Source: a virus. Taken from it: DNA of 64,000 bases. The stretch is from IMG/VR virus record IMGVR_UViG_3300047284_000516, positions 15,895 through 79,894 of that record. One strand, given 5' to 3'. The notes under the pieces are model-generated. The model was not told the DNA's origin and ran no database searches. It worked only from the letters and a program-made list of their open reading frames with translations. Both the position numbers and the translations under genes were made by a program. Positions 1-64,000 of the stretch are shown piece after piece. Numbering within the stretch: the first letter of the stretch is position 1; each line of letters begins with the position of its first letter.

Positions 1-2
1 TA

Positions 3-458
3 AAAGGTAATACACTACTGCTGTTTAAGACTATTGATCATGGCCAAAGATTGTATAGAGAGATAGGGGATCAAATAGAAGATGGTAGAAAGATTTTCTA
101 TGTTGATGGTGGTGTTGATGGAGTAGTAAGAGAGGAAACAAGGAAGGCAATAGAACAGGAGGAGAATTCCGTTATTGTTGCATCACTTGGTACTTTCAGC
201 ACAGGAATCAATATTAGAAACCTACATAATATTGTGTTTGCTAGTCCCAGTAAGTCGAGAGTGAAGACTCTTCAATCCATAGGCAGAGGTCTTAGAAAAA
301 GTGACACAAAAACATTAGCTGTTTTGTATGATATTGCTGATGATATGTCATGGAAATCACGTAACAACTTTACATTACTTCATTTTGCAGAGAGAATAAA
401 AATGTATAATGAGGAGATGTTCGATTATAAGACATATAATGTCAAACTAAAGGAGTAG
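3..458 (+). CDS. uvsW: UvsW DNA helicase, C-terminal part (5' truncated by window)
   Basis: Open frame from position 3 (KGNTLLLF...); SF2 motifs GTFSTGINI and LQSIGRGLR; upstream of gp55/47/46 as in T4-like phages. Confidence 0.93.
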   Translation, partial: KGNTLLLFKTIDHGQRLYREIGDQIEDGRKIFYVDGGVDGVVREETRKAIEQEENSVIVASLGTFSTGINIRNLHNIVFASPSKSRVKTLQSIGRGLRKSDTKTLAVLYDIADDMSWKSRNNFTLLHFAERIKMYNEEMFDYKTYNVKLKE

Positions 459-462
459 GACC

Positions 463-855
463 ATGACAGTCACAATCCTTAAACTAGTTAACGGTGTTGA
501 GGTCATCGGGGAGAATATAGAAATGACGTCAACATTTATAGTACTTAAGCATCCTATGCAGGTACTATATAAAATGGGATATGGGAATCTTCCCAATATT
601 TCCTTGGTTAAGTATAGCGTGTTTGCTGATGGAGAAGATATAACCTTTCCATTTACACACATTATCAATGTCATTACACCAAGGACAAAGTTTGTAGATT
701 TTTATAAGACAGCAGTGAATACATTACTTACAGAATATGAAGGGGTAATTGATGATCAACTTGATAAAGCTATTGACCGAGAACAATCCAATGAAGATCT
801 CAGCGAATACATGAGCAGCGTTCTAGAAAATTTTGACTCAACGACCCAACATTAA
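463..855 (+). CDS. Hypothetical protein (Sm-like N-terminus) between uvsW and gp55
   Basis: ORF with SD; ILKLVNGVEVIG start typical of this syntenic T4-like gene. Confidence 0.6.
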   Translation: MTVTILKLVNGVEVIGENIEMTSTFIVLKHPMQVLYKMGYGNLPNISLVKYSVFADGEDITFPFTHIINVITPRTKFVDFYKTAVNTLLTEYEGVIDDQLDKAIDREQSNEDLSEYMSSVLENFDSTTQH

Positions 856-856
856 T

Positions 857-1420
857 ATGACAACACACTACGTAGACAACAGTAAACTATTTGAAGAGAT
901 CAAGATCTACAGAATAGGGGTATTGGAATTCAAAGCTGGCACACGGAAGGTAAAACCTAAGATTCCGGAATACATTGGTACTTGTATCCTTCTAATAGCA
1001 AATAGATTATCTCATAAACCCAATTTCATTAACTACTCATACCGTGAAGAAATGATTAGTGATGGAATTGAAAATTGTATCAGCTATATTGATAACTTTG
1101 ATCCCGAAAAGTCAGATAATCCATTTGCATATTTTACACAGATCATTTACTATGCTTTCCTGCGAAGAATTGCCAAGGAAAGAAAGCAATTATATATTAA
1201 GCACAAAACACTAGAAAATAATATGCTGATGAATATTTTGGTGGAACAGCATGGAAGCGATGAGAATGAATTCCAGCTTGATCTACAAGATATGGATTTT
1301 GAAAATATGAATGAATTCATCAGATCATTTGAACAAAACATTGATAAGAGAAAGACCAAGAGACAAAAGGGTCTTGATCAGTTTCTAGAGGATGATAATG
1401 AAGATAGCAATACTGGGTGA
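857..1420 (+). CDS. 55: Late-transcription sigma factor gp55
   Basis: HYVDN, YREEMISDGIENC, NPFAYFTQIIYYAFLRRI motifs; ATG at 857. Confidence 0.95.
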   Translation: MTTHYVDNSKLFEEIKIYRIGVLEFKAGTRKVKPKIPEYIGTCILLIANRLSHKPNFINYSYREEMISDGIENCISYIDNFDPEKSDNPFAYFTQIIYYAFLRRIAKERKQLYIKHKTLENNMLMNILVEQHGSDENEFQLDLQDMDFENMNEFIRSFEQNIDKRKTKRQKGLDQFLEDDNEDSNTG

Positions 1421-2462
1421 TGTTCACTTTGGAGCACGTAATGATAGTGTACACTTCTCAAAATTTTTCGAGAAGTTCTATCTAGATATATTCTTTCCCT
1501 ATCTCGACAAACATAAGATCACTACTATCTTTCAATTGGGAGATGTGTTTGATCGTCGCAAATACATCAACTTTGCATCTCTCCATGCATGTCGACAGTA
1601 TTTTTTTGAACAGGTACAATCTCGCGGCATCGATACCTACATTTTAGCTGGGAATCATGATGTGTTCTATAAAAATACCAACGATGTAAACTCGTTAGAA
1701 CTCCTTACAAAGGAATACGATCGGGTTAAAATCATTGCATCACGCCCAAAGGAGGTGGAATTAGCCAACAACTCTTTCCTTTTTGTCCCCTGGATATGCG
1801 AAGATAATTACGATCAGACGATCAGAACTTTAAAAACAACGCAGTCACCTGTAGTTTTAGGTCATCTGGAGCTAGCAGGATTTGAGATGACCAAGGGTCA
1901 TATGATTGAAGAAGGCATGGATCCTTCGCTGTTCTGTAGATTTGAGCATGTGTTTTCTGGACACTATCATCACAGATCATCAGCATACAACATAACATAT
2001 GTGGGTACACCATATGAAATAACATGGTCTGATTATGGTGATCAAAAAGGCTTCCATATCTTTGATACCGATACCAGAGAAGCAACCTTCATTACAAATC
2101 CGTTTTCTATATTCAAGAAGTTGTATTATAATGATAAGGATAAGGGCTCCGACTACATTGCATCAATAGGACTGGAGAACTATGTGGGTTGCTATGCAAA
2201 AGTTATCGTTAAGGAACGTACAAATCAGTTCATGTTGGAAAGCTTAATTGATCAAATGGAGAAGATTGGTGTTGTTGATCTTCAGGTTGTCGAGGAGACA
2301 GCGTTTAGTGATAATTTAACTGAAGAGCAGATCATTAATGAAGCAGAGGATACGTTAACCATTCTTACAAAGTATACCGATCAGCTGGATGTTGGGGTGG
2401 ACAATAAAAAACTGCAAGCATTGCTTACAGACCTTTATAATGAAGCGTTGAGTATTGAATGA
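1398..2462 (+). CDS. 47: Recombination endonuclease subunit gp47 (Mre11/SbcD-like)
   Basis: Metallophosphoesterase motifs GDVHFG, GDVFD, GNHD, SGHYH. Confidence 0.95.
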   Translation: MKIAILGDVHFGARNDSVHFSKFFEKFYLDIFFPYLDKHKITTIFQLGDVFDRRKYINFASLHACRQYFFEQVQSRGIDTYILAGNHDVFYKNTNDVNSLELLTKEYDRVKIIASRPKEVELANNSFLFVPWICEDNYDQTIRTLKTTQSPVVLGHLELAGFEMTKGHMIEEGMDPSLFCRFEHVFSGHYHHRSSAYNITYVGTPYEITWSDYGDQKGFHIFDTDTREATFITNPFSIFKKLYYNDKDKGSDYIASIGLENYVGCYAKVIVKERTNQFMLESLIDQMEKIGVVDLQVVEETAFSDNLTEEQIINEAEDTLTILTKYTDQLDVGVDNKKLQALLTDLYNEALSIE

Positions 2463-4177
2463 TTACATTTAACACCATCAAGTGGAAGAATTTTCTCTCG
2501 ACGGGCAATGCTTTTACGGAAATAAATTTAAATTCACATCGAACATCATTAATTGTTGGTAATAATGGAGCAGGTAAGTCCACTATTTTAGATGCTTTGT
2601 GCTTTGCCCTATATGGTAAACCGTTTAGAAAGATTAACAAACCACAACTCCTCAATTCCATCAATGGAAAAGAATGTGTGGTTGAAATTGAATTTAGTGC
2701 TCACAATAAAACATTTAAGGTTGTTCGTGGAATAAAGCCCAATATATTCAAGATCTTCCAGAATGGGGAAGTTATTAATCAACATGCTGATATGAAAGAT
2801 TATCAAGAGTATTTGGAAAAGCAAGTACTGAAGATGAATTTCAAATCGTTTTCACAAATTGTGATTCTTGGAAGTGCATCCTTCGTTCCATTTATGCAGT
2901 TGTCTGCTGCCAATCGTAGAGAGATTATCGAAGATCTTTTGGATATTCAAATCTTTACTACAATGAATATTCTATTGAAGGAAAAGCTATCCCTTCACAA
3001 GGAACATCTAACGAGTCTAGAATATAAGATTAAAAATCTCGAAGATCAAATAGAGATTGAAAAAAGGCATAACGACGATATTAAGGAATCAAAGGATGCC
3101 TCGATTAGTCAGAAGCAAAAGCAGATAGGGGATTTGCTAGCAGATAATCAGCTACTTTCAACTAAGGTTCAGGAGTTAATTGATCAGGTCAATCAATACA
3201 ATCAGCAGCTCACACAAGAGACAGAAGCTGAAGATAAGCTAGACAAGTATGATAAAATGCATAGGACATGCATCACCAAATATACGCACCTCAAAAAAGA
3301 ATTGACGTTCTTTGAGGAGCATGATCAGTGTCCTTCGTGCAAGCAACCTATTCTCTCTGCATACAAAGATACTATTTTAGAAAACGATCGGGAGCAATTG
3401 AAGCAGTATGCTGAGGCAAAGCAAAAGCTGGAGCAGAAAAAGGCTAAAGTGGAGCAGCTAATTGATAGTTTTGCAGCCTTGCATAAGAAAATCAATCATC
3501 TACAGCAACAGATAGCTGACTATAATAACAAATCAACTCTCAACAATCGAATGATCGATATGATTAATAAGGATATCGAATCGTTAAAAGTTAACGAAGA
3601 CCATCATCAAAAAAATCAAAAGACAATAAAGGCACTACAAATTCAGCTTCGCAGTGTTGGAAATGAACGAGAGGATGCAGGAGAGCACAAGCGTATGCTT
3701 GATCTAGCTGCTACACTTCTCAGAGATGGTGGTATAAAGACTAAAATTATTAAGCAATATGTTCCAATTATCAATCAGTTGATTAATAAGTATCTAACAT
3801 CAATGGATTTCTTTGTCAATTTTGAATTGGATGAGAATTTCAATGAAACAATTAAGTCCAGATTTAGAGATGATTTTAGTTATGAGTCTTTTTCAGAGGG
3901 GGAAAAATCAAGATTGGATCTAGCATTGCTGTTTACTTGGAGAGCAATTGCAAAGATGAGAAACTCGGCGAGTACCAATCTTCTAATATTGGATGAGGTA
4001 TTTGATGGTTCGTTGGATGGAACCGGTAATGATGAACTCTTGAAGATTTTAGACAGTCTGTCTCATGGTAACAACGTATTTGTTATCTCTCATAGAACCG
4101 ATGCAATGTTGGATAAGTTTGAGAGAGTTCTCAAGTTTGAAAAGCATAAAAATTTCTCTAGGATTGTTGAAGCATGA
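2459..4177 (+). CDS. 46: Recombination ATPase gp46 (Rad50/SbcC-like)
   Basis: Walker A GNNGAGKS, coiled coil with CPSC hook, FSEGEK signature, LILDEVFD Walker B. Confidence 0.96.
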   Translation: MITFNTIKWKNFLSTGNAFTEINLNSHRTSLIVGNNGAGKSTILDALCFALYGKPFRKINKPQLLNSINGKECVVEIEFSAHNKTFKVVRGIKPNIFKIFQNGEVINQHADMKDYQEYLEKQVLKMNFKSFSQIVILGSASFVPFMQLSAANRREIIEDLLDIQIFTTMNILLKEKLSLHKEHLTSLEYKIKNLEDQIEIEKRHNDDIKESKDASISQKQKQIGDLLADNQLLSTKVQELIDQVNQYNQQLTQETEAEDKLDKYDKMHRTCITKYTHLKKELTFFEEHDQCPSCKQPILSAYKDTILENDREQLKQYAEAKQKLEQKKAKVEQLIDSFAALHKKINHLQQQIADYNNKSTLNNRMIDMINKDIESLKVNEDHHQKNQKTIKALQIQLRSVGNEREDAGEHKRMLDLAATLLRDGGIKTKIIKQYVPIINQLINKYLTSMDFFVNFELDENFNETIKSRFRDDFSYESFSEGEKSRLDLALLFTWRAIAKMRNSASTNLLILDEVFDGSLDGTGNDELLKILDSLSHGNNVFVISHRTDAMLDKFERVLKFEKHKNFSRIVEA

Positions 4178-4677
4178 CTTTTAAAATTGTACATCACACG
4201 CACCCACTACTATCACAGAAACTTGAGTCATTTGACTTTCTCGATCCTCCTGTAGATCCAATAGAATTTGCAAAGGAACTATTTGAAACAATGATTGAAA
4301 GTGAAGCTATTGGCCTTGCAGCTAATCAATGTGGGTTCCCCTATAGGGTGTTCTGTATTAAATCCAATCCCGGTATTGTTTGTTATAATCCTAGGATAGT
4401 AGATTCTTCTACAAAAGAGGTCTTGTTGGATGAGGGGTGCGTATCCTATCCCAAATTATTTTTAAAGGTTAAACGACCACAAACTATTAAGGTTAGATAC
4501 GATGAACCGAATGGTAATACTGTAACAACAAAGTTTACTGGAATTACAGCAAGAGTATTTCTCCACGAGTATGATCATCTTGAGGGGATCAATTTCACAA
4601 GACGTTCAAATCGAATTCACTTGGACAGAGCACTTCGCCAGCAAAAATGGTTACTCCGTCACACTAAGCATGCTTAA
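4174..4677 (+). CDS. def: Peptide deformylase
   Basis: IGLAANQ, EGCVS and HEYDHLEG motifs. Confidence 0.93.
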   Translation: MTFKIVHHTHPLLSQKLESFDFLDPPVDPIEFAKELFETMIESEAIGLAANQCGFPYRVFCIKSNPGIVCYNPRIVDSSTKEVLLDEGCVSYPKLFLKVKRPQTIKVRYDEPNGNTVTTKFTGITARVFLHEYDHLEGINFTRRSNRIHLDRALRQQKWLLRHTKHA

Positions 4678-4831
4678 AGCGGCATGGAGGTTATGGGCAA
4701 AGGCTTTGGGAGAGAAGGCATCCCCAGATAATAAAGAAGCAGACCTTGTTGCTTGTATTAGAACAATAATTGTAGTAACATATCTTATGACTAACATTGT
4801 TATTGTAGCAGGGGTCATACATCATTGGTAA
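4670..4831 (+). CDS. Small membrane protein
   Basis: MLKAAWRLWAKALGEKA... with C-terminal hydrophobic helix; overlaps def stop. Confidence 0.6.
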   Translation: MLKAAWRLWAKALGEKASPDNKEADLVACIRTIIVVTYLMTNIVIVAGVIHHW

Positions 4832-4841
4832 GGAACAAAAA

Positions 4842-5690
4842 ATGGCTAAACTAAAAGTATCAGAGTTGTTTTACTCTTTGCAGGGCGAGGGAAGATATAT
4901 GGGTATCCCCTCTATCTTCCTCAGAACATATGGATGCAACTTCACGTGCTCTGGATTTGGTATGGGTCTTGGAGAGAAAAGTGAAGAGCGATTGCAAATT
5001 GTAGCAGAAAATTATAAATCATATAAAGATTTACCACTTGTTCATACTGGCTGTGACAGCTATGCTTCATGGGATCCAAGGTTCAAACATCTATCACCAA
5101 TGTTGGAAACTTCTGCAGTAGTGGATAGTATTAAGCAGATACTTCCTGGTAATCGTTGGGGAGACGTTCATTTGGTGATTACTGGTGGCGAGCCTCTTTT
5201 AGGTTGGCAACGCTCATATCCTGAGCTTTTGGATGACCCGAGAAACAAAGATCTACAAGAGATCACATTTGAGACGAACGGTTCACAATATCTTACACCA
5301 GAATTTGAGAAGTATCTTTTCGAAGAATGGACTCGCCACGGTAGAGATTACCAGAAGTTGACATTCTCCGTATCTCCTAAACTATCTGTATCAGGGGAAC
5401 GGTGGGAGGATGCTATCAAGCCAGAAGTTATTAAACAGTATGAGACGGTTGGATACACATACTTGAAGTTTGTTGTAGCTAGTAAGTATGATGTATCTGA
5501 AGCGGAAAATGCAGTGAATGAATATCGCAAAGTTGGCTTTGGTGGTCCAGTTTATCTCATGCCCTGCGGTGGCACTGAGCAACTTTATGAACTCAATAAA
5601 ACACAAGTAGCTGAACATGCAATGAAGTTGGGATGGCGATATTCCGATAGACTACAGATTCCACTCTTTAAAAATGCATGGGGTACATGA
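4842..5690 (+). CDS. queE: 7-carboxy-7-deazaguanine synthase QueE (radical SAM, atypical Cys spacing)
   Basis: ELFYSLQGEG, FLRTYGCNFTC, GCDS, ITGGEPLL, FETNG, SVSPKL; clustered with queD and folE. Confidence 0.9.
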   Translation: MAKLKVSELFYSLQGEGRYMGIPSIFLRTYGCNFTCSGFGMGLGEKSEERLQIVAENYKSYKDLPLVHTGCDSYASWDPRFKHLSPMLETSAVVDSIKQILPGNRWGDVHLVITGGEPLLGWQRSYPELLDDPRNKDLQEITFETNGSQYLTPEFEKYLFEEWTRHGRDYQKLTFSVSPKLSVSGERWEDAIKPEVIKQYETVGYTYLKFVVASKYDVSEAENAVNEYRKVGFGGPVYLMPCGGTEQLYELNKTQVAEHAMKLGWRYSDRLQIPLFKNAWGT

Positions 5691-6124
5691 TGGCATACAA
5701 ATATTCATTTCATGACTATAGTAATGATATTTTAAATCTTTACAGAAAGATTGTGGACTCTGGAACAAAATACGATTTGGTGGTTGGGGTTGCCCGAGGA
5801 GGCGTTATTCCAGCAGTGCATTTATCCCATCTTCTTGAGGTTCCATATGCTACTCTTCAGTGGTCTACAGCAAAGGATCGGGTACAGGAGAGGAGTAATC
5901 CGCATATTATGTGTGCTAAAGGTCCTGTTCTGATTGTCGATGATATTGTAGATGATGGTGGCACAATGAGAGGTATTATGGAGTCATATCCCCAATGTGA
6001 TACCGCTTCTTTGTTACTGAATGTAACCAATAGATATAATGTGGTTCCGACATTCACATCATGGAGTTTTAGTAGAGAGGATGTTCCTCAATGGATTGAT
6101 TTTTGGTGGGAGACTATTGCATGA
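5687..6124 (+). CDS. Type I phosphoribosyltransferase (Gpt/xanthine PRT-like)
   Basis: VGVARGGVIPA and PRPP-binding VLIVDDIVDDGGT motifs; WIDFWWE C-terminus. Confidence 0.85.
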   Translation: MMAYKYSFHDYSNDILNLYRKIVDSGTKYDLVVGVARGGVIPAVHLSHLLEVPYATLQWSTAKDRVQERSNPHIMCAKGPVLIVDDIVDDGGTMRGIMESYPQCDTASLLLNVTNRYNVVPTFTSWSFSREDVPQWIDFWWETIA

Positions 6125-6627
6125 CAACAAAAGTAACAAGGCATTACAAGTACGTTTCAACAAAAGAATATCATGACGCATTTCCATGTGCATATAGGCA
6201 GTGGAGAGCGGATAGTCATTGCAACTTGATTCATGGATATAGTTTTTCCATGAAGTTCTTTTTTGGTACGGATGATTTGGATGTGCGTAACTGGGCAGCA
6301 GATTATGGGGGTCTAAAGGAGTTGAAAAAGATCCTTGAGGATCAGTTTGATCATACCCTTTTAGTATCGGAAGATGATCCAGAGCTCGAGACATACAAAT
6401 TATTGCAGCAAAAGAATATGGCAAAGCTAACAATTCTTCCAAAGCTCGGATGCGAGGGTCTAGCAGATATGCTATACAAATATGTTAATGGTGTATACAT
6501 TCCAGATATGTGGGGTCCGGGTGAAGCAGAGCGTCTCTGGTGCTTCAGAGTAGAGGTTAGAGAGACGCAGACCAATATGGCTTTCAGACAGGGTCATAGA
6601 GAATGGGGGGAAAACCTTCTTGATTGA
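6121..6627 (+). CDS. queD: 6-carboxytetrahydropterin synthase QueD
   Basis: CNLIHGYS (CxxxHG), DYGGLK, FDHTLL motifs; T-fold PTPS family. Confidence 0.88.
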   Translation: MTTKVTRHYKYVSTKEYHDAFPCAYRQWRADSHCNLIHGYSFSMKFFFGTDDLDVRNWAADYGGLKELKKILEDQFDHTLLVSEDDPELETYKLLQQKNMAKLTILPKLGCEGLADMLYKYVNGVYIPDMWGPGEAERLWCFRVEVRETQTNMAFRQGHREWGENLLD

Positions 6628-7303
6628 TTGTAAGGCGTTTATGATTGTTGTAAAAGACAATCACGTCTCGCAATTCTATTCAAAGGTATGTATTCCTTCT
6701 TGGGAGAACAGGGGTGTGGATGTGCAGCTGTGGCAGGCCTCTACACCCCTTACTATAGACAAACGTCTTAGATTTGCTCCCATGACTACAATCAAGTACA
6801 GATCACTTGGTATATCAAAAGAACTCACACCCACAGAACGGGCAGTATGGTCAAGCCACTTTAGAATGTGGGAACACTGCATTAATATCAATCAACCAAT
6901 ACTCGTATTAGAGCATGATAGTTTTTGCATCAACATCGATCATTTAACCATACAACCACAAGCGTTTGTAACATATGATAAGGGAGCAATGGGCTGCTAT
7001 ATCATACGACCGGAGTTTGCTAGGGTGTTAGTTGAGGATGCTATCAAGATTAGAATAGATTGTGGACCACTGGGATATGTAAAGTGGCGATCAGAAATAC
7101 ACAAAATACCGATTATTACAGCCGAACACCCCTCATACAAAATGGTTTCGAACCAAGTATATTGTCCAGACTATGGACGTACTGTTGATCACTACACGGG
7201 AACAGACGCTAAGAATCATATGCATCGATTCAATAAATTTGGATATCTTTTTGTAGATAGAAAAGGAAATGTTGACCTTAACCGAGTGATTGAGGTATTA
7301 TGA
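6620..7303 (+). CDS. Glycosyltransferase family 25-like protein
   Basis: SH..MWEHC...PILVLEHD and CYII.P motifs of GT25. Confidence 0.65.
   Translation: MIDCKAFMIVVKDNHVSQFYSKVCIPSWENRGVDVQLWQASTPLTIDKRLRFAPMTTIKYRSLGISKELTPTERAVWSSHFRMWEHCININQPILVLEHDSFCINIDHLTIQPQAFVTYDKGAMGCYIIRPEFARVLVEDAIKIRIDCGPLGYVKWRSEIHKIPIITAEHPSYKMVSNQVYCPDYGRTVDHYTGTDAKNHMHRFNKFGYLFVDRKGNVDLNRVIEVL
7272..7301 (+). promoter_or_regulatory. Possible sigma70-type promoter upstream of folE
   Basis: TTGACC-N18-TATTAT. Confidence 0.4.
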
Positions 7304-7324
7304 GTTATATTTTATGGAGGTAGT

Positions 7325-8008
7325 ATGGAAAAACACTTGTCGGAAGTAATTAGAGATCGTCTCAAGCAAAACAATAAGAGATACTTTGCTAGCGACAATA
7401 TTTCTGATTATATCACTGAAGATGAACAGAAGCAATTGGTTGAGGAGCTAACAGTAAAGTTTGAAGGGGTATTAGACTCGTTGATTATCGATAGAGAGAA
7501 TGATCCCAATAGTCACGGCACTGCAAAGCGTCTCGCTAAAATGTATGTCTATGAACTAATGGAGGGTCGTTATTCTCCAATGCCTGATGTTACAGCGTTT
7601 CCAAATCAAGGAGCGGATCGCTTTGAGGGAATGCTGGTAGTGAGGGCAGAGCTTGTGTCTATGTGTAGCCATCACCATCAGCCAGTTAAGGGGGTAGCAA
7701 TTATCGGTATCATTCCTACAGGAGAAGTGATTGGCCTGTCCAAGTATGCGAGGATTGCTCAGTGGTGTGCTCGTAGAGGAACACTGCAAGAAGAGCTTGC
7801 CAATCAGATTGCTAAAGAAATTATGAATGCAACGGATACAGAGAATGTGGCTGTCCACTTAGACATGATTCATGGGTGTATGGAGAACCGAGGAGTGATG
7901 GCTCATTCTAGCCAGACTCAAGCTACTGTGGTTCATGGGTTGTTTCACAACGATTCGGTCAAGGCTGAGTTTTTATCTCACGTCGATCGGCAGCTTTTAA
8001 GACGATAA
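7325..8008 (+). CDS. folE: GTP cyclohydrolase I
   Basis: SMCSHHHQP, GLSKYARI, LQEEL, HGCMENRGV motifs. Confidence 0.95.
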   Translation: MEKHLSEVIRDRLKQNNKRYFASDNISDYITEDEQKQLVEELTVKFEGVLDSLIIDRENDPNSHGTAKRLAKMYVYELMEGRYSPMPDVTAFPNQGADRFEGMLVVRAELVSMCSHHHQPVKGVAIIGIIPTGEVIGLSKYARIAQWCARRGTLQEELANQIAKEIMNATDTENVAVHLDMIHGCMENRGVMAHSSQTQATVVHGLFHNDSVKAEFLSHVDRQLLRR

Positions 8009-8591
8009 AGGAGCCATCCTCGCATGAGCTTATCATTTTTTTCATTTCGTAATCGGATAGTTGATAAGCTCTTGCTGCAGCTCTTAATGAATAAAAATAG
8101 CCATTAGGTGTTTTGACGTGGTTGGAATGTGGTCTGTTTTTAAGGTATTTTTCTTTTGATTCTTTTCTAAACATTGGATTGTGTTCTGTCATTCTTTTCT
8201 TTACTATTTGTTTAACCTTTTCAGAAGCAAAAATATTATCCTTACCTTTTTTATATGTCCCTTTGCGTTTTCTTGTTTGAACACCTTTAAAATGGCTTTC
8301 TTTGCTCCAGCCCGGAGGAGGAACATGAAAGGATTTATCAAATAATTTATAAGCCCACATCATTTTGTGTTTATTTTGGCCTTCAGTAAATTTTATAAGT
8401 AAAAGATGTGCTAGTTTGTGTTCTCGGAATGTTAACAGTACGATATTTTCTTCATCGTCGTTGCCACCCAGTGACCTTGGAATTATGTGGTGGAATTGCT
8501 GGTCGTCACCTTTAACTTTAACACGTCGTTGACTTTTAGCTCTTTCTATTAGAAGATTGTAGTGTTTTAGATATTTGTTTGTTGTGAACAT
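7959..8591 (-). mobile_element. Free-standing HNH homing endonuclease, antisense within the deazaguanine cluster
   Basis: HHIIPRSLGG.D..ENIVLLTFREHKLAHLLL HNH motif, basic DNA-binding tail, opposite strand, lower GC, own late promoter. Confidence 0.88.
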
Positions 8592-8622
8592 AATGGCTGC
8601 ATCCAAAAGGTTGTATGTAAAC

Positions 8623-8630
8623 TATTTATA
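8623..8630 (-). promoter_or_regulatory. T4-type late promoter (TATAAATA) for the HNH gene
   Basis: Exact TATAAATA on the minus strand about 30 nt upstream of the ATG at 8591. Confidence 0.75.
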
Positions 8631-8645
8631 AAAAGAGGTGTTAAG

Positions 8646-9005
8646 ATGCAAATCGCTAACAAAAAATTTATTTGGGTTACGTTTCAACGAGAAGGTATAC
8701 ACAACTATCCTATGGCTCCAGAGGGAGTGGAGTTTCTTAAATACCCACATCGTCATATATTTCATTTCAGAGTAGAACTGGAAGTATTTCATGATGATCG
8801 TGATGTGGAGTTTATTTTATTTAAACGAGAATTGGAAGCCATGTTTAATCAAAAGGGCATGCAGTTTGACTTTAAATCATGTGAAATGCTAGCAGATGAT
8901 ATCGCCAAGTATGTAAAGGAGCATTATCCTAATCGGGATTTAGTTGTCGAAGTCAGTGAAGATGGGGAAAATGGATGTCGTAACTACTATCAAGGAGTAC
9001 AGTGA
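8646..9005 (+). CDS. dpdL: QueD-like T-fold protein, DpdL-like (candidate CDG decarboxylase)
   Basis: LKYPHRHIF fits the LxxxHRHxF signature I recall for DpdL; SCEMLA and VEVSEDGEN T-fold motifs; sits between folE and the dpdA-like gene. Confidence 0.7.
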   Translation: MQIANKKFIWVTFQREGIHNYPMAPEGVEFLKYPHRHIFHFRVELEVFHDDRDVEFILFKRELEAMFNQKGMQFDFKSCEMLADDIAKYVKEHYPNRDLVVEVSEDGENGCRNYYQGVQ

Positions 9006-9847
9006 TGGCTTCGCCAATTAATTTCTGTCATATCGCACCTATTCCTCATTTGAAGGATTTTGTATCAACGAACAATGTTCATCTTACTCTTGCTCATTTA
9101 GTAGAAACCAGTGATGAATATGCAGATTTCTATCATAACCGAAAGTCTGGCCAGGTTATTATGGATAATAGTGCATTTGAAATGTACAAGCAAGGTCGAC
9201 CAATGTATGATCCAAGTAAGCTGATTGATATGGCCCGAAGGTGTCGAGCAGATTATATTGTTATGTCAGATTATCCGGGAGAGTCTTGGCTAAAGACTAA
9301 GCACGCAGCTCAAGAATTAATTCCTCAGATCAAACAAGCTGGATTCAAGACATTCTATGTTCCTCAAAGTGAGCCAGGGCATCTCGAAGGGTACATTGCT
9401 TCTTTAGTCTGGGCGTTAGAAGATGGTGATGTGGATATGATTGGTCTTTCAATTCTCGGTGTACCTATGGCTATGGGAATCAAGCAGGATCACAACAAAG
9501 CATATTTTGCTCAAAGATTCCTCAGTCGTTGGCGATTGTTTCAGATTCTTGATCAGCGTGGGTATCTCTCACACACTGAAAGAGCAACTAAGCGCTTTCA
9601 TTGCCTTGGAATGCAGGATGGACCCAATGAGATCTTGCTGCTGAAGCCATGGGCTCAGCACATCTACTCTTGGGATTCTAGTGCTGCTGTATGGGCAGGA
9701 TTGAATTATATTAAGTTTGATAGTTCACCTACGGGCTTGATGCATGGAAAGTATGAAGCGGAGGTTGATTTTAACTTCAAAGCAAGTCCAGCAACCATTA
9801 AACATGTGATGCGTAACATTAATTACATTAACAGTCTATGCGCATAA
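9005..9847 (+). CDS. dpdA: TGT-fold transglycosylase, DpdA-like
   Basis: IMDNSAFE (cf. DSGGF), MSDYPG, FHCLGM, SWDSS match TGT/DpdA catalytic motifs; no C-terminal Zn site of tRNA TGTs. Confidence 0.72.
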   Translation: MASPINFCHIAPIPHLKDFVSTNNVHLTLAHLVETSDEYADFYHNRKSGQVIMDNSAFEMYKQGRPMYDPSKLIDMARRCRADYIVMSDYPGESWLKTKHAAQELIPQIKQAGFKTFYVPQSEPGHLEGYIASLVWALEDGDVDMIGLSILGVPMAMGIKQDHNKAYFAQRFLSRWRLFQILDQRGYLSHTERATKRFHCLGMQDGPNEILLLKPWAQHIYSWDSSAAVWAGLNYIKFDSSPTGLMHGKYEAEVDFNFKASPATIKHVMRNINYINSLCA

Positions 9848-10398
9848 TTGCTCTCTCCGGTCCCAAAGGTTCTGGGAAAGATACTATTGGTCGTCTACTA
9901 ATGGACATGTATCCCGGTACACGAACGGTGGCATTTGCTGACCCCATTAAGAAGAAGATCCAGCAGTTTTTTGAACTCAATAGTGATGATCAAGAACAGT
10001 ATGATTTGTTTAAGCGTACACGAATCTCATATCAGCTGCCAGGTTACCTAACACACACTATTGAAGGTAGACATCTAGTACGGGAGATTGGTATGCTGAT
10101 GAGATCATATGATCCAGATCAGTTTACAACATATGTGCGAGCCCAGATCATGCAATATCCAGATACATTATGGGTTATCACAGATCTACGGTTTGATAAT
10201 GAGATTGCAATGCTTACGGAAATGAATGCAAAGTTTGTAAGAGTGATTCGTAAGCATTACGAATATGATGGCCATATAACGGAACAGCCTATACTATCGC
10301 AAGATAATTGTGATTATATTATTAACAATAACTCAAACATTGAAGCAATGAAATTTCAGCTTCGTGAGATGGTTGAGTCCTTTTGGGAGACAGAATGA
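9838..10398 (+). CDS. Deoxynucleoside monophosphate kinase (gp1-like)
   Basis: LSGPKGSGKDT, FADPIK, ITDLRFDNE, HITE motifs. Confidence 0.88.
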   Translation: MRIIALSGPKGSGKDTIGRLLMDMYPGTRTVAFADPIKKKIQQFFELNSDDQEQYDLFKRTRISYQLPGYLTHTIEGRHLVREIGMLMRSYDPDQFTTYVRAQIMQYPDTLWVITDLRFDNEIAMLTEMNAKFVRVIRKHYEYDGHITEQPILSQDNCDYIINNNSNIEAMKFQLREMVESFWETE

Positions 10399-10898
10399 AA
10401 CATATTTTAGGACCTAATTCACGAAGCTCGCTGACAAATGTGGCAAGCGGTGACTCACAGCCCAATGCTGTAGATCTTCGTCTTAGCAAAGTGTTCCAAA
10501 TGAAGAATGCTATTTTTCAGCTAAGCAATGAGCAGAAACAACATAGAGGGATTGAGCATGAGATTGTACCGGATGAGGAGGGATACTTTAATCTTTCAGT
10601 TGGAAGCTATGAGGTCGTTATGGAAAACATTATCCGTGTGGGGGAGAATGAAGCAGGTTGGGTTATCACTCGCTCTACTCTCAATCGTAACGGTTGTTTC
10701 CTTACTAGCGGTCTCTACGATAGTGGTTATCATGGTGCTATGGCTGGTGTATTGCATGTTACAACCGGTCCAGCAAGAATTAAGCAAGGCACACGGATCG
10801 GACAGTACCTGAGTTTTGAGGCAGAGTCTCTTAGCAGCTATGATGGGGATTATGGTATTAATAAACAGCATGATAAAAAATATGGAGAAGTTAAATGA
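10395..10898 (+). CDS. Trimeric dUTPase / dCTP deaminase family protein
   Basis: NAVDLRL, TRSTLNRNG, YDSGYHG, RIGQ, YDGDYG motifs. Confidence 0.85.
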   Translation: MKHILGPNSRSSLTNVASGDSQPNAVDLRLSKVFQMKNAIFQLSNEQKQHRGIEHEIVPDEEGYFNLSVGSYEVVMENIIRVGENEAGWVITRSTLNRNGCFLTSGLYDSGYHGAMAGVLHVTTGPARIKQGTRIGQYLSFEAESLSSYDGDYGINKQHDKKYGEVK

Positions 10899-11746
10899 GT
10901 TTTGAAATTAAGATCTCGCTAGAGGAACTACAGAAACGTAAGTTGTTTGTTGCAACCCCAATGTATGGTGGCCAATGTGCTGGAATGTATGCTCGCTCCA
11001 TTGCCGATCTTTCTGCTACATGCGCAAAGAATGGTATTCAGCTGCAGCTGTATTTTTTGTTCAATGAGTCTTTGATTACAAGAGCACGTAACTATTGTGT
11101 TGATGAATTTTTGCGTAGCGAAGCTACGCATATGATGTTCATTGATAGTGATATTGGATTTAACCCACAAGACGTATTGGCTCTACTTGCATTGCAAGAT
11201 GATGAGAGCCCATATGATGTGATTGGTGGACCATATCCTAAGAAATGTATTTCCTGGGAAAAGATCAAACAAGCGGTGGATAAAGGTGTAGCCGATGAGA
11301 ACCCCAATGTCCTGGAGCGCTTTGTGGGAGACTATGTGTTTAATCCTAAGTCTGATCAGCGTGAGATTCCAATTGGGAAGCCAGTGGAAGTTCGTGAACT
11401 TGGTACAGGTTTTATGATGATCCGTCGATCTGCATTTGAAAAATACCGTGAGGCATTTCCTCACCTTAGCTATAAGCCTGACCATGTACGAACGGAACAC
11501 TTTGATGGTAGCCGCGAGATTCACGCATACTTTGATTGTATTATTGATCCGGAGAGCAAGCGTTACTTGTCCGAGGATTATATGTTCTGTTACAACATGG
11601 CTAAGATCGGTGGCGGTGTATGGCTGTGCCCCTGGATGAAGATGAACCACGTGGGGTCCTATGTGTTTGGTGGTAGTCTGGCTGACTTAGCTTCTATTGG
11701 AGCATCTGCTACTGCTGATGTGAATAAAATCAAGAAGAAGGGTTAA
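10895..11746 (+). CDS. GT-A fold glycosyltransferase-like protein
   Basis: VATPMYGG, ESLITRARN, FIDSDI (DxD), GTGFMMI, LSEDYMFC. Confidence 0.65.
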   Translation: MSFEIKISLEELQKRKLFVATPMYGGQCAGMYARSIADLSATCAKNGIQLQLYFLFNESLITRARNYCVDEFLRSEATHMMFIDSDIGFNPQDVLALLALQDDESPYDVIGGPYPKKCISWEKIKQAVDKGVADENPNVLERFVGDYVFNPKSDQREIPIGKPVEVRELGTGFMMIRRSAFEKYREAFPHLSYKPDHVRTEHFDGSREIHAYFDCIIDPESKRYLSEDYMFCYNMAKIGGGVWLCPWMKMNHVGSYVFGGSLADLASIGASATADVNKIKKKG

Positions 11747-11748
11747 TT

Positions 11749-12405
11749 ATGAAACTGAGTACGAGAACCATTCAGATTCTAAAAAATTTCTCGACCATCA
11801 ACCAATCTCTGCTGTTTAGGCAGGGTGATGTGTTGAGAACGACGACACCCAGTAAAACAATCATGGCAAAGGCAACAATTGCGGAGAATTTTGATACAGA
11901 GTTTGCCATCTATGACCTCTCACGTCTAATCAATACACTTTCTTTGTTTGGGGATCCTGAAATCCACCCACTCGATGGTTATCTGCAGATTTCTGAAGGA
12001 TCACAGTGTGTAAAATATAATTACACCGATGTTGATTCTATTGTTACACCCTCAAAGGAGATTAAGCTGCCACAATGTGAGATTAATTTTCGTATGACGA
12101 GTGCCAATCTTTCATCTGTCCTAAAGGGGATGAATGTTCTTGGTCTACCTGAACTGATGGTCGTCGGGGATGGGAAGAATATTTTCCTGTCTGCTGGTAA
12201 TGTAAAGCAAAGTTCTGGTGATAACTACAAGATCAATGTTGGCGACACAGAGCACGAATTCAATATTGTCTTCCGTGCAGAGAATGTAAAGATGATGGCA
12301 GAGGACTATGAAGTACAGATCTCGTCCAAAGGGATTGCTCATTTGAAAGCATCAGATGTAGAATACTGGATTGCAGCAGAGAGTAGTTCAACATTCTACA
12401 ATTAA
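11749..12405 (+). CDS. 45: Sliding clamp gp45
   Basis: MKLS..T..ILKNFSTINQS, FAIYDL, YWIAAE; precedes gp44. Confidence 0.93.
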   Translation: MKLSTRTIQILKNFSTINQSLLFRQGDVLRTTTPSKTIMAKATIAENFDTEFAIYDLSRLINTLSLFGDPEIHPLDGYLQISEGSQCVKYNYTDVDSIVTPSKEIKLPQCEINFRMTSANLSSVLKGMNVLGLPELMVVGDGKNIFLSAGNVKQSSGDNYKINVGDTEHEFNIVFRAENVKMMAEDYEVQISSKGIAHLKASDVEYWIAAESSSTFYN

Positions 12406-12413
12406 GGAATAAC

Positions 12414-13352
12414 ATGAGGGAAGAATTTCTATGGGTAGAGAAGTATCGTCCACATAAAGTGGAGGACACAATTCTACCAGAACATCTGAAAAGTATATTT
12501 CAGAAATTTGTTGATGATAAAAATGTTCCTAATTTGTTGCTTGCCGGTGGACCAGGAGTAGGAAAGACTACAATTGCAAAGGCTATGTTGGATGAGCTGG
12601 AATGTGATTACATTGTCATTAATGGCTCTTTGAACGGCAACATTGATACCCTTCGTAATGAAATTCTGATGTTTGCCTCTTCCATCTCCTTTAAAGATAC
12701 CAGAAAGTATGTTATCATTGATGAGGCAGATTATTTAAATCCCAATAGTACGCAGCCAGCTCTTCGTAACTTTATTGAGGAGTTTAGTAAGAATTGTGGG
12801 TTTATCTTCACCTGCAACTATAAAAATAAGATTATCGACCCCCTTCATTCTCGCTGCAGCGTGGTGGATTTTAAGATTCCAAAAGACGAAAAGGTAATGA
12901 TGGGTAAAGGATTTCATCGTCGCGCTATGGAAATCCTTGATAAGGAATCGGTAGAGTATGAACCAAAAGCAGTGGCAGCAGTAATTCAGAAGCACTTTCC
13001 AGACTTCCGTCGCATTGTTAATGAGCTGCAGCGCTATGCTGCTACAGGTAAAATTGATACTGGAATCCTCGTTGACTTTGCAGATGAGAAGTTTGACCAA
13101 CTTGTTGATTATATGAAAAGTAAGAACTATAGTAATGTTCGCAAGTGGGTACACGAAAACATTGATATGGATTCTGCTGTTCTTTATCGACGAATCTACG
13201 ATAAACTTAGTGCACTTGTTACACCCAACAGTATCCCTGCTATTGTTGTTCATTTAGCAGAATATCAACATAAGGCTGCGTTTGTTGCAGATATGGAAAT
13301 TAATAATGCAGCATGCCTGGCAGAAATAATGGTGACAGCACAGTGGCAGTAA
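12414..13352 (+). CDS. 44: Clamp loader large subunit gp44
   Basis: LWVEKYRP, GPGVGKTT, IIDEAD, LHSRC, FPDFRR. Confidence 0.96.
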   Translation: MREEFLWVEKYRPHKVEDTILPEHLKSIFQKFVDDKNVPNLLLAGGPGVGKTTIAKAMLDELECDYIVINGSLNGNIDTLRNEILMFASSISFKDTRKYVIIDEADYLNPNSTQPALRNFIEEFSKNCGFIFTCNYKNKIIDPLHSRCSVVDFKIPKDEKVMMGKGFHRRAMEILDKESVEYEPKAVAAVIQKHFPDFRRIVNELQRYAATGKIDTGILVDFADEKFDQLVDYMKSKNYSNVRKWVHENIDMDSAVLYRRIYDKLSALVTPNSIPAIVVHLAEYQHKAAFVADMEINNAACLAEIMVTAQWQ

Positions 13353-13555
13353 AATACAAGAATCGGGTTGGAGATATTGCTGTTCTTAAGAATGGTCGAT
13401 ATGGTGTCTATAATGGTTTTAATGGCAGATTCCATAGAGTTGTGGAGAGTCAGGGAGACTGGCCATTTCCTATCATTCACTTCCTAGAAACTAATCAGTT
13501 TAGTCTGGTAACAAAATCCAAACTAATAGATGATCTTGAACCAGCCCTCTTTTAG
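13343..13555 (+). CDS. Hypothetical protein
   Basis: GTG start overlapping the end of gp44; fills the gap. Confidence 0.5.
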   Translation: MAVKYKNRVGDIAVLKNGRYGVYNGFNGRFHRVVESQGDWPFPIIHFLETNQFSLVTKSKLIDDLEPALF

Positions 13556-14117
13556 CTTACATCGTAATGTTGTACATGTTAGATCGTATGAAGAGGATAG
13601 CGCTAGAAGCTTTCTAGAGCGTCATAGAGACGATAACTTTCATCGCAGTCAAATCTATCGTACCGATACTAAAGCGGCTCTTATAGACGATTCTAGAACG
13701 TCCAAACAAGCTGATATACATCCTAGCGATCAACATATGCAGCGATTGGCTGAGTTAACACGTAAGGTCAACCATAGCATATTTGTAGCTTCTGTTGATC
13801 GATATTGTTTTGAAACTAATTTTCTAAGATACGACAAAGGAGATCAGTTTACTAAACACAATGATATGATCCTTCCCAAGGATCCTTCTAGGATTGATAG
13901 GCATCCAATTAGAAAGCTTACAACTATCCAATTAATCTCGGATCCTGATCAATTCATGGGAGGAGAATTGAGATTCTTCTATGGGGAAGTCAGATTTAGG
14001 ATGGAGATGGGCTTTGCAGATGTGTTTATTTTTCCCTCATATGTCAATCATGTTGTGGAACCTCTTCAATCAGGCACAAGATACAGTATCGTATCTTGGT
14101 CACACGGACGATTCTAA
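13530..14117 (+). CDS. 2OG-Fe(II) oxygenase (prolyl-hydroxylase-like)
   Basis: KHND (HxD), GGEL, FPSYVNHVV..LQSGTRYSIVSW. Confidence 0.85.
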   Translation: MILNQPSFSLHRNVVHVRSYEEDSARSFLERHRDDNFHRSQIYRTDTKAALIDDSRTSKQADIHPSDQHMQRLAELTRKVNHSIFVASVDRYCFETNFLRYDKGDQFTKHNDMILPKDPSRIDRHPIRKLTTIQLISDPDQFMGGELRFFYGEVRFRMEMGFADVFIFPSYVNHVVEPLQSGTRYSIVSWSHGRF

Positions 14118-14534
14118 ATGAACCCATACGATTTTGTTAAAACCATTAATAATAAATCTTTAGATTTAATGAAGGACAAGCAAGCAGAGCGTCACTATGT
14201 GCCGTTTATTACCAATAGATTTTATTCACTTTTCCCTGAAACGTTAGTATATGCCCAAATACTAAATCAGTATCATACTATTGACAATAAGCTGCAATAT
14301 CACTTTTTACTAAATACTGTTCGTCGAGGTAATCGATTTTCTAAGCAAACCAAAAACGAGGTTGACGGTGATATTGAAGTTGTAAAGTTATATTATGGCT
14401 ACAATAATGAAAAGGCCTATCAAGCTCTTCAACTATTAACCAAAAAACAATTAGAACAACTGAGGTTGAAAGTTCAACAGGGTGGGATAAATGGGAATCA
14501 TAGAAACACTAGTGGAAGTCAAATTACAGAATGA
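14118..14534 (+). CDS. 62: Clamp loader small subunit gp62
   Basis: YVPFITNR, LQYHFLLN, YYGYNNEKA; synteny 44-62-regA. Confidence 0.9.
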   Translation: MNPYDFVKTINNKSLDLMKDKQAERHYVPFITNRFYSLFPETLVYAQILNQYHTIDNKLQYHFLLNTVRRGNRFSKQTKNEVDGDIEVVKLYYGYNNEKAYQALQLLTKKQLEQLRLKVQQGGINGNHRNTSGSQITE

Positions 14535-14886
14535 AGATGACTTTTTAAAGATAAGAGAGACACTAACGCGTATTGGTGTACCCTCAAAAAAAGAAAATAA
14601 ATTATTTCAGTCTTGCCATATTCTACACAAACAAGGTAAGTATTACATAGTACACTTCAAAGAATTGTTTGCGTTAGATGGTAAACCTTCAAGTCTTTCA
14701 GATGATGATGTTGCTAGACGAAACACTATTGCAAATTTGCTGGCAGAATGGGGATTACTAATTTTAGTAAAATCCGAGCGTACAGAACAACCAGTGGCTT
14801 CATTATCACAGATAAAGATTCTTCCATATGGTGAGAAGGATGAATGGGAACTAGTAGCAAAATATAATATAGGAAGAAAACGCTAA
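14491..14886 (+). CDS. regA: Translational repressor RegA
   Basis: DDFLKIRETLTRIG, QSCHILHKQGKYYIVHFKELF. Confidence 0.96.
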   Translation: MGIIETLVEVKLQNEDDFLKIRETLTRIGVPSKKENKLFQSCHILHKQGKYYIVHFKELFALDGKPSSLSDDDVARRNTIANLLAEWGLLILVKSERTEQPVASLSQIKILPYGEKDEWELVAKYNIGRKR

Positions 14887-14929
14887 ATGTCTGTTTGGAT
14901 TTTTATCATGAACCTTTTAGGAGTTAACC

Positions 14930-15463
14930 ATGATAGATCCAATCACAGCACTATCTCTAGCAACAGCCGCATTCAATGGTATCAAGAAAGCTGTTGAGTT
15001 AGGTAAAGAGGTACAAGATGTTTATTCACAACTCAGTCAATGGGCAGGTCACATTGACGATCTCCGAGACGCACTTTCTCAGATAGAGAAACAAGAAGCT
15101 CGTCCAAGCATATTTAAAAAAATTACATTTGAAAAAAGTGCTACGGCAGAAGCATTCGACAAATATGCTGCCGAGCAAAGAATTGTGGAAATGGAGAAAG
15201 AAATATTTCACATGTTTATCTATGGTGAACTCCAAGACCTTGGTATTGATGGCTATCGACGCTTTAAACAGATGAGAGAAGAGATCAGACAGAAACGTCA
15301 AAAGATGATTCTTGATCAGATTAGAGCAAAACGAGATTTTGTGGATTCTGTTAAACTGTGGTCTGCAATCGGCTTAGCATTATTGGTAGGGATTACAACC
15401 ATATGGATAACTGTTGATGTGATTCTTGATCATGGGGTACAATCGGGAAAGATAAAGAAATGA
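14930..15463 (+). CDS. Hypothetical membrane-anchored protein
   Basis: MIDPITAL start, coiled coil, C-terminal TM; SD AGGAG. Confidence 0.6.
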   Translation: MIDPITALSLATAAFNGIKKAVELGKEVQDVYSQLSQWAGHIDDLRDALSQIEKQEARPSIFKKITFEKSATAEAFDKYAAEQRIVEMEKEIFHMFIYGELQDLGIDGYRRFKQMREEIRQKRQKMILDQIRAKRDFVDSVKLWSAIGLALLVGITTIWITVDVILDHGVQSGKIKK

Positions 15464-15560
15464 AATATGAACAGTTATTTGATATAGGGGTTATGTGGTA
15501 TATCTTAATTTGGTTCACCCCATATGCAATGATTCCTCAACCTAAAAAAGGAGAAAGAAA

Positions 15561-15674
15561 ATGCTAGAAGCACTTTTTTGGATTTTAATTGGTGCATTTA
15601 TTGGATGGCATGTTCCCCAGCCACTTTGGGCTAAAGCTCTTCAAGAAAAAGCTCTTGCACTTTTCAAAAAGTAA
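15561..15674 (+). CDS. Small membrane peptide (37 aa, not in ORF track)
   Basis: SD AGGAG; MLEALFWILIGAFIGWHVPQPLWAK...; stop overlaps the cd start. Confidence 0.55.
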   Translation: MLEALFWILIGAFIGWHVPQPLWAKALQEKALALFKK

Positions 15675-16114
15675 TGGAAAAGTGGAATAACAGATTTATT
15701 GATTTGGCCCACCACATATCGGCTTGGTCTAAAGATCCACGTACGAAGGTAGGTGCGGTTGTGGTCAATGACTTAAGACAGGTTGTTGGTCTTGGTTATA
15801 ATGGGTTTCCCCGAGGTGTAGAAGATACGGAAGAACGCTATAACGATAGAGTTACCAAATTACTTTTTGTAGCTCATGCAGAACAAAATGCCTTGGACAG
15901 TTGCTACGGAGAGACAAAAGGAGGTACACTATACTCTACCCTATTTCCTTGTTGTAATTGTGCTAAAAGCATCATTCAACGTGGGATTAAAAAAGTGGTA
16001 ACTTATCCTATTGATCAGGATAAAACAGATACACACCATTTTGGAGTATCTTTAATGATGTTTGAAGAAGCAGGAGTTCATGTTGAGTATGTGGAAGATG
16101 CCAGTAACATTTAA
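15674..16114 (+). CDS. cd: dCMP deaminase
   Basis: SKDPRTKVGA, GYNGFPRG, HAEQNA, PCCNC. Confidence 0.94.
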   Translation: MEKWNNRFIDLAHHISAWSKDPRTKVGAVVVNDLRQVVGLGYNGFPRGVEDTEERYNDRVTKLLFVAHAEQNALDSCYGETKGGTLYSTLFPCCNCAKSIIQRGIKKVVTYPIDQDKTDTHHFGVSLMMFEEAGVHVEYVEDASNI

Positions 16115-16280
16115 TCAAGATGGTAGCATTGTGGTTTTTAACAGAAATGATCAATGTGTGGGAATGGGAGAATATCTCGATCAAAAATTTGTTTTGATTG
16201 AGGAAGGTGAAGTTAAGAATTTTGCTAATGCAGTGCAAGCTTTTTCATATTTGAATACTAAATATCGTACAGCGGCATGA
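16098..16280 (+). CDS. Hypothetical protein
   Basis: ATG 16098 overlapping the cd end; fills the gap. Confidence 0.5.
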   Translation: MPVTFNQDGSIVVFNRNDQCVGMGEYLDQKFVLIEEGEVKNFANAVQAFSYLNTKYRTAA

Positions 16281-16287
16281 GCTGCTA

Positions 16288-16342
16288 ACCTATGCCTTCG
16301 GGGTAGGTCTTTTAAACTCGCTTAATTAAGGAGCACAAAATG
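16288..16342 (+). promoter_or_regulatory. ROSE-like RNA thermometer in the hsp20 5' UTR
   Basis: cUUCGg hairpin (16288-16308), then CTC-G-CTT/AAG-GAG hairpin (16317-16333) that pairs the SD with a bulged G (UCGCU motif). Confidence 0.65.
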
Positions 16343-16864
16343 ACATATATTAAAGATGTGTTTGGCCGAGATTTGTTCAAAGATTTTGATCGTTTTTATG
16401 TTGGTTTCGATGATCAGTTTAATCGCCTAGCTAAAATGCATGACGATATTGCCAAAAATATTCCCAACTATCCTCCATACAATATCAAGAAGACTGACGA
16501 TAACAAATACACAATTGAGCTTGCGGTTGCTGGTTTCGCAAAGTCGAACATTGATATCTCCTTCGAAGATGATAAGCTAATCGTCAAAGGATTTACAACT
16601 GACGATGATCAAGCTGGTAAAAATTACCTGTATCAAGGAATTGCTAACCGAGCATTTACAAGAATGTTTGCGCTCAATGATCAGGTTGAGGTTCAGAGTG
16701 CTGAGCTCGTAAATGGTATGCTTAAGATTTTTCTGGAGCGCATTATTCCAGAGCACAAAAAGCCAAAGAAAATTGAAGTTAGTGATGAGCCATCCACGGT
16801 TTCTTCCTATGCAGCTAACAACAAAACGCTGTTGATGGAGGATCAAGATGTTGAGCACAATTAG
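16340..16864 (+). CDS. Small heat shock protein Hsp20 (IbpA-like)
   Basis: NYPPYNI, IELAVAGF, YQGIANRAFTR.F.L, NGML.I.LER..PE..KP. Confidence 0.95.
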   Translation: MTYIKDVFGRDLFKDFDRFYVGFDDQFNRLAKMHDDIAKNIPNYPPYNIKKTDDNKYTIELAVAGFAKSNIDISFEDDKLIVKGFTTDDDQAGKNYLYQGIANRAFTRMFALNDQVEVQSAELVNGMLKIFLERIIPEHKKPKKIEVSDEPSTVSSYAANNKTLLMEDQDVEHN

Positions 16865-16952
16865 GATTTTCTTCAATAATTTGTTAGAAGCTATACAAGA
16901 AGCACAGCTACAACGTGCTAAGCATTTAATAAAATATCATCATTGGGAGTAA
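16848..16952 (+). CDS. Small hypothetical protein (34 aa, not in ORF track)
   Basis: SD GGAGG; MLSTIRIFFNNLLEAIQEAQLQRAK...; followed by a hairpin. Confidence 0.4.
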   Translation: MLSTIRIFFNNLLEAIQEAQLQRAKHLIKYHHWE

Positions 16953-16979
16953 TATAGGGCGGCCATGTGCCGCCTTATA
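16953..16979 (+). terminator. Stem-loop, likely terminator
   Basis: TATAGGGCGGC-CATGT-GCCGCCTTATA inverted repeat. Confidence 0.6.
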
Positions 16980-17009
16980 CATACCTGGGTTGCATAAAAA
17001 GGAGCCCGT

Positions 17010-17624
17010 ATGTACACTTTAGAATTATTTCAACAACTTTTTCCTAAGACAAATGTGGAGACTTTAGAAACATTTGTTGGTCCACTCAATGACACTGCAA
17101 ACAACTATGAGATAAGTGAGAGCCCTCTAAGAGAGGCAGCGTTTATCGCTCAGGTTGGTCACGAGTCTGGGGATCTCAGATTTACCAAAGAAAATTTAAA
17201 TTATTCAGCGGAATCATTAATGAAGGTGTTCCGCAAATACTTCAATCCACAACTCGCAGCACAGTATGCAAGAAATCCTGAAATGATTGCCAATCGTGTA
17301 TATGGTAATCGTATGGGTAATGGTCCTGAAGAATCGGGCGATGGATGGAAGTATAGAGGTCGAGGTCTAATACAGCTAACTGGTAAAAATAATTATTCCC
17401 GTTTAGCTAGTGCTTGGGAACTCGAGATGGATATCCTAATAGATTACTTGGAAACCCCATTTGGAGCAGCTATGAGTGCTGGCTGGTTTTGGGATACAAA
17501 TAAATTAAACAGAATTGCAGATAGTCAGGACTTTGTACTGTTGACAAAACGCATTAATGGTGGTACTATAGGCTTAGAGCATAGACAAAAGCTGTATGAC
17601 AAAGCTATGTCACTACTGACATAA
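17010..17624 (+). CDS. Glycoside hydrolase family 19 endolysin
   Basis: AAFIAQVGHESG, ENLNYS, YRGRGLIQLTGKNNY, TKRINGG. Confidence 0.92.
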   Translation: MYTLELFQQLFPKTNVETLETFVGPLNDTANNYEISESPLREAAFIAQVGHESGDLRFTKENLNYSAESLMKVFRKYFNPQLAAQYARNPEMIANRVYGNRMGNGPEESGDGWKYRGRGLIQLTGKNNYSRLASAWELEMDILIDYLETPFGAAMSAGWFWDTNKLNRIADSQDFVLLTKRINGGTIGLEHRQKLYDKAMSLLT

Positions 17625-17640
17625 TATATTATGGAGTTTT

Positions 17641-20223
17641 ATGAGATTTTATACAACCGTACAGCAGTATGGTAACAATATCTTTGTTCGTGGATATGAG
17701 CACGGTAAACGGTTTCAGCGAAAGATCCCCTACCAGCCGTACTTATTTGTAAGAGGTGGCAATTCCGTCAAGAGCGAGTTTAAAACCCTTGATGGTCACT
17801 TTGTTAGTAAGATTCAATTTGAAGATATTGACAGTGCAAGACGATATGTAAAGAATTATGAAGACGTGGAAGGCCATACAATATATGGTCTCGATCGTTG
17901 GATATATCCGTTTATCAACGATTTCTATCCAGGTAAGATTGAATATGATGCGTCTCTGATCTCCGTCCTTTCAATAGACATTGAGACAGATTCGGAGAGT
18001 GGATTCCCCAATATTGAGACGGCCGATAAAGCTATTATTTCGATTGCTATGAAGTGTCGAGGTAATATGACGGTATTGGGTTTGAAACCATACACTGCTA
18101 CCGATGATGTTGAATACATTCATTGTTCCACCGAACAAGTGCTCCTTGAGAAGTTTCTAGAGCTTTGGAATTCAGAGAAATATTCACCTGATATTGTTAC
18201 GGGTTGGAACGTAGAGTTTTTCGATATGCCTTATATCGTTAACCGTATTCGTCGCATACTTAGTGACAAGCACGTCAAAATGCTCTCACCATACAACATC
18301 ATGGTTGTAAGGAAGTTTAGCATTGCTGGTCGAGATTACGAAAACGAACATCCTGTGGGGATCAATGTCCTTGACTATCTAAGTCTCTACAAAAAGTTTA
18401 CATTTGCGCAGCAAGAGAGCTTTAAACTAGATCATATTGCATTTATCGAGCTTGGGGAAAAGAAGTTGGATTACTACTCCCTTGGATATGAAAGTCTAGA
18501 TGATCTATACAAACGAGATCACCAAACGTTTATTGATTATAACATACGAGATGTCTTGCTTGTGGATAAGCTTGACAAGAAACTTGGCTTGTTGGACCAA
18601 GTGTATGCCCTAGCTTATGATGGTAAAGTTAACATGATTGATACACTGACTACAGTAACAATGTGGGATGTTATCATTCACAACTATCTCCTCACCCAAG
18701 GGACAGTAATTCCGATGCCCAAACGAAGTGAGAAGAAACGTAAGATCGAGGGAGCATATGTTAAAGATCCTCAGGTGGGTAAGCATGATTGGGTAGTATC
18801 ATTTGACCTTAACAGTCTTTACCCTCATCTCATCATGCAATACAATATTAGTCCTGACACTCTAGTGCATCAGATTGATCGATATGCTAATGTTGAGGCA
18901 CTGGATGAGCAAGGTGAGCTTACAGACTTCAGAATCACTGATAGTATTGGTATGTTTATTGAGGATCGGGAACTGGATAAGGAAACCATAAGAAAGTTTC
19001 TTGCTGACAACAATTGCACCATTACTCCCACAGGCTGTTTGTTCACAAAAGAAAAGCAAGGATTTCTACCAAAGCTGATGGAAGCCATGTATGAAGATCG
19101 ATCAGCTTGGAAAAAGAAGATGATTGAAGCCAAGAAGCAATATGAGGTGACTCCTTCTGCTGCTCTGGAATCAGAGATTGCACGATGCCACAATATGCAG
19201 CTTGCAAAGAAGATTCAGCTGAATAGTGCTTATGGTGCTTTGGGTAACAACTTCTTTCGGTGGTTTGATCCACGTATTGCTGAGTCGATTACTAAAGCAG
19301 GCCAGCTATCCATCCGATGGATAGAAAAGAAGATGAACTTATATTTAAACAATCTTCTTAAAACAGAGTCAGTCGATTATGTCATTGCATGTGATACGGA
19401 CTCCATGTATCTGAACCTCGGTCCTTTGGTAACAAAGTTTATTGGGGATCTACCTGTTGAGAAGATTGTACCAAAGCTCGATAAGGTCTGTAGTGAAAAG
19501 TTTGAACCTTTCATTGACAAGTGCTATGAAGAACTTGCGGAATATGTAAATGCATATGCACAGAAAATGAAGATGAAGCGAGAGGCGATCGCCAATAAGG
19601 GGATCTGGACAGGTAAAAAGCATTACATCCTTAATGTGTGGAATAATGAGGGTGTTGCATATAAGGAGCCTAAACTAAAGATGATGGGCATTGAAGCTGT
19701 TAAGAGCTCCACTCCTCCAGCTTGTAAGGAAAGCATTAAAGAAGCACTTGGTATTATTATGAATCAGAACCAAGATGACTTGATCGAGTATATCGAAAAC
19801 CTTAGATGTAAGTTCAACACACTACCCTTCGAAGAGATTGCCTTTCCTCGAAGCGTGAAAGAGATGAATAAGTATTATGATCCTGCGATGGGATACAAGA
19901 AGATTAGTAGATCTGGAGTGCCTATCCATGTTCGTGGAGCGTTGGTTTTCAACCATATGATTATGAAGCGCAAACTCCAACATCTTCATCAGCTGATCGG
20001 AGATGGTGATAAAATTAGATACTGCTACTTACTAGTACCCAATCATCTCCAAGAAAACGTTATTGCGACACCAGGTAAGCTGCCCACAGAACTAAACTTG
20101 AATCAATTTATAGACTATGATCAGCAGTTTCAGAAAGGATTCTTGGAACCCATTAACGCCATTGCTCAGGTTATTGGTTGGCAGACTGAACGAAGAGCAT
20201 CATTAGAAGACTTTTTTGCATAG
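17641..20223 (+). CDS. 43: Family B DNA polymerase gp43
   Basis: Exo DIETD and GWNVEFFD; Pol SFDLNSLYP, KIQLNSAYG, DTDS; C-terminal clamp-binding SLEDFF. Confidence 0.98.
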   Translation: MRFYTTVQQYGNNIFVRGYEHGKRFQRKIPYQPYLFVRGGNSVKSEFKTLDGHFVSKIQFEDIDSARRYVKNYEDVEGHTIYGLDRWIYPFINDFYPGKIEYDASLISVLSIDIETDSESGFPNIETADKAIISIAMKCRGNMTVLGLKPYTATDDVEYIHCSTEQVLLEKFLELWNSEKYSPDIVTGWNVEFFDMPYIVNRIRRILSDKHVKMLSPYNIMVVRKFSIAGRDYENEHPVGINVLDYLSLYKKFTFAQQESFKLDHIAFIELGEKKLDYYSLGYESLDDLYKRDHQTFIDYNIRDVLLVDKLDKKLGLLDQVYALAYDGKVNMIDTLTTVTMWDVIIHNYLLTQGTVIPMPKRSEKKRKIEGAYVKDPQVGKHDWVVSFDLNSLYPHLIMQYNISPDTLVHQIDRYANVEALDEQGELTDFRITDSIGMFIEDRELDKETIRKFLADNNCTITPTGCLFTKEKQGFLPKLMEAMYEDRSAWKKKMIEAKKQYEVTPSAALESEIARCHNMQLAKKIQLNSAYGALGNNFFRWFDPRIAESITKAGQLSIRWIEKKMNLYLNNLLKTESVDYVIACDTDSMYLNLGPLVTKFIGDLPVEKIVPKLDKVCSEKFEPFIDKCYEELAEYVNAYAQKMKMKREAIANKGIWTGKKHYILNVWNNEGVAYKEPKLKMMGIEAVKSSTPPACKESIKEALGIIMNQNQDDLIEYIENLRCKFNTLPFEEIAFPRSVKEMNKYYDPAMGYKKISRSGVPIHVRGALVFNHMIMKRKLQHLHQLIGDGDKIRYCYLLVPNHLQENVIATPGKLPTELNLNQFIDYDQQFQKGFLEPINAIAQVIGWQTERRASLEDFFA

Positions 20224-20232
20224 GAGAAATAA

Positions 20233-20505
20233 ATGGCTTTTGAGATTAGCGACGATGATTTTGGATTCTCGGCAGTAAGTGAGGATGAGCTTAAACAGCT
20301 CGAGCGAGAGCTTCAACAAGTTGCAGAAAAAAACAGTGAAACAGCAATGGTAGCAGAAAGTAAACTGGATGCAATCTACAAAGCAGTTATCCCGCTTCTG
20401 AATAACCTAATGAAGAATCCGGAAAAGGAATACATCTATTGGCCAGACCGCCAAGTCAAAGTGAAGGCCTTCATGGAAAAACTGGAGAAAATATACAACT
20501 CATGA
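20233..20505 (+). CDS. Hypothetical protein
   Basis: DDFGFSAV, LLNNLMKNPEKEYIYWPDR; SD AGGAG. Confidence 0.65.
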   Translation: MAFEISDDDFGFSAVSEDELKQLERELQQVAEKNSETAMVAESKLDAIYKAVIPLLNNLMKNPEKEYIYWPDRQVKVKAFMEKLEKIYNS

Positions 20506-21338
20506 AATACGTAGCCTTTGTTTCTGGAATATCTCTCTCTGCTGTAGCTGCTTTTTATTCGGTCCTTGGTCTCACAAGTATCTTTGCAGGAGCATTTTGG
20601 GCAGTGGTGGTAATGGGAGCAACACTAGAAGTATCAAAAGTAGTGGCAACATCATGGCTGTTTCGTAACTGGTCAAAGGCATCTAAGTGGCTTAGAAATT
20701 ATCTTATGGGAGCAGTGATTGTTCTGTCCCTAATTACCTCTCTCGGTATCTTTGGGTTTCTCTCAAAGGCTCATAGCAATCAAACTATGTTGACGTCGGA
20801 TCAGTATGGACAGATACTGATTCTTGACGAGCAAATTCTCATAGCAAAGGACGATATTGAACGCACAAAGAAAGCACTTAGACAGTTAGATGTTAATGTG
20901 GAGCAATTACAGACAAAGGGACCTGAGTTCGCTGATCAGGCAAATAAATTGCAGTTATCTCAGCGTCGGCAACAGACCGGTCTTGTTAACAATTTAAAGC
21001 AATCTCAATCCAGTTTGATAGATTTACAAAAGCAGCGTGCTTTGCTAAAAAGTGATGTAAAAGGTATAGAAGCTGAGGTTGGACCAATAAAATATATTGC
21101 AAGTTTTATTTACGGGGAAACAAGCCAAGATGTGTTGGAAAAGTCTGTAACATGGCTTATAATCATTATCATATTTGTCTTTGATCCTATGGCTCTTGCT
21201 TTGATCATGATTTCCAATATGAAAACCACCAAAACATACTATAAACGAAAGACAGGTATTATTAATAAAGTTAAGAAAACGATAGCAAAGAAGAAGAATG
21301 TTGTTGAGGTAGGTAAAAATTCTATTATGAGGATGTAA
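20502..21338 (+). CDS. Membrane protein with coiled coil
   Basis: N-terminal TMs, [26 protein letters not shown]. Confidence 0.65.
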
Positions 21339-21339
21339 C

Positions 21340-22362
21340 ATGACCGACTTTTTTAGAGATATAGTAAAAGAAATTAAAGATGAAAACACTTCTATAGTGG
21401 CAGATGGAGAATCAAGTGCTGAATTTACTGGGTTTATCGACACAGGATCTTATATCCTTAATGCTGTTCTTAGTGGATCTATTTACGGTGGAGTCCCTAA
21501 TAATAAAATCACTGCTTTTGCTGGGGAGTCTGCTACTGGTAAAACGTTTTTTGTTCTAGGAATTGTTAAACAATTTCTAATAGACAATCCTACCGGAGGA
21601 GTAATTTATTACGATACGGAGGCTGCAGTTACAAAAGAGATGATGGAGAAGAGAGATATTGATACCCGAAGGGTAATTGTGGCAGAACCTGATACGATTC
21701 AGAAGTTTAAGACCCATGCTCTAAAGGTATTGGAAGCATATCAAAAAAAGCCAAAAGAACAGCGACCTCCGATGTTAATGGTACTTGATAGTCTAGGACT
21801 TCTCTCCTCTGCAAAGGAAATGGAGGATAGTCTGGATGGTAAGGATGTGCGAGACATGACAAAGTCTCAGTTGATTAAAGGGGTTTTCAGGGTACTAACT
21901 CTCAAACTTGCGCAGGTACAAGTTCCAATGCTTGTTACCAATCACGTGTATGAGTTGGTAGGTTCATATGTTCCAACAAAAGAAATGGGTGGAGGATCAG
22001 GGTTAAAATATGCTGCCAGTACTATTGCTTTCCTCAGCAAAAAGAAGGAAAAGGATGGGGATGGAGACGTTATCGGAAATATCGTCAAAGTCAAAATGCA
22101 CAAGTCCAGACTCTCTAGGGAAAACCAAGACGTCAGTGTGTTACTTACTTATGAAAAAGGCCTCGACCGATACTACGGTCTCCTCGACCTAGCAGAAAAA
22201 TATAGTATCTTTAAAAAGGTCTCGACGAGATATGAACTTCCGGATGGTAAAACAGCCTTTGGTAAGCAGATTAATGCTGATCCAGAAAAGTATTTTACTG
22301 AGGAGGTGATGAAGAAATTGGACGAAGCAGCTAAACAAGAATTCAGTTATGGAGGTAGTTAA
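21340..22362 (+). CDS. uvsX: RecA-like recombinase UvsX
   Basis: [33 protein letters not shown]. Confidence 0.96.
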
Positions 22363-23081
22363 TGGTACGTAAAACTGTGAAAAGAGAGTTGTCTCCTGGT
22401 ACGGTGGTGGAGGAGGTTCTTCCTGCGGGTACAGAGATTACTGGGGAACAATCTAGTAAGGTTGTTCAATTTGATGGACTGTTTCCAACCTTGTTTGGAG
22501 AGATCAAGGTAAATGAGATTAATCTGCAAGCAATGGGGAAGGATATTCTAGCTTTAGCAGACGGTAAAGAAAACTATCAAGGAGGATGGACTTCATTCTT
22601 CGATCAGACAGATATCAGTGGGGTTACTGGTATGAATCTGCTCGCACAAATAGTTCTTGGAGTTGCTGCAGCTATGGTCAGGGAACAGAAAATTGCGGCA
22701 GATCTTGAAAAACCCAGTCTTCAAATGTGGGCTAGTGTGATTCGCAAAGATGGTTTTCATGGTATTCATAACCATGCGGGAAGTGTGGTATCGGGGACTT
22801 TTTATGTTAAGGTTGATGAGAACTCCTCTCCAATTACTTTCATGAATCCTACCCGCAATCTTCGCATGCATGAGCCAAAACCTAGAAGCAGAGAGGACCT
22901 CGGTCCCTTTAATAGTGAGATTGCTGTTATGCAACCTACACCAGGTCAAATGTATGTTTGGCCATCTTGGTTAGAGCATTTTGTGGACAAGCATCGTGGA
23001 TCTGAACCACGTATTGCAGTATCATTTAATGTTGACTATCCATGGGACGTAGGTAATGCTGACCAAACAGATTCTCAGTAA
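22362..23081 (+). CDS. 2OG-Fe(II) oxygenase-like protein (HxH type)
   Basis: HNHAGS.VSGTFYV, WPSWLEHFV, RIAVSFN. Confidence 0.8.
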   Translation: MVRKTVKRELSPGTVVEEVLPAGTEITGEQSSKVVQFDGLFPTLFGEIKVNEINLQAMGKDILALADGKENYQGGWTSFFDQTDISGVTGMNLLAQIVLGVAAAMVREQKIAADLEKPSLQMWASVIRKDGFHGIHNHAGSVVSGTFYVKVDENSSPITFMNPTRNLRMHEPKPRSREDLGPFNSEIAVMQPTPGQMYVWPSWLEHFVDKHRGSEPRIAVSFNVDYPWDVGNADQTDSQ

Positions 23082-24432
23082 TTTACTGCAGAATGAGGAT
23101 TACCTACGAAAGGTAATCCCCTTCCTAAAGGAACTATACTTTCAAACTCGAGTCGAGAGTAAACTCTACACCTGCATTGAAAATTACATCCAAAAGTATA
23201 ATCATGCTCCTTCTAAAATAGCGCTTACTATTGAGCTTGATCAGATACGAGGTGTTTCTGAGGAAGAGTTTAAGGATCTAAAGCAATTAGTCGATGAAGT
23301 ATATCTGGAGGGAGTGGATAAACAAGATACAGACTGGCTGGTAGATCAGACAGAGAAGTTTTGTAAGGATAGGGCTCTCTACAATGGTATTATGGAGTGT
23401 GTTGGAATTCTAAACGGTAAAGAGCAACGTTCTCCTGGAGAAATGCCGGATATCCTAGCCAATGCCCTAGCAGTTTCCTTTGATAATCATATTGGCCACG
23501 ACTTCTTCGATGATGCTACTGATCGATATGAATTCTATCACCACAAAGAAAATCGTATACCATTTGACCTCGATTACTTTAATAAGATTACTGCCGGAGG
23601 GCTACCAAATAAAACCCTCAGCGTGGTTCTAGCTGGTACTGGTGTTGGAAAGTCTCTCTTCATGTGTCACTGCGCAGCTGCTCATTTATTAAAGGGATTC
23701 AATGTTCTCTACATTACGATGGAAATGGCAGAGCAAAAGATTGCAGAACGTATTGATGCAAATACGCTAAATGTAGCGTTAGATGAGCTGAAAGAGCTTC
23801 CTAAAGAAACGTATATGAAAAGGATCGAAAAAGCTCAATCGAGATCTAACGGAAAGCTGGTAATTAAGGAGTATCCGACAGCATCAGCAAACTCTTCACA
23901 CTTTCGACATCTCTTAAACGAACTCCGTTTGAAGAAGAAATTTAGACCAGATATCATATACATTGACTATCTTAACATTTGTGCTTCTTCAAGAATGAAG
24001 CATGGAGCAGGGGTTAATTCATATACATACATTAAAGCAATTGCAGAGGAATTGAGAGGATTAGCTGTTGAGTATAATGTTCCTATTGTAACGGCAACAC
24101 AGACTACAAGAAGTGGATTTAGCAATACTGATATTGGTTTGGAGGATACTTCAGAATCATTTGGATTGCCAGCTACTGCGGATTTAATGTTTGCGTTGAT
24201 CACAACAGAAGAACTGCAAGCTCTTAATCAAGTTATGGTAAAGCAGCTAAAGAACCGTCATAGCGATCCAACAATCTACAAGAAGTTTGTTATTGGTATT
24301 GATAGATCGAGAATGAAGCTTTATGATGTAGAACAGTCAGCTCAAGATGATTTGATAGGAGAGGATCAGGATGATGAACCATTATTTGATCGCTCCAAAC
24401 CTATCAGTCAAAAATTTCAAGGATTTGCATGA
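23056..24432 (+). CDS. 41: Replicative helicase gp41
   Basis: AGTGVGKS, ITMEMAE, IKEYPT, IDYLNI, SESFGLPATAD. Confidence 0.97.
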   Translation: MLTKQILSNLLQNEDYLRKVIPFLKELYFQTRVESKLYTCIENYIQKYNHAPSKIALTIELDQIRGVSEEEFKDLKQLVDEVYLEGVDKQDTDWLVDQTEKFCKDRALYNGIMECVGILNGKEQRSPGEMPDILANALAVSFDNHIGHDFFDDATDRYEFYHHKENRIPFDLDYFNKITAGGLPNKTLSVVLAGTGVGKSLFMCHCAAAHLLKGFNVLYITMEMAEQKIAERIDANTLNVALDELKELPKETYMKRIEKAQSRSNGKLVIKEYPTASANSSHFRHLLNELRLKKKFRPDIIYIDYLNICASSRMKHGAGVNSYTYIKAIAEELRGLAVEYNVPIVTATQTTRSGFSNTDIGLEDTSESFGLPATADLMFALITTEELQALNQVMVKQLKNRHSDPTIYKKFVIGIDRSRMKLYDVEQSAQDDLIGEDQDDEPLFDRSKPISQKFQGFA

Positions 24433-24626
24433 CATTTTACTTAAAAACGTTTAGTCTATGGTTGCTATTGTTTCCTTGTCTTCTACTGTTCAACATTGGT
24501 AAAGTAGTTGTTCATTTTTTAATTTGGGTTTTCGATTTGCCAACTCGTGTATGGATTCTCTGCATGGCTTTACTATCTGAGTTCTCGGAAGAAGATGAGG
24601 AAGATGAGGATGAATCTAACATTTGA
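24429..24626 (+). CDS. Small membrane protein with acidic tail
   Basis: ATGA overlap with gp41; hydrophobic N-terminus and poly-E/D tail. Confidence 0.5.
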   Translation: MTFYLKTFSLWLLLFPCLLLFNIGKVVVHFLIWVFDLPTRVWILCMALLSEFSEEDEEDEDESNI

Positions 24627-25080
24627 GGGATGTGGAACAGAAGCGCAAATAAAACTGTTAACTTTAGCAACAAATTACTTTGCTTCAGAACTTCTTTCAA
24701 GAAAAATTACAAACCATATGACCGTAAATATTATTGTGAGATCAAATATTAGAGAGCATGGCCTATGTGTTCCCGTTGGGTTTAACACCAAGAATATAGC
24801 GAGAGATTTTGATATTGAAATACGAAAGAAGAAAAGTATTAAGTCAATGATATCAACTCTTGCCCATGAGATGGTTCATGTTAAGCAATATGCACTGGGT
24901 GAAATGTGTGAGTTGGGTAGCCACTGGAAGGGTAGAAAGGTTGATACTCGAAAAACTGGGTATTATGATTTACCATGGGAAATAGAGGCCTTTGAAAAGG
25001 AGGCTACTTTATATAAGAAGTTTGTTGAGAAATACGGAAAGCCCAAAATCCATGAACATCGTGTCCACATGGGTATTTGA
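24610..25080 (+). CDS. HExxH zinc metallopeptidase-like protein
   Basis: TLAHEMVHVKQY...PWEIEA. Confidence 0.75.
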   Translation: MNLTFEGCGTEAQIKLLTLATNYFASELLSRKITNHMTVNIIVRSNIREHGLCVPVGFNTKNIARDFDIEIRKKKSIKSMISTLAHEMVHVKQYALGEMCELGSHWKGRKVDTRKTGYYDLPWEIEAFEKEATLYKKFVEKYGKPKIHEHRVHMGI

Positions 25081-25927
25081 ACCCTGGTTACATTCCAAAG
25101 GCAGTAGTCACAGTTGGGCAGTAGTTTCGGAAATGCTGGCGTGTATGAAGTGTTCATCACAACAAATACGCAAGTTTTATGGTAATCATATCATTTATAC
25201 TGATAAACAAAGTTACCAATTTCTTTCGAGATTTATTGATAGTGACTTTGAAATTGTTCATGATGAGGTGTTCAAAAAGTATTCTTCCCATTTTTGGATT
25301 CTACCAAAAATAGCAACATACAAACTGCAAAGGTCTCCTTTCGTACATATAGACCTGGATTTCATTCCTCTTCAGTCTCTTTCCGAAAGAAAATTACGAG
25401 CAGATATCCTTTGTCAGGGATATGAGGATGTATCGGAAGATATAGCTAGCAATAAGGCATACACGCTATACCGACACAAAGATAAATTCATCCTCCCCTC
25501 ATACATGTCGCGATATGATATAGGAAAGTTTCCATCTGTTAATGTTGGTCTTCTCTACATGCAGGATCTGGGATTTCGAGATTTATATGTTAATGAAGTA
25601 GAAAAATTCATTGATAGGAACCATCAAGCTATTGTGGAATGTGATATAGAAATGTGTGTAATAGAACAGCACATTCTTTCTTTTTTAATCAGAGAGCGTA
25701 ATATGAGGGTGGAGACTCTCATTCCAATGAGATGGGATTTAGCAATTGATAACCCATGGTTTATTCATTTTGTGGGATACACATATAAGGGTAACCACTA
25801 TCCACAAATGAAGGATATAAGGAATGAGATAATAGGTCCCTATATTGATCAGAATATTAGAGAAATTTCGCGAGAGTTGTGTGAATTGAAAGGTAATTAT
25901 GCGCTGCGTAGCAACATGGAGCTTTGA
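25052..25927 (+). CDS. GT-A-like hypothetical protein, paralog 1
   Basis: IYTD, WILPKI.TY, HIDLDF (DxD), VNVG, CVIEQ. Confidence 0.6.
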   Translation: MNIVSTWVFEPWLHSKGSSHSWAVVSEMLACMKCSSQQIRKFYGNHIIYTDKQSYQFLSRFIDSDFEIVHDEVFKKYSSHFWILPKIATYKLQRSPFVHIDLDFIPLQSLSERKLRADILCQGYEDVSEDIASNKAYTLYRHKDKFILPSYMSRYDIGKFPSVNVGLLYMQDLGFRDLYVNEVEKFIDRNHQAIVECDIEMCVIEQHILSFLIRERNMRVETLIPMRWDLAIDNPWFIHFVGYTYKGNHYPQMKDIRNEIIGPYIDQNIREISRELCELKGNYALRSNMEL

Positions 25928-26744
25928 ACCATGGTTACAAAATAAAGGCAGTGTATGGAAGGATACAAAAGCCTTTCTTACGTGTGCAAAAATTGCTATA
26001 GAGCAGATCCATGACCTCTATGATAAACCGGTTATATACACGGATAGACTGGGTGTTGAGGTATTTACGGAGCTTACCTCTAAATGCACACCTATCGACA
26101 CATATACTAATGTATTCGATGGAGTGCCTCTAAATCTCTGGGCTTATCCAAAGCTACTCACATATAATCAACAAGAAACTTCATTTTTTCATTTCGACTT
26201 AGACTTCCTCCTTCTCCATCCCATACCACCATCATACTGGAAAGCTGATATAGTAATACAGAACTACGAGGACTTAAAGCCTCAGCATATGAGGGAATAC
26301 TATAACCTCGATCAGTATGGCGATCAATACCATCTTCCGAATGTACTGCGTAAAAATGATCTGGAGCTGATTCCTGCTGTCAATATGGGATTTGTTTATT
26401 TTCGGGATCCTGTTTTAGCTAAATTCTACTCCGATCTTGCTATTGAATTTATTACAGAAAACAGAAGCATACTGCAAACAGATAAGGCAGTACATATGTG
26501 TGTAATAGAGCAGCAAATCCTAGGTAATATTATCCATGATATGCGTTTAAAAACTATGGAGTTAATTAATTGGAAAGAACCAGACGATGCGTGGAGTCAA
26601 AATTTTGCTCATATATTTGGCAAAGAAAAGTTAACAGATCACTGGTCCAATGTCCTTAATTTAGCCAAACAGACCGGTAATATGTCAAATGTTGACTATA
26701 TAGCTTCAATGCTGGATGATAGGAAAAGTTATGAAATTAACTAA
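25899..26744 (+). CDS. GT-A-like hypothetical protein, paralog 2
   Basis: Same motifs as the upstream gene (IYTD, WAYPKL.TY, HFDLDF, VNMG, CVIEQ). Confidence 0.6.
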   Translation: MRCVATWSFEPWLQNKGSVWKDTKAFLTCAKIAIEQIHDLYDKPVIYTDRLGVEVFTELTSKCTPIDTYTNVFDGVPLNLWAYPKLLTYNQQETSFFHFDLDFLLLHPIPPSYWKADIVIQNYEDLKPQHMREYYNLDQYGDQYHLPNVLRKNDLELIPAVNMGFVYFRDPVLAKFYSDLAIEFITENRSILQTDKAVHMCVIEQQILGNIIHDMRLKTMELINWKEPDDAWSQNFAHIFGKEKLTDHWSNVLNLAKQTGNMSNVDYIASMLDDRKSYEIN

Positions 26745-26862
26745 ATTACTCAAGAAATATTATATCGCATGCCTTAGTCACAAGAAAAAGGCAGAACGGA
26801 ATATCTTTAACAAATTACTACGCAAGTCCTTAAAACAAAAACGCACCCATAGTGCACAGTGA
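26731..26862 (+). CDS. Small basic protein (43 aa, not in ORF track)
   Basis: MKLTKLLKKYYIACL...; SD AGGA; fills the gap. Confidence 0.4.
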   Translation: MKLTKLLKKYYIACLSHKKKAERNIFNKLLRKSLKQKRTHSAQ

Positions 26863-26868
26863 GTGGAT

Positions 26869-27171
26869 ATGAAAAAAATACTTTTTAGTCTCTTGTTCGT
26901 CTCTCTACCAGTATTTGCTGCTCCTTTTGATGTTACCCTAAGGCATCCATGTGACACAACACAGATAGTTGCAGACTCTTTACTCAATAAGCACAATGAG
27001 TTGCCTATTGTATATTCGGAGATAATGGGGGACAATCAGCAACTAATTCAAATTACAGTTTGGTATAACAAAGATAAACGAACAGTTTCAGTGGTTCAGA
27101 CATCCAAAACAGCAAAGGTGAGCTGTATCATTGCTGTGGGTGAGCAAGCAGAAGTAGTAAGTATTAAATAA
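26869..27171 (+). CDS. Exported protein with signal peptide
   Basis: MKKILFSLLFVSLPVFA signal peptide; two Cys. Confidence 0.65.
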   Translation: MKKILFSLLFVSLPVFAAPFDVTLRHPCDTTQIVADSLLNKHNELPIVYSEIMGDNQQLIQITVWYNKDKRTVSVVQTSKTAKVSCIIAVGEQAEVVSIK

Positions 27172-27347
27172 CTCGGTGTCGCCTAGCCTGGTAGCGCATC
27201 TGAGTATAATAAAGGAAATTCTCTCTGTGGCGTAACCTGGCAGCGTACTACGTTTGGGGCGTAGTGGTTCTGGTTCAAATCCAGACAGGGAGACCAATAT
27301 GTAATGGTAGCAGAGGGTCCAAGGTTCAAATCCTACCATCGAGACCA
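27172..27347 (+). pseudogene. Split, degenerate tRNA (Pro-type body); halves 27172-27202 and 27311-27347 flank an intact tRNA-Pro
   Basis: Acceptor CTCGGTG/CATCGAG-A-CCA pairs across the insert; D-arm AGCCTGGTAGCGC; anticodon stem TCTG/CAGA; T-loop GGTTCAAATCC. Confidence 0.75.
27221..27296 (+). tRNA. tRNA-Pro (UGG)
   Basis: Cloverleaf; CTACG-TTTGGGG-CGTAG anticodon arm; TTCAAAT T-loop; CCA end. Confidence 0.9.
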
Positions 27348-27354
27348 CTTTGAA

Positions 27355-27428
27355 GCCCCTATAGTTAAATGGTATAACATCGGTTTTGTAATCCGAGGTT
27401 CGCAGTTCGATTCTGTGTAGGGGCACCA
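27355..27428 (+). tRNA. tRNA-Thr (UGU)
   Basis: GCCCCTA/TAGGGGC acceptor, TTTGTAA loop, TTCGATT T-loop, CCA. Confidence 0.9.
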
Positions 27429-27435
27429 TATAAAA

Positions 27436-27545
27436 CTCTTTGTAGTAGCTACAGCGGAACAACTGAAATGCTTGCCATTTCCGGAAAAAGCAAGTACCAG
27501 CCGTGAAGAGTAGGGCTACCATGGATTCAAGCGCCGTACAGAGAG
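27436..27545 (+). ncRNA. Putative structured ncRNA with T-loop-like hairpin
   Basis: Nested stems CTCTTTGTA/TACAGAGAG, GTAGCT/GGCTAC, TGCTTGC/GCAAGTA plus a GGATTCAAGCGCC hairpin; no ORF on +. Confidence 0.55.
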
Positions 27546-27581
27546 CTTTTATGAGTTTCCTTCAAGCAACTAAATATCTAC

Positions 27582-28184
27582 ATGGAATATATCTCCGATG
27601 TCGATGTTTATCATAATATCGACCTAAACCATCTGTGGATCTATGATAAACTGATCCTCTCTAAGAAGTTGGGCTACCTCTGCGGTCCTTCTGGTATACC
27701 TGTGCCTACAGATGCTTGGTATATTGTGAGACCAATAACAAATATTCATATGATGGGAAAGGGTGCATACCGAGCGTTTTTGACTCCCACATCTTGTAAT
27801 ATTCCAGATGGATATTTTTGGTGTGAGATGTTTGAGGGTAGACATTTTTCAATTGATTATTTTTGGGGTGTACAGCATCTAACGGTAGAGGGAATAAAGC
27901 GTACTGATAGATTAGACAGATTTTATAAATGGACGAAGATAGATTTCAATTTCACTCTACCAGACTGTTTAAAAGAGGTGGCTGTTGTCAACAAGTGGTT
28001 GAATATAGAAATGATTGATGGTAATATTATTGAAGCTCATATGAGATTTAATGATGATTTTCGAAATCACAATGGAAGTGAAATCTTTCCAGTGTGGAAA
28101 GATGATCCCAGCTTTGTTGTTCCAGGAGCGGAATGGTATGAAAGCAAAGCTGCTGATCGATTGGGCTTCTGGGTAATGTCATAG
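27582..28184 (+). CDS. Hypothetical protein, possibly ATP-grasp-like
   Basis: YIVRPITN..MMGKGA, FWCE.FEG.H.S.DY, NIEMIDGNIIEAHMR; CTAAATA upstream. Confidence 0.55.
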   Translation: MEYISDVDVYHNIDLNHLWIYDKLILSKKLGYLCGPSGIPVPTDAWYIVRPITNIHMMGKGAYRAFLTPTSCNIPDGYFWCEMFEGRHFSIDYFWGVQHLTVEGIKRTDRLDRFYKWTKIDFNFTLPDCLKEVAVVNKWLNIEMIDGNIIEAHMRFNDDFRNHNGSEIFPVWKDDPSFVVPGAEWYESKAADRLGFWVMS

Positions 28185-28221
28185 AAAAATACATTCAGGA
28201 AGAATAGCAGTACCAAATAAT

Positions 28222-28298
28222 ACCACCGTGGTCTAATCGAATAAGGCAACGCTCTTCTAAAGCGTACGATGGGGGTTTGAATCCCTCCGGTGGTGCCA
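28222..28298 (+). tRNA. tRNA-Arg (UCU)
   Basis: ACCACCG/CGGTGGT acceptor, ACGCT-CTTCTAA-AGCGT anticodon arm, CCA. Confidence 0.88.
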
Positions 28299-28320
28299 AA
28301 CAACTTTAGGTGAACTTTTG

Positions 28321-28539
28321 ATGGTTACTCGCTACAACGAAGACGGAAGTATTACTGATGGTACGTTTGATGATGTTAAAACAAGCTGCCGTGAGAGATT
28401 TGCAAATGGCATCCACAAATACACTATTAGCAAGATGTGGATAGAAACAACCAATCAAGAATTCCTATCAAGACTGGAGGACTGGATGAAAGAGCCTTGG
28501 GGCACATATCCACCTCTCCCTCCTAGAATGAAAAAATAA
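28321..28539 (+). CDS. Hypothetical protein between tRNAs
   Basis: ORF with SD-like AGGTG. Confidence 0.5.
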   Translation: MVTRYNEDGSITDGTFDDVKTSCRERFANGIHKYTISKMWIETTNQEFLSRLEDWMKEPWGTYPPLPPRMKK

Positions 28540-28624
28540 GCGATTGTGGTGGAATTGGTAGACACAGCAGACTTAAAATCTGCCGGCGCAAGCTGTGCGG
28601 GTTCGACTCCCGCCTTTCGCACCA
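28540..28624 (+). tRNA. tRNA-Leu (UAA)
   Basis: GCAGA-CTTAAAA-TCTGC anticodon arm, long variable arm, GGTTCGACTCC, CCA; two U-U pairs in the acceptor stem. Confidence 0.88.
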
Positions 28625-28641
28625 ATAATAAAGGATAACAA

Positions 28642-29121
28642 ATGTTTAAACTAGATTTAGATGAAGTCAAAGAGTTCATTCAAAATACCTCCCCTTCCTC
28701 TAAAATCTATTTGGGATGCGATTCAGAAAGAATCCTCCATAAGAACATTTGGTACGCTGACTACACTGTAGCAGTAGTAATCCACAAAGATGGTAAACAT
28801 GGCTGCAAACTATTTGGTGAAGTAATCAGAGAAAAAGACTTTGACCAAAAGGAAAATAAACCAAGATTTAGACTTATGAATGAAGTGTATAAAGTATCGG
28901 AACTATACCTAAACTTAGCAGAATGCTTTGGCAATAGGCATGTAGAAGTTCACCTTGACATTAACCCAAATGAGATGTATGGTTCTAGTTGTGTAATCAA
29001 TGAGGCAATTGGATATATTAGAGGCACTTGTAATGTAATTCCAATGGTAAAGCCAAAAGCATTTGCTGCTACTTGTGCTGCCGATCGCTACAAGGAAGTT
29101 AGAAATATCCGATCGGTGTGA
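28642..29121 (+). CDS. RNase H-like protein (YkuK/DUF458-like)
   Basis: IYLGCDS, RLMNEV, EVHLDIN, AFAATCAAD. Confidence 0.75.
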   Translation: MFKLDLDEVKEFIQNTSPSSKIYLGCDSERILHKNIWYADYTVAVVIHKDGKHGCKLFGEVIREKDFDQKENKPRFRLMNEVYKVSELYLNLAECFGNRHVEVHLDINPNEMYGSSCVINEAIGYIRGTCNVIPMVKPKAFAATCAADRYKEVRNIRSV

Positions 29122-29216
29122 TAGAAATATAATAATGGATTAAAATCCATAATTCAGGGAAACTATTGATAAGTATCCATGCGGTACTTAACTCCTCAAC
29201 ATGAAAAGGAAGAAAA

Positions 29217-29765
29217 ATGAAAACAGTAGGTGATAAGATTAGTGAATTTGTAGTAACTGGTGTCAATCCTGGTAGCGACCAATTCTTTGACATCACAGAA
29301 AAGTCTTTTGAAGGTAAATGGAAAGTTATTGTATTCTATCCAAAAGATTTCACATTTGTATGCCCAACTGAGATCGTTGCATATGATAAGTTGTTCCAAG
29401 ACTTTGCAGATCGCGATGCCGTCCTTCTGACAGGTTCTACAGATAACGAATTCTGTAAACTTGCTTGGCAGCGTCATCATGAGGATCTCTCCAAGATCAA
29501 ACATATTCAGTTTGCTGACACTCAGCGTCGTAATGCAGATTACGATACTCTGAGTCTTGCTGATCAACTTGGTGTATTCTTTGCACCTGCAGGCGCAGCA
29601 CTTCGCGCAACATTTATTGTTGATCCTGATAATGTGATTCAGCACGTAACAGTTAATAACCTCAACGTTGGTCGCAGTCCAGATGAAACATTGCGTATTC
29701 TCGACGCACTTCAGACTGGCGAACTCTGCGCATGTAACCGTGCTGTGGGTGGAGAGACCCTATAA
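29217..29765 (+). CDS. ahpC: Peroxiredoxin AhpC
   Basis: FYPKDFTFVCPTEI, RATFIVDP, VGRS.DE.LR, GELC. Confidence 0.95.
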   Translation: MKTVGDKISEFVVTGVNPGSDQFFDITEKSFEGKWKVIVFYPKDFTFVCPTEIVAYDKLFQDFADRDAVLLTGSTDNEFCKLAWQRHHEDLSKIKHIQFADTQRRNADYDTLSLADQLGVFFAPAGAALRATFIVDPDNVIQHVTVNNLNVGRSPDETLRILDALQTGELCACNRAVGGETL

Positions 29766-29767
29766 TC

Positions 29768-30433
29768 ATGTTAGAGACCATCTGTGATACAATGGTCGAA
29801 GCTTACCGTCGCAATTGGATTACTAGTCGCGACGGTAACGTAAGCATTCGGCATCATGATAGAGACCATTTTTACATCACTCCATCTGGTGTGCGGAAAC
29901 AGACTTTGCAACCGGATCAGTTCAAGAAGATCGGCATTGTAGAAGGATTTTATGGTCAACCTCCTCGTTTAGAGCATAATTATGAAGTACGTGATTACAC
30001 AGACATTAGTAAAAATCTGAAACCTAGTGGTGAGATTCCATTGCATTTTGGATTGCAAAAAGAGTTGGGGCAGCACTCTAGTGATGTGAGGGTTGTAATG
30101 CATTTTCATCCAACTTACTGTGTAGCTGCGATGCATGCTGGGATTGAGCTTGCAGACCTAACAAAAGATTTCCCCGAGCTATCGCGGTATACGAAGGTTG
30201 CTTCAAATGTAGGAGATGTTCCTCCAATCAGTCAAGAACTTGCCGATCGCTGTTTTGAAAATCTTAAATTGGATAAAAATGGCTTCGTAAAATATGATAT
30301 TGTTGGAATCAAAGGTCACGGTGTAGTGAGTATCGATACTTCACCGTGGAGGGCTTTTGAACACATTGAACGGCTTGAGCATATTTGTCAAATAGTACTA
30401 GTTTCGAAAGGATACACAAATGCAGTGGGTTGA
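29768..30433 (+). CDS. Class II aldolase/adducin family protein
   Basis: DGNVS, ITPSG, PSGE..LH, MHFHPTY, KGHGV. Confidence 0.88.
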   Translation: MLETICDTMVEAYRRNWITSRDGNVSIRHHDRDHFYITPSGVRKQTLQPDQFKKIGIVEGFYGQPPRLEHNYEVRDYTDISKNLKPSGEIPLHFGLQKELGQHSSDVRVVMHFHPTYCVAAMHAGIELADLTKDFPELSRYTKVASNVGDVPPISQELADRCFENLKLDKNGFVKYDIVGIKGHGVVSIDTSPWRAFEHIERLEHICQIVLVSKGYTNAVG

Positions 30434-30929
30434 TACACTTAAAGAAGGGTTACCAGATTATGCAAAGGACACCCGCCTTAATATCGATGCAGTAATTAAA
30501 CGTAGTGCGCTTGATCCAGAGATGGTTGAGTATGTGGCACTAGCTGCAACATTTGCTACTGGTAATACAAAGCTCTGGACATGGATTGCTAGTCAACTTA
30601 CCAACGAGACCGAAAAGAATGCCGCACTCACAGCAGCTTCTTTAATGGGTATGAATAATGTGTGGTATCCGTATGTCGAGATGGCAGAAGATGAGCAATT
30701 AACAGGTCTACCTGCTCAGCTTCGTATGAATGCTATTGCTACGCATGGCGGTACAACAAAGGCTAGATTCGAAGCTTACAGTCTAGCTGCATCAATTGTT
30801 GGTAAATGTCACTTCTGTGTCAAAGCTCACTACAATACTTTGAAAAAAGAAGGGTACACTGTTGAACAATTGAGAGATTTAGGTAGAATATCATCAGTGA
30901 TTGCAGCAGTATCTAAGATCATGGTTTAA
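30420..30929 (+). CDS. ahpD: Alkylhydroperoxidase AhpD
   Basis: PDYAKD.RLN, MGMNNVWY, CHFCVKAH (CxxC). Confidence 0.92.
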   Translation: MQWVDTLKEGLPDYAKDTRLNIDAVIKRSALDPEMVEYVALAATFATGNTKLWTWIASQLTNETEKNAALTAASLMGMNNVWYPYVEMAEDEQLTGLPAQLRMNAIATHGGTTKARFEAYSLAASIVGKCHFCVKAHYNTLKKEGYTVEQLRDLGRISSVIAAVSKIMV

Positions 30930-30933
30930 TCAT

Positions 30934-31010
30934 GCCCTGGTAGCTCAGTTGGTCAGAGCAGGCGACTCATAATCGCTTGGTCGGGGGTTCAAGTCCCTCC
31001 CGGGGTACCA
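30934..31010 (+). tRNA. tRNA-Ile2 (CAU, lysidine type); Met less likely
   Basis: GGCGA-CTCATAA-TCGCT anticodon arm matches enterobacterial tRNA-Ile2 as I recall it; CCA. Confidence 0.85.
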
Positions 31011-31016
31011 AACACT

Positions 31017-31040
31017 AGTCCCTCCTAGCGAGGGACTTTT
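31017..31040 (+). terminator. Rho-independent terminator
   Basis: AGTCCCTC-CTAGC-GAGGGACT followed by TTT. Confidence 0.8.
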
Positions 31041-31056
31041 CATATGACCTTAATGG

Positions 31057-31084
31057 TTGACTATTTACTTATTTGTGGTATAAT
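31057..31084 (+). promoter_or_regulatory. Sigma70-type promoter with extended -10
   Basis: TTGACT-N16-TATAAT preceded by TGn. Confidence 0.75.
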
Positions 31085-31110
31085 AATCATATGAACCGTG
31101 AGGAATCAAT

Positions 31111-31617
31111 ATGATTAAAAATACTGATGTTAGAGTAAAAAGTAGAGAGACCATATTTGTTTCACGCCAACTTCTATATGGGCGCAGTAAGCGTATTAGT
31201 TATGTAAAGACAGCGATCGCTCTGATAGATAGGTCATTACCTGAATTCCGTAAACTACTCAATCTTCCTGATCTGTTGGTTTTTAGGATCAGTAGAATGA
31301 AAGGTAAATATGCAGGGAAGTATTGTAGTGGAGATAATGTGGTATGGCTTTCACCTCTCGCTAAGTGGGAGCAGTTACTAGAAACTATTGCCCATGAGCT
31401 TGTCCATGCTGAACAATATCATCAGAAACGATTATCTTCTGTTTTCCTAGATCGTACAGGTTGGGTGCTTCAGTGGAATGGAGATCTTAATTATTCTAAG
31501 GGTACTACATATAATTCATATCGTAAACAGCCTTGGGAAATAGAAGCTTTTGATCGGCAGGGGCCTCTTGCAGATCAGATCAAACAATACTTTGAAAGAG
31601 AAGGAATTACACTATGA
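31111..31617 (+). CDS. HExxH metallopeptidase-like protein (related to 24610..25080)
   Basis: TIAHELVHAEQY...PWEIEA. Confidence 0.72.
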   Translation: MIKNTDVRVKSRETIFVSRQLLYGRSKRISYVKTAIALIDRSLPEFRKLLNLPDLLVFRISRMKGKYAGKYCSGDNVVWLSPLAKWEQLLETIAHELVHAEQYHQKRLSSVFLDRTGWVLQWNGDLNYSKGTTYNSYRKQPWEIEAFDRQGPLADQIKQYFEREGITL

Positions 31618-32045
31618 AATACACAGTAGCATTGGAAGAAAATGAGGACGGTGAGCTTGTACTGCCTGTTACCCAAGCAATCCTCGATGAGGTAGGTTGG
31701 AAAGAGGGAGATACGCTAGTGTGGTCAGATAATGGGGATGGCACATTTACGTTGACCCGCAAACCTCAGGAAACAGAGCTTGTGATGGTGGAAGCAATAT
31801 CTCAGTTTCGTATGAGATATTGCGTAGAGGTTCCCAAAGGAAAACGTGAATATGCGCTTGATACTGTGGTGATGGAAGAGGCTAAGGAATTCTCACAGTT
31901 GTCTCTTGGGGAAACTATTGTTTCCGATCGTATCGTTTCATTAGAAGATGCAATCCAATTGTTCAGAGAGGAACACAATTATCTTACATCGTGGTCTGAT
32001 GAACAGATTATCGGCTTCTGCATTACCAAAATCAATGGCAGTTGA
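31614..32045 (+). CDS. AbrB/MazE-like domain protein
   Basis: GELVLPV...LDEVGWKEGDTL.W swapped-hairpin pattern. Confidence 0.65.
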   Translation: MKYTVALEENEDGELVLPVTQAILDEVGWKEGDTLVWSDNGDGTFTLTRKPQETELVMVEAISQFRMRYCVEVPKGKREYALDTVVMEEAKEFSQLSLGETIVSDRIVSLEDAIQLFREEHNYLTSWSDEQIIGFCITKINGS

Positions 32046-32532
32046 AATATACGAGAATTTTTTGGAGATCAAGCTGCTAGATGAGTTGAGGAGATATCAA
32101 ACAAACCTTCTCAAATCTAAGCAGCATAGTTTATTTACTAATATGACCTGGGAGCAGACGATAGTTCTTGAAAGTGCTCCGGTTTTAATTCATACTTTGG
32201 CCAGCGACACCACTTTATATGAACAAATACATCAAACAATTACAACAAAGATTGAAATGCTGCCAAAGCATATCATGCTCTACACATGGACTCGATTTAG
32301 CTATATTCCATGGCATAATGATTGGACCCACAAAGCAGGTCTTACAGTATATTTAAATAAATCCAAAACTGTTAATTCAGGTGGTATTTTCTTGTATAAA
32401 GAAGATGAACAAATTAAAGGAATTGCTCCGGAAGGAAATCAAGCAGTCCTAGTACGAGGTGGTGTTGAACATTGTGTTACCCCAGTTATAAGTACAGGAG
32501 TACTTCGTAATACACTACAAGTGTTCTTTTAA
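32035..32532 (+). CDS. 2OG-Fe(II) oxygenase
   Basis: IPWHND, TVYLN, GGIF, EHCVTPV...RNTLQ. Confidence 0.82.
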   Translation: MAVEIYENFLEIKLLDELRRYQTNLLKSKQHSLFTNMTWEQTIVLESAPVLIHTLASDTTLYEQIHQTITTKIEMLPKHIMLYTWTRFSYIPWHNDWTHKAGLTVYLNKSKTVNSGGIFLYKEDEQIKGIAPEGNQAVLVRGGVEHCVTPVISTGVLRNTLQVFF

Positions 32533-34209
32533 ATGAAAAATAATGTAACCTTTGTAACCGGTATTTGGGACATGGGTCGTGATCAGCTTACGGATGGGTT
32601 TGGTCGACCTTTCTCACATTATCTTGAGCGTTTTGAGCGCCTTCTCAATCTGAATATCAACTTAGTGGTCTTTGGGCCCAAACAGTTGGAAAATATAGTT
32701 TTGGCAAGGAGCTCTCGCAACAGAACTTTCTTCAAGCAAAAAGAACTTTCTGACTTCGATTCTTGGTTTCCTTTCTTCGATAAGGTGGATCAGCTCCGCA
32801 CAAGCAGCGAGTGGCTATATGATCAGCCGACATGGCTATACCAATCCCCTCAAGCAGCTCTGAAGTATTACAATCCCGTTATCATGTCTAAGTTTTTTAT
32901 GTTGAATGATGCAATGTATTTTGATGGACATGCATCAGATTATTATTTTTGGATAGATGGTGGATTAATTAATACTGTCCCAGCAGAGAAAATAGTAAAT
33001 GCTAATTATACTCCTGAATATCTAAAAGCCAATAATGCTGAGGATAAACTTCTATTCCTCAGCTTTGATTATCAAGGTAGTCATGAGATTCACGGATTTA
33101 AACGAGAGGGATTGGAAACCTTCTGTGGGAAGAAGACAACGAGAGTTCCTCGAGGAGGATTTTTTGGTGGTAGAAAGGATATTGTTAGATCATTTAATCC
33201 ACGATACTATGATCACCTAAGTCAGTCTCTTCATGCTGGTTATATGGGAACTGAAGAGAGCGTGTTTTGTATTCTTGATGCAAAATATCCAGAAGACATC
33301 CACCATTTTAATGTGGATGGGGGAGCATTGTATCCCTTTTTTAATCATTTGCAGCAACACCAAGTACCAGAAGAAACGGTCAAAGTGTATGATCGTTCCT
33401 TTGATCAATTGAAGACCGCAATCTATATTCTCACATTCAATAGTCCAGAACAAACAGAGTGGTTGCTAAGATCATTTGAGTTGGCAGATCCCAATTTTAT
33501 TATCAAACCAGATATTTTTCTTATCGATAATTCAACGAATAAAAATACTACCCTTTCCTATCAAAAGCTTTGTAAACAGTATGGGATCACATATCTAAAG
33601 CAAAAGGAAAACATAGGAATTACTGGGGGCAGACTATTTGCAGCAAAGCATTTTCATCAAAATGACTATGACTATTATCTATTTTTTGAAGATGATATGA
33701 TGCTCCATGCACCATCATATACTACTTGTAATGCAGGATATCCTTCTTACAAAACTAATCTGTTTAACAAGACACTACACATCATCCATGAGGAAAAATA
33801 TGATTTTTTGAAGCTGAGTTTTTCCGAATTTTATGGAACAAACAAGAAGCAATGGGCATGGTATAATATCGATGATCATATTAGAGAGAAGTGGTTTCCA
33901 GACCATCCAACCAAACACAACTATGCCGAGGCTCCAGAAACGATCTTTGGACCGAAAAAATCCTACCAAGATGTTGACTATATGGAGGGAGAGTGCTATT
34001 ATTGTAATTGGCCTTTGTGGTTTTCAAGAGAGGGTAATTATAAGGTCTTCATTGAACCTGGTAACAGTTATCCATCCGAACAATGGGTTATGAAGAATAC
34101 ATTCTACTTGCAACGAGAGGGATATGTTAAAGCAGCAATACTACAACTGTCTCCCATCAATCATTATAGATTTGCTCACTATGAGCAAGAAGAGAGGAAA
34201 GAAGTATGA
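32533..34209 (+). CDS. HtrL/YibB-like domain fused to a GT2-like domain
   Basis: TFVTGIWD, FWIDGG, GGFFGG, GTEES N-domain; LIDNS, NIGITGGR, FFEDD C-domain. Confidence 0.7.
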   Translation: MKNNVTFVTGIWDMGRDQLTDGFGRPFSHYLERFERLLNLNINLVVFGPKQLENIVLARSSRNRTFFKQKELSDFDSWFPFFDKVDQLRTSSEWLYDQPTWLYQSPQAALKYYNPVIMSKFFMLNDAMYFDGHASDYYFWIDGGLINTVPAEKIVNANYTPEYLKANNAEDKLLFLSFDYQGSHEIHGFKREGLETFCGKKTTRVPRGGFFGGRKDIVRSFNPRYYDHLSQSLHAGYMGTEESVFCILDAKYPEDIHHFNVDGGALYPFFNHLQQHQVPEETVKVYDRSFDQLKTAIYILTFNSPEQTEWLLRSFELADPNFIIKPDIFLIDNSTNKNTTLSYQKLCKQYGITYLKQKENIGITGGRLFAAKHFHQNDYDYYLFFEDDMMLHAPSYTTCNAGYPSYKTNLFNKTLHIIHEEKYDFLKLSFSEFYGTNKKQWAWYNIDDHIREKWFPDHPTKHNYAEAPETIFGPKKSYQDVDYMEGECYYCNWPLWFSREGNYKVFIEPGNSYPSEQWVMKNTFYLQREGYVKAAILQLSPINHYRFAHYEQEERKEV

Positions 34210-34823
34210 CGTGGACCTTTGATTTTGAAATGCCTACAACAAAGCTGAAGGATCAAGATCTTACGGATTTTAATATCCATGAATGTTTTCTGTGGAAAGA
34301 GGCAACAACGGAAGATGATTTAAAATTTGCAGCTGATCTGATTATAGATCAACATGCAACAATTGGTAATGATAATACTGTGAAAAAGGATATTCGCAAT
34401 CACCTTATAGGGGAAGAAATAGAGATTGATGCAAAAAGTGGGTCCTTTTTCATGTTGCTCAAGGAAAGGATCAACTCGGTAAATTTCTTTCACTATAATT
34501 ATCGTCTGTGGTCTGTAGAAGCACTCCTACCCTGTAAATATGATGAAAATCATTTTTATAAGATGCATAGTGATCGTATTATGCAAAAATCTAACGTTGA
34601 ACGAAAAATGACGGTTTTGATAGGTCTTACTAATGAGTCAGCATATCAGGGTGGCGAGGTAATTGTCTCAGCTTCGGGGAATGATAAATATTCCACGATT
34701 GTAAGGTTAAATCGGGGCGATATGCTTTTTATTCCATCGTTTGTTCCTTACAGTGTCTCTAAAATAAAAAGTGGCAGCAATCAAATGTTAATATCTTGGG
34801 TACTAGGTCCCAAGTTTGTATAA
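34206..34823 (+). CDS. 2OG-Fe(II) oxygenase-like protein with degenerate active site
   Basis: HSD, RKMT, YQGGE and PSF are present, but the distal His and Arg positions read PYSV..SNQ. Confidence 0.65.
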   Translation: MTWTFDFEMPTTKLKDQDLTDFNIHECFLWKEATTEDDLKFAADLIIDQHATIGNDNTVKKDIRNHLIGEEIEIDAKSGSFFMLLKERINSVNFFHYNYRLWSVEALLPCKYDENHFYKMHSDRIMQKSNVERKMTVLIGLTNESAYQGGEVIVSASGNDKYSTIVRLNRGDMLFIPSFVPYSVSKIKSGSNQMLISWVLGPKFV

Positions 34824-34836
34824 AATAGGAGCAACC

Positions 34837-35481
34837 ATGGACGCAGGATTAATTGCAAGCGCCTTTGATGAATTTAATACAACAAAGGGAAACGGCCCAA
34901 CAGCCGAAGATGGCAGTATTCTTACTGGCCACATGTATCACAATGCATATTCACGAGTACTGGCTACACGATATCCAGCCTCTTTGCTTGAAGTTGGGGT
35001 AACGAGAGGACGATCAATTGCCGCTTGGAAAAAACTTCTTCCAGAGGCTCAAATTGCTGGTATTGACAAAGTTGATCCTTTAACCATTGATGATGGCTAT
35101 GTTGGTCTTTTCCCAAGAGCACCAGATACTTCTACCTGGGACCTGTTTGTTGGTGACGCTACTCGTCGCTCCTTCACATCAACGATTCCCAATACATATG
35201 ATATTATTGTTGATGATACCAACGCCACGTGGGAAGAGCGTTGTGCAATTTTCGATAACCTGATTGACAAATGCAACAACATTTATGTGTTGGAGAGTAT
35301 TCAGGGTGCCCGCCATGAGCGATTTATTCGCAATATGGTTAAAGCTAAAGGTTATACTAATATTCTAACATTTGATTCTCGTTTGCAGGGAATGATTGCA
35401 TACAGTGGTGGTCCAGAAGAGTCGTTTACATATATGATGATGGTGGTGATTAAAGATGATTCTGTGCAATTGGCGGGGTAA
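34837..35481 (+). CDS. Class I SAM methyltransferase-like protein
   Basis: LLEVGV..GRS..AW, IAGID, YDIIVDD. Confidence 0.7.
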   Translation: MDAGLIASAFDEFNTTKGNGPTAEDGSILTGHMYHNAYSRVLATRYPASLLEVGVTRGRSIAAWKKLLPEAQIAGIDKVDPLTIDDGYVGLFPRAPDTSTWDLFVGDATRRSFTSTIPNTYDIIVDDTNATWEERCAIFDNLIDKCNNIYVLESIQGARHERFIRNMVKAKGYTNILTFDSRLQGMIAYSGGPEESFTYMMMVVIKDDSVQLAG

Positions 35482-36232
35482 GATTGGATATGGTGATATA
35501 ATTTCGCCAATTTGTTATGCGCATAACATTGCATCTAGACTAGAAACACCTTTTTATCTGAACTTTCACTGGCCCTTTTCTAAGGGCCATAAAATTAATC
35601 AGCACGATCCTGAGACCCTATATGATCGTGCTGATATTGTTGCATCTTACTGTGTTCCAGCTGATGTAAAAATCAATCATATCTTCAATTCTTCTCTCCC
35701 CTACAATCACAATGCTTACAGCTTTGTCGATGGGTTACATAATCATTGGTACTCTAAAATTACCAATCTACCAGTCAATCAATATAAAATAGTGGTTTGT
35801 GGCACACATCATAATGAAATTCCGTTAGATCAATATGGTAAGCCATGGAAGGATCCAGTAGGTCCTAAGGAATGGAGAAAGTTGGTAACTGATCTTTCAG
35901 TGGATCATCTACCTGTAGAGGTCAGCTATCGGACACCACTAAAAGATCTAATAGAGGAGCTTTCCACATCATCGTTGTATATTGGGTATCATGGATCTGC
36001 TGCATGGGTAGCAAGATTCATTGGAATTCCATCTATCATCTTTTCTTCCAACACCGACCTCACTCGAATGAGTTTTATGGGGGCTTTAGTCAAAGCAACA
36101 ATGGAAAGCACATTTGTTCATTCTATAAATCAATATCGAACCATTAGTTTAGAAAAACTCAATACCTTTCAAAGGCAGTTTATGAATTATCAAATACCTT
36201 CCAAATTAATTAAAGAGCTGAGAACAACATGA
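35456..36232 (+). CDS. GT-B (GT9-like) glycosyltransferase
   Basis: GYGDII N-terminus; LYIGYHGSAAWVA..IGIPSIIF. Confidence 0.6.
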   Translation: MILCNWRGKIGYGDIISPICYAHNIASRLETPFYLNFHWPFSKGHKINQHDPETLYDRADIVASYCVPADVKINHIFNSSLPYNHNAYSFVDGLHNHWYSKITNLPVNQYKIVVCGTHHNEIPLDQYGKPWKDPVGPKEWRKLVTDLSVDHLPVEVSYRTPLKDLIEELSTSSLYIGYHGSAAWVARFIGIPSIIFSSNTDLTRMSFMGALVKATMESTFVHSINQYRTISLEKLNTFQRQFMNYQIPSKLIKELRTT

Positions 36233-36903
36233 AAATTTTTATTGGTTATGATTCTCGTGAGCATATAGCAGCAGAAGTCTGTAGGTTTTCAATTCTTAGA
36301 AAAAATCCTAATTTGGATGTAACATTCCTTAAGACGGATTCCATACCCGAATACACTCGGCCTCGTGAGTTGCAGCAATCAACGGATTTTACATATACAA
36401 GATTTCTAGTTCCATACTTATCCAACTTCAAAGGATATTCCTTATTTGTTGATTGTGATTTCCTATTTCTTGATGATCCGGAAGAGTTATTAAAATACAT
36501 AACCACCGACCACGCTATTGCAGTTTGTAAGCATCCCTCCTATGTTCCCAGAACAGCTATGAAGATGGATGGTATCAAACAAACAAATATTAACCGTAAG
36601 AATTGGGCAAGCTTGATATTGTATAACAACGAGCACAGTTTTAATAGAATTCTTACTCCTGATTATATTAACACAATAAAACCAGGAAGATTGCTGCATC
36701 AGCTGTTCTGGTTGAGAGATGAGTTGATATCATCAATTCCACTAGATTGGAACTGTTTGGATGATTATTATTACTTGGAGCAACCCAAAGCAATCCATTA
36801 TACAGATGGAGGACCATGGTTTCCAAATTATCAAAAGACGTGCTACTCATCACTATGGAAAGCAGTTTATGACCTCTACAAACACGATACTGAATTTAAC
36901 TGA
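36229..36903 (+). CDS. GT-A glycosyltransferase (GT8-like)
   Basis: IFIGYDSRE, STDFTYTRFLVPYL, FVDCDFL, RKNWASL, HYTDGGPW. Confidence 0.8.
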   Translation: MKIFIGYDSREHIAAEVCRFSILRKNPNLDVTFLKTDSIPEYTRPRELQQSTDFTYTRFLVPYLSNFKGYSLFVDCDFLFLDDPEELLKYITTDHAIAVCKHPSYVPRTAMKMDGIKQTNINRKNWASLILYNNEHSFNRILTPDYINTIKPGRLLHQLFWLRDELISSIPLDWNCLDDYYYLEQPKAIHYTDGGPWFPNYQKTCYSSLWKAVYDLYKHDTEFN

Positions 36904-37375
36904 TCAATACACACAGCTACATAAAGATCCTTCTATTTTTAGAGGATATTCACTATCCGAACATATCCCAGCAATTCAAACCATAGTACAAAATAGCAAT
37001 ATCAAGACGTTGTTGGATTATGGCTGCGGTAAAGCTGAGATGTATGATCTTCATAGATTAAGACAATTGTGGAAATTGGATTCCATTTCATTATATGATA
37101 TTGGAGTTCCCAAGTACACCTCAAAGCCTGTGGGACGGTTTGATATGACGGTTTGTGTAGATGTTCTTGAGCATATTCCATTGGAGCTTTTAGATCAGAC
37201 AATGGATGAGTTGAATAAATATACCAGCAAAGTTCTATATCTTTGTGTCAGTTGCCACCCTGCATCAAAGAAACTTCCTGATGGAAGGAATGCACATCTG
37301 AATGTACAAACAAAGGAGTGGTGGAAGCAAAGAATTAAACAAATGGATGTTTACACCAAACTCACCTTTTCATGA
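36869..37375 (+). CDS. Class I SAM methyltransferase
   Basis: LLDYGCGK, CVDVLEHIP, GRNAHL.V...WW. Confidence 0.85.
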   Translation: MTSTNTILNLTDQYTQLHKDPSIFRGYSLSEHIPAIQTIVQNSNIKTLLDYGCGKAEMYDLHRLRQLWKLDSISLYDIGVPKYTSKPVGRFDMTVCVDVLEHIPLELLDQTMDELNKYTSKVLYLCVSCHPASKKLPDGRNAHLNVQTKEWWKQRIKQMDVYTKLTFS

Positions 37376-38121
37376 TCAATATCATCCTCACATATTATAA
37401 TGAACCTCACTTCCTTAAGTGGTGGCATTATAAAATAAATCAGTATAACGAGCATGTTCCAAACAGCTGTATGCTGACAATTGTTGATGATGGATCTATG
37501 GAGCAGCCTGCATCTAATTTCTTCAACAATGTATCCAAAGCCCATTGCAGTCTCTATCGAATCACCGAAGATATAGGCTTTAATAGCCATGGAGCTCGTA
37601 ACCTCGCTATGAGATTGACTGATACCAAATGGAACTTCCTATCTGATATTGATAGACGGTATTATGATGAATCAATGTATGATATCTTTCGCAAAGTGAA
37701 GGAGGATTCCCTCGATCCATCCATCTACTATCGTTTCGTTCCAGTTAATGAAAGGTGGCCCACATCTATTAACGACTTTATTGTAGCTAAGGAATTATTT
37801 TGGAAGACTGGTGGGTATGATGAGGAGTTTGCCAATTGTCATTGGGGAGATAGATTATTTTTTGAGAATTTAGATCAATTTGCACAGCCATCTTTGGATC
37901 AAAAATGGGTTATCAAATATATGAGGAATGCGAGACACGTGGAGTATTCAGATACATTTAAGACTCTATATCCAGACGATAATACTCTTATTCATCCTAA
38001 TGTATGGAAAAATGATAGGTTAAGAACTGGTTTAGTAAACTATGTTTCTGAGAGAAATAAATACGAGCACATGAGACAAAGAAAACCCATTATCCAATAC
38101 TCTTGGGAAAGAATATTCTAG
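37372..38121 (+). CDS. GT2/GT7-like glycosyltransferase
   Basis: IVDDGS, GARNL, SDID, GGYDEEF...WGD. Confidence 0.78.
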   Translation: MINIILTYYNEPHFLKWWHYKINQYNEHVPNSCMLTIVDDGSMEQPASNFFNNVSKAHCSLYRITEDIGFNSHGARNLAMRLTDTKWNFLSDIDRRYYDESMYDIFRKVKEDSLDPSIYYRFVPVNERWPTSINDFIVAKELFWKTGGYDEEFANCHWGDRLFFENLDQFAQPSLDQKWVIKYMRNARHVEYSDTFKTLYPDDNTLIHPNVWKNDRLRTGLVNYVSERNKYEHMRQRKPIIQYSWERIF

Positions 38122-39882
38122 ATGTACTTAGAAGAAAAACTAACACCAGAATCCAAACTCACCCACCTCGAGCATGTTGAGGATCACTTCTTGAATAGTG
38201 GCCATAGCGGCTATCATCATGGGGTTAACAACCTACAATCGGTTAAGGATCACCTTCAAGGTAAGCAATCAGCTGCAACCATCTCAACGAAATACGATGG
38301 TAGTCCTTCTATAGTTTTTGGTCGTCATCCAGATACTGGTAGATTTTTTGTTGGATCCAAATCTGTGTTTAATGTGGAACCTAAAATCAACTACAGTGAA
38401 GAGGATATTGACAGAAATCATGGCCATGCCCCTGGATTAGCACAAAAGCTGAAACATGCTCTTAGACATCTACCAAAAGTAACCCCGCCCACTGGAGTGT
38501 TCCAGGGGGATGTGATGTATTCGAGAGAAAAGGAAGGAGATGATGTTACTGAAAAGGATGGAAAATATCACTTCACTCCAAATACCATCACATACTCAAC
38601 AGATAAAAATTCCGAACATGGTAAGGCTATCAAAAAAGCTAAATTTGGTGTTGTGGTGCATACGGCCTATAAGGGTAAAAGTTTTGATAAGTTGGAGGCG
38701 GAATATAATCCAGAGATTCGAGATTTCCAATCGCATCCAGATGTTCATGTCATTTCGTCAGCGTTCAAACCATCGAAAAAGCTTTCTCCTCAAAAGTCAA
38801 AACAAGTTGAATCGCATATTGCCGAGGCTGATAAAGCAATAGGGAAGTTTGATGTAAATCCACATCCGAGCGTCTCAGATCATCACAGCGACCTCAAATC
38901 ATATATCAATCAGCAGATTGTTGCTAGTGCAAAGCCAACAGTAGAAGGCTACAAGAAGTGGGCCACTGACAAAGCGATCAAAGAGGCTTCAAAGGTCAAG
39001 ACTCCAGCAGTAAAGGCTGCAAAGTTGGCAAAGCATCAAACAAGAATGAATGTTGTGGATCAGAACAGAGGACACTTTCAAGCTGCCATTGATACTCACC
39101 ATCATCTCCAACAAGCAAAGGGGATTTTGGTCGATCATATGTCTTCATCTTCAGAGTTTGAAACATCAGTGAATGGTAAAAAAGTAAAACCAGAGGGCTT
39201 TGTTAGTGTTATTAACAATAGACCAACCAAGCTCGTGGATAGGGAAGAGTTTAGTAGAACTAACGCTTTGATATCAAAGAATAGAAAAGAGCAAGCCCCA
39301 GAAGAGACAAGAAAGGGAAGGCATATTACGATCAGCTACGGTCGGATGAATCCCCCACATACAGGTCATCAGCTTCTTGCAAAGAAATTAATCGACAATG
39401 CTAATGAAGAGGGCGGAGATCATCTTCTCGTTCTTTCTCACTCAACTGATCCCAAAAAGAATCCACTAACTCCTGAACAGAAGCTAAAGCACGCAAAGAG
39501 ACTGTTCCCGGAAAACAATATCAAGGTATCGGACAGTAATAGTCCTACTCTTCTCCATCATCTAGCAAATCTGCATGCAAAAGGATATGAACATGCTACT
39601 GTGGTAGCTGGATCCGATAGAGTACCAGAGTTCGAAAAGCTAGTTAATAAATACAATGGAGTGAAGGGATCGCATGGATTCTACAACTTCAAAACAATCA
39701 AGATTGCTAGCAGTGGAGAAAGAGATCCAGATTCAGATGAAGCAGAAGGTAACTCTGCTTCTAAGATGAGAGGGCATGTCACAAATAATGACTTCCCCAA
39801 GTTCAAAAAAGGTTTACCTTCCCACGTATCAGATCAACACGCTAAAGAACTTTATAATGATGTAAAGAATGGCATGAAGTAA
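38122..39882 (+). CDS. Conserved T4-like protein with C-terminal cytidylyltransferase-like (HIGH) domain
   Basis: HLEHVED, KYDGSPS, PEGFV, KLVDREEFS N-domain; GRMNPPHTGH, VAGSDRV, SASKMR C-domain; ATAAATA upstream. Confidence 0.75.
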   Translation: MYLEEKLTPESKLTHLEHVEDHFLNSGHSGYHHGVNNLQSVKDHLQGKQSAATISTKYDGSPSIVFGRHPDTGRFFVGSKSVFNVEPKINYSEEDIDRNHGHAPGLAQKLKHALRHLPKVTPPTGVFQGDVMYSREKEGDDVTEKDGKYHFTPNTITYSTDKNSEHGKAIKKAKFGVVVHTAYKGKSFDKLEAEYNPEIRDFQSHPDVHVISSAFKPSKKLSPQKSKQVESHIAEADKAIGKFDVNPHPSVSDHHSDLKSYINQQIVASAKPTVEGYKKWATDKAIKEASKVKTPAVKAAKLAKHQTRMNVVDQNRGHFQAAIDTHHHLQQAKGILVDHMSSSSEFETSVNGKKVKPEGFVSVINNRPTKLVDREEFSRTNALISKNRKEQAPEETRKGRHITISYGRMNPPHTGHQLLAKKLIDNANEEGGDHLLVLSHSTDPKKNPLTPEQKLKHAKRLFPENNIKVSDSNSPTLLHHLANLHAKGYEHATVVAGSDRVPEFEKLVNKYNGVKGSHGFYNFKTIKIASSGERDPDSDEAEGNSASKMRGHVTNNDFPKFKKGLPSHVSDQHAKELYNDVKNGMK

Positions 39883-39893
39883 TTGGAGATTTA

Positions 39894-41561
39894 ATGAATT
39901 ATGCAAATGTGACGTGGGGGAATTCTCACCGTTTCCCTAACTATATTGGTAGATCCTATCCCCCCTTAAAAGATACAGACTTCACTCTGGCATTTTATGG
40001 AAGCCATAATGCCTCCTTTACAATTGCAAAGGGTGGTCAGATTTTAGAGGTACTGGAGTTCGAGCGCTTTATTAACTACAAAAATGCTGGTGCTGCCCAG
40101 TATAAAACCCCATTACAGGAAAATATTATTCCTCTTGTAGATGGTGTGCAGAAATACTTTGAAAACAAGTACCAAGCCTTTACATACAAATATGTTCTCT
40201 ATCAAAATACTTCCGTAATTATAGATGGTATTGTGGTGGATGTACATAATATATTTCCTACATCCCATTATATCGACTGTCTCCACCACTACTCCCATGC
40301 AGCAGGATGTTTCTATCAATCACCCTTCGAAGCTGCTCTTACGATCACTAGCGATGGAGGTGGAAATGATGGGGTGTTTAATGTGTTTTATTGTGAACGC
40401 GGTGAAGAACCTAAGTTCATAACTGAATATCCATTAGACCTAGGTTTCCCATACATGAGCTTTGGTGAATACTTGGGGGACATCAAGAGGGAATCCACTC
40501 TTGCTGATGGTAATCTCGTATATTCTGGTAAAATCATGGGTCTTGTATCATATGGTAAAGTTAGAGAGGAGTGGGTTGAACCCATGAAGAAATATTATCT
40601 CTCGCTTCCAAGTGGAGAGACATATGCAGATTTAATCCAGCTGCTTGGTAAGCAGATGGGAATAGTATTTGATACTGAGAATAGATTATCTGGCCGAACA
40701 GCTTACGATGTTGCCGCTACATCACAGTTTGTGTTCGAAACTATTTTGTTTGAATGTATTGATCAGCATGTAGAAGGATATCCTAATCTTCCCCTATGCT
40801 TTGCTGGGGGTTGTGCTCTCAATATTCTAGCAAATACCGCAATGTCAACTAGATATGGTAGAGAGGTATTTGTTGGACCTAACCCCAATGATTGTGGTCT
40901 TTCGTTGGGAATGATGCTAAGTGTCCTAAAACCAGAACAACCCTTTAATGCAACCTACAGTGGCCCCATGTTATTTGATACTCAGATGCTGCCCTACTAT
41001 ATCCACGAACGACCCTATACTCTTCAAAATCTCAATGTTGAATATCTTGCAGAAAAGATTGCTGACGGTAAAATAGTGGGAGTAGCTAGAGGTCGTGCTG
41101 AGCATGGACCAAGAGCTCTGGGTAATAGAAGTATTCTTTGTAATCCTGCTATAGCAGATATGAAAGACATTCTTAATAAGAAAATAAAAAATAGGGAATG
41201 GTATAGACCGTTTGCTCCGGTAGTTCGTATTGAGGATGTCAGTAAGTATTTTGAATGGGATAAGGAATGTAAATGGATGTCATTTGCTCCAATGGTCAGA
41301 GAGGAATATAGGAACAAATTACCATCTATTACACATGTAGATGGTACTGCAAGAGTACAGACCGTCCGCAGAGAAGATAATCCTTTCCTCTATGATTTGA
41401 TAACTGCAGTAGGTAATCGTACGGGTTACTATGTCCTCTTAAATACCTCCTTTAACGTTGATGGCAAACCTATCCTTTCCACCATAAAAGATGCATTAAC
41501 TATTTTTGATAACAAGGAAATGGATGTGTTGGTGATAGAGGATCAGCTGATCAGTAAATAA
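39894..41561 (+). CDS. Carbamoyltransferase (NodU/CmcH family), full length
   Basis: HHYSHA, DGGG, GKIMGL, GGCALN, EHGPRALGNRS, RE.YRPFAP, HVDGTAR.QTV, LNTSFN. Confidence 0.93.
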   Translation: MNYANVTWGNSHRFPNYIGRSYPPLKDTDFTLAFYGSHNASFTIAKGGQILEVLEFERFINYKNAGAAQYKTPLQENIIPLVDGVQKYFENKYQAFTYKYVLYQNTSVIIDGIVVDVHNIFPTSHYIDCLHHYSHAAGCFYQSPFEAALTITSDGGGNDGVFNVFYCERGEEPKFITEYPLDLGFPYMSFGEYLGDIKRESTLADGNLVYSGKIMGLVSYGKVREEWVEPMKKYYLSLPSGETYADLIQLLGKQMGIVFDTENRLSGRTAYDVAATSQFVFETILFECIDQHVEGYPNLPLCFAGGCALNILANTAMSTRYGREVFVGPNPNDCGLSLGMMLSVLKPEQPFNATYSGPMLFDTQMLPYYIHERPYTLQNLNVEYLAEKIADGKIVGVARGRAEHGPRALGNRSILCNPAIADMKDILNKKIKNREWYRPFAPVVRIEDVSKYFEWDKECKWMSFAPMVREEYRNKLPSITHVDGTARVQTVRREDNPFLYDLITAVGNRTGYYVLLNTSFNVDGKPILSTIKDALTIFDNKEMDVLVIEDQLISK

Positions 41562-41562
41562 A

Positions 41563-42672
41563 ATGGCCATCAGATTACCTTCTGATATTCCATTTTTCTA
41601 TAGTCCATATTATTGGCCTCAAGAGCTTCCAAAGCCAGAGGCTAATAAATTCTATCTTGCTGTCAATGGTTGTCATAATGGTTCAATAGTAATAGCCAAA
41701 GGTAGTACAATTATTGAGCATCTAGAATTTGAAAGACTGCTGGGTATCAAAAACGTAGGTATAGCTGATTATCTTACCCCACCAAACAATCTCATCTTTC
41801 CTATATGGAAACGGATTATGCAGTTCCTCATGAACAAGCATAACATAGAGCTCTTTGATATCTGTTTCTATAATGCCACCTACAACATACTGACGGACAA
41901 GAAGCATTCAATACTTGATCTGATTCCCATTACACAAAGAATAGAGATACAGCATCACGTTGCTCATGCCATGGGTAGTCTCTACCAATCCCCATATAAT
42001 GAAGCTTTATGTGTCACAGCAGATGGAGGTGGTAATGATGGTATATTCTATGTGTACAGGTGCTCTAAAGGTCACAATCCAAAGATGATTGTAGGAAGTC
42101 CATTAGATTTAGGACTTACATATGCTGCACTGGCGCACTATCTAAAGGAAATAAAACAAAAAGATTGGTTGAACGGTAACTTAGAATATCCAGGTAAGTT
42201 GATGGGGTTAGCGGCATATGGTACTGTAGTACAGCAGTGGATCCCAGAAATTAGAAAGTATGTATGTAACAAACCGGGAATGAGAACATACTATGATTAT
42301 CACGTAATAGAGCAGCATATTGCGGAATTAGGAAAGCGGATAGGTATAACATTTGATAAAAACCGGAGAATAGAAGGTCAAATGTCATATGATCTAGCAG
42401 CTACATTTCAGCATGTATTGGAGCAAGTGTTCATGGAGATAATTTCTCCAATTGTAGAATATCATCAACTTCCTGTTTGCTTTTCAGGTGGGGTTGCATT
42501 AAACGTGTTACTAAATACGAAGCTAGCAAAGGTTTGTGATTTGTTTGTTGGACCAGCTCCTAACGATAGTGGGATAGCTCTTGGTGCAATGCTTCATTTC
42601 ATTAAACCTCTGGAACCGTTTGACGGAACCTATAGTACTCTCGATCTACTAGATGATTACTTTTATAAATAA
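41563..42672 (+). CDS. Carbamoyltransferase N-terminal (Kae1-like) domain only
   Basis: HHVAHA, DGGG, GKLMGLAAYG, SGGVALN, NDSGIALG; no C-terminal domain. Confidence 0.85.
   Translation: MAIRLPSDIPFFYSPYYWPQELPKPEANKFYLAVNGCHNGSIVIAKGSTIIEHLEFERLLGIKNVGIADYLTPPNNLIFPIWKRIMQFLMNKHNIELFDICFYNATYNILTDKKHSILDLIPITQRIEIQHHVAHAMGSLYQSPYNEALCVTADGGGNDGIFYVYRCSKGHNPKMIVGSPLDLGLTYAALAHYLKEIKQKDWLNGNLEYPGKLMGLAAYGTVVQQWIPEIRKYVCNKPGMRTYYDYHVIEQHIAELGKRIGITFDKNRRIEGQMSYDLAATFQHVLEQVFMEIISPIVEYHQLPVCFSGGVALNVLLNTKLAKVCDLFVGPAPNDSGIALGAMLHFIKPLEPFDGTYSTLDLLDDYFYK
42664..42671 (+). promoter_or_regulatory. T4-type late promoter
   Basis: Exact TATAAATA 40 nt before the ATG at 42712, at the start of a structural-type gene block. 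Confidence 0.75.
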
Positions 42673-42711
42673 AGTTGCAGTAAGGCTACGGTAAACCTGC
42701 ATGGAGAAAAC

Positions 42712-43743
42712 ATGGAGTCAACAGAAAAAAAAGTAGAACCTAAAAAGGTTGCTACCAAAAAGAAATCTACTAAGGATGATATCGTCCTTAACCCCACTTA
42801 CAAATCAGAACTTTCTTCTGTGAATGAGCGAGTACTGTCAGTAGTACAACGTCTTCAGAGAGCAAGAAGCTTGAAAAGAAGAGAGCCCATTCTCCTTCTT
42901 AAAAAGCAAATAGCAAAGTTCAGACCTCATACAAAAAAACAACTAAAATTAAAAGCTTCGCAGATTGCAAAGAGCGCAGTTAGAGCTCGCTTTGCAGGAT
43001 CGAGAGGTAAATCATACAGCACTCTTTCACTTGCTGATAGAGCAAGTGTTGATCGCCTAGTAGAGCCAAAAAAACAACTGGTAAGTCTTATCAAGCAACG
43101 CCTTGCTCCAAAACTCAGAGCTGCAGATATGAAGCGTCTATCTGCTGTACGATCTGGAAAACCAGCAAAAGGCATTAAAGCGTATATTAGCGGAACCATT
43201 AGTCAATCATATGAACCAAAGCTTCTGGATTCACTGTTTGAGAAATCAGAAGCTTCAGGAATTCCTTTTGAGTTTTTAGAAGAAGTATTCCTACGTGAAA
43301 TGTATTCGTCTAATGATCAGGAAGTAGCGTTCAACAGAGTAAACTCCTTCATTAGAATGGGCAAATCATATTTGGAAACAGATGTTGATCTGGCAGAAAA
43401 ACTAAGGGAGTTTACAGTTAAAGAAGAAGTGACGATAGAGAAACAATACTTCTTTGTCGAAGATGAGGAAATTGGAATGGCAGACTTCAATCAGTTCAGT
43501 GAAGCAACCTACCAAGGAAGAGAAGTATCTCTCAACAAACCTTCTGCTGGAGATGTAAAAAAATCTAAAGTATTTGTTCGTCATCCAGAAACTGGTAATG
43601 TTGTTAAAGTTAATTTTGGTGATAAGAATATGACGATTAAGAAGGACAATCCAGCAAGACGTAGATCGTTTAGAGCTCGCCACAACTGCGATAATCCTGG
43701 TCCCAAACATAAAGCACGGTATTGGTCGTGCAAGGCATGGTAA
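42712..43743 (+). CDS. Modular late protein (putative head/virion protein)
   Basis: Late promoter; basic module, AFNRVNSF module, and C-terminal FRARHNC...ARYWSCKAW module. Confidence 0.6.
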   Translation: MESTEKKVEPKKVATKKKSTKDDIVLNPTYKSELSSVNERVLSVVQRLQRARSLKRREPILLLKKQIAKFRPHTKKQLKLKASQIAKSAVRARFAGSRGKSYSTLSLADRASVDRLVEPKKQLVSLIKQRLAPKLRAADMKRLSAVRSGKPAKGIKAYISGTISQSYEPKLLDSLFEKSEASGIPFEFLEEVFLREMYSSNDQEVAFNRVNSFIRMGKSYLETDVDLAEKLREFTVKEEVTIEKQYFFVEDEEIGMADFNQFSEATYQGREVSLNKPSAGDVKKSKVFVRHPETGNVVKVNFGDKNMTIKKDNPARRRSFRARHNCDNPGPKHKARYWSCKAW

Positions 43744-43746
43744 AAA

Positions 43747-44133
43747 ATGGCTCAAAAACATATTCTTAAGCTAACGGAAACAGAAGCAGTATTGAAGTGC
43801 TACATTACCAACCCAGCTGGAGGTACTATTGATATTAGTCTGCAAACAGATCTAACTGGAGACGATGAGACGTTTATAGGTGATCCAATTGTAACAATTC
43901 AAGAAATATTTTGGGGTGCTAAGAAGGATAAGCAGATTGATCTCACTCGAATCGTTCCTTCTGATCCAACTGGAGTTCATGGTCACTATTATCTTACAAA
44001 TTCTGGATCCTATGATTTTGTAGGATTTGTGGATAGCACCTATGCTAGTAAAGACATCAGAATAATTGGCGATGGAGCATTCCATGTCATTATCAAGCTT
44101 CGTAAAGTTCAAGGTTGGTCACATAATAATTAA
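43747..44133 (+). CDS. Hypothetical late/virion protein
   Basis: Beta-rich ORF in the late block. Confidence 0.55.
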   Translation: MAQKHILKLTETEAVLKCYITNPAGGTIDISLQTDLTGDDETFIGDPIVTIQEIFWGAKKDKQIDLTRIVPSDPTGVHGHYYLTNSGSYDFVGFVDSTYASKDIRIIGDGAFHVIIKLRKVQGWSHNN

Positions 44134-44165
44134 CTCTAAATACTAAAACCACAAAGGAGAAGTAA

Positions 44166-45035
44166 ATGATCAAAGATATTCCCCCAGGTCTCGCTCACAC
44201 AGTTAGAGACATCCTCAAGCAATCTACCGAAAAGTTCTTAGAGCAAAAGGCCGATGAGCAAGCTCGTTTGGCTGCTATTAGAGAGGGTAAGGCTCACACT
44301 GTTCCTACAACCGACAAAGAAAAAAAACTAGCTGCGCTTGCTGAACCCAAAGATAAAATCACCCATGCTGATGTTATGGTTGGTCGTGGCGTTAAAAGGG
44401 AAGAAGTTGAAGAGCTTGATGAATTATCAAAAGATACATTAACAAATTATAAAGATAGAGCAACCAAAGTCGCAAAACAATTAAAATGGGCTGCTCATTA
44501 TAATTCTGGTGATGACTGGGAGGCAGCAGATAAATCGTATGATAAGCACCTCAAGCGTATGAAAGGTGTTAAAGCAGCAACAGCAAGACTTGCTAAAGAA
44601 GAAGTTGAAGAGATTGATGAAGCTGGTAACAAAATGTTCCCAGGTACACCAGAGTATGAGAAGAAGTTTGGTAAAGTTCCTCAGGAAATGAAAGCTGGCG
44701 AAAAGAAAAAGACATCTCAGGGTGAAATGAAGAAGACGGAGAAGGGTGTCCAGCATACACGTGCCTACGAAGAAGCAGAGGCTACTGAAGCTAATGTTGA
44801 GGAAGAGACCGATACACCAGGTAACTCGACACACCAATGCGCTGTTCATGTCAAACATGCAACATTTGGTGAAGGAAAGACACTATTCAGTCAGCATGCA
44901 GAACCCGATTGGAATGCTAATGGATATATTTCGTGGTACGATGTTATGTTTGAAGAGGGAATCAAGCGCGTAGAGACAACGGATCTGGACATCCTAGTCT
45001 CTGAATCGCACATGAGTCATAAGAAAAAGAAATAA
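44166..45035 (+). CDS. Charged modular protein (putative internal head protein)
   Basis: CTAAATA and SD upstream; modules separated by EEVEE(L/I)DE. Confidence 0.6.
   Translation: MIKDIPPGLAHTVRDILKQSTEKFLEQKADEQARLAAIREGKAHTVPTTDKEKKLAALAEPKDKITHADVMVGRGVKREEVEELDELSKDTLTNYKDRATKVAKQLKWAAHYNSGDDWEAADKSYDKHLKRMKGVKAATARLAKEEVEEIDEAGNKMFPGTPEYEKKFGKVPQEMKAGEKKKTSQGEMKKTEKGVQHTRAYEEAEATEANVEEETDTPGNSTHQCAVHVKHATFGEGKTLFSQHAEPDWNANGYISWYDVMFEEGIKRVETTDLDILVSESHMSHKKKK
44400..44621 (+). repeat. 24-bp in-frame direct repeat flanking a protein module
   Basis: GAAGAAGTTGAAGAG(C/A)TTGATGAA at 44400-44423 and 44598-44621, 198 nt apart. Confidence 0.8.
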
Positions 45036-45051
45036 AATTCAGGAGCTCTAA

Positions 45052-45735
45052 ATGAGTAAACCATTTGGGTACGAAAAGTTTGTAAAGAATTACCAAAAGA
45101 TCACTGGTAAGACGCCTGACCAGCGTGTGAAGGAGTTGGACGACTTTCAGAAAAAACTAGCCCAACAAAAAGCTGAGTTCGAAGCAAGACATGCTAAGAG
45201 TGAGCTTAAAGAATCCTATAATGATAATGACCTTTATTCTATCCATAAGGATACTAAAAAAGTAAAACATCTAGGCAACCCTTATCGTAACCCTGCTGCT
45301 AAGATGCACAAACAAAAACATGAAGCAGAAGGTCATAAGGTCGTAACTGGCAACGATCTTAACATGAAGAGAGTGTCATTTTCTGAAGAGAAGATGAAAG
45401 GTGAAGATCCTTGCTGGAAAGACTATGAGATGGTTGGCCACAAAATGAAGAACGGTAAGAAAGTTCCTAACTGTGTTCCAAAAGAGGAAACCTCGATGAT
45501 TAAATTTAAATCCCATCTAAAAATAGAAGAGGCTGTTAGTTCTATTGAAAAAGCATTGCAGGATACTCCAAAAGGTCTTGAAATACACATGAAGCACAAG
45601 GAGACAGGTAAGATACAAAAGACTACTTTCCTGGGTACCCATAGTGCTGTTAAGGCTGCACATGATCACATTAAGCAAATGGGCAAGAAGGGTTATGAGT
45701 TCCATTCTCATAAACTAATCGAAGAAGCAGAATAA
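45052..45735 (+). CDS. Charged modular protein (putative internal head protein)
   Basis: Modules delimited by LKE, FSEE, KEE, IEE; includes DPCWKDYEMVG.K.KNGKKVPNCVP. Confidence 0.6.
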   Translation: MSKPFGYEKFVKNYQKITGKTPDQRVKELDDFQKKLAQQKAEFEARHAKSELKESYNDNDLYSIHKDTKKVKHLGNPYRNPAAKMHKQKHEAEGHKVVTGNDLNMKRVSFSEEKMKGEDPCWKDYEMVGHKMKNGKKVPNCVPKEETSMIKFKSHLKIEEAVSSIEKALQDTPKGLEIHMKHKETGKIQKTTFLGTHSAVKAAHDHIKQMGKKGYEFHSHKLIEEAE

Positions 45736-45736
45736 A

Positions 45737-46054
45737 ATGCCAATAAAAGCGGGTAATGTCAAGGTTGGTACTAATAAGGAGCTGGAACATGAGCAGCCTC
45801 CTGAGCCAATCAATCGATCTAGTATAAGAGCTGGATCAATTGTTAGGAGAGCTCCCAAAGAAGTTGCTCCCCCTCCCGCTGAGCAGCCTCCAGTACCTCA
45901 ACCAACAATTAGACCTGGACCTCCTCCAAAACCTAAACGTGTGCGGAGCGTAGCAGCAGATCCTAGAGAGGCGGTATTGGTAGTGAACGGTAAACAAATG
46001 AAGATTGGTAAGAAATCTAAATACCTACTCGACATGCTTTCATTGGATGAATAA
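45737..46054 (+). CDS. Proline-rich late protein
   Basis: APPPAEQPPVPQPTIRPGPPPKPK tract. Confidence 0.55.
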   Translation: MPIKAGNVKVGTNKELEHEQPPEPINRSSIRAGSIVRRAPKEVAPPPAEQPPVPQPTIRPGPPPKPKRVRSVAADPREAVLVVNGKQMKIGKKSKYLLDMLSLDE

Positions 46055-46074
46055 CTTTTTAAAGGAGCAAAAAA

Positions 46075-46395
46075 ATGGCACTATGGGGTAAAAACGATCA
46101 ATACAGTGATGCACCTAAGTTTGTAGTAGATGCAGCTACTGGACAAGATGGACAGGATCAATTTGGTAACACAGTATTTGGTGTAGACACAACAGAAGCT
46201 GGTGTTACACCTGTTACCCATGCTGGATGGGTAAGACGGGTGGAAGGTACTGGAGGTCGTGCTGGTCGTATTCAGTATGAGACTCTCGTAGCTACTGGAA
46301 CTATTGCTGGGGATGCTACAGGTGGTGCAGGTAACACAACAGCTACAGCTAATAGCACTGGTACAGCTGACGATACATTATTCCCTGATTCCTAA
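46075..46395 (+). CDS. Putative virion structural protein
   Basis: MALWGKND start, HAGWV, GR...ETLVA; G/T/A-rich. Confidence 0.6.
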   Translation: MALWGKNDQYSDAPKFVVDAATGQDGQDQFGNTVFGVDTTEAGVTPVTHAGWVRRVEGTGGRAGRIQYETLVATGTIAGDATGGAGNTTATANSTGTADDTLFPDS

Positions 46396-46397
46396 TT

Positions 46398-46718
46398 ATG
46401 GCTGATAGAGCAAAAAAGATTTCTGAGCTTACGTCTCTGGCTGCTGCGGCTACTAATGATGTTGTAATCATTCTAGACTCGTCAGAGTCGGAGACTAAGT
46501 CTATATCTGTTGCTTCGTTGTTTGGCAGTGTCCCATCTAATACCACATTTGGTAACGCCGCTATCGTTTCTGCTAACACACTCGTTGTAAGAAACAAAAC
46601 AACCCCAGCAAATAATTCGGTTACTGTGACTGAGGGAACAATTTTTTATGATGAAAACTATCTCTATGTTGCAATAGCTAACAATACCATTAGACGAGTG
46701 GCACTGAGTACATTTTAA
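46398..46718 (+). CDS. Putative virion structural protein
   Basis: KKISELT; G.IFYDENYLYVA...RRVAL C-terminal motif. Confidence 0.55.
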   Translation: MADRAKKISELTSLAAAATNDVVIILDSSESETKSISVASLFGSVPSNTTFGNAAIVSANTLVVRNKTTPANNSVTVTEGTIFYDENYLYVAIANNTIRRVALSTF

Positions 46719-47110
46719 TGCACGACAAACTTGACGAAACAAATTTTTTATTGTATGCAGCAAAGCACTATGATAATCCTCAGTATTTTGATACTGTTGA
46801 GTTTTATGAAGACCTTAGCAGATTTAAATACATTAAGAGGTTATTAAACAAGTATGAGGAAACTGGGGATCTTAAGGAACGTTTAATTATTAATCATCTA
46901 GTGGTTTTATACAATGTGTTTGGTGCGGAGGCATGTACTCGTTTGCTTTTTCTTAAATTGAATGATCAGCTGCATCTGATAAAGCCCTTTTTGTTGATGA
47001 TGGGAACGCTTCCAAATGTAGTAAGAAATATAGGTTTAACTGGTAGTGACATAACAACAGATGATATAGTTTCAGATACAACCATAGAAGAGATACTAAG
47101 ACAATTATGA
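46718..47110 (+). CDS. Conserved T4-like hypothetical protein
   Basis: NFLLYAAKHYDNP, EF.EDL.RFKYIKRL, RLIINH...YNVFG. Confidence 0.7.
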   Translation: MHDKLDETNFLLYAAKHYDNPQYFDTVEFYEDLSRFKYIKRLLNKYEETGDLKERLIINHLVVLYNVFGAEACTRLLFLKLNDQLHLIKPFLLMMGTLPNVVRNIGLTGSDITTDDIVSDTTIEEILRQL

Positions 47111-47607
47111 TCGATCCTAAATTAGATTCCCATTATGTTCATATGATGCTACAAAGGCTATCTACTCCCTTTAAGGATTGGCCAGCATATCAAATGGGTA
47201 TTATTGATATCAAAGGCAATATTCTAAAGGAGCGTGACGAACTGTCGGATGAGCAGCTAAAGAATTGGACATTATTGGATCTCCTTGCTTGTAATTTAAG
47301 AAGAGATCTTTATAAAGTAGCTGGAGCAAAACAAAAATTATCGTCTATGCAAATGGCCCTCAGCTATTTAAAACAAACAACAACCAAGGCAGCATCATCA
47401 GAAGTGGGATTGAAAAGACAGCAAGGACAACTCTTCAAATTCACTAAATACAACCCAGTGAAAGAAGATATTGCTAATGCAGTAGGAGGAGGTAATGTGG
47501 CAGGATTGGGTGTTGGTCCACAAGGTGAACCTCCAGTTTCAAAGGCAGCACTAATAAAAAGATCAATCCTCAATAAAAAGAAAAAGAACAATGGGGAAAC
47601 AAAATAG
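47107..47607 (+). CDS. Conserved T4-like hypothetical protein
   Basis: PF.DWPAY.MGIID.KGNILK; EDIANAVGGG tail. Confidence 0.65.
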   Translation: MIDPKLDSHYVHMMLQRLSTPFKDWPAYQMGIIDIKGNILKERDELSDEQLKNWTLLDLLACNLRRDLYKVAGAKQKLSSMQMALSYLKQTTTKAASSEVGLKRQQGQLFKFTKYNPVKEDIANAVGGGNVAGLGVGPQGEPPVSKAALIKRSILNKKKKNNGETK

Positions 47608-48028
47608 TAGTGAGTCGTGGATAAATCGTAAATGGCGTCCAGCTATGGGCTGGATGTACATGACGGTTTGCATCTTTGACTTTATCTTATTTCCAATTAT
47701 GTTTACAATAGTGCAGTTTTGGGAGTTCGAAGCTGCTAATGATGCATTTCGCCAATGGGAACCTATCACCATGACTGGTGCAGGTCTCTTTCATTTAGCG
47801 ATGGGTGCTGTGCTTGGCATTACAGCATGGTCGAGAGGTCAGGAAAAGATGACCTCGTCTTCGTTTGGACCTATGGGAATGGGTATGTCTCATAATCATT
47901 CATATAACAATGAGTATGTAAGTCAAACCCCAATTAAAAACAATAAACCCAAACATCAACCAAGACCTTCTCGCGACGATGATGATGAGGAAGCTGGGTT
48001 TGATCGCTTTGGGAACCCAATAGATTAA
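47591..48028 (+). CDS. Holin-like membrane protein
   Basis: KWRPAMGW, two TM segments, GAVLGITAW.RG.EK, charged tail. Confidence 0.6.
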   Translation: MGKQNSSESWINRKWRPAMGWMYMTVCIFDFILFPIMFTIVQFWEFEAANDAFRQWEPITMTGAGLFHLAMGAVLGITAWSRGQEKMTSSSFGPMGMGMSHNHSYNNEYVSQTPIKNNKPKHQPRPSRDDDDEEAGFDRFGNPID

Positions 48029-48040
48029 AGGAAGATACAT

Positions 48041-48280
48041 ATGGAACAATTCGACACAATAGCGAGGATAGCCGTGTTAGAAAATGAAGTTAAAAACATT
48101 GCCAAGACCGTAAACGATATTCAAACTGAACAGAAAGAAATGCACTCCTTTTTGGTAGATCGTATTTCCAAATTACATGATCGTATCAATGAGTTTGAGA
48201 GATGGAAGTGGATGATTATGGGTGGTGCCTGCGTTATAGGATTTTTAATTTCACAAGTAATTCGCTTTATCCCTAGTTGA
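48041..48280 (+). CDS. Coiled-coil protein with C-terminal TM
   Basis: RIAVLE...ERWKWMIMGG. Confidence 0.55.
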   Translation: MEQFDTIARIAVLENEVKNIAKTVNDIQTEQKEMHSFLVDRISKLHDRINEFERWKWMIMGGACVIGFLISQVIRFIPS

Positions 48281-48305
48281 CATCTTTTTTGTTATGCAGT
48301 ATAGT
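48277..48305 (+). promoter_or_regulatory. Sigma70-type promoter upstream of primase
   Basis: TTGACA-N17-TATAGT. Confidence 0.7.
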
Positions 48306-48328
48306 CCTCTTGTGAATAGGAGGATTCT

Positions 48329-49345
48329 ATGTTCGAATATGTGGACCGCAAGTACATCTCCCTGATCTCAGGGAGATTGAAGCTGTTTAAGAAACAGACA
48401 GATAACCAATATAATTTCAGATGCCCATTCTGTGGTGATTCTCAAAGAGATAAACACAAGAAGCGTGGATATCTGATTATTTCCAAGGGGACATACTTCA
48501 AGTGCCACAATTGTGGTATAGCATGCAACTTTAGTAAATTTCTAGAGCATGTAGATCCTCTAATGCTTAAAGAGTATGATTTGGAAATATTCAGAGAGAA
48601 GAATGCGGAATACAAACCAGCACCTCTTGATATCAGCAAATTTATAACAAAGCCCTTCATTAAATACACCGAATTGAAGACGCTTAAAACGATTTCTCAG
48701 CTGCCCTCAGATCATCCAGCTAAATTGTATGTCATTAAGCGTCAAATCCCCTCAAAACACCATTATAAACTGTTTTATGCACCTAAATTTAAACAGTTTG
48801 TTAATCAGATAAAGCCACGGAGTTTTGTGTCTGAAGATGGTGATGAGCCAAGGTTGGTCATTCCACTTGTGGATAAGAGACAAAATTTAATTGGGTTGCA
48901 AGGCAGAAGCTTTGCAAAAAATTCTCCCCTTCGATATATTACTATTATTTTAGATCCAGAACACCCTAAGGTATTTGGACTAGACAGTATTGATCCCACT
49001 AAAAAAATCTATGTGGTTGAGGGGCCAATTGATTCCCTTTTTCTTCCTAATGCGATTGCCATGGCAGGTGCTTTTTCAGATATTAGTCGATTGAAGCTGC
49101 CTAAAGACAATGTTATTATCGTGTTTGATAATGAAAAGAGGAATAGGGAGATTGCCAAACTAGTGGAACAATTTGTGTATCAAGACTATAATGTATGTCT
49201 TTGGCCAGACTCTATACAGCAAAAGGACATCAATGATATGGTATTGAATGGGATGTCAATAAACGATATAGTATCGATTATAGATACTAACACATTTAGA
49301 GGATTGGAAGCACAATTGAGATTTTGTACATGGAGCAAGCTATGA
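48329..49345 (+). CDS. 61: DNA primase gp61
   Basis: CPFCGDS...CHNC zinc finger, QGR, VVEGPIDSLF, DNE, KDINDM (TOPRIM). Confidence 0.95.
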   Translation: MFEYVDRKYISLISGRLKLFKKQTDNQYNFRCPFCGDSQRDKHKKRGYLIISKGTYFKCHNCGIACNFSKFLEHVDPLMLKEYDLEIFREKNAEYKPAPLDISKFITKPFIKYTELKTLKTISQLPSDHPAKLYVIKRQIPSKHHYKLFYAPKFKQFVNQIKPRSFVSEDGDEPRLVIPLVDKRQNLIGLQGRSFAKNSPLRYITIILDPEHPKVFGLDSIDPTKKIYVVEGPIDSLFLPNAIAMAGAFSDISRLKLPKDNVIIVFDNEKRNREIAKLVEQFVYQDYNVCLWPDSIQQKDINDMVLNGMSINDIVSIIDTNTFRGLEAQLRFCTWSKL

Positions 49346-50028
49346 AGGTTAATTTAATATCATATTCACAGATGGATAGGTTTCAAGATCATGAACTTCC
49401 CTTCACCCCCACAGAATTGGTTGCATATTGCGCAAGGGTATCTAATCCCTCCAATCAACTCAATCACGAGACTGCTGAAAAACTCATCCAATACCTCATC
49501 AAACATCAACACTGGTCGCCGTTGGAAATGGTCTCGGTCTGCATTGAAATTGAGACAACAAGAGATATTGCCAGACAAATCCTACGCCATCGCTCATTCT
49601 CATTTCAGGAATTCTCACAAAGGTATGCCGACCCAACTAAAGAGCTTAATTTTGTACTTCGAGATGCAAGACTCCAAGATACCAAGAATCGACAAAACAG
49701 CATAGAGTTGAACATCGATAATGATCAGCATCGCCAGCTAATGTATCAGTGGGAAATATTGCAAAGAGATATTATTGATAAGGTAAAAAATGCATATGAA
49801 TGGGCAATTAGTAAGGGAATTGCAAAAGAGCAAGCTCGTGCGGTTTTACCTGAGGGACTCACGGTTTCACGCATGTATATGAACGGCACATTGAGATCTT
49901 GGATACACTATATAAGCCTACGGTCAGCAAATGGAACTCAGCTCGAACATCGGGAGATTGCCATAGCCTGTGCCAAAGTGATTGCAAGTATTTTCCCTTT
50001 AGCAACAACACTCGTTTCAGAGGAATAA
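49342..50028 (+). CDS. thyX: Flavin-dependent thymidylate synthase
   Basis: RQILRHRSFSFQEFSQRY, EQARAVLP, LRSWIHY, TQLEH. Confidence 0.96.
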   Translation: MKVNLISYSQMDRFQDHELPFTPTELVAYCARVSNPSNQLNHETAEKLIQYLIKHQHWSPLEMVSVCIEIETTRDIARQILRHRSFSFQEFSQRYADPTKELNFVLRDARLQDTKNRQNSIELNIDNDQHRQLMYQWEILQRDIIDKVKNAYEWAISKGIAKEQARAVLPEGLTVSRMYMNGTLRSWIHYISLRSANGTQLEHREIAIACAKVIASIFPLATTLVSEE

Positions 50029-50385
50029 ATGGTCTTTTCTATCTACATCACAGCTGCATCAGTAGCAATTGCCTTTATGGCAGGATCCTATTTTGGATAT
50101 GATTATGCTGATAGTAAGTGTGAGGCAGATAAACGACAAGCTCTACAATCAGCAGTCGAGCAGAGAGATCAACAGCAAGACAAATACAACCGAATGGCTG
50201 GTTGGTATGAGAAAAGACTTGCCAATGTTCGCAAACAAGAACGAGTGGTAACCAAAGTAGTGGAGAAAGAAATTGAAAAACCTGTCTATTCTCAGTGCAT
50301 TATTCCTGATAGCGGGGTGCAGCTCCTTAACGACTCCGCCTCCTCCTTTAACTCCTCCAGAAGTTCCTCAAAGCCTGACGGCTAA
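50029..50385 (+). CDS. Inner-membrane spanin (Rz-like)
   Basis: N-terminal TM, coiled coil, Cys; overlapped by a lipoprotein ORF. Confidence 0.7.
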   Translation: MVFSIYITAASVAIAFMAGSYFGYDYADSKCEADKRQALQSAVEQRDQQQDKYNRMAGWYEKRLANVRKQERVVTKVVEKEIEKPVYSQCIIPDSGVQLLNDSASSFNSSRSSSKPDG

Positions 50386-50521
50386 ATGTAGTGATATACC
50401 TCTTTTAGAAGAAAAACCAACATTACTGAAAGATTTATTGAAGTACACTGTTGAGTTACAAACGATTTACAAGGAATGTGCTACAAGGCACGATACACTA
50501 TCTGAAACTGTACGAAAATAA
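50273..50521 (+). CDS. Outer-membrane spanin lipoprotein (Rz1-like)
   Basis: LIAGC lipobox, Pro-rich linker, L...C and ECA.RH; +1 frame overlap with Rz. Confidence 0.72.
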   Translation: MKNLSILSALFLIAGCSSLTTPPPPLTPPEVPQSLTAKCSDIPLLEEKPTLLKDLLKYTVELQTIYKECATRHDTLSETVRK

Positions 50522-50536
50522 TAACAAGAGGTTTTT

Positions 50537-52336
50537 ATGACTGAAGTAATACATGGCATTACTATTGATCGTTCACGTGATCAAATGTTTGATGGTTTAG
50601 GAATTAAGCGACTGCAAGAAAGTTATATGATGGAAGGAGAAACCTCACCTCAAGAAAGGTTTGCTTTTGTTTCCAAAGCTTTCTCATCTAATCCAGAGCA
50701 TGCGCAGCGACTATATGATTATAGTAGCAGACATTGGCTCAGCTATTCAACTCCTGTGCTTTCTTTTGGTAGGAGTCGTCGTGGTCTCCCTATATCTTGT
50801 TTTTTACCTTTTCTTGAAGATACTGCAGAAGGGCTGGTCTCTACCCTCTCTGAAGTAAATTGGTTATCGATGCTAGGAGGAGGTGTTGGAATTGGTCTTG
50901 GAATTCGTTCGGCAGATGACAAATCGGTGGGTATTATGCCCCACCTACGCACGTACGATGCGTCTTCACTTGCTTATCGTCAAGGTCGCACTCGTCGCGG
51001 CAGTTACGCTGCTTACCTTGACATTAGCCACCCAGATATTCTTATATTTCTCGAGATGCGGAAGCCTACAGGCGATCCTAACATGCGAGCTCTCAATCTA
51101 CACCATGGAATAAACATTACAGATGATTTCATGCGCATCATTGAAAAATGTATGCTGGATAAAGAAGCGGATGATAGTTGGGAGCTAAAAGATCCACATG
51201 ATGGTACAGTTCGTGAGGTAGTTTCGGCAAGGGAGTTGTGGCAACGAATCATTGAAACAAGGATGATTACCGGTGAACCATATATTCACTTCATTGACAC
51301 TAGTAATAAATCTATGCCACAGTTCCAAAAAGATCTCGGCCTGAAGATACGTCAATCCAATCTCTGCTCTGAGATTATCCTTCCCACAAATGGGGAACGT
51401 ACTGCTGTATGCTGTCTTTCTTCTGTCAACTTGGAGTACTATGATGATTGGAAAAATCAACCACTTTTTCTTCGGGACGTGGCTGAAATGCTTGATAATG
51501 TTCTACAGTACTTCATTGACAATGCTCCTGATAGCATATCGCGAGCAAAATTTAGTGCTAGCCGTGAACGGTCTATTGGTATTGGTGCTCTCGGCTGGCA
51601 TGCATATTTACAAAAAATGAATCTACCTTGGGAGTCTGCGCTTGCCACCAGTGCAAACCACAGAATATTCAAGCACATTAGAAAGGGATTGGACGAGGCA
51701 AATTTGCAACTTGGCCAAGAAAGAGGAGAAGCCCCTGATGCAATAGGTACAGGTAGGCGCTTTTCTCATATGATTGCAATCGCACCCAATGCATCCAGTA
51801 GCATTATTATGGGTAATACCAGTCCTAGCATTGAGCCATTTCGTGCAAACGCTTACCGACAAGATACCTTATCTGGATCATCGTTGAATAAAAACAAGTA
51901 CTTGGATAAAATAATCAATGATGTATGTGCTCAAGATAGCAAATTGGATTATAATGATATCTGGTCTAGCATTATTGCTAATGATGGATCGGTACAACAT
52001 TTGGAGTTCTTAGATGATAACACAAAATTTGTTTTCAAAACTGCAATGGAAATCGACCAGAGATGGGTTATACAGCATGCCGCTGATCGGCAGCAGTATA
52101 TTGATCAGGCCCAATCACTTAACTTATTTTTTAGACCAGATGCAAACATCAAATACCTCCATGCTGTACACTTCCAGGCTTGGAAGCAAGGTCTGAAGAC
52201 TTTATATTATTGCCGATCAGAAAAGATTGGTAAAGCAGATAAGGTAGCAAAGAAGATTGAGCGGGAAGTAATCAAAGAAATTGATATCAAAACGCTTGCA
52301 AGTTCTGATGATATTTGTTTAGCATGTGAGGGGTAA
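50537..52336 (+). CDS. nrdA: Ribonucleotide reductase class I alpha subunit (short form)
   Basis: LPISCF, QSNLCSEI, AIAPNASSS, DQAQS.N, KTLYY, CLACEG. Confidence 0.95.
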   Translation: MTEVIHGITIDRSRDQMFDGLGIKRLQESYMMEGETSPQERFAFVSKAFSSNPEHAQRLYDYSSRHWLSYSTPVLSFGRSRRGLPISCFLPFLEDTAEGLVSTLSEVNWLSMLGGGVGIGLGIRSADDKSVGIMPHLRTYDASSLAYRQGRTRRGSYAAYLDISHPDILIFLEMRKPTGDPNMRALNLHHGINITDDFMRIIEKCMLDKEADDSWELKDPHDGTVREVVSARELWQRIIETRMITGEPYIHFIDTSNKSMPQFQKDLGLKIRQSNLCSEIILPTNGERTAVCCLSSVNLEYYDDWKNQPLFLRDVAEMLDNVLQYFIDNAPDSISRAKFSASRERSIGIGALGWHAYLQKMNLPWESALATSANHRIFKHIRKGLDEANLQLGQERGEAPDAIGTGRRFSHMIAIAPNASSSIIMGNTSPSIEPFRANAYRQDTLSGSSLNKNKYLDKIINDVCAQDSKLDYNDIWSSIIANDGSVQHLEFLDDNTKFVFKTAMEIDQRWVIQHAADRQQYIDQAQSLNLFFRPDANIKYLHAVHFQAWKQGLKTLYYCRSEKIGKADKVAKKIEREVIKEIDIKTLASSDDICLACEG

Positions 52337-52337
52337 A

Positions 52338-52814
52338 ATGACTATGACTATTGGTATCAATACAAAAACCAGATTAGCATGTATTACGCTAATTTATGCT
52401 TTAGCAGTGTGGTTTCCAATATTTGCATTGGCACAAAGTTCACAAAAATCTATCAACTACAACAATACACGAGTGCTCAGAGCTGTGGATGGGGATACGT
52501 TTGAACTCCGAGCATTATGGCTTCCTAGAGAGCTTGGTAATCGTTTGTATTTGAGAATTGAGGGGATTGATACCCCAGAACGCAAAGCCAAATGTGAAAA
52601 GGAGCGCATTGCAGCTAACAATGCAACCTATAGAGCAACGCAGCTACTACAGCAAGCAAAGCATGCGATGCCTCATGTTACGGGGTGGGACAAGTATGGA
52701 GGTAGAGTGGTGGGTGAACTATTGATTGATGGTATTCCTTTCAGTCAAATTATGATTAAAGAAGGCTATGCAAGACCATATAATGGTGGAGCTAAAAAAT
52801 CCTGGTGTAACTAA
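52338..52814 (+). CDS. Thermonuclease (SNase-like) with N-terminal signal/TM
   Basis: VDGDT, RIEGIDTPE, DKYGGRV, GYARPY.GG. Confidence 0.85.
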   Translation: MTMTIGINTKTRLACITLIYALAVWFPIFALAQSSQKSINYNNTRVLRAVDGDTFELRALWLPRELGNRLYLRIEGIDTPERKAKCEKERIAANNATYRATQLLQQAKHAMPHVTGWDKYGGRVVGELLIDGIPFSQIMIKEGYARPYNGGAKKSWCN

Positions 52815-53800
52815 TGAAGACTATTTTTGTTACTATATCCTCGTATAGGGATCCCTTTCTAGAAACTACAGTTAATGAGCTGTTTAGTAAGGCTAAGCAT
52901 AAAGAACGTTTAGTTGTGGGGATCGTTGATCAAAGCTATTCAAATGAAACATTTGAACTAAATAAGTTTCCCGATCACAAACACCAAATAAGATACTTTC
53001 GCATAGATCCAGAGCATGCAAGAGGAGCATGTTGGGCTAGGTCAGTTGGAATGTCCATGTACAATGGAGAAGATTATTTCTTTCAGATTGATGCTCACAC
53101 TATATTTAAGCAGGATTGGGATGAGTACTTTATCAATCAGATAGAAGAACTGGAAACATGGCATGAGAAGCCATTGATTACAACATATCCATGTGCATTT
53201 CAAGTCAATAATAAAGATATCAAGGATCTTACTTTTCATGATATTGAGGGAGTGATTGCTCTGGCAGCAGATGAGAAGCTCGCCTTTAATAGTGAAGGGG
53301 ATGATTATGTTGGATGTAGTATACACACACTTGGTATGGAGACACCAGTTCATGGATTCATGATAAGTGCCAACTGCTTGTTTGCTCCTGGAAGATTTGT
53401 TAATGAAGTTCCATATGATCCAGTCCTATTCTTCTCTGGGGAAGAGCACTCATTAGCATTGAGAGCATGGACTAGTGGCTGGAATATATTCTATACACCT
53501 AATGTGCCAATGTATCATTGCTATGAGAGGGAGTATAGGATTACTGTTTGGACGGACAATACAACGGAAGATCGTAAGCAGATTAAGTGGTGGGAAAGAG
53601 ATGTGATCTCCAAACAACGCCTAACCAAGGTAATCAGAGGAGAAGATCTGGGAATTTATGGAATAGGTAAACAACGATCGCTAGCTGATTATATCAAATG
53701 GACGGGAATTGATTACCTCAATAGATACTTGGAAGACAAAGCAAAGAATGGGATGCATATCTTTCAAATGGATTATAGAAAACCTGTTATTGTACGATAG
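52814..53800 (+). CDS. GlcNAc transferase-like protein (GT60, Skp1-Gnt1-like)
   Basis: IFVTISSYRD, GACWARS, QIDAHT.F...WD, F.GEE.SLALRAWT.GW. Confidence 0.75.
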   Translation: MKTIFVTISSYRDPFLETTVNELFSKAKHKERLVVGIVDQSYSNETFELNKFPDHKHQIRYFRIDPEHARGACWARSVGMSMYNGEDYFFQIDAHTIFKQDWDEYFINQIEELETWHEKPLITTYPCAFQVNNKDIKDLTFHDIEGVIALAADEKLAFNSEGDDYVGCSIHTLGMETPVHGFMISANCLFAPGRFVNEVPYDPVLFFSGEEHSLALRAWTSGWNIFYTPNVPMYHCYEREYRITVWTDNTTEDRKQIKWWERDVISKQRLTKVIRGEDLGIYGIGKQRSLADYIKWTGIDYLNRYLEDKAKNGMHIFQMDYRKPVIVR

Positions 53801-54302
53801 TGATAGAAACACCATTTGCAGTCCCCATAGGGATCTATGATGATTTGGCTATCGATCGCCAGCAATTGGTTGACGCAAGCTATAAGATGTTGGAAGAGAA
53901 GGGAAGTTCACATGAATGGTATTGTAATGTGGATTCAACCTTTGGAACGTTTAGACACATTCATACAATAGAACCATTTCAAAAAGCATCAAGAGTTATT
54001 ATTGATAAAGCTACAAGTTTTGTGAGGGAAGTAGGTAAAAGCGTAGATGTAGGGATCAATTCTAGCTGGATCAATATAGCAAAATCCTTACATTACCAGG
54101 AGAGACACAATCATATCTCTCCTAACGTATCATTTGTGGGGGTGTATTATATACTGGTAAGTATCTGAGACCAGATATACGTATTCCATGTAGTCAGGGA
54201 AGACTAATCATCTTCCCCTCATGTCTTGATCATGAGTTTAAATCAATTGAAAGAGCAGTAGATAAGATCAGTTGGGCAATAAACTTCATTGTTAGGACAT
54301 AA
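53800..54302 (+). pseudogene. Frameshifted/internally deleted 2OG-Fe(II) oxygenase (HxH type)
   Basis: First frame has SWIN, HNH, GVYYI then stops at 54168; another frame continues GRLIIFPSCLDHEF...KISWAINF to TAA 54302. Confidence 0.75.
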
Positions 54303-54303
54303 T

Positions 54304-55077
54304 ATGCATTATAGAAGTATTTTTATCTCCGATGTTCATCTTGGGACATTTGATTGTAAGGCAGAGCTGCTATTGGATTTTCTCAAAAAGAATACAAGTG
54401 ACCATCTATATCTTGTGGGAGATATAATAGATGGTTGGAGAATCCAGCAAAACAAATGGAAATGGCATAAGTCTCACACTGAAGTTGTACGAAAAATATT
54501 GAAAATTAGTAAGAGGTCAAGAGTGACCTACGTGGCTGGTAATCATGATGAATTTCTGAGATCATTGATACCCTATGACCTTAGTTTTGGAAATATTGTT
54601 ATAGAAAACCAATGCGTTCATGAAGGACTGGATGGTAAACGCTATCTAGTGACACATGGAGATTTATTTGATGGGATAACTAAACTAGCTCCCTGGCTGT
54701 CATTTTTAGGAGATAAAGCATATGACATTGTTCTTAATATTAATACTCAGTTTAACATTATTCGGCACCGTATGGGACTCGGTTACTGGAGCCTTAGCAG
54801 TTATCTCAAGAATAGAGTCAAGAAAGCAGTTGATTTCATTTTCAAATATGAAAAGAACCTTGCCGACTACTGCAAACGAAAAGGCTATGATGGAGTCATC
54901 TGTGGTCACATCCACACGCCAGAAATCAAAAAGATTGAAGAAGTCATCTACATGAACGATGGAGATTGGGTAGAGTCATGCTCTGCCCTTGTAGAACATA
55001 TGGATGGAAGTTGGCAAATAATTAGATGGAGTCAGAATGACGGTAATATACGCACTGGTAGTAGTGATACTCAATAA
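54304..55077 (+). CDS. Metallophosphoesterase, UDP-2,3-diacylglucosamine hydrolase-like
   Basis: ISDVHLG, VGDIIDGW, GNHDE, HGDLFD, CGHIH, NDGDWVES. Confidence 0.85.
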   Translation: MHYRSIFISDVHLGTFDCKAELLLDFLKKNTSDHLYLVGDIIDGWRIQQNKWKWHKSHTEVVRKILKISKRSRVTYVAGNHDEFLRSLIPYDLSFGNIVIENQCVHEGLDGKRYLVTHGDLFDGITKLAPWLSFLGDKAYDIVLNINTQFNIIRHRMGLGYWSLSSYLKNRVKKAVDFIFKYEKNLADYCKRKGYDGVICGHIHTPEIKKIEEVIYMNDGDWVESCSALVEHMDGSWQIIRWSQNDGNIRTGSSDTQ

Positions 55078-55234
55078 CATTACGCTAATTGATGTTTTAC
55101 CTACTAAATCATTATGTGAATATTATGCTCAGAAGAAACCAGGTAGCATTTGTGTACCAGTGACAGTGGAAAACCCTGAAGAAGTGCAGAAACAACTACA
55201 AGCAATCAATACATTAGTACCATTAACAAAATAG
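55037..55234 (+). CDS. Small hypothetical protein
   Basis: Hydrophobic N-terminus, two Cys. Confidence 0.5.
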   Translation: MTVIYALVVVILNNITLIDVLPTKSLCEYYAQKKPGSICVPVTVENPEEVQKQLQAINTLVPLTK

Positions 55235-55242
55235 GGGAACAT

Positions 55243-56217
55243 ATGTCAAAAAGCAATTTATTAGAAACAAGAGATTCATTTAAACCGTTTAATTATCCAT
55301 TTGCATATGATGCATGGTTAAAGCATGAACAATCACATTGGCTTCATACCGAAGTTCCAATGTTGGAAGATGTAAAGGATTGGAAAAAGAAACTTACCGA
55401 GCAAGAGAAGCATTTTCTTACTAATATTTTTAGATTTTTTACACAAGGGGACATTGATGTGGCAGGAGGATATGTTAAAAACTATCTTCCATACTTCCCT
55501 CAACCAGAAGTCAGGATGATGTTGGCAGGCTTTGCAGCAAGAGAGGCGTTACACGTTGCAGCCTATTCACACCTCATTGAGACATTAGGTATGCCGGAAA
55601 AAACATATTCTGAATTCCTAGAGTATCAGGAAATGAGAGAGAAGCACGATTATATTACTGAGTTATCCTCTAAGAATGGTACTAAGGAATCTACAGCAAC
55701 ACACATTGCAGTATTTTCAGCCTTTACAGAAGGTATGCAACTATTCTCTTCATTCATTATGCTTCTCAACTTCCCCCGTCATGGTAAGATGAAAGGTATG
55801 GGTCAGATTGTCACCTGGAGTATCGTTGATGAAACTCAACATGCAGAAGCAATGATTAAGTTGTTTAGAACCTATATTGAAGAGAATAAAGAGATCTGGA
55901 ATGATAGTCTTAAAGCTAAGATCTACACCATCGCAGAACGTATGGTTGAACTGGAGGATAAATTCATTGATCTTTCGTTTGGCACTGGGGGTATCGAAGG
56001 CCTAACATCGGAAGAAGTCAAAGAATATATTAGATACATAGCTGACAGGAGGTTGATCAGCTTAGGGTTGAAGGGCATCTTCAAGCGTAAGAAGAATCCA
56101 CTTCCATGGGTAGAAGAGATGATTAACAGCCCAGTTCATACCAACTTCTTTGAGAATAGAGCAACAGATTATGCAAAGGGAGCACTATCGGGAAAGTGGG
56201 ATGACGTCTGGGCATAA
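55243..56217 (+). CDS. nrdB: Ribonucleotide reductase class I beta subunit
   Basis: FFTQGDIDV, REALH..AY, EGMQLFSSF, DETQH, NFFENRATDY. Confidence 0.96.
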   Translation: MSKSNLLETRDSFKPFNYPFAYDAWLKHEQSHWLHTEVPMLEDVKDWKKKLTEQEKHFLTNIFRFFTQGDIDVAGGYVKNYLPYFPQPEVRMMLAGFAAREALHVAAYSHLIETLGMPEKTYSEFLEYQEMREKHDYITELSSKNGTKESTATHIAVFSAFTEGMQLFSSFIMLLNFPRHGKMKGMGQIVTWSIVDETQHAEAMIKLFRTYIEENKEIWNDSLKAKIYTIAERMVELEDKFIDLSFGTGGIEGLTSEEVKEYIRYIADRRLISLGLKGIFKRKKNPLPWVEEMINSPVHTNFFENRATDYAKGALSGKWDDVWA

Positions 56218-56230
56218 GAAAGGATAAGGA

Positions 56231-56407
56231 ATGTCAATTCTTAACCAAGATGAGCCTATCAGCTGTTTTAATTGTGAAGCTGAGTTCACCATTGATACAC
56301 CAGACAATGAGCCTCCTTCGTTCTGTCCATTTTGTGGATCAGAGTTGTTTGAGATAGAAGAGGATGATGATCTCGATGATGATTTGAATATCTTTGATGA
56401 GCAATGA
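56231..56407 (+). CDS. Small zinc-ribbon protein with acidic tail (not in ORF track)
   Basis: CFNC...FCPFCGS; SD AAGGA. Confidence 0.65.
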   Translation: MSILNQDEPISCFNCEAEFTIDTPDNEPPSFCPFCGSELFEIEEDDDLDDDLNIFDEQ

Positions 56408-56861
56408 TTGGATATACAAAGGGGCCCCTTTGTTGGAGCCCCCTTCTGATTGTTATGGATTTGTATACAAGATAACAAACACAACCAATGGCAAACAATA
56501 CATTGGTAAAAAGTTTTTTTTTGCAAGTAAGTCTCGTCAGATAAAAGGTAAAAAGAAGCGTTATCTGGCTGAGTCAGACTGGAAAAGCTACTTTGGATCT
56601 TCCAAATTGCTCTTATCAGACATCGAACTTGTTGGTAGCGATAAATTTGTACGGGAGATACTACATCTCTGTCAGTCCAAAGGTGAGTGTTCCTATTTTG
56701 AGGCCAAGTATCAATTTGACCACCAGGTTCTCTCCAATCCCGATCTGTGGTACAATGATTGGATCATTTGTAGAGTTCATAGGAAACATTTAAATGCGAA
56801 AAAGCAAAAAACAACAGCAACAGCTACCAATTCCCCCCAATCCAACGGAATGTTGGAGTAA
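56397..56861 (+). CDS. GIY-YIG nuclease, T4 endonuclease II-like
   Basis: YGFVYKITN..NGKQYIGKK, ESDWKSYFGSS, F.REIL, YN.WI; follows nrdB. Confidence 0.8.
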   Translation: MSNDWIYKGAPLLEPPSDCYGFVYKITNTTNGKQYIGKKFFFASKSRQIKGKKKRYLAESDWKSYFGSSKLLLSDIELVGSDKFVREILHLCQSKGECSYFEAKYQFDHQVLSNPDLWYNDWIICRVHRKHLNAKKQKTTATATNSPQSNGMLE

Positions 56862-57036
56862 GGATAAGAGAGTATTATACTTCTATGATCGAGTTAACGC
56901 AGTGGAACTCTTTCAAAAGGATGAGAACGGTCAAGTACAGCATCTCACTCTCAAACCCACGGACTTTGTAAACTTTACTTGCAGACTTGCATCAGCAGGA
57001 TTTATTTTAGGATTGGTAAATGAAAAGACAACCTGA
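56794..57036 (+). CDS. Hypothetical protein
   Basis: ORF in operon. Confidence 0.45.
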   Translation: MRKSKKQQQQLPIPPNPTECWSKDKRVLYFYDRVNAVELFQKDENGQVQHLTLKPTDFVNFTCRLASAGFILGLVNEKTT

Positions 57037-57211
57037 ACGATATAAAACAAAAACCAATGCCATTCTTAAAAATGTAGTTAATAATGAGAGAATGACATGT
57101 GATATTATCAATGAGGAAGTCATTGATGGCAAATTGTTCTATGTGGTCAAGATGAACAACAGATTGCAGAAATTGGCCAAAGATGGATTTTCCATTGTCA
57201 AATACAGTTGA
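57020..57211 (+). CDS. Hypothetical protein
   Basis: ORF in operon. Confidence 0.5.
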   Translation: MKRQPERYKTKTNAILKNVVNNERMTCDIINEEVIDGKLFYVVKMNNRLQKLAKDGFSIVKYS

Positions 57212-57236
57212 CTTTTGGATAGTAGTGTGGTAGTAT
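57208..57236 (+). promoter_or_regulatory. Sigma70-type promoter
   Basis: TTGACT-N17-TAGTAT with TGn extension. Confidence 0.6.
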
Positions 57237-57278
57237 GTCTTTACTAGCTTAGCTAGGTTTATTATGAAAGGAAACAAA

Positions 57279-57533
57279 ATGAATCAAAAACAAAAACTGT
57301 TTAACGCCCTCGCCTCTGGTGAGGAACTTACTTCCAAGCAAATTACCTCTCGCTTTGGTATTGCTTCTCCTACTAAGGTAATCAGCATGCTTCGTCTGCA
57401 AGATGGCCTCTCCATCTACAGCAACGTTCGTGTTGATACCAAAGGTCGAGTCAAGCATAAGTTCCGTCTTGGTACTCCTTCACGTAAAGTGATTGCAGCT
57501 GGCTATCGAGCACTGGCAGAAGGTCTAGTCTAA
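57279..57533 (+). CDS. Small winged-helix DNA-binding protein
   Basis: LTSKQITSRFGIASP...IS.LR, FRLGTPSR..IAAGY; own promoter and terminator. Confidence 0.7.
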   Translation: MNQKQKLFNALASGEELTSKQITSRFGIASPTKVISMLRLQDGLSIYSNVRVDTKGRVKHKFRLGTPSRKVIAAGYRALAEGLV

Positions 57534-57537
57534 GAAA

Positions 57538-57562
57538 AAGGGGACTTCGGTCCCCTTCTTTA
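57538..57562 (+). terminator. Rho-independent terminator
   Basis: AAGGGGAC-TTCG-GTCCCCTT followed by CTTT. Confidence 0.85.
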
Positions 57563-57565
57563 ATT

Positions 57566-57877
57566 ATGGAAAATACAGAACACGCTTTTACAACACAAGT
57601 AGGTAAAGATTGGCTTCTTGGTTTATTGAAAGAAGGTGAAATTGCTCTCTCCTTTACAAAAAAGGACGGTTCTGACCGAACCATGAGGTGTACCTTACAA
57701 GATAAGTATATCATCCCATATGAGAAGAAAACCAATAGAGTGAAGACTCAATCCAATGAAACTCTCTCGGTTTGGGATCTTGACAAAAATGAATGGAGAT
57801 CTTTTCGCTACGACTCTGTGAAGAGAGTTTACTTCACATTGGGCAATGATCAACTTGATATACAATCTGAGGAATAA
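57566..57877 (+). CDS. SH3/WYL-like protein
   Basis: FTKKDGSDRTMRCTL, VWDLDKNEWRSFR. Confidence 0.7.
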   Translation: MENTEHAFTTQVGKDWLLGLLKEGEIALSFTKKDGSDRTMRCTLQDKYIIPYEKKTNRVKTQSNETLSVWDLDKNEWRSFRYDSVKRVYFTLGNDQLDIQSEE

Positions 57878-58875
57878 TGATGGCATTTGAGGAAAATGAG
57901 ATTTCAATTAAGTCTGTAGGTGGTACAGAGTTAGTCAAACGAGGTTTAGCAGAACGTATTAAAGATGAGATTGACCTTGATCAATTCCAAGTAATCTGCT
58001 CTCGTGTAAGAGAGATTGACGAATCTAAGATTCGCGTTCTGTGGCTACATGATCTACCAGAAGATCCAGAATCTAAAAAGCTGAAAGATCCTAGTTTCCG
58101 AGAGCAGTTCCATAAGATTGTATTTTGTAGTCAATGGCAGTATCAACGATATCAACAAGTACTTGGCATCCCATATGATGAACGCTGTGTAGTGATTGAA
58201 AATGGTATCGAACCCATTACTCCTACAGAAAAGTCCAAGGACAAGATCAAATTAGTATACTCATCCACCCCACAACGAGGATTAGCTATTCTCGTTCCAG
58301 TATTTGAAGAACTTGCAAAGAGGTATGACAATATCGAGCTCAATGTGTTCTCCAGCTACAAAATCTATGGATGGGATGAGGCTGATCAACGATTTGAGTC
58401 TCTATTTGATAAATGTAGAGAACATCCAAATATTGTATATCATGGGTTCAAACCAAACTCTGAGGTCAGAGCATGTCTTCAAGAATCCCACATTCACTCC
58501 TATCCTTCTATCTGGCAAGAGACTAGTTGTCTTTCTGTAATTGAAGCAATGTCGGCTGGATTACTTTGTGTACATCCAAACTTTGCTGCACTAACAGATA
58601 CATCAGGAGGGTTGAATTTCGTCTATCAGGGGAATTCAGACCTCAATAAGCATGCTAAACAGTTCTATCAAGCTCTCTCTCATGCTATTGAAGTAGTCAA
58701 TACTCCAGAAGTACAGACCTATATTAAATTGGTAAAGACATATGCTGATAGTAGATTCCATTGGACGAAGATTAAGTCCCAATGGGTTGATCTTCTGAAG
58801 GGTTTAGAGCTACAATACAAAGATGTTGATTCCAGAAAAATACCCAAACAACAATTCGTGTATCGAGTAGAATAA
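57877..58875 (+). CDS. GT-B (GT4) glycosyltransferase
   Basis: GGTE, WLHD, YSSTPQRGL, YPS.WQETSCLS.IEAM.AG. Confidence 0.85.
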   Translation: MMAFEENEISIKSVGGTELVKRGLAERIKDEIDLDQFQVICSRVREIDESKIRVLWLHDLPEDPESKKLKDPSFREQFHKIVFCSQWQYQRYQQVLGIPYDERCVVIENGIEPITPTEKSKDKIKLVYSSTPQRGLAILVPVFEELAKRYDNIELNVFSSYKIYGWDEADQRFESLFDKCREHPNIVYHGFKPNSEVRACLQESHIHSYPSIWQETSCLSVIEAMSAGLLCVHPNFAALTDTSGGLNFVYQGNSDLNKHAKQFYQALSHAIEVVNTPEVQTYIKLVKTYADSRFHWTKIKSQWVDLLKGLELQYKDVDSRKIPKQQFVYRVE

Positions 58876-59735
58876 TGATAATTGTAGACCTTAACCAGGT
58901 AATGATCTCCAATCTGTTTGCTCAGATTGGTAACCACACCAATGCTGTGTTGGAAGAGGACCTTGTACGTCACATGGTCCTTAACTCTATTCGCAGCATC
59001 AAAGTCAAGTTCAAGAAGTATGGAGAGATGATCATTGCTTGTGATGATAAGAACAATTGGCGAAAAGATTTCTTTCCTCCATATAAAGGGAATCGTAAAA
59101 AGGACAGAGAGAAGTCAGAACTCAACTGGTCAGAACTATTTGGTGTACTCAACAAGATTAGGGAGGAATTGAAGGAGTATTTTCCCTATAGAGTAATCCA
59201 AGTAGATAGAGCGGAGGCAGATGATGTAATTGCGTCATTGGTCCACAAATATGGAGTTTTGTTAAATAACGAGGATACGGAACAAATAATGATTGTTTCT
59301 GGCGACAAGGACTTCGTTCAATTGCAACGTTATGCTAACGTTAGTCAGTTTGATCCTGTGAGGAAAAAAGCAATCACCAATCCTGATCCTCAACTCTTCC
59401 TTAAGGAATTAGTTCTCAAAGGAGATAGAGGGGATGGTGTTCCCAATGTGTTATCAGATGACAATTCAATTATCAGTGATGAGAGACAGAAACCACTAAC
59501 CGCTAAGAAATTGCAGCAGTTGGTACTAAATGATCCCTATACTTTCGAAGGGGATCTTAAAAGGAATTACTTCCGCAATTCTACACTGATTGATCTAGAT
59601 AATGTTCCACAGGACATCAAGGATGGGGTTTATCGGGAATATGATAGACAGTCCAGTAAGACCAGGGATAGATTGTTTAACTATTTCGTTACACATAGAC
59701 TAAATGCATTGATTGAAGAGATAGGTGACTTTTAA
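58875..59735 (+). CDS. rnh: T4-type RNase H (5'-3' exonuclease)
   Basis: IVDLNQ, WRK.FFP.YK.NR, EADDVIA, SGDKDF.QL, GDRGDGVPN. Confidence 0.95.
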   Translation: MIIVDLNQVMISNLFAQIGNHTNAVLEEDLVRHMVLNSIRSIKVKFKKYGEMIIACDDKNNWRKDFFPPYKGNRKKDREKSELNWSELFGVLNKIREELKEYFPYRVIQVDRAEADDVIASLVHKYGVLLNNEDTEQIMIVSGDKDFVQLQRYANVSQFDPVRKKAITNPDPQLFLKELVLKGDRGDGVPNVLSDDNSIISDERQKPLTAKKLQQLVLNDPYTFEGDLKRNYFRNSTLIDLDNVPQDIKDGVYREYDRQSSKTRDRLFNYFVTHRLNALIEEIGDF

Positions 59736-60157
59736 TGAGAAAGCTTGGGGTAGCAGAGATTATTCGTAAGGTTACAGAAGAGAAGACTGTAGCTGATCGA
59801 GTAAGGGTGTTGCAGGAGTATGCAAACCCAGTACTGGTTCAGATTCTTAAATATGGTCTTGATCCAGCAATTGTATGGGATCTTCCAAAAGGAGCTCCTC
59901 CATATAAGAAGAATGAGTATACAGATCAACAATCCAATCTCTATAGAGAGGCAAGGAGATTGTATTTGTTTTTGAAAGATGGTAATCCCAATCTCACTCC
60001 TGTGAAGAGGGAAATGTTGTTCATTCAGTTATTGGAGACAATAGATCCAGAAGATGCAGAGATTCTGATCGCAGCAAAGGATAAGAAGTTTCCAAAGTCT
60101 ATTAACATAAAGATGGTTAACCAAGCGTTTCCAGGACTAATTCCAGAAGGAGAGTAG
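59735..60157 (+). CDS. Conserved T4-like hypothetical protein
   Basis: LPKGAPPY, KREMLFIQLLE.IDP.DAE. Confidence 0.7.
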   Translation: MRKLGVAEIIRKVTEEKTVADRVRVLQEYANPVLVQILKYGLDPAIVWDLPKGAPPYKKNEYTDQQSNLYREARRLYLFLKDGNPNLTPVKREMLFIQLLETIDPEDAEILIAAKDKKFPKSINIKMVNQAFPGLIPEGE

Positions 60158-60162
60158 GAGAA

Positions 60163-60348
60163 GTGACTACGAAGGATCGTACTAAACAGTACATGCCACC
60201 AAACAATTCTCAGACTGATCGAGAAGAGAGTAAGAAGAGTTATCATTTTGTAAAGAGTAGACTAAATAAAAAGTCCAATCGAAGCTTAGACAGAGCATTG
60301 AGGTCTAAGGATTGGAATTCATTAGTTAATATAGACGAAAGCTATTAA
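60163..60348 (+). CDS. Small hypothetical protein
   Basis: SD AGGAG, GTG start. Confidence 0.5.
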   Translation: MTTKDRTKQYMPPNNSQTDREESKKSYHFVKSRLNKKSNRSLDRALRSKDWNSLVNIDESY

Positions 60349-60358
60349 AGGGCTAAAA

Positions 60359-60526
60359 ATGTTTAAATTTCTCTCTAAGATGTTTGGTTGTGGAAAAGAA
60401 GAGCCAAGTATCACAGAAGCTACACCAGTAGAAGTTGTCAAGCAAGCAATTGCTACTCCTCCCATCTCCACACCTCCAGTATCGAAAGCTCCTGCAAAAC
60501 GGGGTCGTAAGCCTAAAGCACAGTAA
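60359..60526 (+). CDS. Small Pro-rich protein with AT-hook-like end (not in ORF track)
   Basis: MFKFLSKMFG...PAKRGRKPKAQ; stop overlaps the next ATG. Confidence 0.55.
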   Translation: MFKFLSKMFGCGKEEPSITEATPVEVVKQAIATPPISTPPVSKAPAKRGRKPKAQ

Positions 60527-60759
60527 TGGCAATCTATAGTTTCAGAGACAAGGTCTCTGGTGAAATCACAGAAGTGTCAATGAGGATGTCTGAGAGAGAG
60601 CAATATCTTTTAGATCATCCTAACCTAGAGCAAATACATCTTCAAGCTCCCAGTTGTTCTGATCCTGCATCGTTGGGAATCAGGAAGCCAGCAGCAGGGT
60701 TTAGGGATTTGGTTTCTCATATCAAGAAGAATAATATTCGCTCGAATATTAAAGTGTAG
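60526..60759 (+). CDS. Conserved T4-like small protein (FmdB-like N-terminus)
   Basis: MAIYSFRDKVSGEI.E..M.MSE..YL..HP. Confidence 0.6.
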   Translation: MAIYSFRDKVSGEITEVSMRMSEREQYLLDHPNLEQIHLQAPSCSDPASLGIRKPAAGFRDLVSHIKKNNIRSNIKV

Positions 60760-61412
60760 TGTTCAATCACAATCTCTTAGATTATCATCCTTTAGATGTT
60801 CAGCAGATAGACGGTAAAAGGTTTTATCGTACTGCTTCTGGTCGTCTATATCAATCTGTCACCACAGCTCTCTCTAATCTTAATAAATCCAAGTTAGACT
60901 CTTGGAAAGAAAAGGTTGGTATCGAGGCTGCAGAATCTATTATGAGGAAGGCATCCAACAGGGGAACGAAGGTTCATGCTCTTTGTGAGCAGTATGTTCT
61001 CAATCAATCAGTAGATGGGATGCCTATTCATATGGAGATGTTTAGGCAGATTAAATCGTATCTTGATGCAAATGTAGAGGTAGTAAGGGGAGTGGAGATT
61101 CCGTTATATTCTGACAGGTTGCAATTAGCTGGTAGGTGTGATTTGGTAGCAGAAACCAAGCAAGGGTTATCTGTAATCGACTTCAAGACTTCTAGTAGGG
61201 AGAAGAGGGAGGAGTGGATTTTAAATTATTATTATCAGGCAACGATATATTCGATGATGGTGGAGGAGTTGTATCAATTGGATGTTAATCATTGTGCTAT
61301 TGTAATTGCTGTAGAGGATAGTGGTTTGCAGGTATTTGAATTTGACAACAGGCAGTATAGGGATCAGGTGATCAAGTTTGTTGATTCTTTCAAGGAAGAG
61401 GGGTATGATTAG
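60759..61412 (+). CDS. PD-(D/E)XK exonuclease
   Basis: SVTT, RGTKVH, E..LYS, AGRCD, IDFKTS, Q...Y. Confidence 0.88.
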   Translation: MFNHNLLDYHPLDVQQIDGKRFYRTASGRLYQSVTTALSNLNKSKLDSWKEKVGIEAAESIMRKASNRGTKVHALCEQYVLNQSVDGMPIHMEMFRQIKSYLDANVEVVRGVEIPLYSDRLQLAGRCDLVAETKQGLSVIDFKTSSREKREEWILNYYYQATIYSMMVEELYQLDVNHCAIVIAVEDSGLQVFEFDNRQYRDQVIKFVDSFKEEGYD

Positions 61413-61917
61413 GTCAAAGGTGAAAGGGCAGCATATGAATGTTGATCATGTAATAGAGAAGTATGGGATCCCAATGGATCAGACGGTATATCATGCGATA
61501 TGGAAGGTGGATAGTATATTGGATTCCTCATCTAATATTCAGAAGACGATAGATGATATTATTGATAGTTTTGGAATTGCTACTAGGTTGCAATTGATAG
61601 AGGGTAGAATCTTTGTAAAGGGGTTGGTGGAGTATGTGTATTTGTTTAGGGATACGTATAGTCCAGTAGATGCAAATGCATATGGATTGGCAAAGGTAGA
61701 CAAGGTTCAGAGGGATATGCCATATTTGTTGTCTAGGCCTAGGGTATTGATAGACAAGAGAGCCAAGATCTCTGGAAACAAGAAAGCAAGGATTAAAGAT
61801 ATTATTGATTGCAATCCAACCCTCACAACAGGAGAGCTAACAAAGATCATCACAAAAGACCTAAACATCACCCATGCCAATGCATATTATTATTTGAAGA
61901 GAGTGTTTAGGATCTAA
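61405..61917 (+). CDS. Hypothetical protein with C-terminal HTH-like segment
   Basis: ORF; C-terminal LT..I.KDLNITHANAYYY. Confidence 0.5.
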   Translation: MIRSKVKGQHMNVDHVIEKYGIPMDQTVYHAIWKVDSILDSSSNIQKTIDDIIDSFGIATRLQLIEGRIFVKGLVEYVYLFRDTYSPVDANAYGLAKVDKVQRDMPYLLSRPRVLIDKRAKISGNKKARIKDIIDCNPTLTTGELTKIITKDLNITHANAYYYLKRVFRI

Positions 61918-61934
61918 TCTTTAGGATTAGAATT

Positions 61935-62468
61935 CTAATCTTCTGGATGAAAGGGATCAATCCCCCTTCCCCTTACCCACCCCTCAGGAACATTATCTTT
62001 GAATAACCTCTCCTCACCTGTCAATGGATCATGATACCACTTTAATCCAAGACATGGCTTCCACTTCTTCCTTGCATTACGAATATTCTGCTTACCAATA
62101 CTATCATGAGGTACATTATGATTTCCCTTCCCCTTCATAGTATTACTGATCTTTTGCTTCACCTCTTCACTCCACTTCCTTCCCTTTCTATAGGCAGAGA
62201 CTTTACGAGAGATCTTCATCCTACTCTCAGCAGATAATGGAGCCCTCTTCTTCCTTACCTTGTAATCACGCTCCACACGATCAATAGAATAAGAAACCAT
62301 TAATTGATTAACAACCCCATCCACATTACTATCCTCTCGCACTTGAGTAAGAAGCTCACATGCAGTGAATAACAATTGCTCCCTTAGCTTTAGTATTTCC
62401 CGTTGAGGAAGAGAGGAGATGTATAGCATCCTACCAGAGGAAGTGGACAGCATATAGACGAATTTCAT
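61935..62468 (-). mobile_element. NUMOD3-containing homing-endonuclease-like gene with degenerate GIY-YIG start
   Basis: SAESRMKIS and WSEEVKQKISNTMKG NUMOD3 repeats; WYHDP..G, PEGWVRGR tail; FVY...LYIS N-terminus; antisense. Confidence 0.65.
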
Positions 62469-62494
62469 AGGGTTTACGAGTGACCAAATAGTAG

Positions 62495-62523
62495 TTGACA
62501 ATACAATTATATAGATTGATAAT
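62495..62523 (+). promoter_or_regulatory. Sigma70-type early promoter
   Basis: TTGACA-N17-GATAAT. Confidence 0.6.
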
Positions 62524-62555
62524 ACCATAAAGTAAGATTTGAAAAGGAGTGGAAA

Positions 62556-62831
62556 ATGCCAAAGTTGACGACCCAAAGTTCTTCAAAGTTTAGAGTGACC
62601 GATGACAGTTTAGGAAACCACGCTATAGTCGAGCTTTCCTCGGCATATGAGTCAAATATGTCGTTCGAAGAGTTCAGAAGTATGGCAGTGGCTACTGTGG
62701 AGAGAGGCACTGGTGGGCAGAAGACTAAGAATCAGATTATCACTGCAATGTATAGGGCAGGAACTTCTAGGAAGGATGTGCTGCAGAAGGCAATCAACTT
62801 CATCTTTGGTGGCATGGGACTGCGGGTGTAA
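62556..62831 (+). CDS. Hypothetical early protein
   Basis: SD AAGGAG, upstream promoter. Confidence 0.6.
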   Translation: MPKLTTQSSSKFRVTDDSLGNHAIVELSSAYESNMSFEEFRSMAVATVERGTGGQKTKNQIITAMYRAGTSRKDVLQKAINFIFGGMGLRV

Positions 62832-62832
62832 T

Positions 62833-62905
62833 AAAAAGTCCTGTACAATCAAGCAGATAGCTTTGAGAAGACCTAGTTGACCTTTTCCATGATCTATGCT
62901 AATAT
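62833..62905 (+). promoter_or_regulatory. Early promoter with repeated upstream motif (copy 1)
   Basis: AAAAAGTCCTGTACAATCAAGCAGATAG-N10-ACCT; TTGACC-N17-TAATAT. Confidence 0.65.
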
Positions 62906-62914
62906 GATCAAACT

Positions 62915-63367
62915 ATGAAAACGAAACGAACCATCAAGACTGCAGCTCAACCAACCTATTACTACCTACCCACTCCAAATGGCAAGGGTCTCAGGTCTGT
63001 AACTAAGAAGGTGTATGACCAAGTAATTGCTGGGCAGCTAAAGGCTGCAGCGGAGATGGGAATCAAAATTAAGAAAGGACGTAAAGTGAATACTGCATTT
63101 GATACTCTGATTGATAACACCAAAGCTCTTGAGGCTGTTGCCAAAGTAGATGCTGTTACTGAGGCTGAGAAGGTTGTTGATGGTAAGCGCCGTGGTGTCG
63201 TAACGAAAGCTAAACGCACTGGCACTAAGCTGGATATCGCCATCTCAATCTACCAGTCTACTAACGGAGATCGCAAACAAACGATCGAAGAGATCATGAC
63301 ACGTTGCGGCATGAGCAAAGCAGGTGCAACAACCTACTTCTACAATGCCAAGAAGGCATCTGTATAA
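62915..63367 (+). CDS. Basic hypothetical protein with C-terminal HTH-like segment
   Basis: Lys-rich; I..IM..CGMSKAGATTYFYNAKK. Confidence 0.6.
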   Translation: MKTKRTIKTAAQPTYYYLPTPNGKGLRSVTKKVYDQVIAGQLKAAAEMGIKIKKGRKVNTAFDTLIDNTKALEAVAKVDAVTEAEKVVDGKRRGVVTKAKRTGTKLDIAISIYQSTNGDRKQTIEEIMTRCGMSKAGATTYFYNAKKASV

Positions 63368-63378
63368 AAACCGTCTAG

Positions 63379-63600
63379 AACCTTCTCTATTCGGTTCAAA
63401 ATGATTAGGTAAGGGGAGGTTGCGGATCGTGGCGTGTGAATTGAATTGACAAGCATTTAGCCACCTTCTCGCTCCACCTTTAAACGACAGCAAGGCACGT
63501 CGGGAGACGTTCCGGAAGGAAATTGTCGGGAGACAAGTTCTGATCCTCTGTGCCCCTACCTCATGAAACCGCGTGCGCGCGCGGTATATTTGCCCCCCGC
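63379..63600 (+). ncRNA. GC-rich multi-hairpin non-coding element (RNA or ssDNA structure)
   Basis: Three adjacent GNRA-capped hairpins, long-range stems and an ACCGCG/CGCGGT hairpin; no credible ORF. Confidence 0.55.
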
Positions 63601-63612
63601 AAAACACCGTCA

Positions 63613-63683
63613 AAAAACTCCTGTAAAATCAATCAGATAGAGTTGGCCAAACCTGTTGTTTTTTTCAGAAAAACAGAGATAAT
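63613..63683 (+). promoter_or_regulatory. Early promoter with repeated upstream motif (copy 2)
   Basis: AAAAACTCCTGTAAAATCAATCAGATAG-N10-ACCT; TTGTTT-N16-GATAAT. Confidence 0.6.
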
Positions 63684-63720
63684 GGTTCTCATGATGAAAA
63701 CAAACACAAAGGCAAAGACA

Positions 63721-64000
63721 ATGGTCAAGTACGCAATCTATCAACTCCCCGAAGATCATGCTAACATCCGCGATCTTTACTTCCTCAATGCTCTCGAAAT
63801 TCAAGAGATCAGCGATCAGTTCGAAGTAGTGGCTCGTATCGATGCCCGTAGCCTGGATGATGCTTTCCGGATCGGCAATTTCGTCTGTGAAGAGGATGCA
63901 ACGAAGATCGAAGTGGTTGGCGACATGCGATCGATCTCGACTGGCGACATCATTCATAACCTCGATACGGATGAGACTCATGTGGTGGATCGGTTTGGTT
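63721..64000 (+). CDS. YodL-like protein (3' truncated; missing from ORF track)
   Basis: Open + frame MVKYAIYQL...LDDAFRIGN...MRSISTGDII...VVDRFG; promoter and AAGG SD upstream. Confidence 0.65.
   Translation, partial: MVKYAIYQLPEDHANIRDLYFLNALEIQEISDQFEVVARIDARSLDDAFRIGNFVCEEDATKIEVVGDMRSISTGDIIHNLDTDETHVVDRFG

Follow-up and report, generated by a model that had tools for sequence, protein, structure and literature searches.

One tRNA gene is nested in the anticodon loop of another in the DNA of an uncultured T4-like phage, and we consider this locus to be, with a probability of about 0.62, the scar of a tRNA-Pro replacement driven by an HNH endonuclease whose gene has since been lost. The DNA derives from an IMG/VR contig of 79.9 kb that is ~45% complete, and the stretch of 64,000 nucleotides that was analyzed (hereafter, the window) carries T4-like replication genes, among them one for a gp41-like helicase. 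ARAGORN and Rfam delineated a small tRNA cluster on the + strand comprising tRNAs for Pro(UGG), Thr(UGU), Arg(UCU), Leu(UAA), and Met(CAU). The nested Pro locus opens this cluster and is located directly 3' of the stop codon of an ORF of 100 aa whose N-terminus is hydrophobic.

The outer parts of the locus were compared with a tRNA-Pro profile built from 34 intact phage tRNA-Pro genes and run with nhmmer. Positions 27172-27202 corresponded to profile positions 1-31 (E 0.0019) and positions 27305-27347 to profile positions 35-77 (E 2.3e-6), with approximately three anticodon-loop positions absent between the halves. The two outer parts are colinear pieces of one tRNA-Pro(UGG) gene enclosing a 99-nt insert (Table 1), and alignment with ten phage tRNA-Pro genes placed the break between U33 and U34, with a margin of three bases on either side. 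The 5' fragment contains the acceptor strand CTCGGTG, T8, the D arm (GCCT...GCGC), and the anticodon-stem strand TCTG(A); its end can be placed only to within 27202-27205, because the last bases may be part of the spacer. The 3' fragment presents, in order, the anticodon TGG, T, A, GCAGA, the variable loop GGGTC, the T arm (CAAGG/TTCAAAT/CCTAC), the acceptor strand CATCGAG, A73, and CCA. The right spacer showed a weak likeness in alignments to ATTTGGAG, the right junction of the nuclease-bearing nested units described below.

Table 1. Coordinates of the nested tRNA-Pro locus and its downstream neighbor, of the allele segments of the outer gene, and of a nested tRNA-Ala unit from another contig
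Feature	Location	Strand	Evidence or content
Outer (resident) tRNA-Pro 5' fragment	27172..27205	+	nhmmer profile, alignments
Left spacer GAGTATAATAAAGGAAATT	27202..27220	+	15-19 nt before inner tRNA
Inner (incoming) intact tRNA-Pro(UGG)	27221..27296	+	ARAGORN; Rfam tRNA 51.7 bits
Right spacer ATATGTAA	27297..27304	+	8 nt
Outer (resident) tRNA-Pro 3' fragment	27305..27347	+	nhmmer profile, identity to L097
tRNA-Thr(UGU)	27355..27428	+	ARAGORN and Rfam
Outer gene, first segment	1-13 of outer gene		Best match: cassette tRNAs of L122/L126
Outer gene, second segment	14-33 of outer gene		Best match: common type
Outer gene, third segment	34-53 of outer gene		Best match: L097, 19/20
Outer gene, fourth segment	54-77 of outer gene		Best match: L121 and Sugarland
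L112 nested tRNA-Ala unit	216-953 of L112		Ala 5' half, HNH ORF 306-848, complete tRNA-Ala(UGC) 841-915, Ala T arm and acceptor strand

An earlier note, made from the letters of the window, had described a complete, divergent tRNA-Pro(UGG) nested in the anticodon loop of another tRNA. Both points were confirmed, the nesting by profile colinearity, by the pairing of all seven acceptor positions, and by the intact inner gene, and the completeness of the inner tRNA by ARAGORN and by its Rfam score. The 5' half was placed correctly in that note, but the 3' half begins at 27305 according to the profile and the alignment, rather than at 27311. The outer tRNA is also not anticodon-less, as one option in the note had it; the alignment showed that TGG is retained in the correct register on the 3' side of the insert. 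The Rfam tRNA model did not detect the outer halves, and ARAGORN called only the inner tRNA-Pro at the Pro locus. When tRNAs were scanned for nested-like flanks, the window was the only case among 382 (raw count).

The interruption of an anticodon loop, the position occupied by bacterial group I tRNA introns, could point to an element removed at the RNA level, such as a group I intron, an archaeal-type tRNA intron, or a permuted or split tRNA gene. We regard this reading as scarcely credible, since no intron family matched within 26500-31500 at E-values up to 10, a group I core would not fit into 99 nt, and the insert is itself a complete tRNA flanked by structurally defective outer exons. The intron mode of ARAGORN did not find the outer gene. 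With the -io option over 27100-27450, the program reported a "tRNA-Stop(tta)" with a 109-nt intron at 27221-27428; we rejected this call as a false chimera joining the 5' part of the inner tRNA-Pro to the 3' part of tRNA-Thr, and intron-tolerant tRNA calls are therefore unreliable in tandem arrays. Insertion by an integrase at a tRNA attB site was likewise rejected, because the 99-nt insert contains no ORF, the resident gene is not restored, and a complete second gene is supplied.

Next, we focused on the state of the outer gene. Its acceptor stem (CTCGGTG/CATCGAG) is paired at 7/7 positions, including one G-U pair, and is followed by A-CCA. Reading of the sequence confirmed both this 7-bp stem and the TCTG/CAGA anticodon stem reported earlier; the latter is closed toward the loop by A31.G39. 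The partial decay that had been ascribed to the outer D and T stems was also verified: the D stem retains 3/4 pairs, with a C12.C23 mismatch, and the T stem (CAAGG/CCTAC) retains 3/5. Position 9 is C (A9C) and position 37 is T, and the gene departs from its intact relatives at conserved positions. An alternative pairing of ATGGTAG with CTACCAT, which the earlier note had pointed out, is possible but probably due to chance, as a perfect stem of at least 7 bp arose in 3% of shuffles of the 51-nt stretch. Spliced at 27205/27305, the outer gene gave a gap-free alignment to an intact tRNA-Pro of the CTCGGTG type, with 62/77 positions identical, and ARAGORN accepted it only at a lowered threshold (-ps90).

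The sequence of the outer gene is a mosaic. The 5' half showed 18/18 identity to the tRNA-Pro of Aeromonas ST4, Pectobacterium POP15, and Cronobacter CR3, and the 3' half showed 25/26 identity to that of the metagenomic phage locus L097. Each of four segments best matches a different tRNA-Pro allele type (Table 1), with the switches falling at the D loop, the anticodon loop, and the T loop; these conserved loops are natural sites for recombination to resolve, and the mosaic stems record its end points. The 5' strand of the outer T stem, CAAGG, fits the near-constant (C/T)AAGG of other nested units, and its 3' strand is locus-specific. Based on the mismatches in the D, T, and anticodon stems, together with this patchwork of allele types, the outer gene is judged to be dead.

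These features bear on whether the locus might produce a functional two-piece RNA, in which RNase P and 3' processing would free the inner tRNA and leave the paired halves to serve as decoy or aminoacyl carrier or to be re-ligated into a tRNA. Retention of the acceptor stem, A73, CCA, the T loop, and the anticodon TGG is compatible with such a product, as is a minimum-energy fold in which the outer acceptor stem closes off the 176 nt; however, that fold was no better than those of shuffled sequences (z = -0.81), and the spliced gene fell below the default threshold of ARAGORN. The defects A9C, C12.C23, A31.G39, and T37, a T stem with 3/5 pairs, and stem strands drawn from different alleles also argue against this reading, as do homologous relics at other loci that lack whole arms. 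A search for an Rnl1-type ligase found none in the contig, which is ~45% complete and in which the control search was silent as well. We consider a functional two-piece RNA very unlikely. The anticodon-less two-piece tRNA or decoy that had been proposed at first is unsupported, given three defective stems, the allele mosaic, and the more truncated halves present in nuclease-bearing loci.

The neighborhood of the locus provided information regarding its earlier state. In Klebsiella Sugarlandvirus phages and in Aeromonas phage ST4, tRNA-Pro is located directly before tRNA-Thr, and the outer Pro 3' part together with tRNA-Thr of the window showed 75% identity to the Sugarlandvirus Pro-Thr pair. 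These pairs and the homology of the halves indicate that the state before insertion was an ordinary Pro-Thr pair, and by this comparison tRNA-Thr(UGU) is taken as the ancestral downstream neighbor of the outer tRNA-Pro.

Several other elements of the cluster deserve description. Approximately 110 nt immediately after tRNA-Thr (27436-27545, with the match at 27444-27535) showed 89% identity over 93 nt to L102:7752-7843, which is located directly after tRNA-Tyr in the contig of a distantly related T4-like phage, and a stem-closed element is also present after the tRNA-Thr of L110. The stretch resembles a small RNA conserved among phage tRNA clusters; its predicted fold was no more stable than those of shuffles (z = -0.48). 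A PF04308 RNase H-like gene at 28642-29121, inside the tRNA cluster, encodes a product with 60-65% identity to those of genes within the tRNA clusters of the T4-like contigs L095, L101-L103, L106, and L107, and this gene is a conserved companion of these clusters. On the minus strand of L108 (460-640), upstream of a tRNA-Thr 98.7% identical to that of the window, there is a tRNA 5' fragment with the D-arm-like sequence GTCGTCTAGTGGCTAGGA, followed by a C-terminal HNH endonuclease remnant (...CPNCHS...); this appears to be another broken tRNA adjoining a decaying nuclease gene.

Both tRNAs of the nested locus have intact counterparts elsewhere. A degenerate pattern derived from the outer 5' half retrieved five metagenome contigs (L112-L116) with a perfectly paired, intact tRNA-Pro(UGG) of the CTCGGTG type; these contigs are neither close relatives of the window phage nor the same locus, though the gene is uninterrupted there. 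The inner tRNA-Pro has C1-G72, A73, G37, and an encoded CCA, and its counterpart is free-standing at L110:11229-11304 (93% identical), in the order Pro-Ala-Thr and with no outer halves around it. In exact-pattern scans of viral contigs, the 26-mer from the inner 5' end matched L110 only, and no contig matched the inner 3' end or either outer half.

Protein and pattern searches found no close relative of the window phage, and neither an empty site nor a nuclease-bearing allele at the exact locus was seen among their results. Relatives of the downstream 200-aa ORF were found at six loci, all without tRNAs, and relatives of the helicase at 80 loci with no more than 67% identity, none of which had a tRNA-Pro at the syntenic place; a DUF6734 search in metagenomes gave no matches. 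The search for intact and split versions in relatives that had been advised at the outset thus yielded an intact outer-type gene in L112-L116 and a free inner-type gene in L110, but no close relatives.

Two of the contigs with the intact outer-type gene revealed an HNH nuclease ORF alongside a tRNA gene. In L113, an HNH endonuclease ORF ends exactly on an intact outer-type tRNA-Pro, and in L112 an HNH ORF whose product is 48% identical to that of L113 sits inside a tRNA-Ala gene (Table 1). In the L112 unit, the complete tRNA-Ala overlaps the end of the HNH ORF, and the outer Ala acceptor strands pair at 7/7 positions, including G3.U70. Searching viral contigs with an alignment of the two HNH proteins identified 16 more loci, for a total of 18. 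The HNH ORF abuts or overlaps the start of a tRNA in 16/18 contigs, the tRNA being tRNA-Pro(UGG) in 13, tRNA-Ala in two, and tRNA-Met in one.

The tRNA-Pro profile placed many of these units inside broken tRNA-Pro genes. A tRNA-Pro 5' fragment is located just upstream of the cassette in 12/13 Pro loci; it reaches the anticodon loop (profile end 36-40) in L119, L120, L123, L124, L125, L129, and L131, and its match is shorter or weak in the other Pro cassettes; ends across the HNH loci range over profile positions 24-40. A 3' fragment (profile 51/52-77) follows the cassette in 6/13 Pro loci. The acceptor strands of the fragments pair at 7/7 positions in L118, L119, L122, L123, and L125, and the stems themselves differ between those loci (CGGAATG/CATTCCG, CGGAGTA/TACTCCG, and CGGAGTG/TACTCCG). 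The relic T stems are mismatched, with a 5' strand that is nearly always (C/T)AAGG and a 3' strand that is CCTTG, CCCAC, or CCTGC according to the locus. Comparison of L118 with L122 showed that their likeness is confined to the nested unit, including the relic halves, and that the flanks are unmatched, as homing with co-conversion predicts. The outer allele type of the window is itself HNH-linked in L113 and L131. At E 0.01, no partial tRNA-Pro fragments were found in the other 111 loci fetched (~377 tRNAs).

Some of the cassettes and related loci showed further peculiarities. In L121, two successive tRNA-Pro 5' fragments, at 1169-1203 (profile 2-36) and 1306-1327 (profile 3-24), precede one HNH cassette, which suggests repeated invasions leaving layered scars. 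In L119, L120, L123, and L125, approximately 150 nt (~1913-2067) separate the cargo tRNA-Pro from the resident 3' relic and end in ...CCACCA like a second tRNA; from this ending, some cassettes may contain additional RNA genes. In L113, a sequence at 735-812 that immediately precedes the tRNA-Pro relic and the HNH cassette resembles tRNA-Ile(GAU) with a spoiled T loop GGGGCAGAACC and is not called by ARAGORN. In the cultured jumbo phages Serratia BF (L134:370-444) and Xanthomonas XbC2 (L133:317-391), an HNH homologue is located just downstream of a tRNA-Pro or a Pro-like "tRNA-Pseudo". The CDS abutting tRNA-Pro in Sugarland was considered as a member of the HNH family and rejected, as it is not an HNH protein of that family.

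The recurrence of this architecture also bears on the integrity of the assembly. The contig is metagenome-assembled, and an assembler might have interleaved strain variants carrying different tRNA-Pro alleles; however, the junctions have no repeat in common, the longest exact run between the inner and outer genes is the 11-nt T loop, which is far from both junctions, and the same nested architecture was found in many independent assemblies. An assembly chimera is therefore highly improbable.

The window has the same nested layout as the HNH cassettes, namely a resident 5' fragment ending in the anticodon arm, an intact tRNA of the same isoacceptor, and a pairing 3' fragment. When all six frames of the 79.9-kb contig were searched with the L112 HNH protein (E up to 1), no HNH of the cassette family was found, and only 15-19 nt, with no HNH ORF, separate the 5' fragment from the inner tRNA. 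The window is therefore at most a nuclease-less derivative. The left spacer aligned with the last codons of the L121 HNH ORF that abuts tRNA-Pro, with TGAGTAT in common, over a short likeness of 13/19 columns, and the cargo tRNA of L121 has the same D arm as the inner tRNA. The mean score of the spacer was 2.9 against 14 HNH-ORF tails, which are mutually related, and -2.0 against 369 other tRNA upstream flanks; the single best-scoring match was the flank of an unrelated, non-cassette tRNA. An interpretation of the spacer as a repeated promoter-like motif was checked and rejected. We regard the spacer as a putative leftover from the 3' end of an HNH ORF since deleted, and the resemblance of the locus to the cassettes suggests that a nuclease gene was likely present here and was deleted later.

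The same data must be weighed against an origin independent of any nuclease, in which illegitimate or microhomology-mediated recombination, for example during co-infection, brought a short-flanked tRNA-Pro, paralogous or foreign, into the resident gene, and the halves are a neutral scar. The lack of a nuclease ORF from both the insert and the contig, the insert length of only 99 nt, and the unrelated flank that scores as high as the ORF tails against the left spacer are in line with this possibility. The breakpoint is also not identical to that of the HNH cassettes, since the window has its anticodon 3' of the insert and the 5' fragment of the L119 group runs through the anticodon. Nevertheless, the nesting, the break in the anticodon loop, the identity of the isoacceptor, and the mosaic T stem with its (C/T)AAGG strand all fit the HNH-linked units, and partial tRNA-Pro relics in the sample were found only beside the HNH family. 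We thus treat nuclease-independent insertion as a possibility to be taken seriously, although it is an improbable one.

According to the preferred reading of an HNH-driven replacement, the outer halves would be the dead remains of a resident tRNA-Pro(UGG) that once lay directly before tRNA-Thr. A DNA-level break in the anticodon loop would have disrupted this gene, and a foreign tRNA-Pro(UGG) would have been installed there, preserving tRNA-Pro function for the phage. The most likely agent is a "cut-and-replace" homing cassette, an HNH gene ending on its cargo tRNA-Pro. The predicted HNH enzyme would break an intact tRNA-Pro gene, the broken halves would pair with the relic halves of the donor as homology arms, and the cassette would be copied in. 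Sequence near the break would be co-converted and the distal ends would remain those of the recipient; copying of this kind would explain why acceptor strands co-vary between loci and why relic T stems are mismatched. The window would later have lost the nuclease ORF, keeping ~19 nt of its tail, so that the cargo tRNA remains inside the scar. The earlier note had offered allele replacement by insertion at the anticodon as one option, and the HNH/tRNA-Pro units in split genes favor that part of it, but the proposed link to RNA-level anticodon nucleases is unsupported here, the evidence being in favor of a DNA-level event.

More speculatively, the nuclease-less unit might persist as a hitch-hiker and immunity allele, with its halves serving as homology arms through which HNH enzymes provided in trans by co-infecting phages would copy the unit into intact tRNA-Pro genes, and with its split target and divergent cargo shielding the tRNA-Pro locus of this phage from cutting by those enzymes; we consider this proposal rather unlikely.

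Several known systems provide points of comparison. SegB of T4 is a free-standing GIY-YIG homing endonuclease encoded in the T4 tRNA gene cluster, which recognizes a tRNA T-loop motif, cuts at the 3' ends of tRNA genes, and drives inheritance of the tRNA region in co-infection (PMC2330249). It resembles the proposed system as a selfish nuclease gene in a phage tRNA cluster and is a precedent for nuclease-driven turnover of tRNA genes; in contrast, its gene is of the GIY-YIG type and located between tRNA genes, with no split tRNA or nested halves, whereas the window has no nuclease gene. The closest parallels are the cassettes of L113 and L118-L131, which comprise a 5' fragment, an intact tRNA-Pro(UGG), and a 3' fragment with a complementary acceptor strand, and have (C/T)AAGG in a mismatched T stem. 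The window differs from them in its insert of 99 nt versus ~600 nt, its lack of an HNH ORF, its almost complete halves, and its anticodon 3' of the insert.

The trans homing reported for T4 mobE and I-TevIII indicates that an element without its own nuclease can persist and still be mobilized by a related enzyme (PMC2790892). That element is a group I intron in a protein gene, whereas mobility of the window unit is only conjectural. Group I introns interrupt the anticodon loops of bacterial tRNA genes, and some are mobile via an encoded homing endonuclease (PMC3984707). The interruption of a tRNA gene is common to these introns and the window, but the introns restore the tRNA by RNA splicing, whereas the window has no ribozyme and function is provided by a second gene copy. 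Our literature searches found no description of a nuclease and tRNA cassette nested in its cognate tRNA gene, nor of any phage tRNA gene lying inside another.

In the usual view, homing endonucleases spare their hosts in one of two ways, by residing inside self-splicing introns or inteins or by residing between genes. The HNH/tRNA units point to a third way, in which the element breaks its target gene and carries a spare copy. The window appears to represent a late stage in the life cycle of such a cassette, with the nuclease gone, the cargo tRNA kept, and the scar decaying; it adds to the nuclease-bearing units an end stage without the nuclease in which both halves are nearly complete, along with mosaic evidence for co-conversion. 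For annotation, tRNA halves adjoining phage tRNAs are to be read as scars, not as split genes. Nuclease-driven replacement would also be a concrete force behind the rapid exchange of alleles among the clustered tRNA genes of phages.

Follow-up and report, generated by a model that had tools for sequence, protein, structure and literature searches.

Genomic setting of the element

The window analysed here, a 64,000-nt stretch of viral DNA, reaches to the end of a linear IMG/VR virus record that is 79.9 kb long and has an estimated completeness of 45%. Its sequence points to a T4-like phage as the source: the family-B DNA polymerase is ~50% identical to those of cyanomyoviruses. Freshwater metagenomes contain DNA of this phage. 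The element of interest occupies a 314-nt gap between a 150-residue ORF (62915–63367) and an ORF that starts at ATG 63682 or 63691 and runs off the end of the contig. The gap region is GC-rich, as an earlier note on this DNA had stated, with a GC fraction of 0.54 at 63400–63599 compared with ~0.39 over most of the preceding 5 kb.

The upstream ORF has no Pfam or PHROG family match, but its C-terminal ~50 residues are also found in other phage contigs. A consensus scan predicts a sigma-70-like promoter whose −10 box ends 9 nt before the ATG of this ORF; such a promoter scored for this ORF only, and not for the ORF that begins at 63682/63691. The predicted promoter probably drives both the ORF and the RNA element behind it. 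A 21-mer, CCTGTAMAATCAAKCAGATAG, precedes each of the two ORFs (two copies compared with zero expected), and in relatives the same word precedes the same gene. The 21-mer is promoter-associated, with the copy at 63620–63640 predicted to open the next transcription unit. The features of the region are arranged as follows:

62840–62860: 21-mer CCTGTAMAATCAAKCAGATAG, copy 1, preceding ORF 62915–63367
62877–62905 (+): predicted sigma-70-like promoter, TTGACC-17-TAATAT, with TG before the −10 box (consensus scan)
62915–63367 (+): small lysine-rich ORF of 150 residues, upstream of the element
63402–63412 (+): stops in three frames, TGA-t-TAG-g-TAA, abutting the element (read from the sequence)
63407–63565 (+): complete RNA element, belonging to the GGGG-P2-UUAAA-P3-CCCC three-way-junction family (cmsearch with covariance model R1; unconstrained MFE)
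63413–63416 (+): P1 5′ strand, GGGG, pairing with CCCC 63553–63556
63417–63479 (+): P2, a long irregular arm with a 26-nt loop (R1 match, ensemble, MFE)
63480–63484 (+): junction strand J2/3, UUAAA, invariant across the family
63485–63552 (+): P3 arm, with a 55-nt insert holding two GNRA hairpins (R1 match, ensemble)
63497–63510 (+): hairpin 1, ACGUC-GGGA-GACGU, a GNRA-capped P3 extension (pair probability 0.93–0.97)
63523–63536 (+): hairpin 2, UUGUC-GGGA-GACAA, a second GNRA-capped P3 extension (pair probability 0.89–0.99)
63568–63585 (+): weak terminator-like stem–loop, the GC hairpin ACCGCG-UGCGCG-CGCGGU with AUAUUU behind it
63620–63640 (+): 21-mer CCTGTAMAATCAAKCAGATAG, copy 2, preceding the ORF from ATG 63682/63691

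Overall architecture

The fold shared by the family is a three-way junction composed of P1 (GGGG/CCCC), a P2 hairpin, a UUAAA junction strand and P3. P2 is a variable hairpin that joins P1 without a linker and begins with a G-C or A-U pair. UUAAA is the sole junction strand, and P3 abuts the 3′ strand of P1. The base of P3 reads C-R-A-C-M, with the A bulged, and pairs with K-G-Y-G on the opposite strand. A core of ~30 nt is near-invariant and consists of P1, the first P2 pairs (GA../..UC), UUAAA and the P3 base, while the arms take inserts ranging from 4 to more than 100 nt. Members of the family measure 50–160 nt.

Covariance model R1, built from 24 short members in other phage contigs, scores 20 bits for the window segment 63407–63565 on the + strand, an E-value of 2e-4 in 64 kb. 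The match covers model positions 1–68 of 68 and carries 55-nt inserts in each arm. P1, P2, J2/3 and the P3 base are present in order, and the unconstrained MFE structure contains the same helices. In the window, P1 is lengthened by AGGUA 63407–63411 paired with UACCU 63557–63561. The base of P2 is formed by A63417–U63479, G63418–C63478, G63419–C63477 and U63420–A63476, followed by GCGGA/UC.CGC, and its distal part by GUGGC 63429–63433 with GCCAC 63460–63464. At the base of P3, C63485 pairs with G63552 and G63486 with U63551 as a G·U pair; A63487 is bulged, and C63488–G63550, A63489–U63549 and G63490–C63548 continue the helix. Other family members are bordered by similarly stop-rich, A-rich flanks.

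Several structural elements had been proposed for this stretch in the earlier note, and the two outer ones of its three tandem hairpins, ACGTC-GGGA-GACGT and TTGTC-GGGA-GACAA, are present as written and form in the ensemble. They contain GTCGGGAGAC as a direct repeat, at 63499 and 63525. The proposed outer stem AGGTAAGGGG/CCCCTACCT (63407–63416 with 63553–63561) and the stem GTGGC/GCCAC both appear in the unconstrained MFE with probabilities of 0.89–1.0, and correspond to the family P1 and to distal P2, respectively. ACCGCG-N6-CGCGGT also lies where it was placed. Three further proposals do not hold in the ensemble: the middle hairpin TTCC-GGAA-GGAA has a probability of 0.001–0.002, the GGATC/GATCC stem 0.001 and the alternative stem GGCAC/GTGCC 0.002. 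Pairing between the loop of hairpin 2 (GGA 63529–63531) and UCC 63544–63546, which would create a pseudoknot, is possible in the window, but was dropped from consideration because other loci with paired hairpins have no such UCC.

Folding energy by itself makes a weak case for the element. For the 222-nt span described in the earlier note the energy is no better than that of shuffled sequences (z −0.58 on the + strand and −0.78 on the − strand), and the exact element, 63407–63562, has z −1.98 (9/200 shuffles) on the + strand and −2.24 on the − strand. The case for an RNA therefore rests on covariation across relatives.

Identification of the family

Relatives were found in IMG/VR by three scans. 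A search for two GTCGGGAGAC words spaced 8–30 nt apart gave 26 loci, one of which (L020) also holds GGGGGAA...CUUAAACGAC...GCGCCCC. The pattern GGGGRA-N14-44-TTAAACRAC-N5-35-GYGCCCCT gave 79 viral loci with 57 distinct sequences, where ~13 would be expected by chance (our own estimate from the size of the collection, not the output of a tool). An additional scan in which the 5′ half was left free gave 35 loci and revealed a subfamily whose P2 holds a branched insert of 60–110 nt. Together, the family comprises more than 70 distinct sequences in IMG/VR. The search patterns themselves account for part of the constancy of GGGG, UUAAAC and GYGCCCC, but not for the covariation seen in P2 and P3.

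The downstream ORF provides a view of the same locus in related phages. A phage contig of 156.6 kb encodes one homologue (53% identity), and there the same gap, behind a homologue of the C-terminus of the upstream ORF, contains two tandem motif units, one with a single GUC-GGGA-GAC hairpin and the other without any. R1 detects both copies, with 56 and 51.6 bits. The gap next to a second homologue (56% identity) holds no such unit; the element is thus an insert that is optional at this position. E-values of R1 matches in relatives range from 1e-9 to 1e-20, and the model also found one member in which P1 is replaced by AGGA/UCCU, a compensatory change.

Covariation and strand

Among 81 R1 matches (66 distinct sequences), 91.7% of paired cells are complementary, compared with 42–62% when the partners are slid, and changes on both sides occur in 13 of 17 pairs; none of 500 shuffles reaches any of these measures. 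All eight modelled P2 pairs covary. The R–Y pair at the base of P3 is AU in 31 sequences, GC in 20 and GU in 14, with no mismatch. P1 pairs are GC in 65–66 of the 66 sequences, and UUAAA is identical in all 65 sequences with a residue there, a constancy that is partly forced by the search patterns. This outcome of a homologue covariation search, which the earlier note had suggested as a check, agrees with its proposal of a novel non-coding RNA, as do the lack of an Rfam match, the strand specificity and the shared orientation with genes and tRNAs described below.

On the transcribed strand G·U cells outnumber A·C cells by 58 to 18, indicating that the fold belongs to the RNA of the + strand. 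Family lengths are evenly distributed across the three values of length modulo 3, and in the relative none of the six frames is open; the element is therefore non-coding.

GNRA hairpins as an optional decoration

A GNRA-type hairpin lies within P3 in 21 of the 57 members, with cap loops GGGA (12), GUGA (3), GGGAN (3) and others including GAGA and GCGAA. A further eight members have a GUC-GGGA-GAC hairpin up to 45 nt upstream of P1. No member has both, and 28 have neither. A hairpin that occurs inside or upstream and never in both places behaves as an optional accessory, seemingly needed at most once, and the property that is kept is the type of loop and not GGA. The window copy is unusual in having two hairpins within P3; these two GUC-GGGA-GAC hairpins are this copy's form of the optional GNRA-capped P3 extension.

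The recurrence of the tip with different outer pairs had been read as internal covariation, and the same GUC-GGGA-GAC tip does recur with many different outer pairs in other phages. About eight independent loci from the GTCGGGAGAC-pair scan contain two hairpins with different, compensating outer pairs, placed just before the start codons of large ORFs that lie behind terminase-sized ORFs. From their position and N-termini, these large ORFs are presumed to be portal or capsid genes. The tip also precedes a start codon in two Microbacterium genomes, and occurs in tandem arrays of long hairpins in Planctomycetota and other phyla.

In Pseudomonas phage LUZ100, the interval from tRNA-Asn to the capsid gene contains a ACGUCGGGAGACGU hairpin ~20 nt before the 3′ end T15 mapped by ONT-cappable-seq, which has an efficiency of 74 and is not a predicted intrinsic terminator (PMC10204088). 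A 10-nt identity between the window and LUZ100, CCCCUACCUC, seems coincidental, since LUZ100 has no UUAAAC core.

Distribution and placement

Exactly one copy of the motif is present in 49 of 50 whole viral records, and an R1 search found no second copy in the rest of the window's record or in its continuation contig. Complete genomes bounded by terminal repeats carry it at internal sites, at 31 kb of 214 kb and at 111 kb of 163 kb. A search of 185,579 prokaryote genomes (one per species) with the commonest sub-pattern gave no match, and neither the motif nor the neighbouring proteins led to a cultured phage that carries it. Searches with blastn of the element and of 62800–64000 against 50,697 phage records gave no match, nor did a 57-nt consensus-like member. 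Rfam 15, searched at gathering thresholds and at E up to 10, has no match at the window, the syntenic relative or eight other loci; the families without a match include hammerhead, twister, pistol, hatchet, HDV-like, tRNA, tmRNA and C4. ARAGORN makes no tRNA-like call at the element.

The motif is placed at boundaries. In ~35 of the 57 members it begins 2–25 nt past the stop codon of an ORF on the same strand; an ORF start follows within 36 nt in ~20, and a tRNA follows within 7–32 nt in 12. Some motifs lie between two tRNAs, and at two loci (L049 and L075) the motif sits within a tRNA array, 8–14 nt from either neighbour. Nearby tRNAs are always on the strand of the motif. In other members a sigma-70-like promoter follows, or the motif sits just after one. 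The window copy fits this setting, being single, on the same strand as its neighbours and behind a small ORF; its R1 match begins 39 nt past the stop at 63367, and the corresponding gap of the syntenic relative is occupied by the motif too. The word ACAGCA(A/G) is found after the junction in many members.

The genes on either side differ from phage to phage. The upstream ORFs are small and lysine-rich, and several families of them are mutually unrelated by BLAST and hhalign; the proteins they encode have no Pfam or PHROG family and no homologue in cultured phages, so that no conserved partner gene emerges. The genes downstream are mutually unrelated, and we therefore reject a gene-specific riboswitch or operator.

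The element is thus a conserved, strand-specific, non-coding fold, present in single copy at gene or tRNA boundaries. The segment 63407–63565 (+) is almost certainly one copy of a widespread, phage-only structured RNA with a three-way junction that is uncatalogued in Rfam 15, the catalogue with which it was compared. This assignment is weakened somewhat by a folding z-score of only about −2 and by the part of the core invariance that the patterns imposed.

Comparison with viral nuclease-blocking RNAs

The nearest published element to the phage family is coremin, which consists of GUC-CGAA-GAC-G-UUAAAC-UAC followed by a second hairpin and occurs, under the name xrRNA-C, in beny- and cucumoviruses and further RNA viruses. 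To stall Xrn1 and ribosomes it needs both its spacer and its loop. In the Watson–Crick variant (xrRNA-WCC), loops GGGG, GGCG and GGAG pair with nucleotides after UUAAA; GNRA loops (GGAA, GAAA) abolished the Xrn1 resistance of coremin (PMC6546385, PMC10520033, PMC10321173).

Like coremin, the phage RNA presents a short helix, UUAAA and then C-N-A-C: the family UUAAAC-R-AC corresponds to (G)UUAAAC-U-AC, the most mutation-sensitive part of coremin. It agrees with the coremin spacer (G)UUAAACUAC at 8 of 9 positions and a helix follows in both, but in the phage RNA C-R pairs with the 3′ strand of P3. The accompanying phage hairpin shares a GUC/GAC stem with coremin hairpin 1 and, like the Watson–Crick variants, has a loop that begins with GG. 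A further hairpin follows in each case, and both elements are placed in untranslated RNA directly behind coding regions. The two differ in topology, since coremin is proposed to be an H-type pseudoknot whereas in the phage family C-R pairs with a covarying 3′ G-Y-G and P1 closes the structure into a three-way junction. The loops also differ: those of P2 (AGUA, UCAAUC and others) are not YGAD or YGNNAD, and the GUC hairpins have GGGA loops. The known coremin elements belong to RNA viruses and the family to DNA phages. The family departs from the loop rule that defines coremin/xrRNA-C, a hairpin 1 of 3–5 bp whose loop is YGAD or YGNNAD or pairs with spacer nucleotides 18–20.

Flavivirus xrRNAs have the helix order P1, P2 hairpin, junction, P3 hairpin, P1, with conserved junction nucleotides. 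The phage family has the same order and likewise conserves its junction nucleotides. It differs in having no sequence likeness to these RNAs and no Rfam match, and no 5′-end or loop pseudoknot is demonstrated in it.

A possible roadblock at gene boundaries

We tentatively favour a reading to which we give somewhat less than an even chance, in which the compact junction fold acts in cis, and independently of protein, as a roadblock or end-protector at a gene boundary. The RNA would be made as the ribosome-free 3′ part of an early transcript that starts at the predicted promoter 62877–62905 and carries ORF 62915–63367. The stops in three frames at 63402–63412 would keep the element free of ribosomes. 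Judging from its hairpin, the transcript would end at 63568–63585, which probably terminates the unit; a terminator scan of 62500–64000 gave no intrinsic terminator-like site, and this hairpin is followed by AUAUUUG only, with no U tract. The junction may then block exonucleases or ribosomes in the manner of hairpin–UUAAAC (coremin-type) elements. Such a block would leave an RNA whose end is defined and stable, or else a small stable fragment at the boundary of two transcription units or of an mRNA and a tRNA array.

Several observations support such a roadblock. The motif is found after ORF stops and before tRNAs, ORF starts and promoters. Its likeness to coremin extends over UUAAAC-R-AC, the GUC/GAC stem and the GG loops, and the LUZ100 ACGUCGGGAGACGU hairpin is close to a mapped 3′ end. 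DNA contigs of relatives show 0 differences over 63368–63620 compared with 21 in 384 nt of the upstream ORF, although this comparison is drawn from separate short contigs and is weak. Other observations weaken it. General boundary elements are multi-copy, whereas each genome holds a single copy of this motif (49 of 50 records). Its topology, a three-way junction, differs from the H-type pseudoknot proposed for coremin, its P2 loops are not YGAD, and GNRA loops, which the phage hairpins carry, abolish the Xrn1 resistance of coremin. Many bacteria also have no 5′–3′ exonuclease.

Alternative functions

An alternative that is unlikely, yet the strongest of those we considered, is a trans-acting small stable RNA, cut from early or tRNA transcripts by tRNA-processing enzymes, whose junction binds a conserved host factor or an unlinked phage factor. 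In that case the RNA would serve as a decoy, inhibitor or scaffold, with the variable arms as displayed cargo in the manner of Y-RNA-like RNAs. This explanation accommodates the single copy in 49 of 50 records, including the complete 163-kb and 214-kb genomes, and the position within tRNA arrays, with tRNA-like spacing on both sides at L049 and L075, better than a roadblock does. It is also consistent with a core that stays invariant although the flanking genes are unrelated among phages, with arms that take inserts of widely varying length, and with a GNRA hairpin that occurs in P3 (21 members) or upstream (8) but never in both, as if needed once per molecule. The family resembles the RNAs of phage tRNA clusters (T4 rnaC and rnaD; Y-RNA-like RNAs) in being a single small structured RNA near phage tRNA genes, and the Y-RNA-like ones in having a conserved frame with exchangeable inserts. 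Against it, no partner emerges: neither the record of this phage nor any of five related ones, among them a motif carrier that is 91% complete, contains a Ro60/TROVE gene (PF05731). The element is not tRNA-like to ARAGORN or Rfam, most copies lie directly behind a stop codon and not behind a promoter of their own, and R1 does not match T4 rnaC or rnaD. With no PF05731 gene, and no match to YrlA (RF02553) at the window or in relatives, a Y RNA or Ro60 partner RNA was rejected.

The element could instead act in processive antitermination, like nut, put or rrn sites. In the nascent RNA, boxA-like CUCUUAAACAAC and a boxB-like GNRA hairpin would then modify RNA polymerase, which would pass both Rho-dependent and intrinsic terminators and continue into tRNA arrays or early genes further downstream. 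E. coli rrn boxA is GCUCUUUAACAAU, with which ACUCUUAAACAAC of the commonest subfamily agrees at 10 of 13 positions, and as in lambda nut sites and the boxB-boxA-boxC leaders of rrn operons, this boxA-like word of the main subfamily is accompanied by a GNRA-type hairpin, which here comes after it. The window motif is flanked by a small early ORF on its 5′ side and a terminator-like hairpin on its 3′ side, an arrangement like that of nutR between cro and tR1, and elsewhere the motif is often just past a promoter or at the head of an untranslated tRNA array. This is nevertheless quite improbable: the CUC of the boxA-like word is paired in P2 and covaries to unrelated sequences, GCGUAUC and GGGUGGC among them, half of the members have no GNRA hairpin, and in many members a promoter intervenes between the motif and the next gene. 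P1, moreover, has no counterpart in nut sites. A lambda-type nut site, with single-stranded boxA GCUCUUUA and boxB, was rejected on the pairing of CUC and the optional hairpin.

Theta ribozymes are known next to phage tRNAs (PMC10879173), and a new class of small self-cleaving ribozyme could separate an mRNA from the tRNAs or genes that follow, as hammerhead and HDV-like theta ribozymes do. The clustering of ~25 near-invariant nucleotides at a three-way junction with freely variable arms would suit a ribozyme, as would the adjoining tRNAs and the absence of a match to any known ribozyme family in Rfam. We consider this very unlikely, however, as there is no candidate cleavage site, new classes are rare, and conservation of this kind is equally typical of RNAs that bind proteins or ligands.

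The GGA-containing loops had also prompted the suggestion of a sponge that titrates CsrA/RsmA. The SELEX ligand of CsrA resembles an RGGA tetraloop on a short stem, the form taken by both GGGA loops of the window, and the two sites are 26 nt apart. This is scarcely credible for the family: members replace GGGA with GUGA, GAGA or GCGAA, or, in 28 of 57 cases, have no hairpin; the third GGA hairpin does not form, leaving only two GGGA loops in the window; and the conserved part is the junction core, which holds no looped GGA.

Finally, a DNA-level signal (origin, packaging, injection or protein-binding repeat, the first three raised before for single-stranded DNA) or a chance GC-rich spacer, to which local GC-richness, the direct repeats of GTCGGGAGAC and a − strand that folds about equally well by energy might point, is already largely refuted and has a negligible chance, as compensatory changes preserve pairing and not sequence, G·U exceeds A·C on one strand (58 to 18), the motif always runs in the direction of genes and tRNAs and is internal in genomes with terminal repeats, and the R1 E-values of relatives are 1e-9 to 1e-20.

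Implications

Despite its conserved core, this RNA has no Rfam entry, and no cultured carrier was found in the searches made. Clusters of GNRA hairpins in phage intergenic DNA can, as this example cautions, be decorations on larger conserved folds. The minimal form of ~50 nt is a cheap target for in vitro studies of folding, self-cleavage, nuclease or ribosome blocking and protein binding.

It is improbable that the family is either a phage counterpart of the nuclease- and ribosome-blocking RNAs of eukaryotic viruses, with a rewired coremin UUAAAC, or a new class of self-cleaving ribozyme; were one of these true, DNA phages would possess a new kind of protein-free RNA device. If the core binds a host factor, the family would point to a new target manipulated by numerous large phages from aquatic and soil habitats. 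Should the UUAAAC junction work as coremin does, eukaryotic RNA viruses and DNA phages would be using the same RNA trick, and synthetic operons could gain a compact part for insulation or stabilisation.

ORFs and promoter-like sequences flanking the element

The two small ORFs that flank the three-way-junction RNA each follow a copy of the same 21-mer, CCTGTAMAATCAAKCAGATAG, with the core TG-TAnAAT. Other ORFs lie nearby, and the features are as follows.

61935-62576 (-), ORF lying ~800 nt upstream of the element, carrying a NUMOD3 motif and matching homing endonucleases weakly
62840-62860, 21-mer ahead of the upstream small ORF
63563-63640 (+), 25-codon ORF MKPRARAVYLPPAKHRQKTPVKSIR, starting 7 nt past P1, the closing outer helix of the motif
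63620-63640, 21-mer ahead of the downstream small ORF

In the window, a -35-like hexamer is positioned 16-20 nt downstream of the 21-mer. The -10 boxes of both small ORFs are separated from the ATG by just 7-9 nt, a spacing that suggests that their early mRNAs may be nearly leaderless. The downstream gene is preceded by the same 21-mer in relatives, even where the upstream DNA differs. An additional copy of the promoter-region repeat is present at positions 2106-2206 of IMG/VR contig 3300047284_000539 (25,981 b; locus L046), whose first 127 nt are identical (100%) to the final 127 nt of the window, indicating that this contig continues the phage genome.

The 25-codon ORF crosses the GC hairpin and overlaps the 21-mer; it lacks a Shine-Dalgarno sequence and is probably not a gene. 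The NUMOD3-containing ORF is the sole minus-strand ORF of >150 aa within the window.

GGGA hairpins at other loci

Hairpins of the form NN-GUC-GGGA-GAC-N'N' occur in pairs at six phage loci (L022:7308-7347, L024:6264-6299, L026:5286-5329, L031:2655-2691, and L033 and L038 on the minus strand), with compensating outer pairs and a spacing of 12-25 nt. The first hairpin is often enclosed by an outer helix with an AAC/AGUA internal loop. At all six loci the pair lies 3-20 nt upstream of the start codon of a large ORF. To judge from their N-termini and their location behind terminase-sized ORFs, these are putative portal, scaffold or capsid genes.

The same architecture is seen in two Microbacterium genomes (L189:7683-7714 and L204:3301-3332), where two CCC-GUC-GGGA-GAC-GGG hairpins are followed directly by GAGGAG and ATG, possibly within a prophage. 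Pseudomonas phage LUZ100 contains one ACGUCGGGAGACGU hairpin (OP329100 20970-21069; L246:1529-1628), with tRNA-Asn on one side and the major capsid gene on the other. The hairpin's position is that of the annotated 'terminator T15', a mapped 3' end that lacks a U tract.

Tandem arrays of long hairpins are found in Planctomycetota genomes and in some Chloroflexota, Bacteroidota and Acidobacteriota (L125-L244, e.g. L216, L224 and L174). The hairpins of this repeat family have the tip GGUC-GGGA-GACC and precede (C)AAC. A genome carries many such arrays, often with GGAGACCUUCGGUC at the array start.

Motif neighborhoods in related phages

In phage contig L020 (minus strand, 2382-2443), the motif is followed 21 nt downstream by a gene whose N-terminus, MARITSQKAALQIGNQFDMVLIAAARARELRR, looks like the beginning of the omega subunit of RNA polymerase, making it a candidate for that subunit. 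In a related 156.6-kb phage, two tandem motif copies are followed by ~360 nt of further ORF-free, helix-rich DNA (L045:2630-2990). A clear intrinsic terminator (CCACGG-N5-CGTGG + T6) closes this stretch just upstream of the next promoter, and the whole may constitute a longer non-coding RNA unit.
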